In this document: positions 1-64,000 of the stretch, in pieces
Layout: each line of letters opens with the position of its first letter
Position numbering within the stretch: the first letter of the stretch is position 1
Assembly (NCBI GenBank): GCA_946965045.2
Contig: OX337239.1
Location: 558,001 to 622,000 of the forward strand
Reading direction: 5' to 3'
Source: Epithemia pelagica
Lineage: Eukaryota > Protista > Bacillariophyta
DNA: 64,000 nt
Program-made: the position numbers and the translations under genes
Notes under the pieces: model-generated
The model's input: the letters and a program-made list of their open reading frames with translations, nothing else
Database searches by the model: none
What the model was told of the DNA's origin: nothing

Positions 1-276
1 TGGCCGTCTCCCCTCAACTAGCAATATGTGCCTGGTAGTACGCGTTGTTCGGAAGATGGATCCATCCTTCCAAGATCACGGACGATCGTGGTTACGGAAG
101 TTGCCACGGATACAAAAGCCGGTCCATGAACATCTTCGAACTGCATCGCTACGGCTTATGGAGCCTAGGTAGTCCTGGAACGGTTTCATCTCAGGGTCCA
201 ACCTTTCCCAAGCTCACAAAAAATAAACTCATACGGTCCCCACTCCAGTTTCATACCAGAGCATAGCATTCCCAGC

Positions 277-1332
277 ATGTCAGCTGTTTCTGTTGCGAAA
301 ACAATGGCTCCTGTTGAGCTTCAGCTGGCGTGTTTGCAAGGAATGGCTGCATCAGGATTTAGTCCTTTTGCTCCTTCGACCTTTGCTAATGTCATGAATA
401 CCAATACGACTTTGAATTATCACTTGACAGGAACCTTCGTGGGATTGGACAATATCTTGGAGTATCTGAGTTTCTATTCCGGTGCCCTTTCGGAATCCAT
501 TGTACCATTGGGTGGTGTGTCGGATCCAGCCCAAGACTTGTCGCAATCGACGCCAGAAGAATGCGTTTTGATTGCCGGTGGGGGAGCCGAGATTCGGACA
601 CGTCCCTATTTTACCGCCGGTGGTGGTGGTGGAGGAGGAGGATGTATGCAGTCCACGTTGGGATCCGTCTACCGGTACAGTCTGAACCTTGAACCTGGCG
701 GTGGACCTCCCACAGGAATTACGCTCCATTCCTGCAAGGTGTGGACGCCAGACCGATACATGATGGATTATTTTGGCCTGTTGGATAGTGCCGCCACAGG
801 AGAGTACATTTGCGATGTCTTGGTCACCACGTGTGCCAAGCGCAGTCATGGCTGTGGCAAGGATCCAAAGGAGGGTCATCGCAATAAGCGAGAATTCTTG
901 CGTGGGCCATGTGACGACAACCAGGGCAACACCCAAGTCATTGCCGCCAGTAGCATTCCTGCTTCGAATGCCAGCACCACCACCAAGTACCAGCAAGCCA
1001 TGAATCAGTGCTTGAGCAAGTACCACAGTCTTCCCGCTATGACCAATACGTACTGGGCGGATGGAGATTCGAAATCTTGTCGCATGCTGCACGGTGTCTT
1101 TGCTCGTAAAAATTCCTTTCATTGTCCTCACACCACCTTTGCGTTTGAACCAGATCTGGATGGGAACAAGAAGTGCTTTCAAAGCTACCAAACCACGGTG
1201 CAAGACTTGTTCAATGCATACGAACTGGAGTTGTTGACTGCCATGGCCTTGCCGCCCTTGTCTGTGGAAAATGACAGCACGAGTGGACCTATTGCCTCAC
1301 GTGTCTTTTTCCACGACTGTCCAGCCAATTGA
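277..1332 (+). CDS. Hypothetical Cys-containing protein (351 aa), unknown function
   Basis: Long uninterrupted ORF with protein-like composition and a C-terminal C-x-x-L-H...H-C-P-H motif; no family recognised; an upstream exon is possible. Confidence 0.6.
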   Translation: MSAVSVAKTMAPVELQLACLQGMAASGFSPFAPSTFANVMNTNTTLNYHLTGTFVGLDNILEYLSFYSGALSESIVPLGGVSDPAQDLSQSTPEECVLIAGGGAEIRTRPYFTAGGGGGGGGCMQSTLGSVYRYSLNLEPGGGPPTGITLHSCKVWTPDRYMMDYFGLLDSAATGEYICDVLVTTCAKRSHGCGKDPKEGHRNKREFLRGPCDDNQGNTQVIAASSIPASNASTTTKYQQAMNQCLSKYHSLPAMTNTYWADGDSKSCRMLHGVFARKNSFHCPHTTFAFEPDLDGNKKCFQSYQTTVQDLFNAYELELLTAMALPPLSVENDSTSGPIASRVFFHDCPAN

Positions 1333-1393
1333 TCTCCATGAACGGACAAGAGCAAGACAGGAATCCATTCGTACCATCTAAACTTTCAATTGA

Positions 1394-1487
1394 TTATGCG
1401 TACAAATGTGTCCCAATAGATGCATGGCAATGACTTTGTTGCGGGTGATCATAATGATGAGATAGATGTCGCAATGCCAGAGCTTGG
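1394..1487 (-). pseudogene. Putative 3' end of the ankyrin-repeat gene, separated by copia element 1
   Basis: Removing 1488-6895 plus one CTTGG copy joins ...GVPAIH-Q-ALALRHL... in frame to a TAA at 1394-1396; depends on the frameshifted reading near 7040. Confidence 0.4.
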
Positions 1488-2243
1488 TGTTAGGATTCTC
1501 ACCTTTAACTAGGTGGTGGTGGAATCTACAACACATCGACTGATGCTAGTATTTTATGGCATCCGATGACATTTGTGTAAAAGTGAGAAAAGAATGACGG
1601 CATGCTCGCGGACCTTTAATTTTGGCCAAGGCATGCTCGCAATGCACGCGCTATCGGCGACCGCTCGGATATTGACTATGGCCCATCACGTGCGCGCCCA
1701 ATATTCTCAAGCGCGCGCAATCAAGATCCGAGTGAGCACCTCCACGACTTACCTCAACGACCTAAGTAATCAAAGCACGAATCACGATCACGCGAGACCA
1801 TATTTCCATTCCCACAATTCCAAGAATGCAATCAACAACGCGCCAAGAAAACTACCTATATCACAACAAAGCAAGAGCTGTTGGCATTGGTATATGATAT
1901 ACAACTGCATATACTTTCAATACAACAATGCAGGTCTACTCCAACCATTTGAGGACCTATCACACCAGATCCATGGCCGTATACAAGAGCCAGGACCTCG
2001 ACCTTCATCAAACACCTTAGTTAGTAATCATCTCACAATCATTAATATCACCATTTTAACACTCATCTTAAGACTAACCTCTTATCAGTGGACCGACTGC
2101 CCCCACCCACGGCGGACTTCGACTTGCAACTCTTCTCTGACCCGTGGAGGATTGTTGTATCGGTTGGTGATCGATTGTCGGCTCAGCGAGCCTTTTACCC
2201 AACTACCTATTACCCTTCTGAATTCTCAATGAGAGTTCTGCTA
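1488..2243 (+). repeat. 5' LTR of element 1 (TGTTAG...CTGCTA)
   Basis: Direct repeat of 6140-6895 (offset 4652); no difference seen by eye and the 219-aa spurious ORF translates identically in both. Confidence 0.95.
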
Positions 2244-2257
2244 GATTAACAGTCTCA
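2244..2257 (+). promoter_or_regulatory. Primer-binding site GATTAACAGTCTCA of element 1
   Basis: Immediately follows the 5' LTR; the same 14-mer follows the 5' LTR of element 2 (8175-8188) while the sequence after it diverges. Confidence 0.75.
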
Positions 2258-2628
2258 TCGCTCATTGCCCTGCAGTCGCATTGGAAAGCATACTTACCCA
2301 TCTACATTGAGTACAGATTGAGCTACACCAACAAACAAGAGTTAGAGGACAAAGCTACCCAACCCAACAACAGGGCCAGCCTGGCTAAGGCTAGGGTCAT
2401 CAACCCTCTCCTATTCCAGGACCTCAAGCTGGACCAGGACTTCGTGCAACTACCTTCCCAATACTCACCTGACCAGTACTTTGCTGAGGACTACGAGCAA
2501 GACGAGGAAGCTACCATTATTCCTGACTCCCCGGTTCAACTCGATCACCGCAACGAGTCCGGAAGTGACCAAGGATAAGTATCTTTAAGAAGTTTCCACA
2601 ACAAACCAGAGACGAAACCGAGTTCCGC

Positions 2629-2747
2629 ACATCCGGGTTCCCAGCACAACACACATCCGGGTTCTGACATCCGTGGCACACACGTGGTACATCCGGGTTC
2701 AGATCACACCACACATTAAATAAACAACGAACCAACCATATACTACC
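2629..2747 (+). promoter_or_regulatory. Conserved pre-gag cis block with three ACATCCGGGT motifs (element 1)
   Basis: ACATCCGGGT at 2629, 2653 and 2689, then CACACATTAAATAAAC...CGAACCAACC before the ATG; same arrangement at 9047-9310. Confidence 0.6.
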
Positions 2748-5522
2748 ATGGATCCAACATACCCCAAGACACCTTCTCTTCCTTCTAACGACTCAGTACC
2801 GCCTGACATATCAGATACACAAGTGTTCAATCATATCACCCAGCATCTATTTGAATGTGATGAAGAACGAGCTCAAGCCCTCCATCAATGGATAAAACAT
2901 AGTGGTTTCGAACACGTTCTGAATGTCATCGACTATCTTGCAGTCAATCCAGAAAAGAATATCAAGGACCTTGGACAATACAAGTATGGGAACAAGACGA
3001 TGGATCTGAAGACATTTACAAGGCATCAACTGAAGATCCTAGCACATTGGTCACGAGAACAAACCTCAACCCTGCAGCAGTCTGATTTACCTCGCTCTAC
3101 CTGGTTGAACCTCACCAAGGCCAATTATGATCATTGGAGAATCAATGCAGACTTCACCAAGCTCCGTCTGAACCAAGGTTGCATTTCGTCATTTCGTTTA
3201 GCAAAAAGAGAGGTGCTACGTCTTAACAACTACATCTCCAATCTTCGTCTCGATGATTCATGGCACGGCACAACCTATCAGTTTCTTCTCCACTTTCAAC
3301 ACCAATTCCATCTTCTCGACAATCTGGGATCAATGTTTGATCACATTCCCGGCCACTCCACTAGGATGACCTTCCTGATGAAAGCCGTTGAAAAGGTACC
3401 TGATTTACGACAAGTCAACATCTTGTCTGGTGCAAAGACACTTTGTTATCAATCATATTTCCGTCTTCTCCTTGATGCCGCATATGATCATGACCAAGCA
3501 ACTCGAGCACCAAAGTCTAACCGACTTAAGCATACCAAGCAATGCGACTTTCAATATGATCAAGATTTTGATATCAAAGATCTATCACCCAAAGAAAAAC
3601 ACCGCATGATTAAGAGAACTAACGTGAAGACCAAGGAATCATCTTCGCTTTGTCCAAAGATCAGTCTTCCAAGAAATCTATGGAGTAAACTCAACGACAA
3701 TGGTCGTCAAGTAATCATTGCGTACAACAAGTCTACCCAGAATGCGTCATCAACAACTGCATGCATGGAACAGACGCATACTCTTGACATTGATCCGGAA
3801 CCTGATCCCGACCCTGGTCATGCATGGATTGACGACATGATTCAAGATGATTCCCAAGACCATCAAGATAATTTCTTTGATCTGATTACCCGGTTGGTTC
3901 CACAAGTTGTGACCAATATTGATGTCAATCATCCAACATCTGATCTTGCTAATTTGGTGTCCAATACCAAGGCAACATCCATCCCTAATGATTGCCTCGA
4001 GAACAACAACTGTAAACAGAAAGTTGAGATATCTCGACATCTGCTCTCTCGCATGTCTACTTTCTCCGGTGACAATCAATTGACTGGCTATAATCATTGG
4101 TATCTTGATCCCATGCAAGATACGGCACCTTCTTCGAGGACTGTTGAAAATGATGGTAATCCGAATGATGCTTTTGGGAAGTATACCAATCGTGTTGTCT
4201 GTAACCTCAACCTTCTCTTGGATTTACCTTACGATCATGGACCTGATACGCCTTCCTTCTACACACCCATACTTGGAGAGTACTGTTCCAAATCATACCT
4301 CCAAGATCAGAACATGGCTGAGAACCGTTATCAGACCGCTAAGAGGACAACATCCGTCGTGACCATTTCGGGCCATATCCCTCTTGAGATCCTCAATGGT
4401 CGCCCACCCGGCATTACCCACCCTCTTTTCTTCCTTATTTGGGACAAGGCCCCCTACTTTACCGAATCATATGCCCTCTCCCACCGTCCCTACCGTCCCT
4501 ACCCTCCCTCTTTTGTCACGACACTTGGCTACTGGCTTGTTTTTGCCCCTCCTATTGGTGATACTTTGTCTCTGGACACTCAAACCCTTTGTTACTCTGC
4601 CATTCTTCATGATGCACCCACGCCACCCAGCAACCTTTGTGTGGATACCTCTTCAGGGGAGGAATCGCTTCCAAGTGAACCCAACGGCAAGCAAGCTGAC
4701 ATTGTTTTCATTTGTAGCAAAGGTGAAGATCCATCCACGCAAATTCCAACGATCAAACATGATGACACTATTGGACAACCTTTCCTTGTTTATGATCCAG
4801 AGGAAAATGGGGAGCAACGACAACCGTATAATGGGGAGCAACCACAACCGTGTCTTATAAGATGCGTCATTGATTTAGAACAAGATGCTCTCAAGCAAGA
4901 AGACTGTATCAAGTACACTTTCTGCAAATCCATTTCCGACATTGACAAGATAATTTCATACCGTCAACATATGGAATACATCAAACAGGACAACCAAGCA
5001 CAGGAAACTGAAGATGACGTTTTCCAGTTCAGAGACGTTGTTGCAGATCAAGAACCGCCAAGTATTAGCAACAATCCTGACTACAAAAGAAGTCACTGTA
5101 ATATACTTGTTGATTGGGAGACTGGGGAGATGATCTATGAGCCTCCGTCACTCATGGTAAATGATACCTATGCCAAGAAACATGATCTATTAAATGAACT
5201 TGGATGGAAACATCTCAAGCGTTTTGTCAAGACCAGTAAATGCCTTGTTCAAGCTGCCAAACAGCAGTCAAGAATCAAGCAAGTCTGTCGTTCCATCAAG
5301 TACAAGTTTGGTTATCAAGTTTCAATGACAAATGAAGAATTAGTTGTTTTGTTAGACAAGCAACATGGTAAAAGAAAGTGGCACGACACTACTGAAGTTG
5401 AGCTCTTTCAGGCTTCACAGATCCAATCCCTCACAAAAGTCAAGGATTGCGTTCAAGCTCAGTTCAAGAGAAGGGAAATGATAAATGCATCACCAGAAGA
5501 GTATCACAAGAACAAGATTTGA
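2748..5522 (+). CDS. Degenerate Gag-Pol remnant (924 aa); protease and integrase cores deleted
   Basis: Segments align colinearly and in one frame with the 1877-aa polyprotein (LAKREVLRL, CYQSYFRLLLDAAYDHDQAT, RVVCNLNLLLDLPYDHGPD, AENRYQT, VDWETGE); the DRGAN protease motif and the integrase catalytic Asp region are missing. Confidence 0.75.
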   Translation: MDPTYPKTPSLPSNDSVPPDISDTQVFNHITQHLFECDEERAQALHQWIKHSGFEHVLNVIDYLAVNPEKNIKDLGQYKYGNKTMDLKTFTRHQLKILAHWSREQTSTLQQSDLPRSTWLNLTKANYDHWRINADFTKLRLNQGCISSFRLAKREVLRLNNYISNLRLDDSWHGTTYQFLLHFQHQFHLLDNLGSMFDHIPGHSTRMTFLMKAVEKVPDLRQVNILSGAKTLCYQSYFRLLLDAAYDHDQATRAPKSNRLKHTKQCDFQYDQDFDIKDLSPKEKHRMIKRTNVKTKESSSLCPKISLPRNLWSKLNDNGRQVIIAYNKSTQNASSTTACMEQTHTLDIDPEPDPDPGHAWIDDMIQDDSQDHQDNFFDLITRLVPQVVTNIDVNHPTSDLANLVSNTKATSIPNDCLENNNCKQKVEISRHLLSRMSTFSGDNQLTGYNHWYLDPMQDTAPSSRTVENDGNPNDAFGKYTNRVVCNLNLLLDLPYDHGPDTPSFYTPILGEYCSKSYLQDQNMAENRYQTAKRTTSVVTISGHIPLEILNGRPPGITHPLFFLIWDKAPYFTESYALSHRPYRPYPPSFVTTLGYWLVFAPPIGDTLSLDTQTLCYSAILHDAPTPPSNLCVDTSSGEESLPSEPNGKQADIVFICSKGEDPSTQIPTIKHDDTIGQPFLVYDPEENGEQRQPYNGEQPQPCLIRCVIDLEQDALKQEDCIKYTFCKSISDIDKIISYRQHMEYIKQDNQAQETEDDVFQFRDVVADQEPPSISNNPDYKRSHCNILVDWETGEMIYEPPSLMVNDTYAKKHDLLNELGWKHLKRFVKTSKCLVQAAKQQSRIKQVCRSIKYKFGYQVSMTNEELVVLLDKQHGKRKWHDTTEVELFQASQIQSLTKVKDCVQAQFKRREMINASPEEYHKNKI

Positions 5523-6146
5523 ATCTATCTTGTAAAACATGATGATAGCCGCCCAGCACTTCTCATCACAGACGAGGCTTTTACCAAAGAACCGGTTGAG
5601 GCAATCTTTTTGTGTACTACTTCCATTCACAACTTCCATACAACCACCTGTCTTGGGATTCTCAATGATATGGATATATGGGGAGCAAAAGTTGGAATTG
5701 CACACGACCCGGAAGCTTTATCTGGAGAGAAGATCTTGATAGTTGCAAGACAAGAACTCAAGGAATCAGGTCACATCTTGATTACGCACAAGGCCTCCAA
5801 GGGATTAAAATCTTCAGGAGCATGTCGGCGTGACTGTTTCTTTGACACCCCAATTGATATGGATTTGTCACCAACTAAAGCAGATCCCAATGTTTGGATG
5901 AAGAAGGCACCTGGGGAGCATAGCTCAAAGGGCACCGATAAGACCTACCAACTGAAGAATGATGAACTGATTACTTATTGCCTGAGATATCCCTATGAGA
6001 GCGTCCGGGATACATTGTCAGTAAGCATTGGAAATTCTCGAAAGTATGGACCACGTTCAAGATCATATTCTTCTGGGGAGGAAACGTTCAGAAGCATGAC
6101 AAGGAAAATAACAATCCTCACTCGACGAATTGTGGGGAGTGTTAGG
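5523..6146 (+). pseudogene. Truncated RT/RNase H remnant of element 1
   Basis: The same frame continues after the TGA at 5520-5522 (TKEPVE, DIWGA, GLKSSG, ADPNVWM); YVDD and most of RNase H are missing; the terminal SKHW...CGEC* lies in a shifted frame. Confidence 0.85.
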
Positions 6147-6895
6147 ATTCTCACCTTTAACTAGGTGGTGGTGGAATCTACAACACATCGACTGATGCTA
6201 GTATTTTATGGCATCCGATGACATTTGTGTAAAAGTGAGAAAAGAATGACGGCATGCTCGCGGACCTTTAATTTTGGCCAAGGCATGCTCGCAATGCACG
6301 CGCTATCGGCGACCGCTCGGATATTGACTATGGCCCATCACGTGCGCGCCCAATATTCTCAAGCGCGCGCAATCAAGATCCGAGTGAGCACCTCCACGAC
6401 TTACCTCAACGACCTAAGTAATCAAAGCACGAATCACGATCACGCGAGACCATATTTCCATTCCCACAATTCCAAGAATGCAATCAACAACGCGCCAAGA
6501 AAACTACCTATATCACAACAAAGCAAGAGCTGTTGGCATTGGTATATGATATACAACTGCATATACTTTCAATACAACAATGCAGGTCTACTCCAACCAT
6601 TTGAGGACCTATCACACCAGATCCATGGCCGTATACAAGAGCCAGGACCTCGACCTTCATCAAACACCTTAGTTAGTAATCATCTCACAATCATTAATAT
6701 CACCATTTTAACACTCATCTTAAGACTAACCTCTTATCAGTGGACCGACTGCCCCCACCCACGGCGGACTTCGACTTGCAACTCTTCTCTGACCCGTGGA
6801 GGATTGTTGTATCGGTTGGTGATCGATTGTCGGCTCAGCGAGCCTTTTACCCAACTACCTATTACCCTTCTGAATTCTCAATGAGAGTTCTGCTA
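6140..6895 (+). repeat. 3' LTR of element 1
   Basis: Direct repeat of 1488-2243, preceded by the PPT and followed by TSD CTTGG. Confidence 0.95.
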
Positions 6896-7391
6896 CTTGG
6901 TGAATAGCCGGAACACCAATGCTTTGCTCTTCCAGGTCTATGCAAACTTCGAGGCCCTTTTCATAGTCCGACTCGTCATCTGAGTTAAAGTCGTAGTGCT
7001 GTGGGCAGTTTTTCGCATCCAAATACGCCAGGATATGCTTCAGCCTTATCATAGGTCCTTCCCTCCCAGGGACATCCATTCTCATGAGCATATTGGAGAC
7101 AGTCTACATGACCTCCTTCGGCTGCAGCTGCACACGTCCTTTCGTCCCATGGACATTGCATTTCATGAGCATACCGCAGAGTCTCCAAATTCCCTGCTTT
7201 GGCGGCTCCTGCACATGTTCCTGCATTTACGGGACAGCCTTGTTCCAAGAGATATTTCAAGGTCTCCAAATGTCCATTGTACGCAGCCACTCGGCAGACA
7301 TCTTCGTCCCACGAACAGCCAAATTCGTGGGCAAACTTGAGACAGTCCAATTCACCGCTGAGAGCGGCATTACGGTAGGTATATCGATCCC
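6896..7391 (-). pseudogene. Middle/C-terminal fragment of an ankyrin-repeat gene, between the two copia insertions
   Basis: Repeats such as CAAAAEGGHVDCLQYAHENGCPW; continues in frame from ...LEKGCPWD (15722) into RYTYRNAALSGELDCLK once element 2 is removed. Confidence 0.88.
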
Positions 7392-8174
7392 TGTTAGAAT
7401 TCTCACCGTCTATGGTGGTTAGATTCTACATCTCATCGATTCCCCATGTCACATAGCCTCGTGCTATCGCATCATGCCCTCTAGCTTCGAGCTATGTTTC
7501 CTAGCTTCGCGCTATATCGACCTATATTTCTTCGCAAATCATGAAAAGTGAGAATAGATTGACGAACTCACTCTCAAGACTAAACTGGGTCGTGCGGTAT
7601 TACAACGGACATAAATTTGGCCGTTGCTCGGACATTATACTAACGCCCTAAGCGTACGCGCCCGAAATCATCGAGCGCGCCCAAGCGACATCCGAGCGCT
7701 ATCGGCATCTATCCGATCCAACGGTCTAAGTATCCCAAGCACGACACACGATCACGCGAGACCATATTTCCATTCCCACAATCTCCAAATTGTCAACAAG
7801 CTGCGCGCCATGAAAACAACTATGCCAACCCAAAGCAAGAGCTGTTGACCCTGTATATGTTATCCGCCCACATATACATGTCATATACATCACATGAATC
7901 AACTCCAACTATTCCAAACCTGTTGCCGCCAAGAACCTATGACACATGACCCTTGGCAGGACCGAACATTTCACGTAGACCTATCGTAGTAATCAACACA
8001 CAATCTAACAATATCACCATTTATCACATCCTCTTTTGTGTCCCGACTATCCTTCTGATAGACTTCGACTTGCTTGCTTCTCTGACCCTGAGAAGCTTGT
8101 ATCGGTTGGTGACCTACCTGATTGTCTGCTCTACCGAGCATCAATGTCCCTACGATTCAGAAAGAATTGTAACA
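7392..8174 (+). repeat. 5' LTR of element 2
   Basis: Direct repeat of 14939-15721 (offset 7547), no difference seen; shares blocks such as GATCACGCGAGACCATATTTCCATTCCCACAAT with the element 1 LTR. Confidence 0.96.
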
Positions 8175-8188
8175 GATTAACAGTCTCA
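8175..8188 (+). promoter_or_regulatory. Primer-binding site GATTAACAGTCTCA of element 2
   Basis: Adjacent to the LTR end TAACA; identical to 2244-2257. Confidence 0.75.
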
Positions 8189-8210
8189 AAGCTTATTTCC
8201 TTGTGGTTTC

Positions 8211-8990
8211 ATGGATACTAACGAGATTATCACTCCTGTACGACAGATCTATCGAGCCAACCTGCATCCCGGGCAGCCCGATACCCTGGTGCAGCAGGAA
8301 CTGGTGCCGACGCCGAAGGCAGCCAACACATCGGTCAACATCTCCGTCGACAGTTCCAACAGCAACCCATTCGAGACTCCAACCCAGCCTCACGCTCCGA
8401 TCCCTGCGCCGTTGCTTCGGCCCCCGAGTCCGCCTCGTCGGCTCGTCCCTTCTCGATCCCGTCGTACCACCCGGTTGATTGCTGATCATATCAAGTACTT
8501 CCGCCAACCAACTTGTTCGACCTTCGATCCCGAGATCATCCGTGGGGAGACCCAGATCGAACGCCAGTTCCAATCGGTGACCCACATCGTCGACCAAGAA
8601 GACATTGACCGTCTGAACGACCAACTTCACCGCTCTCCGAGGCGTCGCCTCATCTTTGCCGCCCTCTCGGGCAACCCCATCCGTACTGTCCACCTCCGCT
8701 TCCTAACCTTCGAGCGCCCAACTGGATACTACAATACCATCTACGTCGTGAACGCGACGACTTGCCCTCTGCCTCCTAACGTTGTACGCCTAGATAACTA
8801 CGTTGCCTACATCCACGAGGTCCATACCATCGAGGACCATCGTGCAACTATCTACCCTTTGCGTACCGAGGTCGAGAACCACCTGGCTGAAGGTGATACC
8901 CCTTCTTCTGTTGCTTGTGCTGCCCCATCTGAGCCTGGAAGCGACTCTGATCATTCGGAAGAGGGTGAGGATTCGGAGACCGAAGCTTAA
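8211..8990 (+). CDS. Extra upstream ORF (259 aa) inside element 2, unknown function
   Basis: ATG-initiated sense ORF between PBS and gag; Pro-rich N-terminus, globular-looking middle, acidic tail. Confidence 0.6.
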   Translation: MDTNEIITPVRQIYRANLHPGQPDTLVQQELVPTPKAANTSVNISVDSSNSNPFETPTQPHAPIPAPLLRPPSPPRRLVPSRSRRTTRLIADHIKYFRQPTCSTFDPEIIRGETQIERQFQSVTHIVDQEDIDRLNDQLHRSPRRRLIFAALSGNPIRTVHLRFLTFERPTGYYNTIYVVNATTCPLPPNVVRLDNYVAYIHEVHTIEDHRATIYPLRTEVENHLAEGDTPSSVACAAPSEPGSDSDHSEEGEDSETEA

Positions 8991-9046
8991 TTACTCATAG
9001 TTAACTCCCGTCCTCTCAAAACCTTTCCAAGACTTAAACTCAACGC

Positions 9047-9310
9047 ACATCCGGGTACCCTTGGTCGCACAACACGCCACACATTCCCGTCAAATCGCGA
9101 AAATTCGGCGAAAATTTGTTGAAACTCGGCGAAAATTTGTCGAAATCAACGGAAATTTCCAGGAGTCGCACATCACAACACACATCCGGGTATCACATAC
9201 GTGGTACATACGTGGCACACGTGGTACATCCGGGTTCACATCACATCACACATTAAATAAACCACATCACACCGCACATTAAATAAACATCGAACCAACC
9301 AAATAACACC
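9047..9310 (+). promoter_or_regulatory. Conserved pre-gag cis block with three ACATCCGGGT motifs (element 2)
   Basis: ACATCCGGGT at 9047, 9182 and 9226; CACGTGGTACATCCGGGTTCA and CACATTAAATAAAC shared with 2629-2747. Confidence 0.6.
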
Positions 9311-12300
9311 ATGGATCCTCAATCACCCAAGACACCTACGACTCCTAAGGGAGAAGATAACCAAGACAATGTCTCGGACACAGACCTATTCGACCACATC
9401 ATATTTACTGTCTGCCAATTCTTCACCAAAGAAAGGGCCGACTACTTAATGAAGTGGATGAAATACCATGGTTTTGAGAACATTACCCATGTTATCTCGT
9501 ATATGCAAACTAATACCGAGGAATCCATGAAGGAACTGACACAATACAAGGTCAACAAACAGACACATGATCTACAAGGCCCCACAAGACAGCAGATCAA
9601 GCTCTTGGCTTATTGGGCCACATACAAGACCAATGAAATTCAAGACGAGCTATCCAATAGCGACTGGATGAACCTAACGAGGAAAGAGTTCAACACTTGG
9701 AGGATCAACACAGATTTCTCTAAGGGACCACCTAGCCAAGTCCCAGTCTCGCCAATGAAGTCACCGTCATCTGTGAAATCTGTCAGCACAGTTACTGCCG
9801 CATCCCAATCTCAACAAGACCTTACAGCATTCAGAAAGGGAACTAAGCGCGACGCAACTGCATATGAGGTATTCAAGGATGAACGATACTACGATTCATT
9901 CTGGCGTGTATTCAAGACTACAGCTAAGGCTCAAGGCCTATCCAACGTTCTGAATTTCAAATACACACCACCCCATGATGATGAGTATGCCGAAGAACTT
10001 TTTCAAGAGCAACAAGTATTTCTTTACTCCGTTCTTGTCCGTATCATTCAGACTGACCAAGGTCGAGCCTATGTACGTGAACATGAACATGATGAAGATG
10101 CGCGTGCCGTATTGCAGAAGTTACACTCTTTGCATACCGAATCCGACCTAGCAAAGCGAGAAGTCCTCCGCTTAACCAACTACATTTCCAATCTACGTCT
10201 TGACGACACATGGCGCGGAACAACACGTCAATTTCTTCTACACTTTCAAGAGCAGCTACGTTTGCTAGACAATTTAGTGACATTGTCTGATCGCATCCCT
10301 GATCATACCAGGATGACCTTCCTCATGCAAGCTGTAGAAAAGGTACCTGATCTCCGCCGAGTCAAGATCTTGGATAATGTGGTGAACACCAAATCCGGTG
10401 CAAAATCCCTTTGCTATCAATCATACTTCCGTCTCCTTCTAGACGCAGCTTATGACCATGATCAAGCAACCCAGTCATCTGTTCATAATCGCCGTCGACA
10501 TGTCAAACAACATGAATCACTATATGGCCAAGATACAGATGCTGACATAACCTCACAAGAGGATATGGAGTATCATGTCCACAACACCAAAGCGACATCT
10601 GAATCTCCATCCGCTTCGTCCAAGGTTAGTCTACCGCGTGACCTATGGTTCAAACTTTCTGAAGAAGATCGCAAGTTGATCATTGAGTATAACAAGATGA
10701 TTCAAGCACCTTCATCAACAACACCGAGGACAGTGCAAACACATGCCCTCGACATTGATCCGGAACCTGATCCTGACCCCAACCAAGTTGCATCTGATGA
10801 CGACTCACCTGGCGTAGTCCCTGAGCATTCAGATGATTCAGATCCGGTTACACAATTTATCAACCAAGCCATGACGACTGATATCAATCACCCGGCAACT
10901 GACCTGACTAGTGTTCTTTCTAACGCAGGACATGTTCCACGCTATCTGTTTTCCAGGAAATCTACTTTACCAGGGAATCAATTGATTGACCGCGGTGCTA
11001 ATGGAGGACTTGCTGGTTCTGACATGCGCATCCTTTCTAAGACTGGCCGCCATATCACTATTGTGGGTATTGATAACCATGAACTTACTGGACTTCCTGT
11101 CGTCACATGTGCCACAAAGTTTGAGACCAATGATGGACCTATTGTCGGCATCTTCAATGAATATGCTTATTATGGGAAGGGCTTATCTATCCATGCTCCT
11201 GGTCAATTCGAGCATTTCGGACTTGCTGTTGATGAACGATCTGTTAAAGTTGATGGTAAACAACGCATCACTACACTTGATGGTCGTGCCATACCCCTTC
11301 ACATCAAGGATGGGTTAGCCTACATCCACTCCTTGGGTATCCCCAGCGACGATGACATGGATACCTTACCTCAGATCATCTTCACGTCACCCGACACATG
11401 GGATCCTGGTGTTCTGGACCATTCGTATTCTCCCACACTCTCTGACAATGATCCTGATTGGAAACACGTCAAGACTGATGGTAGTTTGTCAAACCATCCA
11501 TATGACAACTATGGGGAGTACACTGATCGTGTTGTCTGTAACCTCAATCTCCTTTTGGATCTCCCATACGATCATGGACCTGACGACGCACCCTTCTTTT
11601 CTATCTATGCTGACGCCGAAGGTAATGATCCTACACTTCATGCCTCTGTCCACCGTCGTTACCAGGAAGCGTATGACTGGAAGAAGTTCCGTCCATTCTT
11701 TGGTTGGCAATCTGAAGATGTTATTGCCGATACGTTCAAGCACACTACACGTAATGGTAGCATTACTTTTGACCACGACACCCTCAAGAAACATTTCAAG
11801 GCTCGCAATCCGGTCCTTAATATACCTCGACGCCATGAACCCGTTGCTACTGACTCGGTTTTCTCCGACACCCCTGCTGTTGACCATGGCGGTAAAGTCG
11901 CACAAATCTTTGTTGGTCGAGATACTCTGGTTACTGATATCTATGGGATCAAGTCAACCAAACAGTTTGTCAATACTCTTCAGGACAACATCCGGTTTCG
12001 TGGTGCCATGGAGACTCTTATCAGTGATGGTGGTTCATCTCTCATCTCTCAAAAGGTTAAAGACATTCTTCGCACTTTGCTTATTGGGGAGTATCGATCT
12101 GAACCTTATCATCAACACCAGAATAAGGCTGAAAACCGTTACCAGACCGTTAAACGTATGACCAACGCTCTCATGAATGCCACTGGTTGCCCTGCCAACA
12201 CCTGGCTTCTTTGCCTTGAGTATGTCTGTGACTTATTGAACCATACGTCATCACCCACCCACTCCGGTCGCACTCCTCTTGAGGCTCTCTCCGGACGCCC

Positions 12301-14944
12301 ACCCGACATTACTCATCTCTTGTTCTTTCCTTTCTGGGATGAGGTTTACTACCGTGTCGACCCCGCTGAACCCACTTCCGGTTCATATCCATCTTCTTCT
12401 GATGAGAAACTTGGCCACTGGGTTGGTTTTGCTCACAACGTTGGTGATTCTTTTACTTGGAAGATTCTCACCCAGGATAACCAGATAATCTACCGTTCTG
12501 CCGTTCGCCGTGTTGCATCCACTACACCTAACCTACGTGTGGATCGACCTTCAGGGGAGGATTCGTCTGAGAAGGATGACAATGATAAGCAAGCTGACAC
12601 TGTCTTCATTCGCAGTGATAGTGAAGATCCATCCAAACCAATGCCCACGATCGATTTTGACGACATGATAGGACGCACATTCCTATGCGACACAGAAGAA
12701 AATGGGGAGCGACACCGTGCACGTGTCATCAAACGAGTCATTGATCTTAATGAAGAAGCAACGAAACAGGAAGAACGTGTCAAGTACATCTACCGAAAGA
12801 CAAATTCTGATGTTGATGAGATGATATCCTATAATCAACTCATGGAGTATATCGAACGAGATAACCAAGCTCAAACCTCTGGAGATAATCTTTTCAGGTT
12901 CAGGGACGTCATTGCCCATCAAGGCCCACTGAACACAACTGATCCAGATTACAAGGGGAGCAAATATAATTTGCTTGTTGATTGGGAAACTGGGGAGACT
13001 ACCTATGAACCTTTATCACTCATCGCCAATGATGATCCGATCACTGTAGCAATTTATGGAAAGAAACATGATTTACTCAACGAACCTGGATGGAAGCATT
13101 TGAAACGTTATGTCAAAACAAGCAAACGTCTCATTCGAGCAGCCAAACAGTCAAGGATTAAACAAGTTCACCGTTCCGTCAAGTATAAGTTTGGATTCCA
13201 AGTACCACGCAATTATGAGGAAGCTGTCGCTCTTGATAAACAACATGGCAACACAAAGTGGCAAGATGCAACAGAATTAGAATTGTCACAGATCCAGTCC
13301 TACAAGACATTCAAGGATTTTGGGAAAGCCATCTTCATTAAAGGGAAAGTATCCAATGCACCTGAAGGATATCATAAGATACGTGTACATCTTGTCTTTG
13401 ACGTAAAACATGATGGACGACATAAAGCAAGACTTGTCGCAGATGGACATCTCACAAAAGAACCTGTTGAGACAATCTATTCAGGTGTTGTTTCCATTCG
13501 CAACCTCCGCATTGCCTTATTCCTGGGTACTTTGAATGACTTGGAAATATGGGGAGCAGATATTGGAAATGCATATCTGGAAGCCTTGACAGGGGAGAAA
13601 ATTTTCATTGTCGCAGGACCTGAATTCAAGGAATTAGAAGGTCACATCCTGATTATATACAAGGCACTTTATGGATTGAAGTCATCAGGCGCACGCTGGC
13701 ATGATGTCTTATTCGATGTTTTGACAGACATGGGATTTTCACCAAGCAAAGCAGATCCGGATATCTGGATGAGGAAAGCACCTGGAGAAGACTGTTACGA
13801 ATACATTGCCGTATACGTTGATGACTTAGCCATTATTTCTACTGATCCTGGGAATATCTGCAAGATCCTGAAGGAGAAATACAACTTCAAACTCAAAGGA
13901 GATGGACCTATTGATTTCCACTTGGGATGTTGTTACACCAAGGATTCTGATGGAACATTAGTAGCAGATCCAAGACGCTACATTGGTAAGATGATGGACA
14001 CTTTCGAACGAATCTTCAAGGAGAAACCCAAGAAAGCCAAAACACCTCTTATTGGTGGAGACCATCCTGAATTGGATGATTCTGAACTCCTTGATGAAGA
14101 AGGTACTAGCCATTTCCAAACTCTGATTGGACAACTCCAATGGGTGATCACTATTGGTCGTTTCGACGTCTTCACCGCTACAATGACGCTATCACGCTTT
14201 CGTGCTGCTCCGAGGAAAGGACATCTTGATAGAGCCAAGCGTATCTATGGATACCTTGCACATCTCCCAGAAGGCGCAATCAGATTTAGGATTGGAGAGC
14301 CCGATTATTCAAGTCTTCCTACCCAAGAATTTGATTGGACTCGCACTGTCTATCCGAATGCAAGTGAACGTATTCCTGAAGACTGCCCAACACCTCTTGG
14401 CCGCTATGTTACCACAACTCATTATGTTGATGCCAATCTCATGCATGACATAGTCACTGGTAAATCCGTCACTGCTGTCCTACATTTGTTGAACGGAACA
14501 CCTATTGACTGGTACAGCAAGAGACAGAGCACGGTGGAAACTGCTACCTATGGATCCGAGTTTGTGGCTGCAAGGACAGCAATAGATCAGATTACAGAAT
14601 TACGACATTCTCTCCGCTACCTTGGAGTACCTATCCGAGAGCGAAGTTACATGTACGGAGATAACAGATCTGTTGTGCTCAATGCAACCGTACCTCATTC
14701 CATACTATCCAAGAGACACCATCTTCTGTCATACCACCGAGTTCGTGAAGCCATCGCAGCAAAGTATGTTGCATTCTACTGGAAAGATGGAAAGACCAAC
14801 CCTGCCGATATCCTTAGCAAACATTGGGATTTCGTATCTATTTGGCCCATGCTCAAGCCATTGTTGTTTTGGAAAGGAGAAGTTCAAGACCTCAACAAAT
14901 CCAATGATGACAAGGCTGAAACGACGAGTTGTGGGGAGTGTTAG
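9311..14944 (+). CDS. Gag-Pol polyprotein (1877 aa), copia domain order
   Basis: Protease IDRGANGG; integrase TDSVF/SDGG/AENRY; RT ADIGNAYL, LYGLKSSG, YVDD; RNase H YVDAN, GSEF, GDN, NPADILSK; no CCHC or HHCC zinc finger recognised. Confidence 0.96.
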   Translation: MDPQSPKTPTTPKGEDNQDNVSDTDLFDHIIFTVCQFFTKERADYLMKWMKYHGFENITHVISYMQTNTEESMKELTQYKVNKQTHDLQGPTRQQIKLLAYWATYKTNEIQDELSNSDWMNLTRKEFNTWRINTDFSKGPPSQVPVSPMKSPSSVKSVSTVTAASQSQQDLTAFRKGTKRDATAYEVFKDERYYDSFWRVFKTTAKAQGLSNVLNFKYTPPHDDEYAEELFQEQQVFLYSVLVRIIQTDQGRAYVREHEHDEDARAVLQKLHSLHTESDLAKREVLRLTNYISNLRLDDTWRGTTRQFLLHFQEQLRLLDNLVTLSDRIPDHTRMTFLMQAVEKVPDLRRVKILDNVVNTKSGAKSLCYQSYFRLLLDAAYDHDQATQSSVHNRRRHVKQHESLYGQDTDADITSQEDMEYHVHNTKATSESPSASSKVSLPRDLWFKLSEEDRKLIIEYNKMIQAPSSTTPRTVQTHALDIDPEPDPDPNQVASDDDSPGVVPEHSDDSDPVTQFINQAMTTDINHPATDLTSVLSNAGHVPRYLFSRKSTLPGNQLIDRGANGGLAGSDMRILSKTGRHITIVGIDNHELTGLPVVTCATKFETNDGPIVGIFNEYAYYGKGLSIHAPGQFEHFGLAVDERSVKVDGKQRITTLDGRAIPLHIKDGLAYIHSLGIPSDDDMDTLPQIIFTSPDTWDPGVLDHSYSPTLSDNDPDWKHVKTDGSLSNHPYDNYGEYTDRVVCNLNLLLDLPYDHGPDDAPFFSIYADAEGNDPTLHASVHRRYQEAYDWKKFRPFFGWQSEDVIADTFKHTTRNGSITFDHDTLKKHFKARNPVLNIPRRHEPVATDSVFSDTPAVDHGGKVAQIFVGRDTLVTDIYGIKSTKQFVNTLQDNIRFRGAMETLISDGGSSLISQKVKDILRTLLIGEYRSEPYHQHQNKAENRYQTVKRMTNALMNATGCPANTWLLCLEYVCDLLNHTSSPTHSGRTPLEALSGRPPDITHLLFFPFWDEVYYRVDPAEPTSGSYPSSSDEKLGHWVGFAHNVGDSFTWKILTQDNQIIYRSAVRRVASTTPNLRVDRPSGEDSSEKDDNDKQADTVFIRSDSEDPSKPMPTIDFDDMIGRTFLCDTEENGERHRARVIKRVIDLNEEATKQEERVKYIYRKTNSDVDEMISYNQLMEYIERDNQAQTSGDNLFRFRDVIAHQGPLNTTDPDYKGSKYNLLVDWETGETTYEPLSLIANDDPITVAIYGKKHDLLNEPGWKHLKRYVKTSKRLIRAAKQSRIKQVHRSVKYKFGFQVPRNYEEAVALDKQHGNTKWQDATELELSQIQSYKTFKDFGKAIFIKGKVSNAPEGYHKIRVHLVFDVKHDGRHKARLVADGHLTKEPVETIYSGVVSIRNLRIALFLGTLNDLEIWGADIGNAYLEALTGEKIFIVAGPEFKELEGHILIIYKALYGLKSSGARWHDVLFDVLTDMGFSPSKADPDIWMRKAPGEDCYEYIAVYVDDLAIISTDPGNICKILKEKYNFKLKGDGPIDFHLGCCYTKDSDGTLVADPRRYIGKMMDTFERIFKEKPKKAKTPLIGGDHPELDDSELLDEEGTSHFQTLIGQLQWVITIGRFDVFTATMTLSRFRAAPRKGHLDRAKRIYGYLAHLPEGAIRFRIGEPDYSSLPTQEFDWTRTVYPNASERIPEDCPTPLGRYVTTTHYVDANLMHDIVTGKSVTAVLHLLNGTPIDWYSKRQSTVETATYGSEFVAARTAIDQITELRHSLRYLGVPIRERSYMYGDNRSVVLNATVPHSILSKRHHLLSYHRVREAIAAKYVAFYWKDGKTNPADILSKHWDFVSIWPMLKPLLFWKGEVQDLNKSNDDKAETTSCGEC

Positions 14945-15721
14945 AATTCTCACCGTCTATGGTGGTTAGATTCTACATCTCATCGATTCCCCATGTCACA
15001 TAGCCTCGTGCTATCGCATCATGCCCTCTAGCTTCGAGCTATGTTTCCTAGCTTCGCGCTATATCGACCTATATTTCTTCGCAAATCATGAAAAGTGAGA
15101 ATAGATTGACGAACTCACTCTCAAGACTAAACTGGGTCGTGCGGTATTACAACGGACATAAATTTGGCCGTTGCTCGGACATTATACTAACGCCCTAAGC
15201 GTACGCGCCCGAAATCATCGAGCGCGCCCAAGCGACATCCGAGCGCTATCGGCATCTATCCGATCCAACGGTCTAAGTATCCCAAGCACGACACACGATC
15301 ACGCGAGACCATATTTCCATTCCCACAATCTCCAAATTGTCAACAAGCTGCGCGCCATGAAAACAACTATGCCAACCCAAAGCAAGAGCTGTTGACCCTG
15401 TATATGTTATCCGCCCACATATACATGTCATATACATCACATGAATCAACTCCAACTATTCCAAACCTGTTGCCGCCAAGAACCTATGACACATGACCCT
15501 TGGCAGGACCGAACATTTCACGTAGACCTATCGTAGTAATCAACACACAATCTAACAATATCACCATTTATCACATCCTCTTTTGTGTCCCGACTATCCT
15601 TCTGATAGACTTCGACTTGCTTGCTTCTCTGACCCTGAGAAGCTTGTATCGGTTGGTGACCTACCTGATTGTCTGCTCTACCGAGCATCAATGTCCCTAC
15701 GATTCAGAAAGAATTGTAACA
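14939..15721 (+). repeat. 3' LTR of element 2
   Basis: Direct repeat of 7392-8174; followed by TSD ATCCC. Confidence 0.96.
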
Positions 15722-16477
15722 ATCCCACGGACAGCCCTTTTCGAGAGCATATTGGAGACAGTCTAAATTGCCACTTTCGGCAGCCGAGGATGCCAAACGG
15801 GAATCCCACTCGCAGCCTTGCTCGTACGTGTACACGAGGATGTGGAAATGTCCGTGCCGGACTGCCGCCATGGCCGTATTGCACTGCAGGGACGAGCCAT
15901 TGTCGTACATGTATCGGATACAATCCAAATGTCCGTTTTTGATTACATTGATAGTAGCCTGTGAGTCCCAAGAAAGACCATGTTCATGAGCCCACTGCAA
16001 GACGCTCAAGCATCCCTGTCTCGCAGCAGCCACGCAGGCTGTGTGCTTCCATCGCCGCATTATACCGTGCTTGTCATCTTTTTGTGGCAAGACAAGCTGA
16101 TACCAATACTTGGCACAGGAGAGACTTGCAAATACGTTCTTGGCGTGTGTTTTCTTGACTCCAGGTTGAACAAACCGGCCCCTGTGTTTGAGCCGTATGG
16201 AACGACGGTCTTTGGGTCGGAGTGTCGAAAAGTAGTGCCGATACAGTTTTTGAAATTGCCGATTTACTCCCGCGACAAAAATATAATGTCCTGGGCCAAC
16301 AAAGGAGAACATATGCACCCCAAGGTTTTCGTTTTCCAACAGCTTCAAGAGCGGATTCTGAGTAGTCTCGTTGTCGTCGTTCATTGTGTTAGCCTTGCCC
16401 TGATTGGCTTGCTTTGCCCTCTTTGCGACGGGAGGGTGCAGATCCGAGCTGTTCTTGTCGTCTTCTTCCTTGGACAT
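15722..16477 (-). pseudogene. 5' part of the ankyrin-repeat gene interrupted by element 2
   Basis: First ATG at 16477 (MSKEEDDK); F-box-like FSFVGPGHYIFVAGVNRQF stretch then ankyrin-type repeats (AAESGNLDCLQYALEKGCPWD) ending at the TSD. Confidence 0.88.
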
Positions 16478-16791
16478 TTCTCTTGCTCTTTCCAAACAGA
16501 ATCTGACCCGTTGAGTGGACAAACAAAATGAAGCGTAATGATAACGTTTGCGTCAAACGACCGCCATGACCCATGACCATTGGCCGGTCACACTTGAAAG
16601 GATGACTGCATGAAAACTTCGTGCCACCACTTTCAGCGACCGACAACTCGGAACCTATTGCAGCGACTGAAATGGTCGGAAGTTGTATCCAGCGCGCATC
16701 TTTGCGGATCTTTTCAAAGAACAAATAACAGATGTTGTGTGGTTTTTCGCCTTCGTGTTGCAATCGTCGGTAAATCCATATACCACAGAAG

Positions 16792-17468
16792 ATGACCATG
16801 GACTTGCTTGCTTTGACCCACCGCTTGTTTCTTCTCCTCTGCTTTTTTCTCTCCGTTCAGTCGACCCTGTAAGTTTCATTGAGCCTTGTTACGCGTCCGT
16901 TCCCAATGATTCACTGATCTTGTCTCACTGTCGGTGTGCCACGCAAACAACAGGGGAGAAAACTTGTCGACAGGAGAGGATGCGAACGCATTCATTGACA
17001 GAAATATAAAGGACCATGACGTCATGGTGTTTGGCAAAAGTTATTGTCCGGTACGTCTCTTGATTGATTTGACAACTTTTCGACAACTAGTATAGCATGA
17101 AAACCACCATTTCGGTTGTTCTCACTTGTCCGAGAAAATCAAACCCCCTTGTGTTGTTGTCATCTTGTTGTGTGTGAATGACGATACTGTGTGCGATGCA
17201 GTTTTCCCGTGACACTCGCAAGCTTTTAGAAATGCTCCATCAAGAAATGGGCAGCAGCTGGACACTGCAAATTATCGACCTGGACACTCTGAGAACGGAT
17301 GGAAATATCATTCAAACCGCCCTGGTACAAAAGACGTATCAACGAACCTTTCCCAATATCTTTATCGGAGGAAAACATTTGGGGGGAGACTCGCATCTGC
17401 AAGAGCTCAATAATAAACGGTTGTTGGTTCCCTGGTTAGAACGGATTATTAGAGACAAACGGACCTGA
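16792..17468 (+). CDS. Glutaredoxin with N-terminal signal peptide, monothiol-type CPFS site
   Basis: Predicted exons 16792-16868, 16954-17050, 17202-17468 (GT-AG introns, frame conserved); spliced KSYCP|FS, TFPNIFIGG, GGD motifs. Confidence 0.85.
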
Positions 17469-18546
17469 CCGCCCGTTCTTCACGTCAATGCCAGAAAGTT
17501 GACCTGACAAAGGAAGCCAAATGGAGAATGTAGCTACACTTACCATAGTAGAGAAAAGCGATGATGGTTTTTCCCATTTCGGCGATAAAGACTTGAACGT
17601 GCAAACCTTGTGTGGTCCGGGGGTGTAATGCCAGGATTCCTTACATGCGGGCGGTGACGGCTGATGCAAAAACAAAACGAGAAACATGACTTCTTGAATA
17701 CAATGAATATTTCCTCTTTATCAAGCGAGTTGTCTTCATGACCGAACTCAAGACAAGAAGGGCAAAGGCTTTGACAAAGAAGTAAATCTTTTACGTTTCA
17801 AGACGTACAGTCTCTCATGGGAGAGTCGTGTTTGAAGCAAACACCGAGCCCGCATGGGATGATTCCATGGTACAAGGTACTTCTTAGAGACGGAAATGCT
17901 GTAGTCTGGTCTTGTTTTTAGTCGTTGGTTGAGGACAATGCTCCTGTAGCCAAGAAATTGTCTCTTGGTAAATGAACTGGCAAAGTGAAGAAGTTGATGA
18001 ATTGTCTCGTGGTAGATGATGCCATTCTGGGAGTGGTAGAAGTTGACGTATTTCATTCATCGAGATGACAAACAGTCTAAACTTTGTGGATCTAGAAGAG
18101 GTTCTGTGTTTTGCTTATTTTTGTGCGCCTATGATCGGTACGAACAAAAGCTTTCATCTTGTACATCCAAAATGCTATTGCGTTCAAAGACGTGCCTCTT
18201 ACGCCATGGACATGAATCAATTGGTTTTCCGTGTTCTGATCAAGAGAGAGTTTCATTGAAGAGAGGTATCTTGAGTTTCATTGTGGTGCACATACCGCTA
18301 ACCCTACCAGGTTAATCTTTGTGATGACATAGCTGTATCTTCAGTCATATTCAGGACCACGATCAAATACTTGCGCGCTTGCTCGTTCGTGTTTCACCTC
18401 TCCGTACTTCCGAGTAACTAAACTCGGGATTGCTTGCTACTTTTGCTAGCCGCCAATTTCGATAAGCAACAAAACTTTTCTGTAGAGACTCTGACAATGG
18501 AACAGGGAACGCCAATCTGTCTCATTTTCTGGGTACTTCGCAGATC

Positions 18547-19304
18547 ATGACCTGGAACGAAGCAATCAAAGAAACCAACTACGTCTTGGCTTCATCGAGT
18601 AGCAACCATGGTCACAAAGGTTCTTTGAGCACCCACAACATGCCATCGCAAACTGAAGACGCTGTATCCAAGGGACACGGTGGGACACTGGAAGTGCACC
18701 AACTTGATGCCCCTGTACTGAACCCTTCCCCAGCAACACCAGTAGCAGCAACAAGGACACCAACTGAAGGAAAACCATTGTGTTGCGATCAACGTCGCGG
18801 CTTGGTGATTCTAAACCTTGTCAATCTCATTCTTGTCCTCTGTTCTGTAACTCTCTTGTCGGTGTTGACAAAAGATGAAACCTTTCAAAATAGCAACCCA
18901 GATTATCCATTCAAAACCATGTTTTCTATACATGGCTGCAATGTAAGCACAGGAGCAGGAAGCAACCGGACAGCTTACTTGATGAAAGTCTATAACATCC
19001 AGCGACCATGTTTTCTCACACTTGCACGCCTTATATGCTATTCTTCTTGCTCCAGGTGGTTGTGGCATTGTGTGGAATATGGGGTGCTGTCCACTTTCAC
19101 AAGGGCTTCGTCATGGTTGCAGCTCTTGGCTACTTGGCCATTGGCATTGGGTCGCTGTTTGTCGTTGGTCGTGGCGGTTCGTCCCACTTTATCTATTACT
19201 TCTACTTGACTCTCTGGCACGGACGGTTTTACAGCAAGATTGAAGACGGTGTCATGACCCCGGAGAACTATCCTGCTACAGAATATTCTTGTTGTTGTGT
19301 CTAG
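18547..19304 (+). CDS. Small multi-pass membrane protein with C-terminal SCCCV
   Basis: Exons 18547-18942 and 19056-19304; CCDQRR followed by hydrophobic helices; ends ENYPATEYSCCCV. Confidence 0.7.
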
Positions 19305-19775
19305 AAAGTGGTTTCTTACCTCAGGGGTTGGTTGTTGTGTCCAAACGTACGGGGTATACATCAAAGCTTCTGTAGTCCGTGCTGGTGATACTAATATCTG
19401 GAGATAGGCGCCATTGTACATCTCTGACTGGTCTTCTCTTGTGATATGTGCCGATCGGTGGAACAAGATTGCTTCACGTAGGGTGCGAGTCAATGATGTA
19501 GGATTGAAAGCCTCACAGCTTCCTCCAATATTCTCCCAGCGACACGTGTGGTTTTCTTATATTCTCTCGACTCTCTGTTCGACTTTACTCTCGACATCAT
19601 GTTGCTGACATCCTCTTTGAAGATCCCATTTCGAATTGAACGCTACTTTTCGCCCCAACGAGTTCATGTTCTTTCGGGCGTGACGGTACGTACAGAAACA
19701 GCACCAGAAAGCTGCTCCACAGATAAAGCTGTTCTGTCGCGTCAACTGTTGTTTGCACCTCATTTTACGTTCGCG

Positions 19776-19823
19776 TGTTGGATCAATGAATTGAGCAGGT
19801 GTTGGATCAATGAATTGAGCAGG
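19776..19823. repeat. 24-bp tandem duplication
   Basis: TGTTGGATCAATGAATTGAGCAGG twice. Confidence 0.85.
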
Positions 19824-20790
19824 TGTTGGTTGCCTGGTGGGGGACCATTTCCCGTCACAAACAAGCCATTCGGATCGCGGCCTTTGGTTATCTTGTCCTT
19901 GCCTTTGGTTGGCTGTCGGTGACAGTTGAACAAGTCTCGTGGTTGCTACCATGTTTTGTAGAAACGCACTGCTAGCTGTTAAGAACGGAGGGGAGCATTG
20001 CAGAGCCGAGGAGAGCATTTTCAACCAGCGAAAGGGGCTCACCGCGCGTTCTTTGGCCAAATGCACAGCCTGAACGATCTTCCAAATGGTTTGCACAAAA
20101 GACGACCGACAAGGAACAATCTTTGCCGACTGGAATCCTTTCTTGTGTGGTGTCGTTTCTTCCAGGGCAACAGAACCGCTATGGAAGTGGTAGATGCCGC
20201 CGCCATGGCTCGCTTCCGCTGTGAAGTATTTACCATTGTCCTTCGCCGCAACCAGCATTCCTCAGAAACGAAATTTGGAGATGATGGAAAGTCAGTGAAA
20301 GGGTCCGAACTGACCATGCCCGATCCGTTTCTACGGACTTGTGTGAGGACTCGTGTCACGAGGTCCGCTATCTGCTGCTGCTGCTTTGTGTAGGTGCGGT
20401 TGGCGAGCTGCTGTTGGTACGCTGTGTGAAGTGTTTCTTTGTGAGGCGCTCCGGCTCGCAAGCAAAAAACGGCTCATCTTGCTGGGCATTGCTACTTGCA
20501 GTAACACCGGTATGTTTCATGGGTATTTCGTTCGCAAGGAGTCCCCATCATGGTGGCAATGGCTTCTTTCGTGTCATTGCTCGTCGTCAACATGTCTATG
20601 GACATGAGGGCAGAATGGAACGGGAATGGGAGCCGGGCAAGGTTCGACCCCCCGCTTCCCCGCATTCAACGAAAGCAAACTTCGTGCCGACGACTCAAGC
20701 GACCGAAACTTATTGGTCGCGGAAAATGAGGAGATTTTGGACGATCTTTTTTTTGCCATCTCGAATCTCGACGACAAAGCGAAGAGAGCC

Positions 20791-21452
20791 ATGGACTTGC
20801 TTGCTTTGATCCACCGCTTCTTTCTTCTCCATTGCTTTCTATTTGTGCATTCGACCTTGTAAGTTTCATGGAGAAGTGTTGCTGCTTAACCGTTCTCAAT
20901 GCATTCTTCTATGCTGGTGGACCGGTCTTTTCTCACCATCGCACTGTGTCCACACAAACAACAACAGGGGTGCCGAGTTGTCGACAGGAGAGGATGTGAA
21001 CGTATTTGTCGATAGTAACATTAATGAACATGACGTCATGGTTTTTGCAAAAAGTTATTGTCCGGTACGTCTCTTGATTCCTTGAAGAACTACCTACTAT
21101 AGTATATCAATAAGCCACCATTTCGGTTTTCTCTCACATGCGTATATCGTCGCCATGATGATGTACTTTCCAGTTTTGCCGTAAAACGCGCAGCCTGTTA
21201 GAAACGGTCCATCAAGAAATGGAAAGCAGCTGGACCTTGAAAATCATTGACCTCGACCGTTTGGAAACGGATGGACCTACCATTCAAACAGCCCTGGCCG
21301 ACAAGACGGGTCAACGAACCGTTCCAAATGTGTTTATTGGTGGAACACATGTGGGTGGAAACTCGGACTTGCAAGAACTGAATGAAAATGGAGAATTGAT
21401 TCCCTGGTTGGAAAAGATTGCTTCGGAGAAACCTGTGCATGATGAGATGTAG
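20791..21452 (+). CDS. Glutaredoxin with N-terminal signal peptide, dithiol CPFC site
   Basis: Predicted exons 20791-20858, 20968-21064, 21174-21452; same intron positions as the 16792 paralogue; KSYCP|[14 protein letters not shown]. Confidence 0.87.
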
Positions 21453-22426
21453 AAGTGTCATGGCAGGGCCATTGATGGGGTTGCAGTGGAGTCGATTGAG
21501 GTTCTTTTTCATGGCGAATTGTGGTTCATGACAGTGAAATGTGGTGGGGTCGACTATCTAGTACCCATGCACAGAAGCACTCAATCCGCTCATTTGCTCA
21601 CGATCTATAATGGAAAATCTTTCACTGTATTGTTCTTCGTTGGATTGTATGTACGACTCCCGTCGTTTGGATGTTCTTTGCTTCATAGCAAGATCCAAAA
21701 CCGGAACTGGTCGTATTTGCCACTGCATTCCAAGTTTTCCATGCTCAGTTTTCAATCCTCCATTCGAACTTTCTTCTTGCACGAAAGCAAAAAAGGGTCA
21801 CGCCGATGCCACTTAGTCCTCCCACAAACAGCGAATCCGAGGACTCTTTTGTGTACATTCTTCCTGATTGAACCTAACCACAGTATGGGCCATGGAGCGC
21901 AATGGGAAGAGTCATAACGTGTCTGGGGTGCGCATCATCGTTGGCTGACATTCTCCTTCGGTCATGCGTCTTGTATGACTTCTTTGATATTCGTGTACAG
22001 GAGCCCACTGGAAGCCATGTTCCGTATCAATTCCATCGACCATTTCACTCTGGGCTCAACGCGAAATGGAACCTGGGAGAAATTGTCATCGTTTCCTCTT
22101 TCTGATCGATTGTCGCTACGGCCAGTGATGTGGCCACAAGATTTTGTAATGCAAGAAACAAAACAAACTTTAGCAGGCCAGTGACAGCTATCACACGAGT
22201 GTATGCGACCCGTGCTTACACGAAACCATGTAAACGGCCTTTTGGATCATCATTGTTACTAACTTCTTTTTAAACTGATAAATTTAGGAAATGTAAGGTC
22301 TTTTTGATGTGCGCACATGTAATGAAAGCATGCAAGGATGGGCATTTCCAGACTCGACTTTTTCAATGTGTCGACGCCATACCACGTCTTATCCAACCCG
22401 AAACAACAGAGCTTTCATGTCAACGA

Positions 22427-24937
22427 CTACTCCAAGAAGAACCTCTCCGCGTCTTCGCATGTACCATCTCTTGGTTCATCCGGCCTCAAGTCCACAATGT
22501 ACGTATTGCTGGGAGAATCACCGTAGACTGCTGTACCCACGTGCAAAAAGTGGTCGTCGCTGCAAACCATGTTGCGCACTCCATCTTCGAACGGGCGATT
22601 GCGCAAATAGCCCAGGACGCCCTCCTCGTAGAAAAACTCGGGGTCGACACGGATCTCGTTGTCATCATCGTTCAAGATTCGGCGGAACCCATCCTTGGTG
22701 ACCACCTTCCATTTCGCAAGGTCCGTAACGTCATCAACATCCACGTAGAGAAGATTGAAGCCTCCTTGGGCAATGTTAAATGGCTGCTGGAGAATCAGAG
22801 AAACGATAAAGAAGACAAAGATTTCCAGGAGAAACAGGAGAATCGGGTTGTCGAGATTAAGTCGACAAAGAATTCCAATGTCCGTTTCTTCCAGAAAGGA
22901 GATAATCTCGCGCAGAATAAGATTAACAACAAGACCCGTCAGATCCAAAGTTCCGGCAAAGACTTTGTTGTCGCAAATAGTCAAATCCCAAATGTATGCG
23001 GAGAGGCCATTTTGGCTTGGCAATTCTTCGGGATCTTGGCATGTTCCATCGTCTGCATTACAAACGTAACAAGACTGGGGTATGCCGAGTTCCAGCTGTT
23101 CCACCCCTTCTGTACCGAAAAAAGCTTCGTAAACAAAACCGGACATGCTGCAATAGAGCACTTGTTTTGAATCTGGAAGGGGTTGGAGCGATCCCAAAGA
23201 CCCAATGTTTGTACTGTTCACTTTCTGAAAAAACGTAAAACTCTCTATGGGAGCATCATAGGTGGTGGCAGTACCGAGCTCTTCGACGGCACTACACAAA
23301 TCAGCGGTCGGCCCAACGAAAAGCTCAGGAATAATGTCGAGACCGCCATCTGTGTCAGTAAAGGTCACTTGGGCAGTATTGTAGTACACCAATCCATTTG
23401 TCTCGTCGATTTCAAAGTCCCAAACCTGGCGACTTTTTGAATCAGCTTGTGTTAAACGGACTTCGACTGGATCTTGTTCTGGAAAGTCGGGATTATACAC
23501 AAATAGGGAGGGAGAAAGTGTTGTTTGTAATCGTGTGATCAAGTTGAAGCCCAAGCTATCACTCCATCGCGCAAAGACGACTACGTCGACTGCGTTAGTG
23601 TCGTCGCCACACTTCAAGTCACGAAGAGCTCTGATCGAAGAGGATACTCCTGGCACTGGCGGGTCGTCTTCAATCAGCACCTTTTTCGTGACCTTGTTAG
23701 GGTCGCACTTGATCTTGTTTTTGCTGGAACTTTTTTTCCCCCTGCTCGACACTTCACATCCTTCACTGCCATGCTTGCGTCTGCTCTCTACTTCGACCGT
23801 GTACAGATTGAGAGAAGAGGAAGTTTGACTGGCGAACTCACCAAAGATGATATCAATGCTTTCAATGAAGCCACAGTTATCCCTGTGAATCTTCCAGACG
23901 TTGGCCGCGCGGAGGCCAAGCGCCTCATCCTCGAGTTCGACGCGAGCAATGACTTCTTGGTCTTCGAATCCGACTGCTTCATTGCCAGTACCGGAGCGAA
24001 TCGTGATGACTGGCTTGGGACGCGCTTCATCGAACGCCGCTGGTGTACCACCCGAGTGGGCCATGACACAAACCGTGCCGTCATCCTGTCTGGCACAGTC
24101 GGCACCCCAAGCATATCGGTTGATCTGCATCAATCAGGTGATTGAGAGGAAAAGACAAACAAAAGTGTTAGATTGGTACGGTTAACAGTAGAAGGAGAGC
24201 ATCTGTAGTTTGCAAACACTTACTTCATCACTGCCTTTGCTGGACTTGGACTTCTTGGACTTGCCGCCGCACTTGCCCTTCTTACCGGACAAGAATTTGC
24301 GGAGAGACTTACTCGGGCCTTTGAATCGCTTTTTAGATTTTCCGCCATCGCAGGACCCTTCTTCGAACCGTTCCACCTCAAAGGGGGAGCAATCGGGAAG
24401 GAATTCCGCAAGTCCCTGTAGGGCCCTCGTATCGTCTTCCAAGGCCCGAACCCCCCTGACTCCACGTTGTTCACGGCGACGGCTGTCACCCGTGGCAACT
24501 TCATCAATCGCAGTTTCGAATTCTTTCAAAAGTCTTGTCATTTCTGGGGAAGTAACACCCGTGGTGTCCGCAATGACAGCGACCTGTTCTCCAGCACCGT
24601 CATCACCAGTCGTGAGCTGACCTGACTCTGACGTAAACATTAGAATCAATGGCTGAAAATACTCGGTAACTTCGAGCAGGCCAGACATGTCCGTCATGTC
24701 AAATTCGTACTTGCCGAATTTGATACCAACTTTATCCACCCACCCCTCTGCTTCGGCTTTCGCGAAACTGTTTTTGATATATCCGATAATCATCTGGATG
24801 GAACTTTCGTCGAGGACAGGCTCACTTTCTTCCACCATGGACGTCTCGGCAGAGACGGCACCATCTTCCATGGCAGTCACCGAAGAGACGGCACCCAGCA
24901 AAAAGAAGATCACCGTAGCGATCCAAGAAATCTTCAT
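22427..24937 (-). CDS. Large secreted protein (~803 aa) with RXL sites, Lys-rich clusters and a putative beta-propeller C-terminal domain
   Basis: Exons 24937-24224 and 24124-22427 join in frame; signal peptide MKISWIATVIFFLLGAVSSVTA; RALE/RALQ; GKSKK...SKSSKG. Confidence 0.8.
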
Positions 24938-25843
24938 GTTGCTTGCTTCTTTGCTGAGAAAGAGGAACGGTATCCAATGTCCAAAAATTCAAACTATGGG
25001 CAAGTTGTGCGTTGTGCTCGAAAAAGTTCTACACAATGAAGATGGCATCTGCCGTTGACAAATTTCAAGAAAGAAAAGTCAACGGAAAAAGCAAACACGA
25101 GCATAGAATGATCGGGACAAGGGCCATGCCAATTTTTCTCGATAGAACTCTCTTGTGTCTGTAGTATGCATATGGATCGATTTATGGCAACACTCACGAG
25201 TCTATGACATATGACGACATGGACAATGAACAATGCACAATGCGTTAACAATTTTTAGGTGCGCATTGGTAAGGGACCAGTCGTGGCATACAAAATTTCA
25301 GCCAAGGACACCACGCATGCAAGGCCGATTTAGGGCAAAGTACAAGATTGGAGTTCGAGAATGCACATGTGGGGAGTGTGCACTCGCCGCGCGTACCAGC
25401 CGCAATGCGAAATGCAATGCGAAATGCGAAAAGCGAAATAATACGGAAGCTCTTTGTCTTGTTCTTTTTTGATCTTGAAGATTCCTACAGTGGTTGTGTC
25501 CTTCCACTCGGACCTCGGGGCGCTCGGGGTTCCCAGTTCCCATCTGGACACAAACAGACAGAACCATGAAGAATCATGAATCATGAAAAACCCATAACCC
25601 ATACGCACAATACAATACCCAATACGAGTACACCACGACAAGAACAAAAAAGAAGATCATGTCTGTCTGTTGTCTGTTTCCTGCTTTTGAGAACTTGGAA
25701 GGCACTTGGCGCCTGAATGTGGAAAGTTTCTAGTCTACGACTACGAGGTACGATGCCCTATTACTCCTAACTGAACACTGCGCTGAAAGGAAACAGACAA
25801 CAGACGCCAATTCATTCTTTCTCTACAAAATTACAAAAGGTAG

Positions 25844-28494
25844 ATATCGGGTATTCTACAGGCCATTTGACTGAATTCAGTCTATCTTCGACACCCTCTC
25901 CTTTCGTGACCAAATCAAGTATAGCGATAAAAAGTATATCACAATGTAGATCTTGAACCGAGCTTTCTAAGGAGTATAACATTGCTACAGCAATTCCTGT
26001 TTTTTCTACAAGAAGTAAGGGGTCGTTGTGGGTGCATTTTCGGGTGGTCTTTTCCGGCGGAATTTAGCATGGCGATGAAAGATTGTTTTCGACTGCAATA
26101 AGATGAAGTGCATAACATTCATTGCAGCGATAGACCCCTAGAGAGCACTTGCAATAGCCACGAGTTCGTCGTGTGCAAGAAACACATTTGTGCTGAGGAT
26201 AGTCACTCTTTGCTTCGACCATTCGCTCGCCATGAAATTTTTTTCCCTTGGGTAGCGTGCAGTAGGCATGAGCAGAGATTCGTTGTTTCTTGGCTTTTTT
26301 ATCCGGTGTAACATCAGTTTCCTCATTGAAATACTCATTGTAGATTAGTGCTTCGGCGAGGGACTTCCTGAACTCGATTTGGCTGGTTGGATCGCTTCCA
26401 CAGAACTCGACCATCCCCAAACTGACATTCACCTCTGTCACTGCGAGCAAAAAAGCAAAGACCCTGTTCGGCCACCACTTCGTAGCCCAAATCTCCTCAA
26501 TACTAATAGGAGAATGTCGTTTATTGTTGTGATCATCGACAGAGTGTCGATACAAGAAGTGATTTCCAATCACTTCTGGATACGAAAATTTTTTCCTGCT
26601 CCCATCATCGAGTTCGCGCTGTGTTTCTCTGCCCGTCCGTTGATTTGTTCCGTACGTTGACATGAGCGACATGACATACTCTGGCTCTTTCATGGCATAA
26701 ACATGAAAGTCAACCTCATCCATTTGTCCTTTCCATGCGTCGCAATCGCCCACTTCCTTGTCATCAAAGTGGTCTTTGATGTCATCACCCTTGATGTACT
26801 TAGGCCAATAACGCCGCTTTTTGATCAGGGCAGAAGCATACACTCCCCTCTTCTTCAACTCAATGATGCCTTTCAAAACACAGAAGCCACTATCCAAGAC
26901 AACAACAGAGCCTCTTCCAAAAATTGGCTCAAGCACTCGCAACAACAATCCAACAGTGTTTCCAAGGTTGTTGAATTTTGGCTTGGGATGAGCCGTGGCA
27001 CGTGGAGCATCTTTCCCTTCCACAAGCTCAATACCCCACATAATACCTGACATCGAACAACAAACAGAATGGTACTCATTGCCAAAAGGATGTGGCTTTC
27101 TCGGCACAAACATCCATCCAGGGCATGTATATTTGTTTGTCCATGGGCTCATACTCTCGTCGAGACATGAGACCCACGAAGGAGTAAATTGTTGTGTCAT
27201 GTTTTTGTTAAACGCATCCACTATCTGCCTGACCTCCCAGAATTTGTCCGTGTATTGTGGCTTGTTGCGATCTGTGTAGAAGATCGACTTTAGGATCGCA
27301 TCAAAACGCTTTCGCGACATTAGGTCATTCAGTCGCCACGGGGCACCTCTGAACCTGTCCACGTCCACCAACGACCAAAATGCTCCGCGATCCGGTCCGT
27401 TGATTGTTGACATCAATAACCAAATGCCGAGCCACCGCAAGAACTCCCCATAGGACAGCTCACGATGGAATCCATTCTCTGTCAGTCGCTTGTTTGTTTG
27501 GGGGATGATGACATCCTTCACAAAGGTCGTGAAGAAGAATAGCTCAAACAGGTTGAAAAGGGATGGCTTGATGTGAGGAGGATACGAGATTCTTGCCTTT
27601 AAGCGGCGTCCTCCAGCCAGAGCTCTGTAGCAACTGCCTGAGTGCTCCCATTCACCAAAAACCCCATCTGTATTTTCGTTTGGATTAGGAATGTTCTCTG
27701 GAGCTGGCTCGTTGTCGTCATCAATCATTGTGTCGTCCACAAGATTTTGAGCCATTGCCAAATCATCCGCTTGAATACCCACACCGCCAGTTGTTGTTGT
27801 TGCGGTGACAAGTCTCTGCAGCTCTGGTGGAACATTGTCTTCTCCACCACCATCATTATTGTTGGCGTTGTCGTTGTTCGCTTCATTCGCGTCTTGCGTG
27901 TTTTGTTGTTGGTTCTGTGCCGCCACTCCAAGAGGCACCTCTGGAGCAAAAAAGCCCTCTTTATCTCCTTCGGTGGTCACACAGACAAACCTTTCAATTG
28001 CCCAGCATTCAAAGTCCTCTTGTACATCTCCATGACTGGGGTGGTTGAAGATGACCACACCCTTTGGGTCTCGTCGGATTGGACGTGTTCCTTTCGCAGA
28101 AACAACAATCTGCACGGTCCTCTCGCCCTTGGTGAAGTTTGGATAGGCCTTTGTGACCTTATCCTTAGGATGGAGCCGCGAAACAAGGACAGTGGCCTTT
28201 GCACCAATGCCAAGACGCAACTTTTTGGAGGCGGAGGGTGCCATGGTCATCGTGTGAAATCACACAACACACAACAGAGAAAAAAAAACGAGCGATGAAT
28301 GAGGCTACGAAAATGTAACTTCTAATCGTAGGACAACTTTATACTTTTACGACTAGATAGCGATGATATTGAAGATGACAATGTCCAAAGGACGGGCCAT
28401 GGTCGATGCTTGGTCAAGAGGAGGAAACTTTTTGATCTAGGCGGAATTCAGCCCCATCGGCTGAATTCAGCATGGGGTGCAAAATATCCGATAT
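25844..28494 (-). mobile_element. piggyBac-like DNA transposon (outer ends not resolved)
   Basis: Transposase ORF flanked by a ~40-bp imperfect inverted repeat (25844-25885 vs 28456-28494, core CTGAATTCAG); no TTAA-flanked terminal repeats found. Confidence 0.55.
26064..28250 (-). CDS. piggyBac-like transposase (728 aa)
   Basis: Catalytic-type CLDESM, VLDSGF and VDDHN motifs, RKPHPFGNEYH, and C-terminal Cys-rich CVSC...CKCSLGVYRCNECYALH. Confidence 0.92.
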   Translation of the reverse strand: MTMAPSASKKLRLGIGAKATVLVSRLHPKDKVTKAYPNFTKGERTVQIVVSAKGTRPIRRDPKGVVIFNHPSHGDVQEDFECWAIERFVCVTTEGDKEGFFAPEVPLGVAAQNQQQNTQDANEANNDNANNNDGGGEDNVPPELQRLVTATTTTGGVGIQADDLAMAQNLVDDTMIDDDNEPAPENIPNPNENTDGVFGEWEHSGSCYRALAGGRRLKARISYPPHIKPSLFNLFELFFFTTFVKDVIIPQTNKRLTENGFHRELSYGEFLRWLGIWLLMSTINGPDRGAFWSLVDVDRFRGAPWRLNDLMSRKRFDAILKSIFYTDRNKPQYTDKFWEVRQIVDAFNKNMTQQFTPSWVSCLDESMSPWTNKYTCPGWMFVPRKPHPFGNEYHSVCCSMSGIMWGIELVEGKDAPRATAHPKPKFNNLGNTVGLLLRVLEPIFGRGSVVVLDSGFCVLKGIIELKKRGVYASALIKKRRYWPKYIKGDDIKDHFDDKEVGDCDAWKGQMDEVDFHVYAMKEPEYVMSLMSTYGTNQRTGRETQRELDDGSRKKFSYPEVIGNHFLYRHSVDDHNNKRHSPISIEEIWATKWWPNRVFAFLLAVTEVNVSLGMVEFCGSDPTSQIEFRKSLAEALIYNEYFNEETDVTPDKKAKKQRISAHAYCTLPKGKKFHGERMVEAKSDYPQHKCVSCTRRTRGYCKCSLGVYRCNECYALHLIAVENNLSSPC

Positions 28495-28593
28495 TATTAG
28501 AATACATCCAATTAATTTTTGCTTTTTGCGCATCATTTGCATCTGTGCCACGGAATAGATCGAGATTTTGGGAAACCTGATCGAGGATAGAGG

Positions 28594-30444
28594 TACCCCC
28601 AAGCAGGGGTGAGTCCAGTCCCGCGTGTCTGAATGCACGATGTGCATTCTCCTTCTCACCCCCTTGGCTCGACCTGGTCGCTCTCGACATTGATACAAAT
28701 TTCATTCTACCTCCACACATCCATCACGGTGGTGGAGGTGCAGTGGTATCCAAACGACCTACAACATGTCTTCTTCTTCCCACAAACGTCGGAAGCTTTC
28801 TCGCAAGCAAGTCCGAGTAGCCTATGAAGCTCAAGTTCCATCAAGATAGTCCGTGGCATCTGCAAGAGAAGGTTCTGATGCAGGCATCGCCAAAACAAAC
28901 AATACTCCTGTGTCCAAGGCCCGTTCCTCCTCAACCCCTGGCATCGCATCCTTTCGTCCTCCTCCCTCCGTTGCCGTTAGTGGTATTGAGACCATAAGTA
29001 CCAACGCCCCGTATGAAACTCTTTTGGCAAACCGACAGGCACAACAACAACAATCAAGCACACTTGTCAGGTCGGAACCATCCACATTTCTTGACAGCGC
29101 TGCGGCCAGTTCTTTATCCACTCTTCCATCCGATCAAGCCCCCTCGTCGCCAGTGACGACGACCAAGACAAACCAACCGAGTACGCCCGAGACGTGTCGT
29201 CGTCCTCACCTCAAAGTGTCTTGTGTCGTGGATTGTACCGATACGTCGTGCGAGAAATTAAGCTTTTGTCGTTGCAGTGGTAGAGGAATTGCCAGACTCC
29301 TTGGATAGCACTGATGACAAGGATGCAAGCCTTGTTCAAGTATGCCGATCAACAATTGGCCGTGGTCAACGAGAGACAACAAACCATGTCCCGTTGGGAA
29401 CGATCGCTCATGGAAGGAGGCATTGCGGGCAGCAACAATGTCAATATTCAACAAGAAGCGGCTGAAGAAATGGCTGCCCTCCTTCAAGTTTTTCAGGGCT
29501 ATGTGGTGGATTAATTGTCCATGGTACCAGCAAACAAACGATGGTTTGCCTTGGCCTTTTTTGCCGCTGAATTGGCCGATCTCAAAGCTGGCATTCTCGA
29601 ACATTGTTGGAAGTGACGGATAGTGTTGAATGATTGCGGCACCCAAATCTGTCTTTGGGAAGGGAACGGAGGTCGAATACCTATGGAACGAATAGTAGAG
29701 TATGAATGGTGTGGTGGAAGATCCCGAATTGGTGGTGGACGATCGAACCGGAGAAGAATTTTTGCTCACGACAGTGACCTTTGAGGATGACGGTTCGACG
29801 CACAAAATACTCTCTCGACCGGAAGAAAAGGCACGATGGAGACCCACTCGAGGGCGTTTGTAGGAATCATGGAAAGCTAATAGCATACCAATAAAATTAC
29901 CATTGATTCATTGTTTCCCACAATGCCATTCGTATACGACCAGAGATTCATTTCAAACAAACACATCATCTGGACCGGCCACGGCTCCTACGGTTTTGCA
30001 TCATTGGCTTGGGAACAACAACACTAACTATATTACTAACTCATTCCGATTGGTGCGAGAAGGATGCGACGGAAGCGATGTAATATTGCCGTTTACGGAA
30101 GAGGGCGATGGATCTTCACCTTCCTTGTTGTTGTTGCGAAATGGGGTGTTTTGCTGGTTGTCCATGCTTGTGGATGGACAATTGAATGCAACACCAAGTA
30201 TGCAGAAGTGTTGTTGGTAGTATGGTAAAGCTTAGAGGGGCTTGGGTGTAGTTGGAAAAGCTTCAAGGCGGATGAAATCGACCTCACTTGTTTGGCACCG
30301 TGGTGGATGCGTTGAGGTGAAATGCAATTTGTATCAATGTCGTAAAATCGCCAATTTTGGGTGGTCGAGCCAAGGGGGTGAGAAAGAGAATGTACCTTTA
30401 GGTACGACTTATGTGCGACCTGGGCTCACCCCTGCTTGGGGGTA
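28594..30444. mobile_element. Non-autonomous Mutator-like (MULE) TIR element, 1851 bp
   Basis: ~81-bp imperfect TIRs (28594-28674, 30363-30444) starting TACCCCCAAGCAGGGGTGAG; 10-bp TSD AGGATAGAGG at 28584-28593 and 30445-30454; no transposase inside. Confidence 0.85.
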
Positions 30445-30735
30445 AGGATAGAGGAATGGATAGTGTATAGTGTCGAAGTACCACTATATAATGTGCAAAC
30501 AGCATTGTGATCAACCACTGATGACTGATAAAAACTAGAGGTGGCTTCAGCAACAGCTCATCTCTGCTGGAGCTAGGTAAGCGCTGGAGACGTCTCTGCT
30601 GGAGCTAGGTAAGCGCTCCAGCTGGAGAAAAGACTACCTGTGCTACCATGATGAAAATACTTACTAGGAGTAGACAACTGCTGCTGAGTTGTGTACCTAT
30701 GTGTGTGTTTGGTAGAGCTGTGTCGAGAAACAGCC

Positions 30736-31114
30736 AGTCAAAGTACACAGGATACTCTGTAGTAGCTAGGGACAGTACCTATATTGGCGTGGAGGTGATC
30801 AAGTCTCCACGACAATACACTAGAGAAGTTGTTTCACAACTTTCTGTTTGTTGATACTGTGCGCTCTAGGTTTAGGAACTACATTCGATTCCTCATTTGA
30901 TTCCTCACGAGGAATCAATTCCTCATTTACTCATGGAGGTTAGTTTGGAACCATTGATGCCAATGGCTAGAGCTTGGTTACTATGCGACGGGCAATGCCT
31001 TCTCTGGTAGTAAGGCATTGCTCTTGGATACATAGTGGGGACACGATTCTATGTCTCACAGATTCAAATCGTGACTGCCATATCGCCTGTCCGTCACACT
31101 GATTAACCGCGACT
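30736..31114 (-). repeat. 3' LTR of element 3
   Basis: Matches 39422-39800 except for one adjacent 2-nt difference (CATAGTGGGG vs CATAAAGGGG). Confidence 0.95.
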
Positions 31115-31155
31115 CTCCCTCTTGACAAGGGCGATATCTTTTCAAACACAGTCAA

Positions 31156-34100
31156 TCACCAACCTTGATTCAGTTTCCGAATCCTCTCAAAAACATCACG
31201 GCAGAGTCCTTTGGTAAGATAGTCCGCTCGTTGCATCGTTGTTTCGATCTTGGAGATTCTAACTGTTGCATTCGTCCCTTTCACAGCTTCCCAAAACCAG
31301 TGGTACTTGTTGTTGAGAGACCTGGAGCGGGACGAGAGACGCTGGTTGTTGGCAAGAAGATACGCGCTGTTGTTGTCCTCATGGACTTCAGCGAAGATGG
31401 TTGGGGAGTCGGTGCCGAGGTCAAGGTGGTGGTTGATCTCGAACAAGATGTCTTGGAGCCACACAACAACACGCATGCTTTGCGAAAGCGCGACGTATTC
31501 GGCGTGGAAGGTACTGGTGGCAATCTCACTTTGGAGCTGAGATTTCCAAACCAAGGGACAGCCGCCAAAATGGATGATGTATCCAGTGCGTGATTTGGCA
31601 CTGATCGGTTCGTCCTCGGATTCACGGCCATGGAGGCCCATGAAATCCGCATCCACATAGCAATCAACCTTGAAGGCGGTTGTTGGCCGAAAAATTGTCC
31701 CGCAATCTACAGTTCTCCAGAGGTATCGGACAATCATTTTGATGGCTTGAGCATGGGATTGTTTCGGGTTGGTTGAAAAGCGAGCGACTTGGGAGACGGC
31801 AAAACTGATATCTGGCCGTGTGTTGGTGGAAAGGTAAAGGAGCATGCCGACGATGGAACGGTAGTTCCATTTTTCTTTCATCGGTGGTCCATCAGGGTCA
31901 CTGCCAAGGCACGCTTGGGAGGCTGGCACAAAGTTGCCATTGCAATTTGTCATGCCTGTGGCCTCAACGATCTTCTTAATGAGCCCTGGTTGGGTCATTG
32001 TAATTGTTCCATCTTTCCGGGTGAAATGGATGCCCAAGTACTCAGCAAAATCACTGTCCACGGAGAGCTCGAATCCCCGAGCCTTGAGTCGTTTCACAAA
32101 TTCGTTGATTGCGTCCATCGTCGGAGCAATAATGCCACAATCATCCACCCAGAGAAACACCATCATGTTTTCCTTGAGGAAAACACATTCGTCGAACTTG
32201 CTCTGGGTGAAGCCATCGTCGAGCAAGGCGTGCCTGAGACGTTGGTACCACAACCGAGGTGCAACCGAGAGTCCATAAAGGCTCTTGTGAAGTCGGAGAC
32301 AGGTTTTGGTGGTCTTGGTGGAGGAGAAACCGCGCGGGATATGGATCCAGACAGGATCTTTCAACTCGGCCTGAACGAAGGCATTGTTGAAATCGATGCA
32401 GACCATTGCCCAATTGCGAGCCAGGGCAAGTACCAAGGCGATACGAATCGAGGCCCAGTTGACGACGGGTGAGTAGGTGTCGAAATCACCTTCTTGAAGA
32501 TCGCCGCGAACACAATATCTGGCCTTGTATTTCTTGATGGTTCCGTCTGGGTGGCGTTTGCGCTTGAAGACCCAGGTGCCAGGGATGATTCTTGATGTTG
32601 CTTCTTCCTCTGGAACCTCACTCCATGTTCCCTTGCTAGTTAATTCTTCAATTTCTATTCTAGCCGCCTCTCTCCAATGGTCGATATCCTTGTCTTGTCT
32701 TGCTTGTTCGTAGGACAGAGTGTCTGGATCTGAAATGGCAACCTTGAATCCACTGATGTCATCGAATTCGGCTTGATTGGCGACATAGGATTGTTGGGCG
32801 GCGTCCATATTCTCGATGAGACGACTTGGTGAACGACGGACACGGTTGGATCGTCGAGCAGATGGTGCGTCGGAAGGAGGATCGCTTGGTGTCTCCCTCT
32901 GAGAAGGCGGCTCCCTCTGAGAGGAGGGCTGTCTCGAAGAAAGAGACTCCCTCTGAGGAGAAGAGGGATTGGAGGCTGGTGCCACACGGAGAGGCGACAG
33001 TGGTGCTGGATTCTCCCTCTGTTCCGAGTGCACGGGGACAGGAGACGACGGGGAAGGCAAAACGAGCGGTTCCGAGAAGGAAACGGCAGGTTGGGGCCTT
33101 GGAGGTGTCGCCGCGCGCGGAGGGACATCGCGCACTGGCGTGTTCGGAGGTGGCACGGGAGGCGGAGAAGGGAGTGGGGCACTAACCGACGGGGCAAGAC
33201 GAGACAAAGCAGTCGTGGAGGGCTGGGTGGTGGGAGTGGCTGGGGGAGTTCTGGGGACAGAGACGGCTGGCGTGTCAACAGAAAGAGGGACAGACGGAAC
33301 AGTTCGTTCCATAGACGTAAAGATATTGTCTTCAGAACGATGGTTGACAGCAGCAAGTGGTGCACTGGTGACAGCGTCGTCCACACAGTCATCGTTGTCG
33401 TACCCCGGTGAGTGCAGATGATTGGTCATGTCGCCAAAGACACTGTCGAGCCTGGAGATGTCTTCTGTGTTGTTGTTGTCGGCTGGAGTCGGCACCGTTG
33501 CAAACCAATCGTCGAAGACGACATGGTACTGCGGTGTGATGGCGCCCGTGGAAAGATTCAAAACGAGTGGTGCTGTGGTGGCATGGTTGGGAGAAAGTCC
33601 CATGTTCATCCCTCGTTGTGATCTTGGTTTCCATCTTGGCAGTTTCTTACCGTCTGCAATCCGTTTTTCCAGGACGTACACGGGTGCTCCCCAGACATGA
33701 AGATCGTGTAGCCGTTTTTGTGGCCATCTCGTTCTTGAAAAGATATCGTGGGGTGAGACGCCAGTGGACGGATTGGGAACGTGGTTGAAGACAAAGACGG
33801 CGTGGGAGACCGCCATGGGCCAGAGGGTGGGATCCGCTGTCTCAGGCCAGTGGATGCTGGCGTGGAGCATCATCGTCCGAGCCATCGACATGATGGTTTG
33901 GATGGCTCGTTCGGCGACGCCATTCTGGTGATGGGCGCCTACTCCAGCGTAGGACCGAATCTGGGCAAAGGTTTCGAGTTGCCTGGTGTAGTCTTGTGCA
34001 GTGAAACAGCTGCCGTTGTCAGTGTGGTATCGTTGGGGAACGACACCCACATCCTTGCAACGTTGCTCGAAGGTGAGTTTGGCATTCAAAGTCTCGTGAG

Positions 34101-37100
34101 TGTTGAGATGCGCCTGAAAGACCACATCGATGTGGCCGCTGGCGTGATCAACAAAGATGCATCCTCCGCAAAACATTTTCTCATCTTTTGTCTTTCCTTT
34201 CGACGTAAACAATCTACCTTTCGTGGAGCAAATAAAGTGGTCCACCGACACACTTTGGCCCGGAAACAGGTCGTTGTTTTTGAGGGCACCGTCACGGTCG
34301 AGAACTTTGGTGACTGTTTGTCCTGGTGTTGACCGTTGTCGTTGCTTGCCGTATTGACAGGCGGCACACATGGGCGGACTCCGTAGTTTGCAGATGGCTG
34401 TGTGCAACTGACGGTTTGACGCAGAACGTGACAATACACCGGATTTAAAAAGGAATTGGATGGTGCGAAAGTTCATGTGGCAAAGTCGTTGGTGCCACCG
34501 AAGCCATTCCTTCTGTGGTTCGGTCAAGTTCAAGTTTCGTTCGTGGACGACGGTGACAGTGGTCACGAGTGCTCGGATGGATCGGTGGATTCCATCTTTT
34601 CCATAGCCATAGCAGGTGGGAAGGTTGTTGGTCGGATTGATGGTTGCAAAGACCGGGGTCCGAGTAGAGTCGTCTTGTATCCCGCTGAGAGTCAATCCGC
34701 AGTCTTGAAGGGTGATGGTTTCTCCGGGGTATTGTTGGAGGAGATGTGTTGTGCTCAACAATCTACAATTGGCCGATGGGATGAACAAGGCCAAGAGTTT
34801 GAGGGTGCGGAGATTGCCTCTGGTGTCCATGACGGACCAGTGGACGGTGCCGAGTCCGTTGATTGGGACGCCTTGGGCAACACCTTTGAGTTGCAGGTCT
34901 GGTCGTACTTTTCGGATCGATCCAACAAAATCGGACTTGGTGTTTGACACAGCAATACTCGCTCCAGAGTCCCAGATGATGGGGAAACTGGATGAGTTTT
35001 GGTTTTCCATGGCGGATCTGAATTTGGCTGGAGCTTGGAGGGCCATTTTCAAGGCTTCACTTTCTCCGAGTTGGTTAATGAGGGCGCAAAGTTGAGGTTC
35101 GGAGATGGAGTCTTGGTGGGATGGTCCATGGGTGCGCTGCTGGTTGCCTCGTCGTTGGCGTCGTCGGTGTCGATTGGAACGGTTTGGATGGCGTGCCCTC
35201 TGTGGAGCACCATTGTTTGGTGGACTCTCTCCCTCTGGTGTGGAGCAGAGGTTGGGGCAGTGGTGGATCCACCATGTACGAAACGACGCAACAAACCATT
35301 CGGCCAGAGAAGAGCATGCACGTGATGAAGCATGGCTCATCATTGGGTGTGCCCAAGGGTGCCGGCGAGGACGGAGATGGTGGTTGGAGCGGGGAAGGAG
35401 CCGATGTGTGAGGAGAAATTCACCAATCCACGAGAGGGTCAAGGGAATACAGCAGCCATAGTACCACAGATGGTGGAAAAAGACGGTTGGTTGGAGCCAT
35501 GAAAGGGAGGCCACGATAAGAGCGGAAAACGAAACAATCAAACTGAATTGGGAGGCCAAGGGATCTTGGTGCCGATTCCGAGGATATCGTGGTCGGGAGA
35601 CAGGGGGACGCCTCGACGGTGGTTGTTTGTTTGGTTGGGTGGTTGGTCGAACACATGCGAAGTTGGCATGAGGTTCGAACTTAATGCGTTTGCTCGGGGG
35701 TGGATCAGGGATGCACGTGTTTTCACACTGCATTTGGGTGGCTGTGTAGTGGGGATTGGTGGCCATTTCCCAAGCGAAGGTGTACTGGATGCTCAAAGGA
35801 GGATCGAGGGCACCGAGCCTGGAGTTGGGGACGGATTCATCATGGCGGAGAGTCTCGAGATGGAAGCGGACACTTGTTCGGGCTTGCTCGAGTTGGGCTC
35901 GGAGAGGAGAGAGCTGGGAAAGGTCTTCTTCCTTGTTGATGGCCGAGTGCACGTGGATGAGTCGGGCGACGGCTCGTTCCATGCATTGGATGCGGACTGC
36001 AGGATCGTCGGTGTCGAAGGTACGACGGGGACGGGTCGTGTGAGGCGGAGGTGAAGATGGCACAGCAGTGGGCTCGACCGGCGAGTAAAGACCAAGGGCA
36101 TTCGTGCGAGGGGTGGTTGGCTCGGCTGGCGCTGCAACAGCTGTTCGCCACGCGTCAAGATGGCGGTTGAACGGAGTTGGAGGGCGGGCCAGTGGCGCAC
36201 GTAGGGGGGTTCGGTCTTGGGGAGTACTGATGTCAGCAGAGTCGGTGGTCACACTAATACTACTTATAACAGATACAGTAGATGAATCCAAATTTTTGGC
36301 TGGTGTAGAACAAGTGGCTTCGTCGGTGTCAGAAGCCAAAAGATCGTAGGATGAGTCGTCGTCATGCGAAGGTGGATGCGAAGATTCGGTTGGTTCCCCA
36401 CTGTTGTTGCTGGTAACAGCAGCATCAGATGGAGTATCGGTGGTGGTCTGGGAGGTTGGTGCACCATTGGAGTCATCATCACGATCGGCATCGTGGTTTG
36501 GGTTGTGGTCGTCGTCGGGAGGAGGACCATGGGAGTCGTCATCGTCGATGGTGTCGTCGTCATCTTCATCATTGCCATCGTCGTCGTTGTTGCCATCAAC
36601 ATCGTCGTCATCTCCATCGACGTTGTTGTCATCGGCCGGAGGAGGGGAGATGATCATGGCCGAGGGAGAGGGGACGGGCAACGACACTTCGGTGGCGGTC
36701 GTGACGGCGGTTTCGTTGGCCGTAGTGGCCGTGGCGGAGCTGACACCGCTGTCGACGGTGTATTCGTCGAAGGAGGAGGAGGTGTCATCATGATGGTGGT
36801 CAGGGGGGACGACGTCTGCGGGGTCAATGGAGGCGATGTCTTCCCCTAGGAATGGAAAGTTGATGCATTCCAGGGGAAGACTGCCATAGTCGAATTCTAA
36901 AGTCATGGCCGATGGATGGCCGAAGGGACGACTAAAGGGAACGAAGGGACGGTTGTACGACGCGGTGGGGTGCGGTGTAGTGGGGATGTGACGGAAGGCA
37001 GCTTCGAAGTTGGCTTCACGTCGGTGGTCTGTCGACGTGGGGGTATGGTCCACGCGAGTGGGGACGGAGGTGACGGATGAATCGTTGGTGGTGTTTGCTT

Positions 37101-39246
37101 GGTGGGTACGACGGGGAGAACGGCCATGAGGAGCAGTGGACAGGGACAAAGTGGACATGTCGATGTCCAGGGCGTCAATGTTGCCGGGAGTTGGAGGTAG
37201 GAGGATGCTACGTGTGGAGGAGGCAACAGAGGTTTGTTCATGGTGTTCGTTGTCGTTCTTGTCTCCATCATTGGCGAAGGGTTTGCCATCGTCACTGGAG
37301 TCATCATCAAGACCAAGGTAACAATCAACGGTGTCGGAGCCATCACCAAAACAATCATCAGCAGCAATCCACAGGGGAGCGTCTTCACTTGGGGATGAGT
37401 TGGTGCTTGGAGGTTTGGAGGATGAGGAAAGGGAGACGGCGTCATCATCATCTTCTTTGTCGGTGGGGGAAAACTCATCCCAGAAGGAGTCAGGGATGGA
37501 GTTGGAGGAGGTTTCGTCGTTTGCGGGAGGAGGAGACGCGGTCTCGTTTTCGGTTTCGACTTGGTCGCTGCATTCGACGCAAACGAGCTCGTCCATGTCG
37601 ATGACCGCAGCCCAGGCGGAGGGGTCAAAGTCGACGGCCAGGGTGTGGGCTTGGGCTTGGCGGTTGTTTCGATTGTTGTTGTTGTTGCGGCGCCTGTTGG
37701 GAACGGGGCCATTGTGGGTGTCGGTGGTGTGGGTGGGCGTCCAACGTTCGCAGATACCACACCAGTTGTATGTTTTGCCATCGCTCTGTTTTTGGGTTGG
37801 TTGGTCACCGGTGGGTGCGATTTTCTTCCAGTTCGTGGATGAGGAGCTGTTGTTGCTGCGGTGGTTGTTGTTGCGAGCATTTCGTCCGCCTTGGTTGCCT
37901 CTTCCATCACGGCCACCACGGTTGGATCGTTGCTGGGAGTTGGATTGGGAGTTGGAGCGACGGTTGGAGTTTTGCCCGGAGTTCTGCTTGGAGGAACGCT
38001 GGGGGCAATCTTTGGCCCAGTGATCTGGGGCGCCACAAATCAGACAGGCTCCTTTTGTGAAAGCACCACCCATGTGCTGCCGAAGGGCCATTGCTTGAAC
38101 TTCAGTGAGTTTGCCGAAGACTTCGGGAGGAACCTTTGTATCTTTGTTGTTGCTCGACGGTGGCCAGGAGCCACGGTTGATTGCATCAGAGTACAAGGAG
38201 TCGGCCTTGTCGCAGATGTCTTTGAATGACAATTCGGCGGCTTCGAGATCGGCTTGTTGGTCCTGGTCCGATTTGTAACGGACTTCAAGAATCTTGGCTT
38301 GGATGAGCGGTTGGAGACTCAACAATCCAAGGTTGTAGAGGCTGTCTCCATTCGCAAGAGAGAACGCTTCTAAGATGCCAAGGGTCAAGGTTTGTTTGTA
38401 AAATCCGGAGGCAAACAAGTCTTCGCAATCTGCTTTCATGTCGGCCGCCATTTCCGTGATGTTTTGGCCGGCGTACATGAATGGGGTCCTGGAGGCGATC
38501 TTGGCGGCGAGTTTGTCATACTTGGTGACTGAATCAGACTGAAGAATGCTGATGAAAGTCATCCAGGTAAGGCAGAACGAGTCGTTGGAAGAGGTCTTGG
38601 TTTCAATTCGCTGGCGGAGCTTGAGGTCGACGGACTCCAAAAGGCACAGACGAGCGGCCGTGTCGTTTTCGGCGTCATATGTGTCAAACTGTTGGCAATG
38701 GGCCGCGGCGTTCTGTTGGACATGGCGCAGGGTGAAGCGAGTGTGCTCCTTCACAATATGGCGCATGCGGGTGTTGTCAGCGGGGTCAGGCATGTAGGCA
38801 ATGGTGTCCATGCCGCGGAGAATGAGTGTCTCGTCGAGACGCTTCATGAACTTGTGGAGGTTGTCGCCTTGGCGGAAACGATTCGACAATCCACCACAGC
38901 GGGTTTCGAAACCCGTGATGTCCTTGCCGAAACGACGTTGGTGAGGGGTGCGGGGAAAGGGGGTGGTTCCATTGAATGCGGCTGGATCCAGGCCTTTCCA
39001 ATTCGCTAGGGGCTTGCCACCAGTCCAGGCAGCCCATTTATACTCATCGAGTTGGACTAAACCGCCCATTCGAGGGCTTGGAGGCTTGAACGGGACGCGT
39101 TCGGTTGGTGCAGGGGCTGGAGGAGCAGTGGGAGGCATGGTTCCTTGGGTGGAGGAGTCGTCGGCACTTGGCTCAGCGGATGGATCGCTGGTGGTTTCTT
39201 CTTCACTGTCCGAGAGGAATTGGATTTCCTCTTCGATGGGGAGCAA
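31156..39246 (-). CDS. Gag-Pol polyprotein (2696 aa open frame; first ATG at 39138)
   Basis: CCHC knuckle CLICGAPDHWAKDC; protease IIWDSGAS; integrase HQRLCH...CAAC, VDHF, TDNG, NGVAER; RT KYKARYCVRG, LYGL, WVDD; RNase H YVDAD, HAEY, EDN, RADYLTK. Confidence 0.96.
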   Translation of the reverse strand: MLPIEEEIQFLSDSEEETTSDPSAEPSADDSSTQGTMPPTAPPAPAPTERVPFKPPSPRMGGLVQLDEYKWAAWTGGKPLANWKGLDPAAFNGTTPFPRTPHQRRFGKDITGFETRCGGLSNRFRQGDNLHKFMKRLDETLILRGMDTIAYMPDPADNTRMRHIVKEHTRFTLRHVQQNAAAHCQQFDTYDAENDTAARLCLLESVDLKLRQRIETKTSSNDSFCLTWMTFISILQSDSVTKYDKLAAKIASRTPFMYAGQNITEMAADMKADCEDLFASGFYKQTLTLGILEAFSLANGDSLYNLGLLSLQPLIQAKILEVRYKSDQDQQADLEAAELSFKDICDKADSLYSDAINRGSWPPSSNNKDTKVPPEVFGKLTEVQAMALRQHMGGAFTKGACLICGAPDHWAKDCPQRSSKQNSGQNSNRRSNSQSNSQQRSNRGGRDGRGNQGGRNARNNNHRSNNSSSSTNWKKIAPTGDQPTQKQSDGKTYNWCGICERWTPTHTTDTHNGPVPNRRRNNNNNRNNRQAQAHTLAVDFDPSAWAAVIDMDELVCVECSDQVETENETASPPPANDETSSNSIPDSFWDEFSPTDKEDDDDAVSLSSSSKPPSTNSSPSEDAPLWIAADDCFGDGSDTVDCYLGLDDDSSDDGKPFANDGDKNDNEHHEQTSVASSTRSILLPPTPGNIDALDIDMSTLSLSTAPHGRSPRRTHQANTTNDSSVTSVPTRVDHTPTSTDHRREANFEAAFRHIPTTPHPTASYNRPFVPFSRPFGHPSAMTLEFDYGSLPLECINFPFLGEDIASIDPADVVPPDHHHDDTSSSFDEYTVDSGVSSATATTANETAVTTATEVSLPVPSPSAMIISPPPADDNNVDGDDDDVDGNNDDDGNDEDDDDTIDDDDSHGPPPDDDHNPNHDADRDDDSNGAPTSQTTTDTPSDAAVTSNNSGEPTESSHPPSHDDDSSYDLLASDTDEATCSTPAKNLDSSTVSVISSISVTTDSADISTPQDRTPLRAPLARPPTPFNRHLDAWRTAVAAPAEPTTPRTNALGLYSPVEPTAVPSSPPPHTTRPRRTFDTDDPAVRIQCMERAVARLIHVHSAINKEEDLSQLSPLRAQLEQARTSVRFHLETLRHDESVPNSRLGALDPPLSIQYTFAWEMATNPHYTATQMQCENTCIPDPPPSKRIKFEPHANFACVRPTTQPNKQPPSRRPPVSRPRYPRNRHQDPLASQFSLIVSFSALIVASLSWLQPTVFFHHLWYYGCCIPLTLSWIGEFLLTHRLLPRSNHHLRPRRHPWAHPMMSHASSRACSSLAEWFVASFRTWWIHHCPNLCSTPEGESPPNNGAPQRARHPNRSNRHRRRQRRGNQQRTHGPSHQDSISEPQLCALINQLGESEALKMALQAPAKFRSAMENQNSSSFPIIWDSGASIAVSNTKSDFVGSIRKVRPDLQLKGVAQGVPINGLGTVHWSVMDTRGNLRTLKLLALFIPSANCRLLSTTHLLQQYPGETITLQDCGLTLSGIQDDSTRTPVFATINPTNNLPTCYGYGKDGIHRSIRALVTTVTVVHERNLNLTEPQKEWLRWHQRLCHMNFRTIQFLFKSGVLSRSASNRQLHTAICKLRSPPMCAACQYGKQRQRSTPGQTVTKVLDRDGALKNNDLFPGQSVSVDHFICSTKGRLFTSKGKTKDEKMFCGGCIFVDHASGHIDVVFQAHLNTHETLNAKLTFEQRCKDVGVVPQRYHTDNGSCFTAQDYTRQLETFAQIRSYAGVGAHHQNGVAERAIQTIMSMARTMMLHASIHWPETADPTLWPMAVSHAVFVFNHVPNPSTGVSPHDIFSRTRWPQKRLHDLHVWGAPVYVLEKRIADGKKLPRWKPRSQRGMNMGLSPNHATTAPLVLNLSTGAITPQYHVVFDDWFATVPTPADNNNTEDISRLDSVFGDMTNHLHSPGYDNDDCVDDAVTSAPLAAVNHRSEDNIFTSMERTVPSVPLSVDTPAVSVPRTPPATPTTQPSTTALSRLAPSVSAPLPSPPPVPPPNTPVRDVPPRAATPPRPQPAVSFSEPLVLPSPSSPVPVHSEQRENPAPLSPLRVAPASNPSSPQRESLSSRQPSSQREPPSQRETPSDPPSDAPSARRSNRVRRSPSRLIENMDAAQQSYVANQAEFDDISGFKVAISDPDTLSYEQARQDKDIDHWREAARIEIEELTSKGTWSEVPEEEATSRIIPGTWVFKRKRHPDGTIKKYKARYCVRGDLQEGDFDTYSPVVNWASIRIALVLALARNWAMVCIDFNNAFVQAELKDPVWIHIPRGFSSTKTTKTCLRLHKSLYGLSVAPRLWYQRLRHALLDDGFTQSKFDECVFLKENMMVFLWVDDCGIIAPTMDAINEFVKRLKARGFELSVDSDFAEYLGIHFTRKDGTITMTQPGLIKKIVEATGMTNCNGNFVPASQACLGSDPDGPPMKEKWNYRSIVGMLLYLSTNTRPDISFAVSQVARFSTNPKQSHAQAIKMIVRYLWRTVDCGTIFRPTTAFKVDCYVDADFMGLHGRESEDEPISAKSRTGYIIHFGGCPLVWKSQLQSEIATSTFHAEYVALSQSMRVVVWLQDILFEINHHLDLGTDSPTIFAEVHEDNNSAYLLANNQRLSSRSRSLNNKYHWFWEAVKGTNATVRISKIETTMQRADYLTKGLCRDVFERIRKLNQGW

Positions 39247-39408
39247 GGTGAAGCTTCCTAGGGAACGGGGAGAGTCGTCTTCACGTGGGGAGGACGACAG
39301 CTTGCAAGGGAGGGGGGCGGCCGGAGGGGAGATTCAGGCGGCGAGAGGGTTCGAACGGATAGGCAAGAGCTTAGAGGCAAAGGATGCGTGAGCGGGTAAG
39401 GCAGTAAA

Positions 39409-39422
39409 GGGCGTAATAACCA
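39409..39422 (-). promoter_or_regulatory. Putative primer-binding site (T)GGTTATTACGCCC of element 3
   Basis: Abuts the 5' LTR end GACT, with TGG overlapping the last LTR base; cognate tRNA not identified. Confidence 0.5.
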
Positions 39423-39800
39423 GTCAAAGTACACAGGATACTCTGTAGTAGCTAGGGACAGTACCTATATTGGCGTGGAGGTGATCAAGTCTCCACGACA
39501 ATACACTAGAGAAGTTGTTTCACAACTTTCTGTTTGTTGATACTGTGCGCTCTAGGTTTAGGAACTACATTCGATTCCTCATTTGATTCCTCACGAGGAA
39601 TCAATTCCTCATTTACTCATGGAGGTTAGTTTGGAACCATTGATGCCAATGGCTAGAGCTTGGTTACTATGCGACGGGCAATGCCTTCTCTGGTAGTAAG
39701 GCATTGCTCTTGGATACATAAAGGGGACACGATTCTATGTCTCACAGATTCAAATCGTGACTGCCATATCGCCTGTCCGTCACACTGATTAACCGCGACT
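39422..39800 (-). repeat. 5' LTR of element 3
   Basis: Direct repeat of 30736-31114. Confidence 0.95.
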
Positions 39801-40459
39801 CAGCCTTTCGCTCAAGACGGGTCGATAAATTTGAAGCAGCCCACTTCAAGAAAGGTAGCACGACGAGAAACTTGTGAAATAACGTCTTCTCCAATGATAT
39901 GCTGTGGAAACTCGTCAGAACGTTCTCCTGCTAAAATTGAGGTCATACTGCAACAGTCACTTGTGCAGTGCTTTTACCAGAAGCTCCATCATCCGCCACT
40001 TTCTACTTCAACGAATGGAAACACCAGAATCTATCACTGGTTCATTACTTGTAGAAGCCGAAACCACGAGCAATCTCTCCTCATCGAACCTGGTCCCATT
40101 GCGAGCAACAAGACATCATCGATGAGGATAGACATGACGGATTCTGCCCGTATGAGCAGCAAAGATTCGGTCATATGAGGTAAAGTTCATAGGCCGAGCA
40201 CATCACGTCTCTTGATCCTGGATCCAGGAGCCATTCGACAGACCAGAACAGGAACCCAGAATGCTCCTATTCGTCTGAGTTCAGTATGAACGGGACGGGT
40301 GGGCCGTAAGGCTTGGGGCCTGGGGTGGGAATTTCCAGAAAGACCAGCTGTACCGAAAACGGACGGACACTAGAGTAAAAAGTACAATTGAGCAAACATG
40401 GCGCACAAGGTCCAGGTAGCACGAGGAGGGGAGTCCTAAGCACCTCTCGGGGGGATGCG

Positions 40460-42525
40460 TCATTTGAAGCCATTTTCATCTCTTGTGTTTCGTTTTGATT
40501 TACGATGATATTCGTGCACAGCCCACAGGACGGCCAAGGCAACCCGGACGCCCATGACAAGGCCCATGCCCACCACAAACACAGCAGATACTAGTGTTTG
40601 AAAGGATGATCCTCCATCATGAGCTTTAATGTCTTGCGTGGAGGATTCCACGATGGAGAAGAAGGAAATATTCCAAATGGCTGCCCCAGGAACCAGCAAG
40701 TAGAGAGAGGGAGCGAGACAAAACCACAAGTCGCCAAGTTGATATTGGAATTTGTCGTTCCTTCGATATCCATGCCTCCCTTGATCTGCCCAACCGTGAT
40801 CTACAAATCGGATTACACTCGAGCGTCGCTTTTGACCTCGGGAAGTAGAGACGACTGAGCCGTTGGGATTCATCCAAGAAGGTTTAGTAGCGACCTCCTG
40901 TATGGACTGCTTGATATCACGGCGTCTATCAAGTTTCTTCATGAGAAAGGCTGTTGGGGCTATGGACATTTCGGTGAGGTTGTACTTGTTGAATAGTACA
41001 ATCAAAATGTGTGCTGTGATGGTTGCGACAAGGGCAGGGACAAAGTTGCTCACAAAGATTGGCTGTTTCCACACAAACGACAAGAGATATTGAGATTTCA
41101 CCGCCAAAAGCTGCGTCACGAGGCATATCGGCCAGTGAATTGTCGCAGTACGTAAATGCATCAATGCTCCAATCGAAAGGAGGGGATAGATGAAGCAATA
41201 CCAGACAGGATCCACCGAATTTGATAGGTTTGAGCAATTGTTATTCACATCCAGTCCATCGAATCTGGAGGGACCACCAAACTTGGCCAGCCATAAACCA
41301 ATAGCTACTCCAAAGGCTAACTCAAACGTTTTCAATATGGCGAGACAAAAGCGTGTTAAACCTGTCATGACCAAGTCTTGTGTGATCTCGTACAGACTCA
41401 AGACAAAGGCAATGCCGTTGTGGAAGCCAAATAGTGTACCCAGTACTTGTGCGCGAAAGCATACCGACCCTGGAAATAACACCACTGACAAAGTTGACTG
41501 CCGTTTCGGATAAAACAAATGCAGAGAGGAATCATGTCGGTCATCAGCCACGTCAATTTTGTAAACAAGAACAAGCGAGAGGAACGATGACAGTGGATAA
41601 GCCTTCAACTTACTATGTTGGTTGTTGTGGCAGCGATCAAAATCGGCTGTATCCCAGACAATTGAGGATAGACAGAGGTGAGGAAGCAGAATGATCCAGC
41701 CGTGGTTCCTGTCAAGAGACAAACCACAAAGTCCACCATAGTCCCACCATAGTATACAACGGAACCACAAGATGCGAGAACCGAGAAAACAACAACACGA
41801 CCAGGATACTGTCGATACCATCGTTCCATCTCATGGATCTTATTGCCTTGTTGTTCATGAAAATCACTCACTGTGTGTTGGTGTGATTGTGTTATTGTGG
41901 AAGATGATGTACTTTCGATTTGCTCCAAACACTTTTGAATTCCCTGTATCCCAGCCAAAACTGATATAGAGTCTTCAAGGACACCCAGCGCAATCCGTGA
42001 TAGCTCTTGCATGGCATATCCATCATAGTCAGAAGTGAAGCGATGATAAGTCATAACAGTTCCATGTTGATACGTCCATCGAGTTGCCGCAATTTCAAGC
42101 TCCAAATCCAGTGCTCCAACATTCAATTTCTTTCTTAGTTCATCCACGAAGGAACGCGTTAAGAAGGAAGCGTACCCTACTCGAAGCATGGAATCGGCTA
42201 GGTGAATGACAAAAAGAATGGCGCAGATATCCTCTGGTGATAGGTCTCCCATGTTTTGCAAGCGTTCCACGAAGGGTCGTAATTTGCGTGGAATCAAAAT
42301 GTCCTGAAGATGACCTGAGGAGACGGAAGCACCAGATTCCATTGCCGAATCATCACTTGTTGAAGCCGAAACGACGAGCGGTCTCGCGTCATTGGACCCG
42401 GTCCCATAGCTGTAGCTTGTGTGCAACAAGGGATCATCAACAAGAGACATGGCGGATTCGCCGCCTACCATCGTTGTGCGATGATGCGATGATGCGCAAA
42501 AAGATCCAAAACCGAGATCCATCAT
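40460..42525 (-). CDS. ThrE/DUF1212-like putative threonine/serine exporter (~649 aa), copy 1
   Basis: Exons 42525-41614 and 41497-40460 join in frame; YP...YYGGTMVDFVVCLLTG, VLFPG...ELAFGVAIG and many hydrophobic helices resemble ThrE family motifs. Confidence 0.7.
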
Positions 42526-42632
42526 GATACTAAAGGCGACTAATTGGTCCTATTCAGTCGCTTAAATAGCAAGAAATGAGGAAGTAGTTCATAGTTTATG
42601 ATCATAGCAAATTAATCATAGTATTAAACCTC

Positions 42633-44591
42633 TCAACGATTCGACAGAACAGACCTCCGGTAAGTCTTCCGACCTCTTGCTTCCTTTTCATTCATTTGCT
42701 CTTGTGCTTTTCCAATCACGAAAGCAAAGTATTCTCCTGGTTTGGAGATTTGGTTGCATTTGTCGCGCAAAACGTCCACGTCCATAGAGGAGGAACAATG
42801 TGGCGACACGACAAGTTTAGTCAGTTTGTCCCGTCGTACTTGTTTGTCATTATTAATTGCTCGGATAGATTCAATCAAGTATTGCTCAAAACCGATACAA
42901 TTGTCCTTTTGCAAACATTCTCGAATAGCATCTACTTCCTTTTGGGACAATCGCATTTTTGCTTCCCCGCCATTAGTGCCTTTACAGCACACTTGGTAAG
43001 CCAATGACAAGCACCGTGCTGTCTTGTATGGGAAGTTTCCAGGAAACTTTTTCATTCGCACGTAGTCATCACGACTGTACCACCGTTCTTCGCGTTCCTT
43101 CAGAGTCAGAATCGGTAAGGTTCGAACATGGGACGTGTTTCGGTCTTCGTCAATGCGCACACGCAATGAGGACAGAGCCGCAGAACGGAGGACCATGAGA
43201 CTAAAACTGTCAGATTTCTTGAGACAACTTCGTAGCACAGAAGGTTGATAGGACTTGGGGGGAAATGTATGGGAGAAAGACAACGACGAAGACAATGTCA
43301 TTTTTCCAGTAGATCCTCTTCGAGCCAGTCTTGCGGGGCGCGTGAAATTTTCTTGTTGAGGTTGTTCAGAGTGCCTGATGGTGATGGGAGCTTCCTGTAC
43401 GACGGAAGACGAACGAAGGATGGCCAGGGTATTAGAACTTGGAGCCTCCGATGAAGAACTATCTCCCGTGGAACTCTGCTGTTGAGGTGACGATGTAGGG
43501 CTATCTTGTATACTTGCTTGGGAAGGCTTGAATTGGTCTGGTGGCGTTGAACCAAACTCATGGTGAGACCGTCTTTGAGGCATGCGTCGTACAGGTGCAG
43601 CATTTAGAGTTTTAGTCGCCGGTGCAGATGTCGGAAAGCGTCTCACCGGAGCAAGCACGGAGACTGAGTTTGATGGCTGTAAAGGTGAGGAAGACGATCC
43701 TCTCCGAGGCATACGGCGAGAGTGATTCGCACTCGTGGCGGAAGGAGTCACAATCTCTTGTGGAAGAAATCGTTTTTGTTGTTTTGTCTTGGATTGTCGT
43801 TGTTTGATAGAACAAAGACTTCCTACGGACGATGCGTCACCAGCTCCTTGTAAAGATCCTCGTCTCCGTTGCAATCCAAATCCACGTTGATGCTGCTTCG
43901 CTCGTGGTTCCCAGTAAAAATCGTTGTCATCCTCGTCCTGGTCACGAGATCCAGTACCTTCAACATGCACCCTGCTATGGTTTCGAGACTGATCCGATTC
44001 CACCGATTGTGTCGAGTCTGTGTCACCAGAACCCCTCCTCGGACTGCGACCGCGAGATAGGCCTCCTTCCTGAACTTGCAGGTTTTGTCGCAGCAACTGC
44101 TGTTGTTGTAACCGTCTCTCCATTTTCTGATCATACAAATCGCGGCGTGAGAGTCTCTGTTTCGATTCTTTCTGATTGCTCCGAGAGACCCTTTCCAAAC
44201 TCCTACTTCTGAAAGAACCACCAAAAGAAAGTCGTCGTTGTGGACGTGTGTGCCGATGTTTTTCTTGCTGTGGCTGCTTACACGACGATGCGATTGGTCC
44301 CTCATAGGTTATCACCGATACGTCATCCGAATACGCCGAAGCATCAATTGTAAATAGAGACGAGCCGCCTTGGTCTCCGTTCTGATATCGCATTTGCTGG
44401 TGCTTGGCTGCAATCTTTCCTCTTCGACTCGAAGTGGACCCTCTACCAATAGTACTACGGGAGGCAATGCTGTCATCTCCTCCTTTCGATCCTCCTCCTT
44501 TTCGTCGGTTGAAGAGCATCATGGTTGTTTCACAATGTTGTAGAACGAACAAAAAGAGACTTGCTCTCCAACTCCATCGAACTTGCCGCAA
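42633..44591 (-). CDS. Hypothetical Ser/Arg/Gln-rich protein (652 aa frame), copy 1
   Basis: Long ORF; disordered N-terminus; C-terminal SCLKK...RVRID...WYSRDDY module typical of expanded diatom unknown families; likely start MMLFN at about 44522. Confidence 0.75.
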   Translation of the reverse strand: MRQVRWSWRASLFLFVLQHCETTMMLFNRRKGGGSKGGDDSIASRSTIGRGSTSSRRGKIAAKHQQMRYQNGDQGGSSLFTIDASAYSDDVSVITYEGPIASSCKQPQQEKHRHTRPQRRLSFGGSFRSRSLERVSRSNQKESKQRLSRRDLYDQKMERRLQQQQLLRQNLQVQEGGLSRGRSPRRGSGDTDSTQSVESDQSRNHSRVHVEGTGSRDQDEDDNDFYWEPRAKQHQRGFGLQRRRGSLQGAGDASSVGSLCSIKQRQSKTKQQKRFLPQEIVTPSATSANHSRRMPRRGSSSSPLQPSNSVSVLAPVRRFPTSAPATKTLNAAPVRRMPQRRSHHEFGSTPPDQFKPSQASIQDSPTSSPQQQSSTGDSSSSEAPSSNTLAILRSSSVVQEAPITIRHSEQPQQENFTRPARLARRGSTGKMTLSSSLSFSHTFPPKSYQPSVLRSCLKKSDSFSLMVLRSAALSSLRVRIDEDRNTSHVRTLPILTLKEREERWYSRDDYVRMKKFPGNFPYKTARCLSLAYQVCCKGTNGGEAKMRLSQKEVDAIRECLQKDNCIGFEQYLIESIRAINNDKQVRRDKLTKLVVSPHCSSSMDVDVLRDKCNQISKPGEYFAFVIGKAQEQMNEKEARGRKTYRRSVLSNR

Positions 44592-46618
44592 CCCAAAATT
44601 ATGCGAGTAGGAAAGCAGAGGTTCGCAACAAAGTGAGAGGTTCTCGGTGGGAACGTGCTGCTTGGCTTTGGTTCGTTTCGTGTGTCTTTAGAAGAACAAA
44701 AAGTGAGCCGCCAAACCCCAACAGCGTGATATCTCAAACGGCTGCCAATATCCTCCCCAGAGACTCATTCTCCGCAACGATTAGGCGTAGCGATGCGTGA
44801 TGGAACTGTGACTGCTTTGGAGGATGTCCCTGTGATGGATTGTTTGTTGCTTTGGATGAATGTGAATATTGCACCTCTCGGGTTCTTTCCGCTGTGCACC
44901 AGAACCGGACGCGATCTCCCCGGCCTCGGATCTTTCAGTCGCCCATGGGCCATAATCAAAAGGTGATATCAGCGCGCGAGTTCGAGAACTAGTGTAACTT
45001 ACGACCAAACCATCATTTAAGCCAAAGAGGTGCAATGCATTTCTGATTGTGGTTGTCGGTTTGGTCTTTTGGTTGGCTCGCTCTCACTTTTTCTCACGAG
45101 GCCCATCCCAGCGCCAGAACAGCATCTTGTCACCAGAACAGCATCTTGTCACTTGTCATGGTAAAAGGTCGGCACGATCAGCATGCACACTGTAAGGAAA
45201 ACGTCTTGTAAGAGTTCAGTCATTCTTCTCACTTGCCGGGTCAATCCAGCGCAACTACAAGGATTTTCAAAGGAAGAAACACCACTACCACAGTTGCTTG
45301 GGAAGACAACATGAAAGTACGAGCTGTTACCAACTCTGGGAACGCCTTGCTTCTCTACCAGCAGTGCCCAACGAAACCTCTAATTTGGGGATCCTGGCCG
45401 TCTGGTCGCCGCAAAAGACAACCTCGGGAATCTTGGTCGGGAACACATCTTCTTTGCCCAATCCAACCGCGCAGCCTTAACCTGTTTCATGTGTTATGTA
45501 AAAGAGAGTCTACGATCCTGACAGTGACGCTTGGCCCTAAAGCATTCAGGAACATGGGCCCTTAAGCATTCAGGAACATGCTGGCGGAAAAAATCCAGAG
45601 GGGCTGACGAGGCACTACTAGGGCGTATGCCTGCTCCGGACTGGGGAAGTTACGTGTGATGTGTACGTTTGACTTGATTTCTGTAGTCGTAAGCAGTAGT
45701 TTCTTCGTTCACTAGTATAATGTGCAAACAGCATTGTGATCAACCACTGATGACTGATAAAAACTAGAGGTGGCTTCAGCAACAGCTCATCTCTGCTGGA
45801 GCTAGGTAAGCGCTGGAGACGTCTCTGCTGGAGCTAGGTAAGCGCTCCAGCTGGAGAAAAGACTACCTGTGCTACCATGATGAAAATACTTACTAGGAGT
45901 AGACAACTGCTGCTGAGTTGTGTACCTATGTGTGTGTTTGGTAGAGCTGTGTCGAGAAACAGCCTTTCGCTCAAGACGGGTCGATAAATTTGAAGCAGCC
46001 CACTTCAAGAAAGGTAGCACGACGAGAAACTTGTGAAATAACGTCTTCTCCAATGATATGCTGTGGAAACTCGTCAGAACGTTCTCCTGCTAAAATTGAG
46101 GTCATACTGCAACAGTCACTTGTGCAGTGCTTTTACCAGAAGCTCCATCATCCGCCACTTTCTACTTCAACGAATGGAAACACCAGAATCTATCACTGGT
46201 TCATTACTTGTAGAAGCCGAAACCACGAGCAATCTCTCCTCATCGAACCTGGTCCCATTGCGAGCAACAAGACATCATCGATGAGGATAGACATGACGGA
46301 TTCTGCCCGTATGAGCAGCAAAGATTCGGTCATATGAGGTAAAGTTCATAGGCCGAGCACATCACGTCTCTTGATCCTGGATCCAGGAGCCATTCGACAG
46401 ACCAGAACAGGAACCCAGAATGCTCCTATTCGTCTGAGTTCAGTATGAACGGGACGGGTGGGCCGTAAGGCTTGGGGCCTGGGGTGGGAATTTCCAGAAA
46501 GACCAGCTGTACCGAAAACGGACGGACACTAGAGTAAAAAGTACAATTGAGCAAACATGGCGCACAAGGTCCAGGTAGCACGAGGAGGGGAGTCCTAAGC
46601 ACCTCTCGGGGGGATGCG

Positions 46619-48684
46619 TCATTTGAAGCCATTTTCATCTCTTGTGTTTCGTTTTGATTTACGATGATATTCGTGCACAGCCCACAGGACGGCCAAGGCA
46701 ACCCGGACGCCCATGACAAGGCCCATGCCCACCACAAACACAGCAGATACTAGTGTTTGAAAGGATGATCCTCCATCATGAGCTTTAATGTCTTGCGTGG
46801 AGGATTCCACGATGGAGAAGAAGGAAATATTCCAAATGGCTGCCCCAGGAACCAGCAAGTAGAGAGAGGGAGCGAGACAAAACCACAAGTCGCCAAGTTG
46901 ATATTGGAATTTGTCGTTCCTTCGATATCCATGCCTCCCTTGATCTGCCCAACCGTGATCTACAAATCGGATTACACTCGAGCGTCGCTTTTGACCTCGG
47001 GAAGTAGAGACGACTGAGCCGTTGGGATTCATCCAAGAAGGTTTAGTAGCGACCTCCTGTATGGACTGCTTGATATCACGGCGTCTATCAAGTTTCTTCA
47101 TGAGAAAGGCTGTTGGGGCTATGGACATTTCGGTGAGGTTGTACTTGTTGAATAGTACAATCAAAATGTGTGCTGTGATGGTTGCGACAAGGGCAGGGAC
47201 AAAGTTGCTCACAAAGATTGGCTGTTTCCACACAAACGACAAGAGATATTGAGATTTCACCGCCAAAAGCTGCGTCACGAGGCATATCGGCCAGTGAATT
47301 GTCGCAGTACGTAAATGCATCAATGCTCCAATCGAAAGGAGGGGATAGATGAAGCAATACCAGACAGGATCCACCGAATTTGATAGGTTTGAGCAATTGT
47401 TATTCACATCCAGTCCATCGAATCTGGAGGGACCACCAAACTTGGCCAGCCATAAACCAATAGCTACTCCAAAGGCTAACTCAAACGTTTTCAATATGGC
47501 GAGACAAAAGCGTGTTAAACCTGTCATGACCAAGTCTTGTGTGATCTCGTACAGACTCAAGACAAAGGCAATGCCGTTGTGGAAGCCAAATAGTGTACCC
47601 AGTACTTGTGCGCGAAAGCATACCGACCCTGGAAATAACACCACTGACAAAGTTGACTGCCGTTTCGGATAAAACAAATGCAGAGAGGAATCATGTCGGT
47701 CATCAGCCACGTCAATTTTGTAAACAAGAACAAGCGAGAGGAACGATGACAGTGGATAAGCCTTCAACTTACTATGTTGGTTGTTGTGGCAGCGATCAAA
47801 ATCGGCTGTATCCCAGACAATTGAGGATAGACAGAGGTGAGGAAGCAGAATGATCCAGCCGTGGTTCCTGTCAAGAGACAAACCACAAAGTCCACCATAG
47901 TCCCACCATAGTATACAACGGAACCACAAGATGCGAGAACCGAGAAAACAACAACACGACCAGGATACTGTCGATACCATCGTTCCATCTCATGGATCTT
48001 ATTGCCTTGTTGTTCATGAAAATCACTCACTGTGTGTTGGTGTGATTGTGTTATTGTGGAAGATGATGTACTTTCGATTTGCTCCAAACACTTTTGAATT
48101 CCCTGTATCCCAGCCAAAACTGATATAGAGTCTTCAAGGACACCCAGCGCAATCCGTGATAGCTCTTGCATGGCATATCCATCATAGTCAGAAGTGAAGC
48201 GATGATAAGTCATAACAGTTCCATGTTGATACGTCCATCGAGTTGCCGCAATTTCAAGCTCCAAATCCAGTGCTCCAACATTCAATTTCTTTCTTAGTTC
48301 ATCCACGAAGGAACGCGTTAAGAAGGAAGCGTACCCTACTCGAAGCATGGAATCGGCTAGGTGAATGACAAAAAGAATGGCGCAGATATCCTCTGGTGAT
48401 AGGTCTCCCATGTTTTGCAAGCGTTCCACGAAGGGTCGTAATTTGCGTGGAATCAAAATGTCCTGAAGATGACCTGAGGAGACGGAAGCACCAGATTCCA
48501 TTGCCGAATCATCACTTGTTGAAGCCGAAACGACGAGCGGTCTCGCGTCATTGGACCCGGTCCCATAGCTGTAGCTTGTGTGCAACAAGGGATCATCAAC
48601 AAGAGACATGGCGGATTCGCCGCCTACCATCGTTGTGCGATGATGCGATGATGCGCAAAAAGATCCAAAACCGAGATCCATCAT
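46619..48684 (-). CDS. ThrE/DUF1212-like putative exporter, copy 2
   Basis: Identical translations to copy 1; exons 48684-47773 and 47656-46619. Confidence 0.7.
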
Positions 48685-48791
48685 GATACTAAAGGCGACT
48701 AATTGGTCCTATTCAGTCGCTTAAATAGCAAGAAATGAGGAAGTAGTTCATAGTTTATGATCATAGCAAATTAATCATAGTATTAAACCTC

Positions 48792-50750
48792 TCAACGATT
48801 CGACAGAACAGACCTCCGGTAAGTCTTCCGACCTCTTGCTTCCTTTTCATTCATTTGCTCTTGTGCTTTTCCAATCACGAAAGCAAAGTATTCTCCTGGT
48901 TTGGAGATTTGGTTGCATTTGTCGCGCAAAACGTCCACGTCCATAGAGGAGGAACAATGTGGCGACACGACAAGTTTAGTCAGTTTGTCCCGTCGTACTT
49001 GTTTGTCATTATTAATTGCTCGGATAGATTCAATCAAGTATTGCTCAAAACCGATACAATTGTCCTTTTGCAAACATTCTCGAATAGCATCTACTTCCTT
49101 TTGGGACAATCGCATTTTTGCTTCCCCGCCATTAGTGCCTTTACAGCACACTTGGTAAGCCAATGACAAGCACCGTGCTGTCTTGTATGGGAAGTTTCCA
49201 GGAAACTTTTTCATTCGCACGTAGTCATCACGACTGTACCACCGTTCTTCGCGTTCCTTCAGAGTCAGAATCGGTAAGGTTCGAACATGGGACGTGTTTC
49301 GGTCTTCGTCAATGCGCACACGCAATGAGGACAGAGCCGCAGAACGGAGGACCATGAGACTAAAACTGTCAGATTTCTTGAGACAACTTCGTAGCACAGA
49401 AGGTTGATAGGACTTGGGGGGAAATGTATGGGAGAAAGACAACGACGAAGACAATGTCATTTTTCCAGTAGATCCTCTTCGAGCCAGTCTTGCGGGGCGC
49501 GTGAAATTTTCTTGTTGAGGTTGTTCAGAGTGCCTGATGGTGATGGGAGCTTCCTGTACGACGGAAGACGAACGAAGGATGGCCAGGGTATTAGAACTTG
49601 GAGCCTCCGATGAAGAACTATCTCCCGTGGAACTCTGCTGTTGAGGTGACGATGTAGGGCTATCTTGTATACTTGCTTGGGAAGGCTTGAATTGGTCTGG
49701 TGGCGTTGAACCAAACTCATGGTGAGACCGTCTTTGAGGCATGCGTCGTACAGGTGCAGCATTTAGAGTTTTAGTCGCCGGTGCAGATGTCGGAAAGCGT
49801 CTCACCGGAGCAAGCACGGAGACTGAGTTTGATGGCTGTAAAGGTGAGGAAGACGATCCTCTCCGAGGCATACGGCGAGAGTGATTCGCACTCGTGGCGG
49901 AAGGAGTCACAATCTCTTGTGGAAGAAATCGTTTTTGTTGTTTTGTCTTGGATTGTCGTTGTTTGATAGAACAAAGACTTCCTACGGACGATGCGTCACC
50001 AGCTCCTTGTAAAGATCCTCGTCTCCGTTGCAATCCAAATCCACGTTGATGCTGCTTCGCTCGTGGTTCCCAGTAAAAATCGTTGTCATCCTCGTCCTGG
50101 TCACGAGATCCAGTACCTTCAACATGCACCCTGCTATGGTTTCGAGACTGATCCGATTCCACCGATTGTGTCGAGTCTGTGTCACCAGAACCCCTCCTCG
50201 GACTGCGACCGCGAGATAGGCCTCCTTCCTGAACTTGCAGGTTTTGTCGCAGCAACTGCTGTTGTTGTAACCGTCTCTCCATTTTCTGATCATACAAATC
50301 GCGGCGTGAGAGTCTCTGTTTCGATTCTTTCTGATTGCTCCGAGAGACCCTTTCCAAACTCCTACTTCTGAAAGAACCACCAAAAGAAAGTCGTCGTTGT
50401 GGACGTGTGTGCCGATGTTTTTCTTGCTGTGGCTGCTTACACGACGATGCGATTGGTCCCTCATAGGTTATCACCGATACGTCATCCGAATACGCCGAAG
50501 CATCAATTGTAAATAGAGACGAGCCGCCTTGGTCTCCGTTCTGATATCGCATTTGCTGGTGCTTGGCTGCAATCTTTCCTCTTCGACTCGAAGTGGACCC
50601 TCTACCAATAGTACTACGGGAGGCAATGCTGTCATCTCCTCCTTTCGATCCTCCTCCTTTTCGTCGGTTGAAGAGCATCATGGTTGTTTCACAATGTTGT
50701 AGAACGAACAAAAAGAGACTTGCTCTCCAACTCCATCGAACTTGCCGCAA
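48792..50750 (-). CDS. Hypothetical Ser/Arg/Gln-rich protein, copy 2
   Basis: Identical 652-aa translation to 42633-44591. Confidence 0.75.
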   Translation of the reverse strand: MRQVRWSWRASLFLFVLQHCETTMMLFNRRKGGGSKGGDDSIASRSTIGRGSTSSRRGKIAAKHQQMRYQNGDQGGSSLFTIDASAYSDDVSVITYEGPIASSCKQPQQEKHRHTRPQRRLSFGGSFRSRSLERVSRSNQKESKQRLSRRDLYDQKMERRLQQQQLLRQNLQVQEGGLSRGRSPRRGSGDTDSTQSVESDQSRNHSRVHVEGTGSRDQDEDDNDFYWEPRAKQHQRGFGLQRRRGSLQGAGDASSVGSLCSIKQRQSKTKQQKRFLPQEIVTPSATSANHSRRMPRRGSSSSPLQPSNSVSVLAPVRRFPTSAPATKTLNAAPVRRMPQRRSHHEFGSTPPDQFKPSQASIQDSPTSSPQQQSSTGDSSSSEAPSSNTLAILRSSSVVQEAPITIRHSEQPQQENFTRPARLARRGSTGKMTLSSSLSFSHTFPPKSYQPSVLRSCLKKSDSFSLMVLRSAALSSLRVRIDEDRNTSHVRTLPILTLKEREERWYSRDDYVRMKKFPGNFPYKTARCLSLAYQVCCKGTNGGEAKMRLSQKEVDAIRECLQKDNCIGFEQYLIESIRAINNDKQVRRDKLTKLVVSPHCSSSMDVDVLRDKCNQISKPGEYFAFVIGKAQEQMNEKEARGRKTYRRSVLSNR

Positions 50751-52474
50751 CCCAAAATTATGCGAGTAGGAAAGCAGAGGTTCGCAACAAAGTGAGAGGT
50801 TCTCGGTGGGAACGTGCTGCTTGGCTTTGGTTCGTTTCGTGTGTCTTTAGAAGAACAAAAAGTGAGCCGCCAAACCCCAACAGCGTGATATCTCAAACGG
50901 CTGCCAATATCCTCCCCAGAGACTCATTCTCCGCAACGATTAGGCGTAGCGATGCGTGATGGAACTGTGACTGCTTTGGAGGATGTCCCTGTGATGGATT
51001 GTTTGTTGCTTTGGATGAATGTGAATATTGCACCTCTGCTTTTCCGTTATGGGTTCTCGGGTTCTTTCCGCTGTGCACCAGAACCGGACGCGATCTCCCC
51101 GGCCTCGGATCTTTCAGTCGCCCATGGGCCATAATCAAAAGGTGATATCAGCGCGCGAGTTCGAGAACTAGTGTACTGCCCAACAAACTTACGACCAAAC
51201 CATCATTTAAGCCAAAGAGGTGCAATGCATTTCTGATTGTGGTTGTCGGTTTGGTCTTTTGGTTGGCTCGCTCTCACTTTTTCTCACGAGGCCCATCCCA
51301 GCGCCAGAACAGCATCTTGTCACCAGAACAGCATCTTGTCACTTGTCATGGTAAAAGGTCGGCACGATCAGCATGCACACTGTAAGGAAAACGTCTTGTA
51401 AGAGTTCAGTCATTCTTCTCACTTGCCGGGTCAATCCAGCGCAACTACAAGGATTTTCAAAGGAAGAAACACCACTACCACAGTTGCTTGGGAAGACAAC
51501 ATGAAAGTACGAGCTGTTACCAACTCTGGGAACGCCTTGCTTCTCTACCAGCAGTGCCCAACGAAACCTCTAATTTGGGGATCCTGGCCGTCTGGTCGCC
51601 GCAAAAGACAACCTCGGGAATCTTGGTCGGGAACACATCTTCTTTGCCCAATCCAACCGCGCAGCCTTAACCTGTTTCATGTGTTATGTAAAAGAGAGTC
51701 TACGATCCTGACAGTGACGCTTGGCCCTAAAGCATTCAGGAACATGGGCCCTTAAGCATTCAGGAACATGCTGGCGGAAAAAATCCAGAGGGGCTGACGA
51801 GGCACTACTAGGGCGTATGCCTGCTCCGGACTGGGGAAGTTACGTGTGATGTGTACGTTTGACTTGATTTCTGTAGTCGTAAGCAGTAGTTTCTTCGTTC
51901 ACTAGTCGGTTCGATTGGGTGCTGAGAACTTGGTACCGCAAAATGACCCTTGTTGTCACTTGTCGTCGAGGTTTCCTCATGCTCTATGATATGGAGGCTT
52001 TGGATCAGTGATAAAACCTCAAACTACGTCATCGTCTGCTCCCTGTGTATCAGGTGTATCCAATGGTAGCGAGAACATGGGAAACAGGCACAACCGTGAA
52101 TAGCTGTAGCGACTCTCATTGACCAATACCCGGATATCCACAAACCTAGACGAAACCATCCTGTCAGCTTTGCCACAACGATGCCAAGCAAGAAGCAGAT
52201 GGCTCTCAGAAAGGTCAATGGTGAGCGTATAACAAATAGGGCCAATATGCCCAAAAACAGCCACCTTTTTTCGCTTCTCATTGTCTCCCCTTATAACACA
52301 TTCGAGACCATCAACAGAGTTGTCCCGAAGCTATTCCTCTTCTTCTACAACAGAGCTCCCTCTGCGTAATGGGTTCCATTTCCAAGAGCCCCCATCCATC
52401 ATTAGAAGTCTTTCTCGTCTGACATTGACGAGCAACCTTTGTATTCTTCATTCGACAATGCCACCGACCGCAAA

Positions 52475-55400
52475 TCATACCTCTGTACTCACGTCGTCCA
52501 CCAAATTTTGCGTCATGGAGGTCCCTGTGGCATCCACTCGGGAGCTGAACCTTTCTCGTCCTCGGAGCGTCGATGGTTTGATACTTGCGGTCGTATTATG
52601 ATCCAGTGATAGATTATGTCTCTTTGTAAGGGCTGAAACCTTCGCAGTCGCTCCCAATTCCATGTACAACTCCATAGACCGCATCAAATACTGCTTTGGG
52701 ACATCCCTATTCTTCTCGTATTCAAGAAGAAACTCGGCTGCGAGTTCATTAGCGATTGCACCATAATGTACCAGCCCACTTCGCGCCAACATCACAATAA
52801 CAGAGTCAAACAAGCTCTTCACTTTTGTAGTGTTCACTTGCTGTTGAGTAGCTGCTTCCTGTGCCTCCAGCAAAAGACAGAGCGGAACTGAGTTGAGGTT
52901 GGGTCGTTTCTTAAACCATTTGATCGTTTGTATGGCGCATTTGCGATAAGACTTGTTTCGTTTCTCTTTTCCCAACCAAAATCCAACGAGTCCTTCTACA
53001 AGCATGCAAAAATACTTGTTAAAATAGTTGAGTTGGAACATTCGATCGTGTCTTGGAAAGACTTGAATGTTTCGAAAGGCCGCTTCCGCCGTCTCCACGT
53101 CTCTCATTACAAGGGAGTTAAACATTTGCGTACAATGCAACTGCAAACTTGCATTGGTAACCGCTATTTCCACACCTTCATTGCAATATCCATGTTTCTT
53201 GATAATCTCCCAGTCAATTTTCACAGGGTCATCAGACTGGCCAATGAGGTTCAAAGCCAGTTGTAATGTTGGTAGCATCATGCAAAGCATGAAGTCACCA
53301 CGAATAATCTTCACGTGTTCCGCATACTTGCTTAAATCTGATGCCAATGCATCCAATCGCAGCCCGCTACCCTTATATGCGTCTACATAGAGAAGTAGAC
53401 TCGTGATTCCCGGAAATGCGTCACCCGTAGAGAGTCCTCTTCGATAACCTGTCAATGACATTTCCAAAAGCGAGGCCAGAGGTAAATTTAGATGCATCAC
53501 ACAAGAGTATGCATACACAATGGCATCTGGTGGGATATCGTCTTCTATCTGTGCCTTCAAGCCAAGCTGAGCGAAACGGGAGCCCAACTCGACATCACCG
53601 TAGGTCGCCAACAAAGCACCAAAGGCCGCAAATGCAATTCCAGTATATTGGTTCTGTCGAAACTGGACCGCAAGCCGAAAGAATCTCAGAATGCATATTG
53701 CAAGCAAGCTGGTATTACCATGCCATCCACAAACCGTAGCTGCAAAGTACGTTTTCATGGCAATCATTTTTCGTTTGTCAATGTCCTTGTCATTTTGAAA
53801 CAGTGCGGACAGCTCTTTTTCTGATTTGCCTTCCACCAGACGTTTGGTTCTTCGTAGCTCTCGAGTTACCGTCCACGAATTTACGGCCGGAAGTCGTTCT
53901 CCACATAATTGCAACGTTTTCTTCGCATCCTCCACAGCCATATCGAATTGTAGGGCTGCCGCCCGAATAGTGGTTCGTGCCGCCAGTGCTACAATCGTGT
54001 CTTCTGCTTTTTTGGCGTGTTGCAGAATGATATCTACAACCGTAATTCCATCTTCGTATCGCCCTCGTGAGGTTTCCAAGGAGACAATAGAATTGTAAAT
54101 GTGTAGAACCAACTCGTACGATGTGTCCCAGTCACTATCGCCCTTTATCAACTGTTTGGCCTTTTCCAAAAAGAGCCCTGTAAGATCGGAACCATGACGA
54201 GTTTTGGCCAGTTCCGCTGCTTCGTAGTTTAATTCCATCAACCATTTGCGTCCTTCATCCTTCATGGTGACAATACAAGATGCGGGGCATCCACGATTGA
54301 GTTGATCCGTCGCCAAAAAGAGAAGCTTAGATCGACTAGCCGTCCCAGTGGTGAACATGTCGTAAATATACTTTCCAATGAACCAGTGGAAGTCATCCCA
54401 TAGTTGAATTGGAGGAGATGGTTTTTCTGCAGCAAGATCAAAAACTGTACCACATAGTATGGATTTCCCATGGTTTTCCGATAAATCAAATTAATCAAGT
54501 CTGTGACATCCGACTTGGTTTCGGTAAGGGTGTCATTCTCTGTTTCTTTCTCGTTCTCCAGACGTAGCAGGTGACGGACCAAACTCGATGTATGCGCCGG
54601 ATCGAGACTGGTGACGGATATATCGTGAACATACGGCAACGTCCTTCCTTGTTCGTCAACTGTGACCTCATTTAACCAAGTATACAGTCGTGCGTACGAT
54701 TCATCCTCACTACTCGTATTCTTCTTCTTCATGTTGGACTCTGCGGCTGTATCTATAGTGTCACGATAGATTCCAATCAACAAGAGGTTTTTCAACTGTT
54801 GGAGGTGTACAATTACTCTCAAAATGGCCAAGGAATCCTGGTCGGCCCATTGCAAATCATCCAATACCAAGATTGTGGCACGATAATGGGGTGAGGAAAT
54901 CTGAGTCAAGAACTTGGTGACGGCAATGGCCAAAAGGTTGGAAGAGAGAACCATTTTTCCACTTTCCGCAGCAGCAGGACTGCCCTCCTCGTTACGACGA
55001 TTTGTCGACGACGACGACAGCGATGTGCTAGAGCTATTCGTAGTGGACGACAAGCGTGCAGGTAGTAATTGACCCAAGACCTTGACACAATCCGGATCCA
55101 AGGAACGAGCAAACTCTTTTGATTCCTCTAAACTCATGCAAGAGAAGGCACCTTCCATTGATTGTACCAAAGCCGAATAAGGCGTGGAGTTGTCTTGGTA
55201 TTGATCAAACTTTCCAAACAAGAACCGATGTGACGAAGCTGTCCTTTGGCCGTGTTCGTCGAACGTTGAGTTTAATGCATGGCAGAGCGACGTTTTTCCA
55301 CAGCCTGATGGCCCATGCACAAATACCACTTGCTTGTTGGCGTCAGGAGCCTGAACTTGGGAGGCAAGTTTTTGCAATTGATCCAACTGTGTCTGTCTAC

Positions 55401-55506
55401 CCCATAATCCCTTGGATCCAGTCAGGGTCAAGAGACGCGACGACAGCATGTCCCTCCCCCCTTCTCGTTGGTGACGTTCGTTCCCCGACATGGCGAACTC
55501 ACGCAT
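52475..55506 (-). pseudogene. STAND/AAA_16-type P-loop NTPase with TPR-like helical C-terminus, split by a frameshift
   Basis: Walker A GPSGCGKTS, FGKFDQY, Walker B ILVLDDLQWAD and GNPYYV in ORF 55506-54262; the frame switches near 54398 to DDFHWFIGKY...DQLNRG in ORF 54358-52475; no intron-sized gap at the switch. Confidence 0.65.
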
Positions 55507-55976
55507 ACTTAAACTAGTCCTACCTCTCGTCGTTGGACCACCAATTGCCTACCACGGCACCCGTTCCTTCGCCCTCGTTTCCTGGAGATACCCGATTGCG
55601 TTCCACCAAAGATTGTCCTCCTCGTCTCTAAGAAAGAAAGCGAGAAAAACCGTTATTTTCTGCGACCTAGACGCTTTTACACGTCTGTCCGACGCACGAC
55701 TAGCCGGGCTGGGGAAAAGCTCCGGATAGTAAAAGCGGTGGGAACAGACTTAGACCATGGATCACGGACGCTTCCTTCCATTTCGGGTGCATTTCATACA
55801 TACAACGTGGGTGGTATTCTCCCGGAACCAACGACAAGGAGGATTCCTCTTGCGGCCGCACTCTATAGATCTGGATGGATTTGAATAAAAAAACTTTGTT
55901 CACATGGTATAGGTTCACCATTCATTTCCTTGTGCCCTGCTCTATCGGGTGGTTGCCGTTGCCGGAAGAAGGACGT

Positions 55977-56905
55977 TCATCCTTTGCAGCATCGGACGGA
56001 TTGTTCCTTGGGGCTTGTGGAAAACGCTCGAACCCTTGATGGATCTTTTTGTTTCATCTCTGGACAGCGACTAATCTGAGAATAATGTAAATGCGACCAA
56101 AACAATTTCGATCTATTTGTTACGCTCTCCCCCAGAAAATGGTAGGGAACGTTTAGTTCTATGCGATGGATGAACGAAAATGGAAACAAAGATAGACGAT
56201 GGTATACAAAGCAATGATACATTGAAAGCGGACCCCCAAAGCAGATTTGGTCATAGCAGCAGGGAGAGGCCGAAGCCGGAATTCGATCGGAAGCAAGCAT
56301 GATGCAACGGCCCCTCATCATGGGGTGCAGGAATATGCGCGGTTGGTAGATCACCCCAGGAGCATGATTTTGGGTGAGAATGTGTTTGACAATCTCATCA
56401 CTGATAGCATCGTATACCTCTTCCCAGGCCTCTTTTTGTTCCTCGGTAAGGTCCTGTTTGAGAAAGGTTTGAAGTGAGTAGAGCAAGGCCTCTCCCATGT
56501 AGGGAAAGAGAGAGGGACTGACACCCATGGCCTTGTGTTTACGGCCAACCTGTTTCAAGATTTCGACAATAAAGTCAATATCAGGTCCCAGTACTTGAAA
56601 GACGGAGTCAAACAATCCAGCAAAGGCCTTGGCATGTAACTCGGCCTGCGTGGCACCGGCCTGTTCGTCTTCATTGTACCCAAAGACAGCCTTGGCACGA
56701 GGTTGGAGTTCAAAGAGTCTGTGTATCCAATCAAAGATGAGGTTATTGAGATATGAAATGCAACGAGAAACAACAATCATGAACGTTTTACGTACTTTTT
56801 CAATGCCACCATTCCAAACTCCGAGTCAAAGGTATCACTGCTAAAGCGGGCTGCGTCCCATGTTTCGAGGACAATGGCGATGGTGGAGTATCCAACTTCT
56901 TTCAT
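55977..56905 (-). CDS. Single-domain 3/3 globin, copy A, with C-terminal read-through extension
   Basis: Exons 56905-56796 and 56718-55977; CD1 Phe (AVF), E7 His (LHAKAF), F8 His (GRKH); lacks the stop present in the paralogue. Confidence 0.8.
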
Positions 56906-58234
56906 GATCATTTAGTGTTTGCTGGGTGAAAAGGTCCTTGTCGATTGGAAGCGTTTGGTTTTTGTGAGCTTTGCAGTGTATGGTTTCGTTGGCGGCACCG
57001 AACCAAATGCAATACAAAAAGAACATTCCCTGCATGAGCTTTGTACGTCCGACCAGTCAAAGACTGCATATGTATCTTAACCCTGTTTCATAGAGCGTTC
57101 GTTGAGAGATTCGCATTGGATCATTCTTGACACAGCATCAACGATCACACATGACACTGCGAGCTCTCCTACTTTTGTTAATCAAAAGTAGTTGGCATCA
57201 TCACCATCACCAAAGTGTGCTATGAACGATGGAATAGAATAAGAAGAACATATATTGTCTCGGATGCTTTTGACTGCAAATCCGAACAATCTGGTTGTAT
57301 TTTATGAGAGAAGGAGTTCAAAAAATTATTGAATCCGAACCCAAAGCGCTTCACACAGGTCGGAACGCGTATAACACCTGGTAGGGGATGACTCGCGCGA
57401 GCAAGAATCCGAACCCACGAACAACAACAGAGACACCCAAGCAGATGTCAAATAAAGTTGCCGATGTACTGTACGGTCGGCGTTGGGCAAGGAGCAAGGA
57501 GGGAAAAGTCTACCTAATACGCCAACTGACTGTGGGTCGAAAATCGAAAATGCGAAGGATCTTTAACTCCTTTTATTTACTCGGTTCAGAGCACCAATGG
57601 ATTTGGAGAAAGAATCAGAATAGATCAAGAAAAGAAACGAATAAGAGAGCATAGGAACAAGAGACAAAAGAGCTTTCGGACAGATAGAGCAAGCATTCGG
57701 CTTCACTGCCATCTTTGATATCGTTGTTGTTTTGAAGCATCTCGGACCCGATAACATGTTTAACGATGCAGCTTTCGCCTCTCGCACCTCCTTGCAACCA
57801 TCATTCTTTTGTTGTTGACATGAGAGATATGAGATCATGGTCATCGGGATGGGGTATGGTACCTTAAGGTTAAGAGCTCGAGCACGACGAGATCGCGACC
57901 GAATGGAGTGGACATATGGACGGACGAAGATTTGCAGATCCATCCATCATCCCTCCAAAGTAACCATGGGCGATCCATCATAGAATCATGTTGTGAATCT
58001 TAGAGTTTGACTTGACCGTGACAAACAAAAGTATTCACATTCTGTGTGGCTTTCCTTCCTGGTGGGCTCGGAGTCGGAATAAGTGCCGATCTACTTATTG
58101 AATCCATTTGGTTCTTTGGATGCCCTTGTGTCGCTCGTTTCGCTTACTGATCGCATGATATAGCATACTTCGTAGCCAAGGGCGCCAGCAAGAACAGAAA
58201 AGCTTTCTCCAAGGTTTAGCATATTGTTTCAGAA

Positions 58235-59470
58235 ATGAGTTATTCGCATCAGAAGCCAGAAACCGTGGAATTTTGGAATTCGTTTTATCGTCGACAACAA
58301 CAAGAAGCGAACTTGTCATTAACAACTGGCAATGAGGAGGAGGAGGAGGACGATCTCGGAAAACCGGACGGTGAAATTAGCAACAAGAGCAACGGTGCCA
58401 ACAATAAGGAATGGATTGTGCATCCAACTCGTGCCTTGCTGGACAAGCTGTTTCGTTCGTCTCTCGAAAAACAACAAGAACATGGCCATCCACTTCGTAT
58501 TTTGGAGATTGGATGTGGAACGTCCACGCTGAGTCGTGAGGTCTACTTGTATTTTCATACCAACGAAGGTACGATTGTGGAGGATCAAATGAACCATCGT
58601 CGGGTGCATGTGGTTGCGACCGATGTGAGTGCGGTTTGTATCGATCAAATGAACGAAAGGGATGCGACATGGCTTTCCACCCGCCTCGATTCAGAAAATG
58701 CAACTCAAGATGACGGCAACTCACGGGTGGACGGAGTAGAACATTTGACCGGCTTGGAATATTGCGTTGTAGATCTCACCAATTCTCGATCGGCTCCAGA
58801 ATGGTTTGAGAACTATTTTGACTATATTTTGGACAAAGGCTGTTTGGATACCTTTGTGTTTCGAAGTCGCAATCGGGGCTCTTCTTCTCGAGGTCTAGTG
58901 GAGTGTGTCTTGGACAATCTTTGGTCTTGGTTAAATCCTTGCACGGGACGATACCTCATTTTGACGCCACGTTCCAGAGTTCTCCCCCAAGTACGATCCT
59001 TTTCCGGCTTGAAGGTTCTTCCACGACATGTGTTGGATACAAGTCAATTTGCACCTGCCGATTTGGATGGTACACGGGCAAGGAATAGCACACCCGCAAG
59101 CCATTGCTCGAGCCCGACCGCGGCTGTAACGAACCAACGTTCGATCACAGACGGGGACAATACTTGTATGGATTCCAATGATTTGAACAATATCAATTCT
59201 GAGCAGCAAAAGCCGACACAAAATCACTCCCCACCGACAACAGAGAACTCAGCACCCAAGACATTTTTGTACGAATGCATCAAGACAAGCAAAGAAAGGG
59301 ACAACGGAGACGCGTCTCCAGGCTCAAGTGGTATTTCGAATGACACGTCATGTCCCAACTGCTCGATAACTTTTGAAAAGTTTTGCAAGGGAGAACCTTT
59401 GGAGGGACGGGGTCATTTGTTCTGGTATCGTAAATGGCGGGGACATCTTCAGCACTGCTCCACGACGTGA
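58235..59470 (+). CDS. Class I SAM-dependent methyltransferase (METTL13/EEF1AKMT4-like)
   Basis: FWNSFY, motif I ILEIGCGTS, VATDVS, FDYILDKGCLD; C-terminal CPNC...HLQHC. Confidence 0.85.
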   Translation: MSYSHQKPETVEFWNSFYRRQQQEANLSLTTGNEEEEEDDLGKPDGEISNKSNGANNKEWIVHPTRALLDKLFRSSLEKQQEHGHPLRILEIGCGTSTLSREVYLYFHTNEGTIVEDQMNHRRVHVVATDVSAVCIDQMNERDATWLSTRLDSENATQDDGNSRVDGVEHLTGLEYCVVDLTNSRSAPEWFENYFDYILDKGCLDTFVFRSRNRGSSSRGLVECVLDNLWSWLNPCTGRYLILTPRSRVLPQVRSFSGLKVLPRHVLDTSQFAPADLDGTRARNSTPASHCSSPTAAVTNQRSITDGDNTCMDSNDLNNINSEQQKPTQNHSPPTTENSAPKTFLYECIKTSKERDNGDASPGSSGISNDTSCPNCSITFEKFCKGEPLEGRGHLFWYRKWRGHLQHCSTT

Positions 59471-60625
59471 TTGATGACAGTTTGTGTACCGACCAACGAA
59501 AACTAAGTTGAAGGTTTGACTCAAAAGTACCAAACAAGCAATTATTTTTCAATTGACAAAAGAGTTATCTCATACTCAGTTGGCATGGTGCTAGGATTGT
59601 GACGGTGGTACCGACACTTTGGACATGAACTGTTATCGGAATGCATTGATTCCCTTGCTCGGAATATAAGTAGCGCAACCAATACCCCAGAAAGTTTAAT
59701 CTTACGCTGACATGCCCACAAGAATCAAACCGAACGACTCAGGGAAGCTTTGGCGTCGTCTCCGAATCTTTCTGCCATAGATGATCGAACCAGAACATCA
59801 TTACAAGAACCTGTTGACTTGGTGAAGCCCCTTCTGGGATGATGGCGTGGAAGGGTCACTCCATATTGCCTGTCAACATGGTGGTTCCTGTGGAGGTTTA
59901 TTACTGGAGCTCTATGATGAGACTTCGAGCGAGCAACGCAAAACAACGATGAGCAGGGACCGTGAAGAACTTGGTACTGTACACACTCAAAAGGCAACCA
60001 ACACTTGAGATTTGACAGCTAGATACCGTTTGTGCGACGACCACTGTTGTGTTGGTAGCCTCGTGCTTTTATAGAGTCGTCTTGACGGAGGGCAAGGTAT
60101 CGCATGAGGCTAATCTTCACATGATCGTGCAAAGGATCTGACTTGAGATTGAGAGCAATGGGATTTAGGGGATAGACGCGTGCGCCGGCCCTGCATTGCT
60201 TCCGAAAGCGCGCCAGGCGGTATGGTCTTCGGCACGGAACTAGTCTCGATTTCAAATGCGAAAAGGTGTTTGTTCGGGAGCTTCAAACGTGCTTAGTGAT
60301 ACCGCAGGTTATCCCCATGTTATGTTTGGATTAGATCGGACAGTCCATGAACGAATCTTCAAATGTCATCGACTGGTGATTTGAGTTTCTTCCTGGTAGA
60401 CGTTGTAACTATCAAACGGCGATAAGCTAAAATATATCTTAATATGTACAAGCGTAATTCTCCCAACCAAAAGAAAAGGTTTGTGATACGGATCCTTGTT
60501 GGGATCATTGGTGCAGATATCTAGGAGTTGTCAGCAAATGGAAATAATGCACACTTGTGTAATATCTTGGCTTGCTGTGGTCATGGCATTCCTGGTTGTT
60601 CTGTTGATTGCGATTACACGAACTT

Positions 60626-61156
60626 CTAATTGAGAATGTTTTTCACGATCTCGTTGCTGATAGCATCGTATACCTCCTCCCAAGCAGTTGTTTGCTCTGC
60701 TGTTAGATCTCTCTTTAGGAAGGTTTTCAGAGCATGCATCAAGGCCTGGCCCATGTAGGGAAAGAAGGAAGGATTCACTCCCATAGACTTATGTTTCCGG
60801 CCAACCTGTTTCAAAATATCAGCAATGAAATCGATATCAGGTCCCAACATTTGAAAGACTGAATCGAACAACCCTGCAAACGCCTTGGCATGAATTTGTG
60901 CTTTCGCCTTGCCAAGATCTTCGCCCTCATTGTAGCCAAACACCGCTTTTGCTCGAGGTTGGAGTTCAAACAATCTAAAGGAGAAAGGCATAACTTAGTA
61001 CTTTTATGTCAATCATCATGTCGGCGGTGAAAGTGGCCGTACTTACTTTTCCAACGCAACCATTCCAAAATCTGAGTCAAATTTGTCGCTGCTAAACCGA
61101 GCGGCATCCCATGTTTCGGGAACAATAGCGATCGTGCTGTATCCAACTTCTTTCAT
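60626..61156 (-). CDS. Single-domain 3/3 globin, copy B (152 aa)
   Basis: Exons 61156-61047 and 60974-60626; LFELQP, AVF, IHAKAF, GRKH, AWEEVY; ends KNILN*. Confidence 0.9.
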
Positions 61157-61484
61157 GTTTGCTTCGTGGTTGTGCTTGTGAGTTTGATGAGACGATTTTG
61201 CCGGAATCAAAAATTATGAGTTGATTCAAACTTGCCCAGAATCATGATGGACGAAAAGATACTAAGAACTTGGACTCAGTAGGTGATGCAAAAAGTCGGG
61301 CACCTTGATCCTTGATATCAAATGAATGGGTCTTTCGAACCGTTTACGACTAGCTATTACGAGGAATTACAAAATCCTTTTTGGGTATCAACAAAAGTAA
61401 AGGAACAAGGAACAACCATATAATCGATTATTGTATTGTGTATTGTTTATTGATTAGCTGTCGCTCGGTAAGGTTTGGGAATTA

Positions 61485-61599
61485 ACTACCCCCTCTAGCG
61501 GAAGGGTGAGTCCTGGTCGTGAATGAGAGAGGGAGCGCATTCTGATACTCACACCACCGTCATTCACGAGCACGACTCACCCTTCCGCTAGGGGGTAGT
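61485..61599. mobile_element. MITE-like 115-bp hairpin element
   Basis: ~40-bp inverted repeat ACTACCCCC(TC)TAGCGGAAGGGTGAGTC...GTGAATGA; no TSD found. Confidence 0.55.
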
Positions 61600-62941
61600 A
61601 GATAAACTACCTACCTAGGTATCCGTAGATTAACCCATTGGGCGCAGCTCGCTATGTAGTTGTAGCGAGCCCAGCGAGCAATCTAAACTACCAGGAGTAC
61701 GAGTAATACTCGTAGGTACTCCTAATTGAATTGACGTGAGACTATCATCTATTACAACGGTATGCTTCTGCCACAATATCCAATATCCAATGGCTAATGG
61801 CTAATTATTGCGCCTAGCGACTAGCGACCATCGACCCGAGAGCTCTAAGCTCTAAGCTCTAAGACATGTTATGTGGACAAGGCAGACACCACAAAGCATA
61901 ATCAAAGTGTCTTCGGGCCCTTCACCTTCAAAATATCGAATTATAGTTTGTTATGGAATCCGAACCCATCTAAATTGAAGTATCCTCTTATCGACCATAG
62001 TTGCAAAGGCCAATAATTGCCAATTGCCAAAGTCCAAAGGAGTCTTTCATCTCTGCTGACTTTCGACCCAAGGATCTTCTTTTTTCGCCTCCGTTGTCTT
62101 ATTCCAGCAAAAACAAGTTCGCAAGGTTTGAAAGTGTACATTAGTCGTTAAGATACCCATTGATTTCCCCTGACACAACTACGAAGACTTTCGAAGCCGG
62201 GATTGATTCTTTGTTCTCGACGAACAACATCTGGGAAGGACCGGTGGCCGCAGACTTGGTCCATTGCGAACTTCCGTTGCATTATTGCAGAGTCTCGTGA
62301 TTTTGCTCTTTGTAGTTGGGGTTAGCCTAAGGATATGTGAACGAATGGATGCGTAGGGAATCTTTGTGCACATCCGGCCAGTATGATTTGTGTGGTGGCA
62401 CTTCAGCACCACTTCAGTTGTTGCGACCAACGTTTCTAAATCATGGGATTTGAATTGTTGGAGAGCCAATGTTTCACGATCTGGGTCGGTGTTGAAACAA
62501 CAAAACTTCCAAAATCATGTCGATTAGGGTAATAGGTGTATTGAAAATCATGTCTGCTAGAAGTTAGGAGTAGAATCCGTAAAGTGCCATCAGTGTCTTC
62601 TCGAGTGCGTTCGGGCTCTTCTTTGACCCCGTTCTACCGTAAATACGGTAGTCTGTGTTTCGTGGATAAGAAGGGATCTACCCGTTGCGCTGCCTACCTC
62701 TACGACGGTAGAGCATCTTTCTATGCTGCTAGAGGTATGCTAGCTGATGACCGGCCTGCCATTGACTCTTGTAGTCACGAATTTGCCTTTTGCCTCCACG
62801 TGGCAGGAATCTTCTGTCGGTTGAATCGCTGTTCAACCGTCAAGGCTTAATTGATAGTCGCATTTGTAGAACTCGCTTTCCTCTCCATCTCAATCGCCCT
62901 CCTCGGACTCGGACCTCCTACCTCGTCTCGAGGGGAGTGAA

Positions 62942-62980
62942 ATGACAGACTTTCATGACAGACTTTCATGACAGACTTTC
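62942..62980. repeat. 13-bp minisatellite x3
   Basis: ATGACAGACTTTC three times. Confidence 0.9.
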
Positions 62981-63540
62981 GGATAAACTTTCAACTCTAG
63001 AGGGAATTTCGGCCCAACGAGATTCACTCTATACATTTTCCCGAAGTAAAAAACTAAGATGAATTGCCCCTCATCCCTCACATGGACCGACCGATCAATG
63101 AGATGCTCAATCTCAAGATATGCAAACTATCCTCACACACACCATGGCGAGGAGGCTCTAACACAACAGCAATCAACCCGCCTCCTCTACTTGTATGAAC
63201 ATGACTAATTGAGTGTGAGCATGTACTAGTTAGCTTTGTACATACTTGTATGTGTCATACTCGTAGGCAATCGTTTCGTCCATCCATCCTCGTTCACCAT
63301 CCTGTCTTTTGCCTGCATCGATCCATTTGTCTTTGTCTTTGTTTATTGTTGTTTCACCATCCAGTAAGAGTGTCAAGATTCGATAAGGTGCTCTCGTTTA
63401 CGGCGTCCACTCCTTCTTCCACTCGAACTGTGTTATCGGAAGCAGCCGAATGGTGCTGTTGCCATGCCGTCATCGCCGATTGTTTTGCCGTTGGGCAGAA
63501 ACGAGGAGTTGATTGTTGAGTATGTTGTTCTTGTGGTTGT

Positions 63541-63605
63541 AGCCGCATGTTGTTGTTGTCGCTGTCGTTGTTGTAGCCGCATGTTGTTGTTGTCGCTGTC
63601 GTTGT
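63541..63605. repeat. 34-bp-period tandem duplication within a GTT-rich tract
   Basis: AGCCGCATGTTGTTGTTGTCGCTGTCGTTGT repeated at 63541 and 63575. Confidence 0.8.
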
Positions 63606-64000
63606 CGACGCTTGCTGTCTTGTCGCATGTCGTTGCTGCAGTCGCCGCATGTCGTTGTTGCTTCTTGTTGTCATTGGCGGGCACAGTCTCGTGCACTGGG
63701 TTCGGTGACAGCGAGTAGTTGATTGTTGCGTGCGGGTTGTTTTTGTTGTTGTTGCCGAGTGTTGTCATTGTTCGTTGTTCGTTGGCAGCGAGAAATTGGT
63801 AGGTGATTGTTTGCTGCTTCCTTGGCGTGGTTGGTTCCATCATTGTTGGGTCCAAACGAGCAGTCTGATTACGGGAAATCAAGACACTAAAAGGCAATAT
63901 TCTCTCTATCATGTGTAGATATGATGTTGGTTGGGAACATTTTTTTGTATTGTAAATAGAAGATACTACAAAAATAAAAAGTTTTCCCGAATGTCTGTCA

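Follow-up and report, generated by a model that had tools for sequence, protein, structure and literature searches.

Why should a retrotransposon that has lost its enzymes keep a long reading frame open? The question is raised by positions 1488-6895 of the window, i.e. the whole 64,000-nucleotide stretch that was analysed from the diatom Epithemia pelagica (contig OX337239.1, positions 558,001 to 622,000). At this locus, a member of a non-autonomous Ty1/copia family, here named E1, has inserted very recently. An earlier note, made from the letters of the window alone, had suggested that translation of its dead polyprotein is under selection. Our best explanation, which we hold with a probability of roughly 0.6, is that E1 depends on helper elements and that its RNA must be translated full-length to serve well as a template in the making of new copies.

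Structure of the insertion and parts missing relative to its neighbour

The locus carries the hallmarks of Ty1/copia elements, namely paired LTRs, a short TSD, a PBS-like block that follows the 5′ LTR and a PPT that precedes the 3′ LTR (Table 1). Its recency, which had been proposed from apparently identical LTRs and a perfect TSD, was borne out by alignment, with identity over all 756 nt and a perfect CTTGG repeat. The Ty1/copia pol order PR-IN-RT-RH applies to E1 by homology only, through collinearity with the neighbouring autonomous element E2, whose ORF matches Pfam RVT_2 and, weakly, rve, with rve before RVT_2.

Table 1. Features of the E1 insertion and of the neighbouring element E2, in window positions
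Feature	Position	Strand	Remarks
5′ TSD CTTGG	1483..1487	+	same 5 nt at 6896-6900
5′ LTR, 756 nt, TG...TA	1488..2243	+	100% identity with 6140-6895; first 16 nt match the E2 LTR at 15/16
PBS-like block GATTAACAGTCTCA	2244..2257	+	14/14 against the block after the E2 5′ LTR, 8175-8188
Leader block, just 5′ of the ATG	2679..2728	+	94% identity to E2 9216-9265; candidate packaging or other cis signal
ORF of the window copy, 924 codons	2748..5522	+	ends at private TGA 5520-5522
N-terminal Gag-region segment, aa 1-140	2748..3167	+	omega 0.46 within the family (P=0.005); counterpart of E2 aa 1-138
Segment aa 448-538: inter-domain block NRVVCNLNLLLDLPYDHGPD and integrase 'E' remnant (AENRY)	4089..4361	+	omega 0.52, P=0.01
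In-frame 24-nt tandem duplication (NGEQRQPY/NGEQPQPC)	4806..4853	+	copies 4806-4829 and 4830-4853, 22/24 nt identical
Segment aa 701-925, integrase-RT linker, called chromo-like in the earlier note	4848..5522	+	omega 0.70, P=0.02; mild constraint
Rest of the family ORF, with a dead RT remnant that lacks the YVDD loop, and tail	5523..6164	+	omega ~1 or higher; frame open in both E1 and E3
Polypurine-tract region CGACGAATTGTGGGGAG, GGGGAG tract	6123..6139	+	16/17 against E2 14922-14938; E3 identical
3′ LTR	6140..6895	+	756/756 nt identical to the 5′ LTR
3′ TSD CTTGG	6896..6900	+	matches 1483-1487
Autonomous element E2	7392..15721	+	identical 783-nt LTRs; TSD ATCCC; ORF 9311-14944 (1877 aa); likely a member of the helper family
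E1/E2 collinear blocks (aa)			E1 1-138 = E2 1-138; E1 151-445 = E2 280-558; E1 449-506 = E2 703-764
E1/E2 collinear blocks (aa), continued			E1 506-924 = E2 922-1359; E1 after the TGA = E2 1365-1493

The E1 and E2 proteins align in collinear blocks with 42-57% amino acid identity, and E1 therefore is without four parts of E2. These are a 141-aa piece of the Gag region (E2 aa 139-279), the LIDRGANGG region that is the presumed protease (aa 559-702), the region with both Asp of the integrase DD35E (aa 765-921), and the YVDD loop with all E2 sequence from about aa 1590 on, including RNase H. The integrase-core deletion lies within the segment 4089-4361 in the alignment of E1, E2 and E3, a sister family described below. 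In addition, the Asp of RT motif A is substituted by Lys (ADIGNAY in E2, AKVGIAH in E1). The Gag and protease assignments are presumed, the former from position and the latter from position and motif. Judged by its sequence, E1 is without the enzymes for its own replication, i.e. non-autonomous, and the earlier description of a strongly diverged interior without protease region, integrase core and RT active site was accurate.

Coding DNA of E1 and E2 is 53-67% identical, against 94% in the leader block, and E1 4175-4246 reaches 86%. The few high-identity DNA blocks might suggest neutral evolution between the two elements; this was ruled out by saturated synonymous divergence and an omega of about 0.2. 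The saturation also rules out E2 as the parent of E1. Because the split is old and the divergence accrued mostly under purifying selection, the E1/E2 comparison is unable to show selection for an open frame, and the argument for selected translation that had been drawn from it does not hold in that form. The 8-aa tandem duplication reported before is real, and alignment showed that neither E2 nor the E3 family has it.

As had been described, the ORF is free of stops over 924 codons and the same frame continues past one TGA to 6164, ending at a TAG (6162-6164) 25 nt into the 3′ LTR. The predicted 924-aa product is a truncated private variant of a family ORF of about 1138 aa. At codon 925, the 24 other aligned copies have CGA (12), CAA (11) or CGG (1), so that the change from CGA to TGA is private to the window copy. 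With this stop, the window copy probably no longer gives rise to new copies. A stop-bearing source may still have been mobilised, since the stop is found here between identical LTRs, unless the mutation dates from the final round of replication or from shortly after insertion.

Domain searches and structure models did not name the parts of this protein. The E1 ORF contains no Pfam domain, and the Gag, protease, linker and chromo-like pieces of E1 and E2 gave no meaningful Pfam match, and no chromo match, even at E<=5. A profile search of PDB sequences returned no meaningful match and no chromodomain chain, and an ESM Atlas feature search no usable match. AF2 models of E1 aa 700-924 (35 aligned relatives, pLDDT 34) and of the presumed protease region of E2 (20 relatives, pLDDT 32) were unusable. 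The earlier label 'chromo-containing' thus found no support in Pfam, the PDB profile search or the AF2 model, and the chromo-like trace in E1 is a motif resemblance only (LVDWETGE..YEP). The ORFs of 1100-1400 aa in these families have no Pfam domain and are seemingly nameless in public protein sets; for both reasons they are liable to be misannotated as host genes.

Selection has kept one frame open across the family

The genome contains at least 36 copies of E1 on many contigs, with 84-100% amino acid identity. About two-thirds of them have a common frame, which starts at a shared ATG, ends with a stop 25 nt into the 3′ LTR and comprises 1105-1150 codons, typically about 1138; open frames of 1106-1150 codons were found at 24 of about 36 loci. 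Copy-level analyses were performed with 22 full-length copies, or with 25 when three more diverged copies were included. ORFs of 1105-1142 aa between the same ATG and the same point of the 3′ LTR are present in 17 of the 22 copies (20 of 25 with the diverged ones). A perfect 5-bp TSD flanks 21 of the 22, and their LTR pairs have 0-6 differences in 756 nt. With many dispersed copies, TSDs and near-identical LTRs, E1 is mobilised though enzyme-less.

For the analysis of variants, a natural copy (L002) served as the frame reference, variants were polarised against the major allele of each column, and shared variants were compared with private ones. Indel lengths modulo 3, counted across the copies, gave 13 in-frame indels and 2 frameshifts in the ORF, against 2 multiples of three and 9 others in LTRs and leader (Fisher P=0.0009). 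All six ORF indel events that are shared between copies are multiples of three. Moreover, 292 shared substitutions include no stop, where 11.9 were expected, and none of 5000 spectrum-preserving permutations yielded zero stops. Stops and frameshifts do occur in individual copies, all of them private, and the five private stops compare with about 3.6 expected from LTR-calibrated decay after insertion, in line with what LTR divergence predicts. This evidence is population-genetic and comes from one genome; it shows that selection kept one E1 frame open over about 1138 codons, beginning with the Gag ATG and ending shortly after the start of the 3′ LTR. At the level of the family, selected translation of a dead frame, as suggested by the earlier note, therefore stands.

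An absence of selection was also considered, with all copies being young offspring of one lucky open master whose frame was open by chance. The near-identical LTR pairs agree with this, in that many insertions must be recent. However, copies differ mutually by up to 15% in protein, which is far beyond the divergence of their own LTRs, and they do so with stop-free shared substitutions and shared indels that all preserve phase. The frame of E3, at a dS of 0.37 from E1, is also open. Chance openness is refuted at P<0.001 by the shared-stop, E1/E3 and indel tests, and we give it almost no credence.

Amino acid constraint, translation and the helper

Amino acid constraint on E1 is weak overall. 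The overall omega of 0.91 in a codon model is not significantly below 1, because of which most of the E1 protein may be without function. Only aa 1-140, 448-538 and 701-925, about 40% of the ORF, are clearly constrained; there the ratio of shared nonsynonymous to synonymous changes is 1.31 against 2.71 expected (P<0.001, for segments that were selected from the same data that tested them). Constraint per domain, which the earlier note had left to be estimated, was thus found in these three segments and not for the protein as a whole. Pairwise NG86 dN/dS values (omega 0.4-0.8) were dropped, being blind to transition bias (kappa 3.5), and codon-model and permutation estimates were used. In the remaining segments, aa 141-447 (the rest of the Gag region, omega 1.0), 539-700 and 926-1138, omega is about 1 or higher.

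The sister family E3 (P0007, 1417 aa) keeps the protease region and has the integrase-core and RT deletions in common with E1, and the lineage is therefore old. Between E1 and E3, aa 448-1061 have a dS of 0.37 and an omega of 0.69. Nucleotide identity of E3 to E2 is 69-81% in the Gag-protease half and 67% in the 3′ half, and dS between E3 and E1 is saturated in Gag. The several daughter families related to E1 have ORFs of 1417, 1138 and 1080 aa.

These data bear on whether anything but openness is selected. A functionless protein would be sufficient if only the passage of ribosomes to the 3′ end of the RNA counted, by evasion of nonsense-mediated decay (NMD) or by stabilisation through translation, and any sense codon would then do. 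The overall omega, indistinguishable from 1, agrees with this, as do the segments with an omega of about 1 or higher, whose shared variants nevertheless include no stop against 6.3 expected (P=0.001). The RT remnant and tail likewise have an omega of about 1 between E1 and E3 and yet no stop (P=0.0024), the ORFs of E1, E2 and E3 all terminate only inside the 3′ LTR, and a UPF1 gene is present in the diatom genome. However, the three constrained segments, with omega of 0.46-0.70, are under purifying selection, omega between E1 and E3 is 0.46-0.66 in aa 448-925, and the ATG context ACCATGGATCC is conserved between E1 and E2. We therefore regard openness as the sole target of selection as unlikely.

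According to the helper-dependent explanation that we prefer, translation probably benefits the element in cis. Of the sequencing runs retrieved, which were DNA-like contig sets (records of up to 509 kb) and metagenomes, only DNA-like contigs contain the element, and they attest to its presence rather than its transcription. In one likely route, a Gag-derived N-terminal protein would act preferentially on the RNA that encodes it, by analogy with mouse IAP I-delta-1. In another, a long stretch 3′ of a premature stop would go untranslated, which would likely expose the RNA to NMD; that this diatom has NMD, and with it a rule for long 3′ UTRs, is assumed here. A cis benefit to the own RNA, by hitch-hiking or by evasion of NMD, fits the selection seen, i.e. 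selection on what gets copied. A further step, which we offer tentatively and consider possible but doubtful, is that over much of E1 selection preserves the act of translation and not the protein. About 680 neutral codons, dead RT included, would then form a 'ribosome runway' to the 3′ LTR, likely for escape from NMD, and the in-frame deletions from 1877 to 1417, 1138 and 1080 aa would show this constraint shaping the shrinkage of a parasite.

Because the family makes no enzymes of its own, E1 would depend on those of autonomous relatives, and would be copied by protease, integrase and RT of related families such as E2. The autonomous families nearest to E1 have 50-58% protein identity to it. 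The E2 family has at least 107 copies with 98-100% amino acid identity, and 72 of them have an open frame of about 1900 codons. E1 and E2 have several cis signals in common (PBS, 14/14; LTR 5′ end, 15/16; PPT region, 16/17; leader block, 94%), and their LTR 3′ ends are unlike (..CTA in E1, ..ACA in E2).

Such common signals, together with the constrained N-terminal Gag-region segment, would also be expected if the E1 protein were a working structural protein that joins helper particles to the gain of both partners. Moreover, the Gag half of E3 is nearer to E2 and its 3′ part nearer to E1, which suggests RNA recombination between lineages, as expected under co-packaging, and there are precedents in plants (PMC11302176, PMC2410132). 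Against such mutual supply, E1 is without 141 aa of the Gag region of E2, the rest of its Gag region evolves without amino acid constraint within the family, and a gain of the helper by itself would not purge stops from E1 lineages. We consider this quite improbable.

The last alternative, a truncated Gag-containing protein that poisons particle assembly and so controls copy number, rests on analogy with yeast Ty1. The p22/p18 proteins are the copy-number control factor of autonomous Ty1, and p22 blocks particle assembly in trans. As in E1, a Gag-derived protein of a Ty1/copia-type element is involved, and E1 could make such a protein, minus part of Gag, from many copies. However, p22 arises from an internal start without the Gag N-terminus, which E1 keeps and constrains. 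In addition, the signal in E1 is one of selection among its lineages for being copied, and lowered helper activity would cut the spread of E1 itself. Many insertions of E1 and E2 have identical or near-identical LTRs, so that no brake is evident. A trans-acting brake thus seems very improbable.

Comparison with known systems

Non-autonomous LTR elements that are mobilised by a partner with shared cis signals are known, such as BARE2 with BARE1 in barley, LARDs and TRIMs. BARE2 has lost its gag start, and to our knowledge LARDs and TRIMs have no ORF; E1 is the opposite, with its ORF maintained. A literature search found no description of non-autonomous copia elements in diatoms, and the CoDi paper makes no mention of non-autonomous elements or chromodomains. 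Thus, as far as we found, such elements have been described in plants and mice but apparently not in diatoms.

Coding non-autonomous elements of plants include Athila with gag or gag and env, RLG_Quinta (GAG+DUF1), Sabrina/WHAM and TR-GAG (PMC2410132, PMC11302176). Purifying selection was shown for Athila ORFs, and both Quinta/Cereba and coding non-autonomous Athila have been proposed to live in mutualism with the helper (PMC11302176, PMC2410132). Like E1, these are whole long-lived pol-defective families that keep ORFs, and have PBS and LTR termini in common with an autonomous partner, with which they recombine. Unlike E1, they are Ty3/gypsy elements with a recognisable gag, or gag and env, from which pol was dropped. 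TR-GAG elements are recognised by a GAG domain in a gag-only ORF; neither E1 nor E2 is matched by a Pfam gag family, and the E1 frame runs uninterrupted through dead integrase and RT to the LTR, with large parts free of amino acid constraint.

In a diatom, helper-dependent retrotransposons can remain under selection for translatability long after the loss of every enzyme. The graded series of in-frame deletions makes it possible to separate the need for a protein from the need to be translated. Moreover, why some non-autonomous LTR elements out-compete their helpers, as do mouse IAP I-delta-1 and plant Quinta and Athila, becomes testable in a single-celled alga, for which transformation may be feasible.

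The closest parallel in the act of translation is mouse IAP I-delta-1, a class II, betaretrovirus-like ERV with one defined 1.9-kb in-frame gag-pol deletion, according to passages of PMC6466679. These passages, citing Saito et al. 2008, also state that translation of the fused gag-pol ORF promotes retrotransposition in cis and that the deleted form is highly successful. As described there, I-delta-1 resembles E1 in being non-autonomous, with Gag and Pol supplied by full-length relatives, and in having gag and pol remnants fused in one ORF; the E1 frame is such an in-frame fusion, which in 20 of 25 copies starts at the Gag ATG, crosses the remnants of integrase and RT and reaches into the 3′ LTR. 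Unlike the IAP element of these passages, E1 is a diatom Ty1/copia family with a series of in-frame deletions, of which four or more are large and many are small, and with several daughter families, and the cis effect of translation, shown for IAP, is suggested indirectly in E1, by inherited variation free of stops and frameshifts.

Selection for an open frame in the E1 family

Data from genomic copies of E1, the non-autonomous Ty1/copia family represented in the window, showed selection for an open reading frame. In the genome, which comprises 23 contigs totalling 60.5 Mb, a search at DNA level recovered 22 full-length copies (94-100% identical); 21 of them have perfect 5-bp TSDs, and 0-6 positions differ within each LTR pair. 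By protein search there are about 36 loci (84-100% amino acid identity), and in 24 the frame is open over 1106-1150 codons. Of the 22 full-length copies, 17 encode 1105-1142 aa in one ORF, as do all three more diverged ones; in each, the ORF starts at the same ATG and its stop lies 25 nt into the 3′ LTR. The 924-aa ORF of the window copy, which the earlier note took for the product of the element, is a truncated variant of a family product of about 1138 aa. At the position of its TGA, 24 other aligned copies read CGA (12), CAA (11) or CGG (1), and hence the TGA is a private C>T change at a CpG. Such CGA>TGA changes account for two of five private stops (family codons 925 and 1098), which is the expected outcome of methylated-cytosine deamination in silenced copies.

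Indel lengths modulo 3, counted among family copies, bear out the claim that indels preserve frame. Within the ORF, 13 indels have lengths divisible by 3 (3 to 27 nt), and 6 of these are common to 3-10 copies; the two frameshifts (+10 and -7) are each confined to one copy, and all shared events are in frame. In LTRs and leader the corresponding count is 2 of 11 (Fisher P=0.0009). For later counts, the natural copy L002 served as codon frame reference and variants were polarised by column majority. Among 25 copies, the 292 variants present in at least two copies include no stop against 11.9 expected when the same base changes were scattered over the ORF, and zero stops was never reached in 5000 trials. 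Stops number 5 among the 348 private variants, against 14.5 expected. LTR mismatches sum to 40 over the 22 copies, therefore about 90 post-insertion ORF substitutions and about 3.6 stops are predicted, and all observed damage corresponds to expected post-insertion decay. The remaining roughly 550 changes, from lineages that kept being copied, include no stops or frameshifts. Roughly compared, E1 and the autonomous E2 family have equal proportions of open copies (24/36 and 72/107).

Structure of the window copy and constraint on its protein

As had been claimed, the LTRs of the window copy are identical (0 differences) and its TSD, CTTGG, is perfect on either flank; the termini are TG...TA and the leader is 504 nt. 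The 3′ terminus of family LTRs is ..CTA where ..CA is usual, except in two copies (L006 and L013), which have ..CCA. L013 (G000:C10:565552-573969) is also the sole copy without a TSD, and the PBS block GATTAACAGT stands at the start of its 3′ flank. This arrangement suggests that copies have recombined or lie in a tandem LTR-internal-LTR-internal array. In copy L031, 155 nt from the LTR start occur again beside both LTRs (1426-1580 and 6239-6393).

Features of E1 and of the neighbouring autonomous element E2, with omega by segment of E1
Feature	Window	E1 aa	E2 aa	Detail
E1	1488-6895
E1 LTRs	1488-2243, 6140-6895			756 nt each
E1 LTR 3′ ends	2236-2243, 6888-6895
Directly 3′ of E1 5′ LTR				GATTAACAGTCTCA
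Directly 5′ of E1 3′ LTR				CGACGAATTGTGGGGAG
E1 ORF to TGA	2748-5522	1-924		TGA 5520-5522
8-aa tandem duplication	4806-4853			22/24 nt identical
E2	7392-15721			LTRs 783 nt each
E2 ORF	9311-14944			1877 codons
E2 leader ORF	8211-8990			259 codons
62-nt repeat units	7064-7368, 15723-15784
Aligned		1-138	1-138
Aligned		151-445	280-558
Aligned		449-506	703-764
Aligned		506-924	922-1359
Aligned		beyond TGA	1365-1493
Absent from E1			139-279
Absent from E1			559-702	LIDRGANGG; presumed protease, by position
Absent from E1			765-921	both Asp of DD35E; Glu retained in E1 as AENRY
Absent from E1			955-982
Absent from E1				YVDD-bearing loop
Absent from E1			about 1590 to end
Segment		1-140		omega 0.46, P=0.005 vs omega=1
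Segment		141-447		omega 1.0, n.s.
Segment		448-538		omega 0.52, P=0.01
Segment		539-700		omega 1.3, n.s.
Segment		701-925		omega 0.70, P=0.02
RT remnant		926-1061		omega 0.96, n.s.
Tail	5931-6161	1062-1138		omega above 1, P=2.6e-5

The E1 ORF is collinear with that of E2 in aligned blocks, and the reported tandem duplication is present. Loss of catalytic regions was confirmed: the integrase Asp pair, the YVDD loop and the presumed protease region are missing, and the RT motif-A Asp is substituted. No Pfam domain was found in the 924 codons, and the chromodomain label is supported neither by Pfam nor by a profile search of PDB sequences. No profile match confirmed the LIDRGANGG region as protease.

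Under a codon model of 20 open copies, overall omega is 0.91 (kappa 3.5), not different from 1, and constraint is patchy, falling on aa 1-140, 448-538 and 701-925. There the N/S ratio of shared variants is 1.31 against 2.71 expected (P<0.001); elsewhere in the ORF N/S lies close to the expected value, and shared stops are 0 against 6.3 expected (P=0.001). Since this split was drawn from the same data, the N/S contrast is weakened, and the stop counts are unaffected. In the tail, omega is 4.9 by the codon model (28 N and 4 S by count); alignment shows that its homology with the E2 segment of RT directly after the excised YVDD loop persists.

Relations to E2 and to the sister family E3

E2 begins 496 bp downstream of E1, with identical LTRs, a TSD of ATCCC, and an ORF matching Pfam RVT_2 (E=6e-25) and, weakly, rve. 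E2 is not the parent of E1: aligned codons show 53-67% DNA identity, saturated dS and an omega of about 0.2. With lineages so diverged, in-frame indels between E1 and E2 are by themselves weak evidence. Three autonomous sister families have 78-98% protein identity to E2 and only about 50% to E1. Cis signals of E1 and E2 are much closer than their coding DNA. The PBS block matches at 14/14 positions, the LTR start at 15/16 over 16 nt, the PPT region at 16/17 and 50 nt of the leader at 94%; the start context ACCATGGATCC is also common to both. The obvious reading of these sequences would be that E1 is trans-mobilised by E2 or its sister families. The E2 family is young and has very many copies, with 954 first-look candidates genome-wide and at least 107 scored copies (98-100% amino acid identity in the RT/RNase H part), 72 of which are open over about 1900 codons. 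The E2 leader (1137 nt) carries an ORF between PBS and polyprotein ATG that is absent from the E1 leader. E2 is flanked by diverged 62-nt repeat units (65-81% identical, ORFs on both strands), and its insertion site seems to have been a repetitive gene or array.

E3, a sister non-autonomous family of 1417 aa (locus L034, proteins P0007 and P0011; at least 4 loci), retains the whole Gag region and the presumed protease region. It has in common with E1 the integrase-core deletion, the 955-982 deletion, the YVDD-loop loss and the 3′ truncation, and its LTR is 90% identical to that of E1 over 459 nt. Two E1-like proteins (P0004 and P0005, 79% identity) have an additional in-frame deletion and are 1080 aa long, completing a series of 1877, 1417, 1138 and 1080 aa, every member of which is open to the LTR. 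Between E1 and E3, aa 448-1061 give dN 0.25, dS 0.37 and omega 0.69; in the RT remnant and tail omega is about 1, and 170 differences include no stop where 5.4 are expected (P=0.0024). The non-autonomous lineage is therefore old, and its shrinkage was stepwise. In the Gag region, synonymous sites are saturated between E1 and E3 and E3 is nearer E2, which points to recombination between lineages, as would be expected if their RNAs are packaged together. At L034, an E2-family copy (1-2809; 98.7% identical to the window E2) abuts the start of a 5′-truncated E3 copy (2810-6750), either because E2 inserted into E3 or because the two were otherwise joined; a chance ATG in the E2 LTR end yields a spurious 1100-aa ORF.

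Within E1, ORF dS is 0.09 between some copies whose LTRs are 99% identical (L002 and L020, among others), and hence the family is mosaic, probably from recombination between co-packaged RNAs. Given this mosaicism, a single tree of E1 copies is an approximation only.

Short E1-like pieces at low depth in biofilm and marine metagenome runs (X4-X8) suggest that the host or a close relative inhabits benthic biofilms. More than ten silicon-transporter genes in its genome mark the host as a diatom, in agreement with the earlier note.

Possible basis of selection and known counterparts

The observation is real, and the core of the earlier claim, a selected frame in a dead copia element, stands on family indels and stop counts; in its details (parent, ORF length, chromodomain and p22 analogy) it is wrong or lacks support. 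Selection acts on which copies get copied, hence any advantage has to go to the RNA that carries the frame, and a brake like Ty1 p22 does not fit. An E1 product may act in cis, favouring the RNA that encodes it. In addition, an open frame could avoid a long untranslated 3′ part of E1 RNA; UPF1 is present in the host genome, and ORFs of the E1, E2 and E3 families all stop only inside the 3′ LTR.

No description of a diatom counterpart was found in the literature searched. E1 is a further example of a kind of element already known. In plants, Athila (PMC2410132) and Quinta (PMC11302176) are coding non-autonomous families under purifying selection. For a product that acts in cis, the precedent is mouse IAP I-delta-1 with its in-frame gag-pol fusion (PMC6466679).
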